Counted from the first letter of the stretch, positions 1-13,659 are shown. The stretch: 13,659 nucleotides of DNA from Candidatus Thorarchaeota archaeon (GCA_004524445.1 SDNP01000049.1:1-13659); one strand, 5' to 3'. The notes: generated by a model from the letters alone, not told the origin. Made by a program: numbers and translations.

Positions 1-772
1 GTTCGAAATGTTGCAATGGAACATGGATCTGTTGTGTTTCTATAATGACTCCCACATCATCGGATGCATTCACGATGTGCTCAATGGACCAGTCCCCATC
101 TTCAAGTGAGAACTCCACCCCCACTGTGATAAGTTGTGGACCCACTCTCCGAGAACTTGAGTCCGCATAATACACGGTGAGATTTTCAAATTCTACAACA
201 TCCCCGGCTAAAGTGGCTCTTGAAATGTTCTCCTCTGAGATAGGGCCAAGGTAATACCCTGCCTTAGCCTCCTCTGTCCATGCGGGATAGAATCTACGAC
301 TTGCCCAGCTGGGCGCTGGCTTTTTTCTATAATCGAAGAGCTCTCCACTCTCAGTGTAGAAGTAGGGATACTCTCGCATCTCGTCATAGCCTAGGCCTAG
401 AACGGGTGAACTGAATAGGCCATCACGTATTTCTAAATACTCCTGATTGAACCCCAATTTGAATGACTCATCAGATATGCTCTCTTTGAAACAGAAAGTT
501 AGAGTTGCATTGATGAAGCTTCCAATGACGCCGCCAGATATCATGATAGAGTTGGTGGAGCTAGGTAGCATCCCCAAGTTATTTGAAGACCCTACCGCCC
601 CCTCCGAATTTTTATTTTTGGAATGTAATCCACCATTTGACTCATGCAATACATGCCAAAAAACAGAGAGGAAGGGATTCAGAAGTAGCAAAATGAATAA
701 TACAGATACGACCTTATTGCTCTCTTGCTTGCCATATCTGGATCTTTCTACCTGCTCTTCAGTACAGTTCAT
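1..772 (-). CDS. Hypothetical membrane-anchored/secreted protein, 3' end runs off the window (>=257 aa)
   Basis: Not in the ORF track. Manual translation from ATG 772 gives MNCTEEQVERSRYGKQESNKVVSVLFILLLLNPFLSVFWHVL... with no stop down to base 1. It has an N-terminal hydrophobic helix and starts 27 bp after the stop of the co-oriented 800..1957 gene. Confidence 0.75.
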   Translation of the reverse strand, partial: MNCTEEQVERSRYGKQESNKVVSVLFILLLLNPFLSVFWHVLHESNGGLHSKNKNSEGAVGSSNNLGMLPSSTNSIMISGGVIGSFINATLTFCFKESISDESFKLGFNQEYLEIRDGLFSSPVLGLGYDEMREYPYFYTESGELFDYRKKPAPSWASRRFYPAWTEEAKAGYYLGPISEENISRATLAGDVVEFENLTVYYADSSSRRVGPQLITVGVEFSLEDGDWSIEHIVNASDDVGVIIETQQIHVPLQHFE

Positions 773-799
773 TCTACGGTTCTCATCCCCTTTTGGGTT

Positions 800-1957
800 C
801 TACTGGTAGATCTCAAAGGTGGGTACAAAGCCGGATGTTGTTCCATAATTCTTTCCAAATTCATACATATCCCAAATATGGAAATAATTTGCTGTGCTAG
901 TTAATTCATATACTGCTTCGTAATTAGTGAAATGGCCTTCTATGCTGGTATATGAGATAATGGGAACATCCAACTCCACTAGATTGTTTGGAAACCATTT
1001 CTTCTTCAAATGCACACCAACATCGAATTCAAAGGATTTGTAATTGAATTCGTTGTATATTACTTCCTTGGATTCTCCGGGTTCAAGCGAAACAGCATCA
1101 TCACTGTAGGTCTTTGCTCTATCTATATCCGGATAGGGGTACGTCAGCTCCACTGTCCCGCCTCTCAAGAGTGAACACCACCAGATTTGCTTTTCACTCA
1201 AGACACTTGCCGGACTCCCGCCAAAACGCACATACTGCACCCAGTACTCATACGTATAATCCATCATGACTTCTATTGTAAATGTCTGCCATGGTTGGGC
1301 GTAAAGGTCTGTTACCCAAGTCTTAGCATAAGTGACTTCCGAACCCTTTGAAAGGGGCCCGAAATCCAATCGCGTAACAGTATAGGTGCCTGAAGTCATT
1401 TTTAGGCGTAGATGATTTCTTAGTAGTTTTCCAGAATACAGCTCCGCTATGTTTGTCCACTGATGATCTAGTACTTCTGTATATTCCTTTTCCCACCAAT
1501 AAGTAGGAAATATCCATTCAATTGATGCATTCTGTGCTTTCTCGTTATTCATTGTCGCTACAGTCTGAAGTTTTTCCTCTTCAAACCATTTATCGAAGTC
1601 ATATATTGATCCATACATTTGACTGAGTCGAGATTCTGTTATTACCTTGGTCTTCTCAATACGGTCATCGGTTATCAATTGAAATTCCAAGCCCTTTGGA
1701 ATCCTTCTGGCTCTAACTGATGGTAGATATTCTGATGCGTTATATGCATTCACCGGTTCACAATTGCTTATTTCATTGGGATTCTGGACTGCAGCACCAA
1801 TGAGTTTTCCGTCTGCATTATAATATCTGATTGCATGTGTTGGTAGGATTGATTCTAGGTCCCCATTATTTCCTCCAGCCGCTGCAGGTTCAGGAGCAAA
1901 TATGAAAATAGTCAAGAACAGAACAGAAAAGAATACAATCCTTTTTGGCAATTTCAT
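800..1957 (-). CDS. Hypothetical secreted/surface protein (385 aa)
   Basis: Long ORF with a signal-peptide-like N-terminus (MKLPKR, hydrophobic IVFFSVLFLTIFIFA, PAAA) and a Tyr/Trp/Thr-rich body; no family recognised. Confidence 0.8.
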   Translation of the reverse strand: MKLPKRIVFFSVLFLTIFIFAPEPAAAGGNNGDLESILPTHAIRYYNADGKLIGAAVQNPNEISNCEPVNAYNASEYLPSVRARRIPKGLEFQLITDDRIEKTKVITESRLSQMYGSIYDFDKWFEEEKLQTVATMNNEKAQNASIEWIFPTYWWEKEYTEVLDHQWTNIAELYSGKLLRNHLRLKMTSGTYTVTRLDFGPLSKGSEVTYAKTWVTDLYAQPWQTFTIEVMMDYTYEYWVQYVRFGGSPASVLSEKQIWWCSLLRGGTVELTYPYPDIDRAKTYSDDAVSLEPGESKEVIYNEFNYKSFEFDVGVHLKKKWFPNNLVELDVPIISYTSIEGHFTNYEAVYELTSTANYFHIWDMYEFGKNYGTTSGFVPTFEIYQ

Positions 1958-2369
1958 TTCTTATTTCCCCTCTTACGAATTGGACATATGTCCATGAACG
2001 GGATTAGCGAATCTCTATAATAAAGCCTGACCAACTCTGTGTTCTTCAGTCTAGCAGCCATCTAACCGAATTCTGAAAGACTTTGTCACGACTAGTTATT
2101 GACTCCGCGATAATGGGAACTCAGTAGGAGAATTCTCTTAACAATCGGACAGCCACGGGCTTCAATCAAAATAGCCGTAGGTAGCTAAATTGATTCATTA
2201 TTATGCTGAAAACTACTTGCTCCCAGTTATTGGTTTATGAAAGTAGAGGCACACTAGAAGATTCCAGAGCGATTCACGAGTCATTGTCTGTAATACTAAA
2301 ATGTGAACGTTACTTTCCGCCAATGTTGCGATAATCTGAATATTAGTGAGAATCATTGGATGCGAATCC

Positions 2370-2441
2370 TGATGGGTTAGCGGTGCAACGTAGGTTGCTC
2401 CGGAAACGGAGTTTCCCTTACACTCATGTTGTTGAGCGCCC
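2370..2441 (+). repeat. Inter-cassette structured repeat, copy R1 (full length)
   Basis: tgatgggttagcggtgcaacgtaggttgctccggaaacggagtttcccttacactcatgttgttgagcgccc; aligns with copies at 6401 and 7306. Confidence 0.92.
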
Positions 2442-2555
2442 TTTCATTTCTCACATTTCAACCCATAAGGCGTGGATACAAGGCTTCTCTCGTGAATCCT
2501 TTCAGGTTACGAACAACACAGTGGGCTGTTAGAGATGCTTCTTATGCATAACAAA

Positions 2556-2583
2556 CTTAATATACTCAGTAATACAGAGTATA
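2556..2583 (+). promoter_or_regulatory. TATA-like box overlapped by a palindromic operator for TA pair 1
   Basis: cttaatata followed by the imperfect palindrome tatactc-agtaataca-gagtata (2561-2583), ending 10 bp before ATG 2594. Confidence 0.65.
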
Positions 2584-2593
2584 CAAGATAACC

Positions 2594-2899
2594 ATGGGCG
2601 ACGTATTGTCTGTGAGAATAGACAAGGACTTAGAAGGACGTCTTACCTTTCTAATGAAAGAGAGAAGAATCGTAGATAGGTCCGCATATATTAGACGGCT
2701 TATCGATCGGTCATTGACTGAGGACTTTCTTGATTACCTGTCTGAAGAAGTAGCTGCAAAACGTATCAGCATGTGGAAAGCGGCATCAATGGCTGGAATC
2801 TCTCTCAGGTCGATGATGAGCGAACTCGCGAAGCGAGGGGTATCGATGTATGATGAACAGTCCTTACGGGAGGACCTTCTTTTTGCAGAGGGAAAATGA
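2594..2899 (+). CDS. UPF0175-like antitoxin with N-terminal ribbon-helix-helix
   Basis: VLSVRID...DRSAYIRRLI is RHH-like; ISMWKAASMAGISLRSMMSELAKRGV is the UPF0175-type HTH; lies directly upstream of a PIN gene. Confidence 0.85.
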   Translation: MGDVLSVRIDKDLEGRLTFLMKERRIVDRSAYIRRLIDRSLTEDFLDYLSEEVAAKRISMWKAASMAGISLRSMMSELAKRGVSMYDEQSLREDLLFAEGK

Positions 2900-3407
2900 G
2901 CCTATTGGGATTGTAAACTCATCCCCTCTCATATACCTAGGAAAGCTGGGTCTGCTTGACTTGCTGAACAAATTCTTTCCTAAGGTGATTACAGTACAAA
3001 CAGTGAAGGAAGAGGTACTCGACGAAGCTTCTCCCGAGTATCCCGCACTCCAAAATGCGTTCTCAGATTGGCTGGCGGTATCAGATGATGTAGAAACATC
3101 ACTCTCAGTGAATCTGAAAGAAATGGGGCTCCACCAGGGGGAGGTTGATGTGATTTCTTTGGCTCTTCGACAAAAGGAAGAGCACAACAACGTGGTAGTG
3201 ATTATTGATGATCTTGCAGCCAGAGAAGTCGTTAGGGCTCTTGGAATGCAACTGACTGGGACGGTAGGCGTCATACTGCGAGCTTCAACACAAGGTATTC
3301 TCTCAAACAAGGAGTCAATCGCTAAAATCAACTTTCTGGTTGAATCGACCTCTTTCAGAATCTCTCCCTCACTGTATTCTAGAGTAATCTCCGAATTAAT
3401 GAAATAG
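2850..3407 (+). CDS. DUF3368-like PIN-domain toxin (start uncertain, possible 5' frameshift)
   Basis: Motifs IVNSSPLIYL, LHQGEVDVISLA, IIDDLAAR and GTVGVILRA are typical of DUF3368 PIN proteins paired with UPF0175. The ATG at 2896 that overlaps the antitoxin stop is out of frame. Confidence 0.85.
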   Translation: MMNSPYGRTFFLQRENEPIGIVNSSPLIYLGKLGLLDLLNKFFPKVITVQTVKEEVLDEASPEYPALQNAFSDWLAVSDDVETSLSVNLKEMGLHQGEVDVISLALRQKEEHNNVVVIIDDLAAREVVRALGMQLTGTVGVILRASTQGILSNKESIAKINFLVESTSFRISPSLYSRVISELMK

Positions 3408-3603
3408 ACGTTGGCAAATGTTATGGGACGAAACACCAGTTCTCGAGCAATGCAATATCGCCCGTTTTCTAGTTAAAATGCCCACCTTCAAAAGAATGGT
3501 ATCACTGGCTGAATTGGATACCAAGAAATAGAATGGAAACCGCCTTATTTGCAGGCCTCTGAGCACCGTTCATTGTAAGTTGGACAATCTTGGACAGAGG
3601 AGC

Positions 3604-3638
3604 GTTGCCCTCCCAGAAACGGCACTGGGTTGAACTCC
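3604..3638 (+). repeat. Degenerate, internally deleted copy of the inter-cassette repeat
   Basis: gttgccctcccagaaacgg...gttgaactcc resembles gttgctcctgaaaacgg...gttga(g/a)c; it lies between TA pair 1 and the DUF6448-like gene, where the ~1 kb spacing predicts a copy. Confidence 0.4.
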
Positions 3639-3821
3639 TTGAGGTCGGGGGATGACCTCAGATGAGAGTTCCGAAGCAGAGTATTTAAACACCACACTGA
3701 AGTCCACTCATTGTGTAAACTGTCATCCCATATATGTCTAGGTTTGTCCAAGTTTGGTGTGGCTGTTGGCACACCCTTTCAATTCTTGTTGACGTATCAA
3801 ACAAAAAGAGAGGGAATATCA

Positions 3822-4397
3822 ATGTTCGCAAAGCAAATACGTCCGCATGTGTATAGCATAGTTACTGGAGGTTTATTCACGCCGCCCCATTGTGATACAT
3901 TGGATGGGCCTGTCGTTGCAGCATGCAAGGAGGCCCTGCAAACAGAGAATGTGAATCTCATATTACCTTGGGTTCCAAAGAGTGCCGAAGATGAACTCAA
4001 AAACGCGTTCACCAAGGTGCTACACGTGAGGAACCTCGATGCGGATGCTGCAGAATTGGCAGACTATTGGTTTTTCGAAACAGCTGTTCGTATGCATCGT
4101 GAAGGAGAAGGCGCACCGTATACAGGATTGAAACCTGCGGGACTAGACTGGGGCCCTGTGGTTCCGAAAGCCGAAGAGGACATTGAAAGAGCGAACCCAG
4201 ATGCAACCATTGAGTTCCTGAAGACAACTATTGAAGAGGAGCTTACAAGACGGTTTGGAAGAGCCATGTCGAAGAAACAATACGATAGTGATGATGTTGA
4301 TGCAGCAAGAGAATATGTACAGTCAATGTTGGAATTTGTCTTATTCTCTCACCATCTTTATGAAAACGTTACTGGACACCATGCTCATGGGGAATAG
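3822..4397 (+). CDS. DUF6448-like putative metal-binding protein (HCDTLDGPVV motif); start may be 3822 (ATG) or 3879 (ACG)
   Basis: PPHCDTLDGPVV, FFETAVRMHREGEGAPYTGLKPAG and DVDAAREYV motifs recalled for this family; His-rich C-terminus HHAHGE. Confidence 0.8.
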   Translation: MFAKQIRPHVYSIVTGGLFTPPHCDTLDGPVVAACKEALQTENVNLILPWVPKSAEDELKNAFTKVLHVRNLDADAAELADYWFFETAVRMHREGEGAPYTGLKPAGLDWGPVVPKAEEDIERANPDATIEFLKTTIEEELTRRFGRAMSKKQYDSDDVDAAREYVQSMLEFVLFSHHLYENVTGHHAHGE

Positions 4398-4481
4398 CTA
4401 TTACACTCTGCTGTACTTGCTTCACCATCAGAACTCTCAGATGCAAAAGCATGAATGGCACGGGAACCAACAGGTTACGAT

Positions 4482-4540
4482 ATGAGTTATGCTGGCACAG
4501 AAGATGGAGTTTTCCCTTTCATGCGCATTGTTGAGCACCC
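4482..4540 (+). repeat. Inter-cassette repeat, copy R2 (first hairpin deleted)
   Basis: atgagttatgctggcacagaagatggagttttccctttcatgcgcattgttgagcaccc; both ends match R5, the GCAAC-N4-GTTGC hairpin is missing. Confidence 0.8.
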
Positions 4541-4648
4541 TATATTTTTCATATTTGGAGAGGATTAGGTACTAAGGTTTGCTGACTGCCTTTATCCCAC
4601 GAGTAACCTTTCTGCTTGGTGTCCACCGCACCACTGACATTGTACAAG

Positions 4649-4679
4649 TTTATATGGTGACGAGGTAACCAAGTAACTG
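4649..4679 (+). promoter_or_regulatory. TATA box plus 8-bp periodic operator repeats for TA pair 2
   Basis: tttatat (4649-4655) followed by ggtgacga ggtaacca agtaactg immediately before the antitoxin start. Confidence 0.6.
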
Positions 4680-4680
4680 G

Positions 4681-4968
4681 GTGTTGCCAGTGTCGACCGT
4701 TAAATTCGATTTGCAAGATGACTTGGAGGAGCTGCAGGCTCGGCTCTACCTTGATACTCGGAAACGACTCAGCAAGAAAGAGATCTTGGAACTGGTATTT
4801 AGAATCGGCAAGGAGAACTACGATCTTATCGTGAGAGAAGTTCAGTCCGGCGACATTCCTCTGAGCGATGAAACGATTCGAGAAATACTCTCTTTGGCCG
4901 AGGATTTAGGACCGGGTAGCGAAGACCTCTCATCAAGCGTAGACGACATTGTATATGGTGGAAGCTGA
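4681..4968 (+). CDS. Putative antitoxin (VapB-type)
   Basis: Small acidic ORF 2 bp upstream of a PIN gene; its C-terminus SEDLSSSVDDIVYG is typical of archaeal VapB tails. Confidence 0.8.
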   Translation: MLPVSTVKFDLQDDLEELQARLYLDTRKRLSKKEILELVFRIGKENYDLIVREVQSGDIPLSDETIREILSLAEDLGPGSEDLSSSVDDIVYGGS

Positions 4969-4970
4969 AG

Positions 4971-5393
4971 ATGACTGTCCTCTTAGACAGTAATGTCATC
5001 ATTGCATTACTCAATTCGCGTGACAAAAATCATTCCGCCGCTAAGAAATTACTAACGAAATTGAAGCGTCCAGAGTATGGCATGCGAATAACAATTGACT
5101 ATATCCTCGACGAGGTATTGACAACTCTGTGGATGCATACCCGCCGGAAAGACGGAGTGGAGAAGGCATACCGACTCATTAGACACACTCCCGAGTTCAT
5201 TCGCTTTAATCATGTCAAATCTGATATTTTCGACTCGGCCTGGGAAAAATGGGAAAAGGTAGCCAGCTGGCCCGAGAAACCCTTGAGCTTCACTGACTCT
5301 TGCATACTTTCTTTCATGGAAAAGCATGATATTGAGTACTTAGCAACTTTTGATTCCGACTTTGATGGACTCGTTTCTCTGGTGTTTGGTTGA
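4971..5393 (+). CDS. vapC: VapC PIN-domain ribonuclease toxin
   Basis: All four acidic positions are present: VLLDSN, ILDEV, LSFTDS, ATFDSDF. Confidence 0.93.
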   Translation: MTVLLDSNVIIALLNSRDKNHSAAKKLLTKLKRPEYGMRITIDYILDEVLTTLWMHTRRKDGVEKAYRLIRHTPEFIRFNHVKSDIFDSAWEKWEKVASWPEKPLSFTDSCILSFMEKHDIEYLATFDSDFDGLVSLVFG

Positions 5394-5455
5394 AGATAAC
5401 TCCTACTTATTCAAGTGTTCGAACGTAATCTACCTTGGCGTTCTCAGTTTTGAAA

Positions 5456-5518
5456 TGATGCAAGCAATCTAGGTTGTTTCTGAAAACGGAGTCTCCCTTT
5501 CATGTGTGCTGTTGAACT
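5456..5518 (+). repeat. Inter-cassette repeat, copy R3 (5' part shortened)
   Basis: tgatgcaagcaatctaggttgtttctgaaaacggagtctccctttcatgtgtgctgttgaact; the 3' ~36 nt are nearly identical to R5. Confidence 0.88.
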
Positions 5519-5531
5519 ATCTATCCATTCC

Positions 5532-6092
5532 TCATAGAGGATGATTCTCTTTAAATTCAATCCAATCTTCGTAGATTCCGAGTTTCTTGCACATCATCTC
5601 AATATACGCGTGATCCAAGTCCTCCTCATTTCGGACTAGAATTCCTCGTGCATCTCGGAGGTCCTGTTCTCCCTGAAAGAGTATTTTGTTGATAATGGTA
5701 TCCTCTGCGGAGCCAATGTACATCTGAACCCCTGCAAACTCCACAGAGATTCTCCTCTCAAGGGTCATTTCGTCAAACTCGGAGCTTATCCCTTGAAGGT
5801 CGAGTCTGAGCAAACCGTCCCCAACAAAGACGGTGCAATGAGTGCCCTCTCTCAGGGCATCAGCCAGGTCTTTTTTCGAAACATCGAAGTTCTCGGAATT
5901 CAGGAACGTGGTGAACTGCTCAATCTCATGGTCGTCCAGTTTGAGAATGAAGACAATATCTACTGTGGTTCGTGGCACGCCATGGTACATCACCGCAATC
6001 CCCCCGACCATGACATAGGTCATGTCATGGTCATTTAGGTAACGGCACACAAGTCGCAGCACTTCAACAAAATCATCCACTATCTCTTGCAC
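5532..6092 (-). CDS. Nucleotidyltransferase, DUF6036/MenT/AbiEii-like putative toxin
   Basis: VGGIAVMYHGVPRTTVDI N-terminal NTase motif and SAEDTIINK...QDLRDA C-terminal motif. Confidence 0.85.
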   Translation of the reverse strand: MQEIVDDFVEVLRLVCRYLNDHDMTYVMVGGIAVMYHGVPRTTVDIVFILKLDDHEIEQFTTFLNSENFDVSKKDLADALREGTHCTVFVGDGLLRLDLQGISSEFDEMTLERRISVEFAGVQMYIGSAEDTIINKILFQGEQDLRDARGILVRNEEDLDHAYIEMMCKKLGIYEDWIEFKENHPL

Positions 6093-6231
6093 CTGCGAGC
6101 TTCAAAGCTAGATTTGTCATCTTAATCCCGAGGGCCAAGGTTTCAAGACCAGTGAAACGTCTGGCTCTCTCAGCTGTGATAATTTGGTCTCTCTCACGAC
6201 GTTCTCTAGCCCTTTCCTTTAGTGACTTCAT
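6073..6231 (-). CDS. Small helical protein (52 aa), putative antitoxin of the nucleotidyltransferase
   Basis: Below the ORF-track cutoff: MKSLKERARERRERDQIITAERARRFTGLETLALGIKMTNLALKLAGARDSG*; overlaps the NTase start by 20 bp in operon arrangement. Confidence 0.65.
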   Translation of the reverse strand: MKSLKERARERRERDQIITAERARRFTGLETLALGIKMTNLALKLAGARDSG

Positions 6232-6400
6232 TCAATATCATCTATCAATCTGAATAACTCCTCATATATTCTCCTTTTTGTTGTGTTCCAAGGCCCTTCC
6301 TACGTATAGGATCAAAAATGAAGTGAAACGTCTTGGCTTTCTAATGATCACATGATATGCTTTGTGCCTTACAGAGACTAATGCGAGAGGTATAGGGCGA

Positions 6401-6472
6401 TGATGGGTTAGCGGTGCAACGTGGGTTGCTCCTGAAATGGCGTCTCCCTTCAAAATCATGCTGTGGAGGGCC
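6401..6472 (+). repeat. Inter-cassette repeat, copy R4 (full length)
   Basis: tgatgggttagcggtgcaacgtgggttgctcctgaaatggcgtctcccttcaaaatcatgctgtggagggcc; the first 32 nt differ from R1 at one position. Confidence 0.92.
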
Positions 6473-6512
6473 TCATTCGATTTTCAACTCACGCCGTATT
6501 TACTTATGCAGT

Positions 6513-6565
6513 TGTTGTATATTCTATGTACAACATAATCGCTGTGTTTATTACAATAAATACAG
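6513..6565 (+). promoter_or_regulatory. Two palindromes (putative operators) and a TATA-like box for TA pair 4
   Basis: tgttgtatat-tct-atgtacaaca (6513-6535) and ctgtgtttatt-ac-aataaatacag (6542-6565), each with one mismatch; the second contains tttatta and ends 12 bp before ATG 6578. Confidence 0.65.
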
Positions 6566-6577
6566 TAAGATAAGAAT

Positions 6578-6820
6578 ATGACGACCATTTCAATCAAGGA
6601 AGAAACACGCCGAGAGCTGTTGCGCATAGCAGGCGAGATTCAGCAGAGGACACAGGAACGAGTTGACTTTGATACGGTCATTCAGACGCTGATTGATGTC
6701 TATGAAACACAACGGCTTGATCTGGATGCTTGGTCAGAGTTCACCAGGCCGGTTGAAGGCGTAGAGTTCAAGACTGCCTATGAGGGGCTCATCCTTGAGA
6801 GGCGTAACGAGAATGAGTGA
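6578..6820 (+). CDS. Putative antitoxin (RHH-like VapB)
   Basis: MTTISIKEETRRELL...VDFDTVIQTLI is an RHH-like pattern; overlaps the downstream PIN start. Confidence 0.82.
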   Translation: MTTISIKEETRRELLRIAGEIQQRTQERVDFDTVIQTLIDVYETQRLDLDAWSEFTRPVEGVEFKTAYEGLILERRNENE

Positions 6821-7235
6821 TATACCCGAGATCTTTGTTCTCGATGGAGGGGTCTTGCTTGCCTTGGCATTGGGAGAGGCATCTGCTCAAGCTCTTGTTG
6901 GAGAGATGCCATCAGAACAAAAACAGTATGCATGCACGGAGCTGGCTCTCAGTGAACTGACCTATATTCTATGCAGACAACTTGATTGGACATCTGCTTG
7001 GGAAAAGACCCAAAGTTTGCTCCGCTCGGCAGTTGTGCGCATCATTCGGACTAGCATGGTCTGGGGAGAGGCCGCCAGCATCAAATGCCAGGTTCCAATC
7101 TCTCTCCCGGACTGTTTTACCATCGCAGCAGCAAGAATATTGAACGGGCGACCAATGTTTGCTCGCCAAGAGGCTGAGATTATATCAGCTATAGAGAAGG
7201 GATTACTGAATGATAGACTCGAATTCCTCGAATGA
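6813..7235 (+). CDS. vapC: VapC PIN-domain toxin
   Basis: Start reassigned to in-frame ATG 6813 (MSDIPEIFVLDGGVLL); motifs LALSELTYILCR and ISLPDCFTIAAA. Confidence 0.87.
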   Translation: MSDIPEIFVLDGGVLLALALGEASAQALVGEMPSEQKQYACTELALSELTYILCRQLDWTSAWEKTQSLLRSAVVRIIRTSMVWGEAASIKCQVPISLPDCFTIAAARILNGRPMFARQEAEIISAIEKGLLNDRLEFLE

Positions 7236-7305
7236 ACTGGTATGATTGCTTAGCATCTCAATATCTGCCATGTCTTGGCAGGAAGCAGAATTCTGTGCAT
7301 ACCTC

Positions 7306-7379
7306 TGATGAGTTAAGCGGGGCAACTCGGGTTGCTCCTGAAAACGGAGTTTCCCTTTCATGTGTGCTGTTGAGCACCC
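7306..7379 (+). repeat. Inter-cassette repeat, copy R5 (full length)
   Basis: tgatgagttaagcggggcaactcgggttgctcctgaaaacggagtttccctttcatgtgtgctgttgagcaccc. Confidence 0.92.
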
Positions 7380-7481
7380 AATCTCCTTTGAGTGCTGATT
7401 CTTGGATCTCCAGAAAATACATATGAAAATGGTTAGAATCAAATATGGAATGAATATTCAAACGTCAGGAAGGGCAGTAGG

Positions 7482-7664
7482 ATGACGCACCGAATAAGAA
7501 TCTCCCAAGAGGCATATGACCTGCTTGAAAGTGAAAGGCGTCCTGATGAATCATTCAGTGATGTTCTTCGCAGACTGATAGAACGGTATGAAAAGCGGGA
7601 GTTTGCAAAAAGAGAAAAGTCTATCTTCAAGAATGAGGAATTCGAGTCTCTCGACAAAGAGTAG
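7482..7664 (+). CDS. vapB: Orphan archaeal VapB-family antitoxin (DUF217-like)
   Basis: IRISQEAYDLL...RPDESFSDVLRRL is the characteristic motif; no co-oriented toxin directly follows. Confidence 0.8.
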   Translation: MTHRIRISQEAYDLLESERRPDESFSDVLRRLIERYEKREFAKREKSIFKNEEFESLDKE

Positions 7665-7687
7665 TCGGCTATGGGGATCGGCCTTAA

Positions 7688-8140
7688 CTAAAGCTCCTTC
7701 GGGAATAGCAGAACATCTTCAATCTCATTTTTGGCAACGAACTTGGAGAATTCAGTATCAATGGTTAGAAATTGTTGCTGGTTTCTAAGAGCTGTTGCAT
7801 AGAGGAGGTTGTCGATCATATCTGAATGTCCCATTTGGAAGAGATCAAGAGCTATCATATAATCATCGGGGCCTGTTGAAACCGCATTATAGTGACCGGT
7901 CTTCGTTATACTCAGAAGCCCTCTTCTGAAGCGGGTCTTTTGATAGGTGTCTTGTTTGATTTGCTTTGTCGCGAACCAGCTACTCTCAAGCAGACTCCAG
8001 TGAGAGTAGAAGAGCTGAACCTCCTCATGATTCAGTCTTGGAATGACCTCCATCACTTCATGTTCGACCTCGACTCCAAGAGTTGGAAGCAGGAACGATG
8101 TATCAAGAAGAATTCTCTGTACTCTCTGATTGTTGTTCAC
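7688..8140 (-). CDS. vapC: VapC PIN-domain toxin
   Basis: ILLDTSFLLP, SLLES, GHSDMIDNLLYATA, FLTIDTEF. Confidence 0.88.
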   Translation of the reverse strand: MNNNQRVQRILLDTSFLLPTLGVEVEHEVMEVIPRLNHEEVQLFYSHWSLLESSWFATKQIKQDTYQKTRFRRGLLSITKTGHYNAVSTGPDDYMIALDLFQMGHSDMIDNLLYATALRNQQQFLTIDTEFSKFVAKNEIEDVLLFPKEL

Positions 8141-8363
8141 GGCTGATTTCCTCTATTTCTTCTAAATTCGTTGATGCAAACTTCTTTCCATGAATGGCAA
8201 GTGAAATAGGATCGGGAATTGGTTCAATGATGATCTTATCTCCTTCCACCGTGATCAATATATCCATCCCCACCTCAACTCCGGATGCTTCAACCACTGC
8301 CTTTGGAAGATAGATTGTATGTTTCTTTCCGATTCTACTCTCAGTTGTCAGAACCATAGTCAT
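8103..8363 (-). CDS. AbrB/MazE/SpoVT-family antitoxin
   Basis: RIGKKHTIYLPKAVVEASGVEVG...VEGDKIIIEP is a swapped-hairpin pattern; lies upstream of and overlaps the PIN gene. Confidence 0.88.
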   Translation of the reverse strand: MTMVLTTESRIGKKHTIYLPKAVVEASGVEVGMDILITVEGDKIIIEPIPDPISLAIHGKKFASTNLEEIEEISREQQSESTENSS

Positions 8364-8383
8364 TCACCTGACTTTCAACCATT

Positions 8384-8418
8384 TTCCTGACAAATTACTT
8401 AATTTCAGGGAATATAAA
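8384..8418 (-). promoter_or_regulatory. TATA box and palindromic operator for the AbrB-PIN pair
   Basis: Minus strand: tttatat (8418-8412), then the imperfect palindrome cctga-aatta-ag-taatt-tg-tcagg (8409-8386). Confidence 0.6.
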
Positions 8419-8462
8419 GTCATAGGCTCCCTATAGGCTACAATTAACAGGAACATGGGCGT

Positions 8463-8531
8463 GTTAATGCGAGAACGAACAATGGTTTCCAAAGCGGAAT
8501 GTCCCCTTAGGGGCACGCTGGTGATCATTCC
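8463..8531 (+). repeat. Degenerate copy of the inter-cassette repeat
   Basis: gttaatgcg...aac..ggtttccaaagcggaatgtcccctt...gcacgctggtgatcattcc aligns co-linearly with R5 (gttaagcg...aac..ggttgctcctgaaaacggagtttcccttt...gtgctgttgagcaccc). Confidence 0.55.
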
Positions 8532-8606
8532 TCTTTTTGGGTCAGTAGTTAGAAATGAATACATCTAACTGTCAGCTCTTCATATATCCGCTCATCCTTT
8601 CCAACC

Positions 8607-8730
8607 AAGATATTTGGTCACTTGGAGCGCCGAGTGAAACCTTGAAGCAATAGATGCCTGGATTGCAGGAATTGCCTGACAACAACAAGCTCCCAAATTG
8701 ACACGAAATATGATGCAAATCAAGCCGATC
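8607..8730 (+). pseudogene. Remnant of a VapC toxin C-terminus
   Basis: Manual translation: KIFGHLERR / frameshift / EAIDAWIAGIA*QQQAPKLTRN, matching the VapC D-x-x-I-A...L-T-R-N motif; in-frame TGA at 8677-8679 and no N-terminus found. Confidence 0.7.
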
Positions 8731-8943
8731 TTCACCTATCCACCTTTCGAAAAAATGTACGGCAAAATAAGCTTCAATTCATGTTTGATTTTGTTGTTAG
8801 AAATTAGAACACGTGTTCTAATAATTTGATATTGGGCGGAAACAAAAGTAGTGATTTTTCTGAGGGAAACTCTTTGAACTGGAAAGCTCTATCAACAGAC
8901 TTTAACCATAATCGAATCAATAACATCTTTGGAGAGATTGCGA

Positions 8944-9723
8944 ATGCATAAAGTATGTCTAACAAACGATGATGGTCCCGCCAGTGTTGGTCTGAAGAAA
9001 CTTGCTGCTGCCTTGGGGGAGAACCATGATCTTCTTGTAGTTGTACCAGACAGCCAACGTAGTGGCTCTGGGAAGGCTCTCACTCTGAGTCGTCCCATAC
9101 GTATTCTTGACCGCTCCGATACAGGCAAGTACAAAGTCATTGTTCATGATGGTCTTCCAGCAGACTCAGTTGCCATCGCACTCTCTGAAAGAGAAGACTT
9201 TGATCTGTTCGTATCTGGTATCAATCCTGGGGCAAATCTTGGTTATCATCGCATGCTCACCAGCGGAACGATAGGAGCTGCCATGGAGGCTGCGCTTCAA
9301 GGATATCCAGCGATTGCCATATCTCAGGATGTTGAGTCAAAATACTGGTTCACACGTGAAGGTACAGAAATCAATCTCGATAGTATCTGTATGCACGCCA
9401 AGAAAGTCATTGAACTGGTCCAACGCAAAGGATTTCCCGAGGGTATAGATGTTCTGAATCTCAATTTTCCCGACGAAGTGACCAACGATACTCCCATTAT
9501 TGTCACCGAGCCCACCATCGCTCCAGTACGGAACCGTATCGAGGAGAGAGAAGACCCCTATGGTGGTGCCTATTACTGGCTTCAGGGCGGCGAGAAGGGA
9601 TTGGGTAGCACGGATGACGTAGTAGCTGTCACCGAGAAGAATAACATCACAGTGTCCCCGATTGTCATAAGAAGCCCTAAGACAAAGGAGTTGGAAACCC
9701 TGAGGTACTTCCTTGAAATCTAG
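8944..9723 (+). CDS. surE: 5'/3'-nucleotidase SurE
   Basis: LTNDDG, SGSGKALT, GLPADSV, SGINPGANLG, SGTIGAAMEA and LNLNFP motifs; ATG 8944 preferred over TTG 8929. Confidence 0.95.
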   Translation: MHKVCLTNDDGPASVGLKKLAAALGENHDLLVVVPDSQRSGSGKALTLSRPIRILDRSDTGKYKVIVHDGLPADSVAIALSEREDFDLFVSGINPGANLGYHRMLTSGTIGAAMEAALQGYPAIAISQDVESKYWFTREGTEINLDSICMHAKKVIELVQRKGFPEGIDVLNLNFPDEVTNDTPIIVTEPTIAPVRNRIEEREDPYGGAYYWLQGGEKGLGSTDDVVAVTEKNNITVSPIVIRSPKTKELETLRYFLEI

Positions 9724-9865
9724 CAGATGTCAAATTTCTGTCACTCTCTCTGCTGAATGAATGTTGCCATGAGTGCCACATAAATGGGCAAAGCTATTAG
9801 AACTACGACAAGCGGCAAATCATGTACAAATGCTTTTATGATTATTATGGGTAAATACTCGTGAG

Positions 9866-10432
9866 TTGATTTGGTTGAGTGAGTCATCCAGAGATGGATA
9901 TTTCATCAGATTTGATTCCAAGCAGGTCACATATCCTGACATATGTCCAGTCTGTAGTGCTCCGGCTGATGCAACTGGTTGGATTTATTTGTACGAATAT
10001 GATGCTGATGCTCTTATTCCAACCATAAGATCTTTGAACCCGGATAAACTGCGGATTCCCACGTGTGAAGACCACGCTTATACAGAAAACGAAATTGCGA
10101 ACAGCAAGAGTCTTCGTGCCGCGCTACTCGGTATGGCTATTGTTATCTTCCTCTACTTCACTATCCAATCAGTCCTTTTTCTGGTTCAGCAAATCGCGAT
10201 TCCTCTTTGGCTCTACTTCGCTCTAGTGCCAGTTGTAGTCCTATTGGTCGCTTATCACCAGTTGCCTCCAGCCAATGAGCTTGAAGAGATGATGCTCATT
10301 GTGGATTCGGGAAAGGGAGGAACGGTCACTGTGAGACTGAAAAGCGAAAACTATGCTGGGGAGTTTCTGCGTCTTAATCCTCGTGCGCAGAGAGTGTCCG
10401 AGGAGATGGTGGGCGCGCAGCATTTCGGATAA
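9866..10432 (+). CDS. Hypothetical membrane protein with a putative Zn-binding site
   Basis: YPDICPVCS...IPTCEDH followed by two hydrophobic helices. Confidence 0.8.
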   Translation: MIWLSESSRDGYFIRFDSKQVTYPDICPVCSAPADATGWIYLYEYDADALIPTIRSLNPDKLRIPTCEDHAYTENEIANSKSLRAALLGMAIVIFLYFTIQSVLFLVQQIAIPLWLYFALVPVVVLLVAYHQLPPANELEEMMLIVDSGKGGTVTVRLKSENYAGEFLRLNPRAQRVSEEMVGAQHFG

Positions 10433-10658
10433 ATCAACAAGTGCCGGGCTATTCCGAGTGGTATCAAAAATGAGAGTAGAATCTGGACGATTTGTGGTTT
10501 CCGATGGATCTTCATACGATGCTTTGATATTTCCAAGATATAGATTCGCACATATACAGCTGGGACAGAACATCTCAGATTATGAGTGAATAGTTTTTAA
10601 CTTGAAAATGCGATATTCAGTCAGTTATCGCCGGAAGATGTACCAAGGGGGTATCTAA

Positions 10659-11408
10659 TTGAGTGAATCAATTCAACAAGAAGATAAAGCCGTTGCCAAT
10701 TGTATATTCTGTGGAAAACCTCTGAAGAGAGATGAGATAGTTCGGTATCACGGAGCCATTTCCTGCCAAGAATGCGCAGAAAAAGCGAAGATGCAACAAG
10801 AGCGATTTACCAGTCCTCTATTTTTCATTATCGGGGGAATAGGCGCATTGATAGCTGCAGTGGGAAGCATCGGATACATTCTAGCTAGTCTTTTCAGCTT
10901 TGCTCCACCAGCTCCCTATCCTTGGGTTGTGAGTGGATACTCTCTCCTATCGTTAGGTCTTGCCCTGCTCTCAGTAGGGTACATCGGACTGTATTTCAAC
11001 TGGGACAGAAAATGGGGGTTCGTCTTAGCCATATGTTCATTGATAGGATGTTTGGGTGGACTGATTTATCTGAACTTATACCTCACCCTTGGCCCTCCAG
11101 GCTCCTGGGATATGGTTACGCCGCCAATCTACATCATCTCCCAGTATGTCTTTGAGGGGGGACTGTTCATCTCACTGGCACTGAGCGGCGCATTGATAAT
11201 CCTAACGCGGGATGATCACGGAATTGAGGTGCTTACACTGGCAACTGCGGGGGCATCACTCTTAGGGTCCGCCATCACCTACTTCTTACTTCCTGCACTT
11301 ACACTTCTCTCAATCTATTTCCTAACAGCACGAGCAGTGTGGACTAGTCAACCACCGGTGCGGCCTGAGGTGAAGAGGAAAGAGGCCTATGCGTATCCAA
11401 ACAAATAG
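10659..11408 (+). CDS. Multi-pass membrane protein with an N-terminal Zn finger
   Basis: CIFCG-x13-CQEC followed by about 5-6 hydrophobic segments. Confidence 0.82.
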   Translation: MSESIQQEDKAVANCIFCGKPLKRDEIVRYHGAISCQECAEKAKMQQERFTSPLFFIIGGIGALIAAVGSIGYILASLFSFAPPAPYPWVVSGYSLLSLGLALLSVGYIGLYFNWDRKWGFVLAICSLIGCLGGLIYLNLYLTLGPPGSWDMVTPPIYIISQYVFEGGLFISLALSGALIILTRDDHGIEVLTLATAGASLLGSAITYFLLPALTLLSIYFLTARAVWTSQPPVRPEVKRKEAYAYPNK

Positions 11409-11419
11409 GATGAACACTC

Positions 11420-11914
11420 TTGACGGAAATGAAACTGACCATTAAGATGCCCGAAGACGATCTACACTTGGCTTTGGAGCACATGAAGCGGGAATTTAGC
11501 CCGGGGCTGCACAAGACATGGTCCTGTGGAACTAGGACTGTTGGCTTTTTCTTCCGATTCCACCCCATAGGTTCTGCAGTCGATTATAGCTCTCTCGGTG
11601 GATCAGAGCTCGCTGCTTTTGGAATCACATTTGAATACGCCGCGGGCGAGTTGGAGGTAGATTACGTAACAAGTTTTGTCAATAAAGGGATGTGCCTGAA
11701 AGGCTTAGAGAACACCCTTCTCGATGCATCCATTGGAAGATGGCTCAGATTGGCAGAAGACCATGGATGGGAAACTGACTACGCCCCCCGCAAGTTCAAG
11801 GGACATGAGTGCCCACAATGTGGAGCAATCTATGTCTATGAAGATTCCGAGATTGACGAGAAATCACAAGTCAGCTGCCAGAATTGTGGTAAGAGATTCT
11901 CTGTGGAGAAATGA
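11420..11914 (+). CDS. Hypothetical protein with a C-terminal Zn ribbon
   Basis: CPQCGAIYVY...VSCQNCGKRF; starts 11 bp after the previous gene. Confidence 0.82.
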   Translation: MTEMKLTIKMPEDDLHLALEHMKREFSPGLHKTWSCGTRTVGFFFRFHPIGSAVDYSSLGGSELAAFGITFEYAAGELEVDYVTSFVNKGMCLKGLENTLLDASIGRWLRLAEDHGWETDYAPRKFKGHECPQCGAIYVYEDSEIDEKSQVSCQNCGKRFSVEK

Positions 11915-12030
11915 ATGTACCTTCAGAGATGAAATGTGAGAAAGAGTACCTACAGGCGATTTTTCCAGACTTCGGTTACCCCAATGATTGACTGACCCAA
12001 ATCAACTTGCAGAAATATGACGCACTCAAT

Positions 12031-12933
12031 CTATTCACTATACTGCTCCAATCCGCGTCCAAGTTTGAGACCTTCACCTACTATCTTCTGAAGATTCTTC
12101 GTGAATCTGTAATAATGCATATCCAGGGCATCTGCTGGTCTTTCAGCCTTCAGCCGTTCCATAATGACACTATAATTTTTCTTACTTATCTCAATCCCGA
12201 TACTCACTCGATTCAACTGATTACATACCACTAATGTCGTACCTGAGCCAGCAAACGGATCGAGCACAACATCATCCGGACGGGTCGAAGATAGAATTAT
12301 GCGTTGAAGCAATGCTACAGGGGATTGCTGCTTATGAACGCGTTCGCCATCTTCCTCGCGTAGCGCCTCATCCCCGGCAAAATAACCCGAAGTCATCTCT
12401 CTGATATCATCCCAGACATCAGTCACAAATATCCCATTCTTCCTTGGTATCTTTTGATTAGGCTGTAATGGATAGTCAATTCGTAGGCGATTGAATATTC
12501 TTGGCTTCCTACCCTTGGTGGCAAATGCAATAATCTGGTAGTGCTTACCATACCTGTATCTTTGCGGAACTGCTGACGTTGTCTTTTTCCAAATAATCAG
12601 ATTCTGTAGAATCCATCCGGTCCTTTCTAGTGTCCTTAGAACTTCTTTTGCTCGTTTTTCGCGTTGCATGAAATAGATACAACCGCCATCCATCGTCAAC
12701 CGGTACACGGATGAACAGACTTTTTCCAGCCACTCCCAGTATTCGTCCTCATCCATTGAATCATCAAATCGCTCATACTCTTTATCTTGATTGAAGGGAG
12801 GGTCCAAAAAAGTCAGAGCTATTTGTGCATCCTTCACAGCTTGAATCTCAGCCTGATTCATTATCTTGGCATTGTCACCATGGAGTACTGTGGCATTCCG
12901 GTATTGGAACGGATTCTGAGTACTCATGGTCAA
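12031..12933 (-). CDS. Site-specific DNA methyltransferase (N6-A/N4-C, beta class)
   Basis: Catalytic motif IV FLDPPF precedes HKQQSP and SAM-binding motif I VLDPFAGSGTT...GIEI; the true start may be ATG 12927. Confidence 0.92.
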   Translation of the reverse strand: MTMSTQNPFQYRNATVLHGDNAKIMNQAEIQAVKDAQIALTFLDPPFNQDKEYERFDDSMDEDEYWEWLEKVCSSVYRLTMDGGCIYFMQREKRAKEVLRTLERTGWILQNLIIWKKTTSAVPQRYRYGKHYQIIAFATKGRKPRIFNRLRIDYPLQPNQKIPRKNGIFVTDVWDDIREMTSGYFAGDEALREEDGERVHKQQSPVALLQRIILSSTRPDDVVLDPFAGSGTTLVVCNQLNRVSIGIEISKKNYSVIMERLKAERPADALDMHYYRFTKNLQKIVGEGLKLGRGLEQYSE

Positions 12934-13159
12934 GGGAGTTTCTCTCTCTAGGTTGTTAAAAGCTTGTTTACCAATCTACTAGCTGCAGACTTGTGATTGG
13001 CGTATCACCCGCGATTTATGGAATTTCCCATCACTTGATATTGGATTCTTTTGCTGTAATATCCGCTTGCCACTCTCCGAACCGATTCTCCCATTTCCTA
13101 CACTGAAAGTACTTTAACAAGGCAGCATCCCGTCATATCACAAAAAGGGACTGCTGCTA

Positions 13160-13390
13160 ATGCCCGCCGAGCACATACCTCTACCTGAGGAGGATGCACC
13201 ATGTTTGTATGAAGAAGGAAGTGTATTCAATGTGCTCAATCTTTCCCTGGTCACGTTCTTGGTGCTCCTAGGATTGAGTATGGTTGCTCCTATTCTCCCC
13301 ACATATGCAGAGAGTTTCCAGGTGTCCTATACACTGGTGGGCATGGTGGTCTCATCTTTTGCAGTCACACGTATGGCTCTGGAAACATAG
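13160..13390 (+). pseudogene. Truncated MFS transporter (first two TM helices only)
   Basis: LVLLGLSMVAPILPTYAESF.VS...VGMVVSSFAVTRM is a DHA1-type MFS TM1-TM2 pattern; it stops at codon 77 and the downstream sequence does not look like an MFS continuation. Confidence 0.75.
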
Positions 13391-13659
13391 AATATCATTC
13401 TCTTTCTAGTTAAAGTGTCCAATAAAAGTGTCAGAGTTCTGTCAGATTTCCCCCTTGCCTAGGTCAGGATGAATATTCTAGGAGCTTAAATGGGTTCAGT
13501 CACACTCAGTAGTGGACTAGGTGAGTGGGCCAGCGCTATCGCGCGGAGCTCGCCGCCGAAAGCCCGAGGGAAGACGTCCTCTTCTCGACGGAGGTCCTCA
13601 CTCTCCACACAAGGGAGCCCATCAGCTCCTGGAGAGTCCGCGGCTGTTCACCGTGCTCA
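13375..13659 (-). mobile_element. Possible end of an inserted element, with the 3' end of a minus-strand ORF (stop at 13536-13538)
   Basis: Abrupt loss of the MFS frame, short direct repeats (aaagtgtc x2, tgtcaga x2), a hairpin at 13503-13527 and visibly higher GC after ~13520; no transposase motif is visible. Confidence 0.3.

Follow-up and report, generated by a model that had tools for sequence, protein, structure and literature searches.

The window, meaning the whole stretch of DNA analysed here, spans 13,659 nt of a Candidatus Thorarchaeota archaeon (GCA_004524445.1 SDNP01000049.1:1-13659; genome G000, 2.79 Mb) and contains a series of small gene cassettes separated by a short, non-coding, partly palindromic repeat with a T-rich tail (Table 1). 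Five clear copies lie on the same strand, as a sequence-only reading of the window had proposed, and are recognised both by nhmmer (E 1e-22 to 9e-14 for the copies at 7303, 2368, 6398, 5452 and 4478) and by the covariance model R1 (63-98 bits). Outside the window, a copy linked to the 16S rRNA gene at the end of contig C9 is matched with E 7e-6 and the next-best match in the genome reaches only E 0.69, so that the five copies are far beyond chance. Furthermore, a contig from another study covers 5561-7581 with 8 differences, which shows that the array is not an assembly artefact. The copies are only about 70-90% alike within one genome over 70-110 nt; the 5' part of copy 2 differs from the repeat family, and copy 3 adjoins the stop codon of the minus-strand nucleotidyltransferase (NTase) gene. 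Of two degenerate copies expected near 8463 and 3604, the former has weak support, whereas model R1 finds no match near 3604 at E<=10; the segment at about 3441-3600 is similar to a different multi-copy element present at 13378-13659.

Table 1. Repeat copies and cassettes of the array, in window coordinates
Feature	Position	Strand	Evidence
16S-trailer copy 1, full-length for the genus	2355-2461	+	R1 97.9 bits, E 1e-28; nhmmer E 7e-22
Cassette: UPF0175 antitoxin-like gene (2594-2899) and DUF3368/PIN-like gene (2850-3407)	2594-3407	+	PF03683 E 2e-8; PF11848 E 5e-8
DUF6448 gene, probable start near 3823	3711-4397	+	PF20046 E 2e-53
16S-trailer copy 2	4451-4560	+	R1 63.2 bits; nhmmer E 9e-14, model positions 16-84
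Cassette vapB1C1: 95-aa partner and PIN toxin (4971-5393)	4681-5393	+	PF01850 E 3e-13
16S-trailer copy 3, 3' core degenerate	5434-5541	+	R1 72.8 bits
Inverted cassette: DUF6036 nucleotidyltransferase (5532-6092) and 52-aa partner (6073-6231)	5532-6231	-	PF19502 E 1e-7
16S-trailer copy 4	6385-6493	+	R1 76.5 bits
Cassette vapB2C2: 80-aa partner and PIN toxin (6780-7235)	6578-7235	+	PF01850 E 7e-6
16S-trailer copy 5	7290-7399	+	R1 93.5 bits
Distal block: orphan VapB (7482-7664, +), PIN (7688-8140, -), MazE/AbrB (8103-8363, -)	7482-8363		PF02697, PF01850, PF04014
Degenerate trailer copy 6 (weak)	8446-8548	+	R1 15.6 bits, E 0.009; orthologous G001 site E 0.005-0.03
Possible VapC C-terminal remnant	8650-8712	+	tblastn E 2e-4 in a small database; 21 aa

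The cargo assignments made from the sequence were borne out by Pfam (UPF0175, DUF3368, DUF6448, PIN, DUF6036, VapB-family and MazE/AbrB), while the 95-aa partner in vapB1C1 has no Pfam match. The terminal VapC remnant was upheld in part: its sole basis is the tblastn match, with 57-60% identity to 130-aa VapB partners of G001 and G012, and Pfam returned no match. The cargo genes show no DNA-level paralogy to one another and have the repeat alone in common, in agreement with the sequence-only reading. Their fate in G001, a relative in the same genus, differs from one to the next. The UPF0175 and DUF3368/PIN-like cassette is not found there at the DNA level, and the DUF6448 gene is reduced to a 146-nt fragment directly after a repeat. 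Cassette vapB1C1 has 84% DNA identity to a locus with different neighbours (L019:7132-8035), the 3' half of the vapB2C2 toxin is 84% identical to the start of contig C31, at another array position, and the distal block matches that of the same contig at 95% identity over 1317 nt. Moreover, G001 carries on contig C29 repeat-bounded genes with no orthologue in G000. The repeat-bounded genes are thus accessory, and across the arrays of the family they include PIN, VapB, ParE, Fic, restriction-modification, GNAT and arsenic-resistance genes. The surE gene is no conserved chromosomal anchor, being a second, divergent copy that itself lies in the variable region.

The repeat had been regarded as an anonymous spacer; it is instead a spare copy of the 16S rRNA 3' trailer, the strand which base-pairs with the leader of the 16S gene to form the stem used in pre-rRNA processing, and its T-rich tail is probably a terminator. 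The sole copy of G000 outside the window lies about 27 nt past the 3' end of the 16S gene (...CACCTCCT), and a copy directly behind the 16S gene is also present in G001, G003, G026, G075, G078, G105 and G024, which brings the count to 8 genomes in 6 genera. Copy 1 can be aligned to the 16S-adjacent trailers of G001 and G000. Cofolding of the G001 leader and trailer pairs leader positions -157 to -93 with trailer positions +34 to +115 (49 bp in total), including a 14-bp helix on the CTGTTGAGCA core, and the 16S leader bears a diverged inverted copy of the repeat element. In addition, the array copies of G066, G008, G015, G071, G026 and G002 extend into the 16S gene and include its final 60-74 nt. 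The array begins at an intact 16S gene in G003, G026 and G075. In G000 the 16S contig breaks off within the first copy, and the window contig opens in a different gene. The two are therefore not joined in the assembly, and relatives are the basis on which 16S anchoring of the window array is inferred.

With model R1, copies are detected in 30 of the 86 genomes of the Thorarchaeaceae and in 9 of its 16 genera, as a rule in clusters of one orientation. The 49 intervals between repeats have a median of 920 bp, with 79 of 122 ORFs in the repeat direction; the arrays of the family are co-oriented and made of short cassettes with unrelated cargo. They start immediately downstream of the 16S gene, as seen in G003, G026 and G075, and their repeats set small accessory modules apart. 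No publication describing the system was found.

Comparisons between relatives support the claim that the repeat bounds self-contained, exchangeable units, as both order and content of the cassettes vary and the breakpoints fall in the repeat. Between G000 and G001 one cassette has changed place, and several others have been gained or lost as cassette-sized pieces. In the congeneric species G026 and G012, five shared blocks are arranged as ABCDE and ECADB, orders for which indels alone cannot account. The switch points, coarsely resolved at 3-4 junctions, lie inside the repeat and, where resolvable, in its 3' third. At copy 5, 95% homology to G001 starts within a few nt of the CTGTTGAGC core, with family-level likeness only to the left of it; another junction switches only after the T-tail. 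Cassettes common to different genomes and genera carry parts of their flanking repeats along, and some are more alike than a core gene is: the NTase cassette is 80-82% identical to repeat-bounded cassettes of another genus (G026, G012; 82% at most against 70% for a core gene), and the vapB3 block is 95% identical within the genus against 86% for a core gene. Neither excision circles nor junctions of an empty site were observed, and the repeat-to-repeat joints in outside contigs, of the kind that the sequence-only reading had proposed to look for, are best read as 16S-adjacent copies of relatives cross-matching two window copies.

The search for an enzyme returned no recombinase gene within the window (Pfam), in line with expectation; the suggested co-occurrence with recombinase genes elsewhere did not hold for the tyrosine type. 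Neither G000 nor G001 has a match to PF00589, PF16795, PF00239, PF01548, PF01797 or PF00078, and no tyrosine, SSV-type, serine, IS110-type or HUH recombinase or reverse transcriptase is found in these two MAGs; PF00589 has no match in G012 and G026 either. Tyrosine recombinases occur in 29 of the 86 family genomes, 11 of which also bear arrays (10.1 expected by chance), and never share a contig with an array match. Among the 25 listed of the 58 families matched by 73 cassette proteins there is no recombinase, and LAGLIDADG matches in the studied genomes fall within long intein-like frames located elsewhere. As all genomes are MAGs, a recombinase could lie in the missing 2-10% or in an unbinned element, or could belong to no known family.

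We therefore regard it as likely, with good though not full confidence, that 16S-trailer copies bound exchangeable cassettes which are moved by recombination between the copies, probably homologous. A module between two trailer copies would loop out as a circle with one copy, and this circle could integrate again at any of the other trailer copies, whether in that cell or in a relative. The outcome would be direct repeats, with cassettes shuffled, gained or lost, while the 16S-adjacent copy, conserved through rRNA processing, would supply a landing pad common to the family. Within this trailer-copy reading, the enzyme is most economically sought in general homologous recombination, at roughly even odds. 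Copies of such limited likeness and length make a poor substrate for it, and a dedicated enzyme of an unrecognised kind may act instead.

The alternative that survives best keeps the same architecture and assigns the exchange to a dedicated trans-acting enzyme, a site-specific recombinase or nuclease recognising the CTGTTGAGCACCC core or the stem structure, which would make the system integron-like in mechanism too. Across genera no block of the repeat is better conserved than the 3' core, which is retained even in 5'-truncated copies. The repeat also has a fixed right boundary and a variable left one; the retained core and the fixed boundary could both point to a recognising protein. The strict co-orientation of the arrays and the position of the homology switch at copy 5, the best-resolved junction, agree with this. 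However, the GTT-type core motif supplies one side of the 14-bp helix in the processing stem, and the conservation of the core is already explained by that helix at the master copy; in one genus (g1) the core differs from the master copy by 21%, a divergence similar to that of the stem-loop and middle parts (24-27%). The junction past the T-tail and the lack of the searched recombinase families in G000 and G001 also weigh against such an enzyme, and the arrays have no conserved flanking gene, the upstream neighbour of the 16S gene being an M1 peptidase and the left neighbours in the window being secreted proteins. On balance a dedicated enzyme is a tentative option, clearly less probable than not.

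Alternatively, the copies could be kept mainly for a role at the RNA level, in termination or processing of cassette transcripts or in pairing with the 16S leader, the array variation being ordinary indels. Every copy ends in a T-tract, a local layout of three hairpins is about 81% pairable over 16 copies, and an RNA-library contig of a relative extends from the 16S trailer through the repeat. Against this, the consensus fold is very weak (RNAalifold -1.7 kcal/mol) with little covariation, the stems decay without compensatory changes, and the block orders of G026 and G012 are impossible by indels alone. A known structured RNA family was rejected on the same weak fold and on an Rfam search of the window that gave no match at E<=1 (Rfam holds no attC family). 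An RNA function may be an added one, yet it leaves unexplained why trailer copies flank unrelated cargo, and as the main explanation it is improbable.

Still less credible is a selfish MITE/REP-like element or self-spreading terminator module, located beside toxin-antitoxin genes incidentally and leaving the cassettes in place. The shortness, palindromic parts and T-rich tail of the non-coding repeat would suit such an element, as would a copy number that differs among genomes. However, the genome scan recovered six to seven copies in G000, all in one array and at the 16S flank with none scattered, so that the scatter which the sequence-only reading had named as a mark of MITE or REP elements is lacking, and copies within arrays are strictly co-oriented. 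The copies have no terminal inverted repeats with target duplications, those of other genera contain part of the 16S gene, and shared cassettes travel between genomes and genera together with pieces of the repeat.

Least credible of all is a true integron array without integrase (CALIN) with divergent attC sites as repeats: the layout, cassette size and cargo (toxin-antitoxin, restriction-modification, GNAT), the reported enrichment of integrons and CALINs in Asgard archaea (PMC9668308), the match of GTTGAGC to the GTTRRRY consensus and the near match of a genus-level GTGCAAC to RYYYAAC are outweighed by homology to the 16S trailer, by the lack of any IntI/PF00589 protein in the best array genomes or association over the 86 genomes, by an inverse core that is unconserved in other genera, and by weak folds (MFE -4.4 to -13.7 kcal/mol, z +0.3 to -2.4) that split into local hairpins, long-range pairing being no better, instead of the single long imperfect hairpin joining both cores. 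A published Asgard attC used as control folds as one hairpin (-19.1 kcal/mol, z -4.7), and published archaeal attCs are canonical-looking, unlike the window repeat; the earlier statement that the repeat is not a canonical attC thus stands.

More speculatively, and with odds clearly against it, the Thorarchaeaceae may possess a third kind of cassette platform, independent of any integrase, in which the trailer of the 16S processing stem is itself the recombination site. If so, the machinery recognising the trailer would perhaps be linked with the structure of the stem or with factors of rRNA processing or termination, and the trailer would offer a whole archaeal family a universal, self-renewing docking site at which genes are exchanged, because ribosome biogenesis keeps the site constant.

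Ghaly et al. (2022, PMC9668308) reported integrons and integrase-less attC clusters from Archaea. The arrays described here resemble sedentary integrons and CALINs in their co-orientation, in cassettes of roughly 0.6-1 kb each followed by a repeat, in a cargo rich in toxin-antitoxin, restriction-modification and acetyltransferase genes, and in cassettes that are sometimes inverted and have their own promoters. The integron-like layout first proposed is therefore retained, whereas the integron proper is not: the repeat is a 16S trailer copy and no attC, without a single long hairpin and without IntI, and the anchor is an rRNA gene instead of attI beside intI. The small modules, in many cases with toxin-antitoxin or resistance genes, which lie between repeated sites related to the host and would be moved in trans, also recall the pdif modules of Acinetobacter plasmids and the SCC composite islands at rlmH of staphylococci, in which XerC/D or Ccr act at short defined sites; unlike in pdif, the best array genomes lack Xer-type recombinases. 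An Asgard mobile element directly behind the only 16S rRNA gene is known in Heimdallarchaeum, where HeimM2 is inserted between that single gene and tRNA-Arg (Wu et al. 2022, PMC8813620). HeimM2 differs in being a single 8-kb element with a homing-endonuclease homologue and no trailer-copy array. In accretion at stable-RNA genes, direct repeats copy the 3' end or flank of the RNA gene, new units stack behind it and many lack a recombinase of their own, and the arrays share each of these traits. Islands built by tycheposons in Prochlorococcus are an example at tRNA and tmRNA 3' ends (bioRxiv 10.1101/2020.12.28.424599). The arrays depart from such islands in that the target is the 16S trailer with its processing stem, no integrase is found in the best array genomes, the units are far smaller, often one toxin-antitoxin pair, and the order is shuffled and not only extended. 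The name integron is thus apt by analogy only, and by the same kind of comparison tandem accretion behind a stable-RNA gene, at its 3' end, comes nearer to the logic of the arrays.

The five repeat copies proposed by the sequence-only reading, all on one strand, were recovered by repeat finding and by a five-copy profile (nhmmer E 7e-22 to 9e-14). The source MAG (2.79 Mb, 64 contigs, 90% complete, 5% contamination) holds a sole further match, a copy cut by the end of its 16S-bearing contig C9 (E 7e-6), the next-best having E 0.69. Of the two degenerate copies also claimed, that at about 8463 received weak support from the unfiltered covariance model; that near 3604 gave no match with filters off and had to be abandoned, the stretch being kin to a different multi-copy element. 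This other element occupies the right end of the window, has at least 10 matching places in the congeneric MAG G001 (73-89% identity) and reaches very high depth in two metagenomes. No Rfam family matched the window at E<=1, and a tRNA scan of it returned zero tRNA genes.

The cargo attributed to the window was borne out by Pfam unit by unit, and the sole basis of the supposed VapC remnant is a 21-aa match. The surE gene, named as a landmark for comparing cassette order, is not a conserved anchor; it is a second, divergent copy in variable DNA, with 49% identity to the copy on contig C62 of the same genome and 50% to the only surE of G001. The window, which is the complete contig C4 of the source MAG, has 2.4 kb at its left end that are absent from G001, and the entire contig is therefore placed in variable DNA. 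The methylase gene on the right has no obvious endonuclease partner within the window.

Features of the window and of related loci (C31, the G001 contig corresponding to the array in the window; L numbers, loci)
Feature	Location	Coordinates	Orientation	Basis or remark	DNA identity to C31
Repeat copies	window	2368, 4478, 5452, 6398, 7303	one strand	repeat finding, nhmmer	
Degenerate repeat copy	window	8446-8548	+	covariance model, 15.6 bits, E 0.009	
UPF0175 + DUF3368 cassette	window			Pfam	
DUF6448 cassette	window			Pfam; fragment in G001	83%
Two PIN toxins and the small partner upstream of each	window			Pfam	
vapB1C1	window				84%
vapC2	window				84%
DUF6036 nucleotidyltransferase (NTase) + 52-aa partner	window	5532-6231	inverted	Pfam	
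NTase cassette	genus g12 (G026, G012)	L021:6312-7005, L022:6637-7333		repeats at both ends	
Orphan VapB	window			Pfam	
MazE/AbrB + PIN pair	window		inverted	Pfam	
Distal vapB3/PIN/AbrB block	window				95%
VapC remnant	window	8650-8712		21-aa match	
surE	window	8929-9723		divergent second copy	
N6/N4 DNA methylase	window	12031-12933	minus		
Other multi-copy element	window	13378-13659		right end	
Fragment of that element	window	3441-3600		between DUF3368 and DUF6448 genes	
Left-flank genes	window	2-772, 800-1957		zero Pfam matches	
Divergent HerA-NurA-Mre11-Rad50-like operon	G001 contig C29 (L018)	7149-15310		bounded by trailer copies	
McrBC pair	G001 contig C29 (L018)	15660-17967		bounded by trailer copies	
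TnpB/Cas12f-like gene	G003 contig C9	L064:9192-10934		PF07282	
16S hairpin insertion	source MAG C9; L020	L017:9880-9920, L020:3215-3260		~30 nt	

The origin of the repeat is indicated by its copy on C9, which lies ~27 nt past the 3' end of a 16S rRNA gene of archaeal type; G001 has an identical layout, with a complete copy. Cofolding of the 16S leader and trailer of G001 predicts 49 intermolecular base pairs between leader -157 to -93 and trailer +34 to +115, among them a helix of 14 bp at the CTGTTGAGCA core, the conserved 3' block, and one of 11+5+6+3 bp at the 5' block. Moreover, the repeat aligns with the reverse-complemented 16S leader in both genomes. Taken with this alignment, the modelled pairing identifies the repeat as the 3' arm of the pre-16S processing stem, followed by a T-rich tail. 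A copy lies directly behind the full 16S 3' region in 8 genomes from six genera, and the array continues onward from it in three Thorarchaeaceae genomes (G003, G026 and G075). The array copies of G066, G008, G015, G071, G026 and G002 extend back into the 16S gene and include its final 60-74 nt, and those of the window's genus are 5'-truncated, mainly retaining trailer +60 to +125. Near the 16S 3' end, a hairpin insertion between ...GCGGATGGA and TCACCTCCT, which looks like a mini-intron, recurs where other genera carry copies of the 16S tail and is missing from the 16S gene of G003.

On a broader scale, searching at the DNA level detected the repeat in 4 of 61 relatives, and the covariance model located it in 30 of the 86 family genomes, representing 9 of 16 genera, for the most part in one-strand clusters and often at contig ends; a strict pattern scanned against 185,579 species genomes matched G001 only. 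Across 15 loci, the 49 repeat-to-repeat intervals have a median of 920 bp, and 79 of 122 ORFs share the direction of the repeats. The cargo comprises PIN, VapB, ParE and Fic proteins, an MvaI/BcnI endonuclease accompanied by a methylase, GNAT acetyltransferases, arsenic-resistance genes, hydrolases and methyltransferases. The G001 arrays additionally carry McrBC and a HerA-NurA-Mre11-Rad50-like operon; because the genes of their contig have no orthologues in the source MAG, these appear to be accessory modules for defence or repair, carried as large cassettes. In G003, the large cassette that comes first after the 16S gene contains a TnpB/Cas12f-like gene.

A comparison of cassette order among relatives had been suggested, and the order differs: the congeneric G026 and G012 have five common blocks, arranged ABCDE in one case and ECADB in the other, and one G026 junction takes its left side from one G012 junction and its right side from another. 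The breakpoints map inside the repeat, as had been anticipated, and three-way alignments locate the switches either within the 3' third of the repeat or where it ends. Ahead of vapB3, homology of 95% between the window and G001 starts at the CTGTTGAGC core, and leftward of it there is only a family-level likeness of ~75%. Furthermore, vapB2C2 occupies different positions in the two arrays, both of which hold private cassettes. The NTase cassette recurs in genus g12, and its 80-82% identity between the two genera, against 70% for the M1 peptidase gene adjoining the 16S gene, suggests a recent transfer between genera.

A contig from an independent study covers 5561-7581 with 8 differences, and the array is therefore regarded as real and fairly stable. 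No convincing excision junctions appeared in the reads and contigs mapped to the window, the uncovered parts in sequencing runs X3, X4 and X6 carrying no information. Depth is low at the joints 2417>5507 and 6437>4513/4529, their short sides measure 34-38 nt and their loose ends read as 16S trailer; they are taken for 16S-adjacent copies of relatives that cross-match two window copies, and not for excision products. The sequence into which the 16S-adjacent copy runs on in X4 and X6 was searched for and is not in the assembly of the source MAG.

The simplest model of cassette movement is recombination between trailer copies, in which a cassette would loop out carrying one copy and re-enter at any other, a cycle that would yield direct repeats, co-orientation and shuffling. 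Homologous recombination would need no extra gene, and it also agrees with repeats that are long, variable in length and alike within one genome. There is room for a dedicated enzyme acting at the repeat, whose right boundary is fixed and whose 3' core persists, although core conservation at the master copy, the one adjoining the 16S gene, is already explained by its role in the 14-bp processing helix. Six recombinase and reverse transcriptase families (PF00589, PF16795, PF00239, PF01548, PF01797 and PF00078) gave no credible match in the source MAG or G001, and only single matches in the other array genomes tested. The suggested co-occurrence with a tyrosine recombinase is at chance level, both being present in 11 genomes against 10.1 expected (recombinases in 29, arrays in 30, of 86), and the two never share a contig across these 86 genomes. 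PF00589 is absent from 57 of the 86, four of which are 90-99% complete, so the core genes of Thorarchaeaceae apparently do not include a Xer-type dimer resolvase. Among individual candidates, both left-flank genes encode a signal or transmembrane segment at the N-terminus, the neighbour upstream of the 16S gene encodes the M1 peptidase, and LAGLIDADG endonucleases occur only in long intein-like frames distant from the arrays.

The array is not an integron. The lack of a canonical attC layout, noted from the sequence, was upheld by folding: the copies form weak local hairpins (consensus -1.7 kcal/mol) and attC-like end-to-end pairing is no better, as opposed to the single hairpin of a published Asgard attC (-19.1 kcal/mol, z -4.7; PMC9668308, Data S9). 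IMG/VR was scanned with the core pattern for an attP carried by a virus or another element; the four hits match nothing beyond the searched core and are read as chance. The repeat was also rejected as a C/D-box sRNA (TGATGA...CTGA), the box spacing being wrong and the boxes not conserved, and its T-rich tail as a promoter, the cassettes' own TATA-like boxes sitting nearer the start codons.

Recombination between trailer copies would give the archaeal lineage closest to eukaryotes an integrase-free route to build and reshuffle accessory arrays, mostly of defence and addiction modules, docking at a shared sequence, the tail of an essential rRNA gene. Such arrays account for the break points of 16S contigs in these MAGs and are predicted to escape integron-finding software. 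Should a dedicated enzyme exist, it would represent a new recombination system whose natural target is conserved. A literature search found no published description of trailer-bounded cassette arrays, which would extend gene-capture architectures past integrons and tRNA-linked islands; the nearest published systems are tycheposon-type tRNA islands, archaeal integrons (PMC9668308) and, in Heimdallarchaeum, a single element located behind the 16S gene (PMC8813620).
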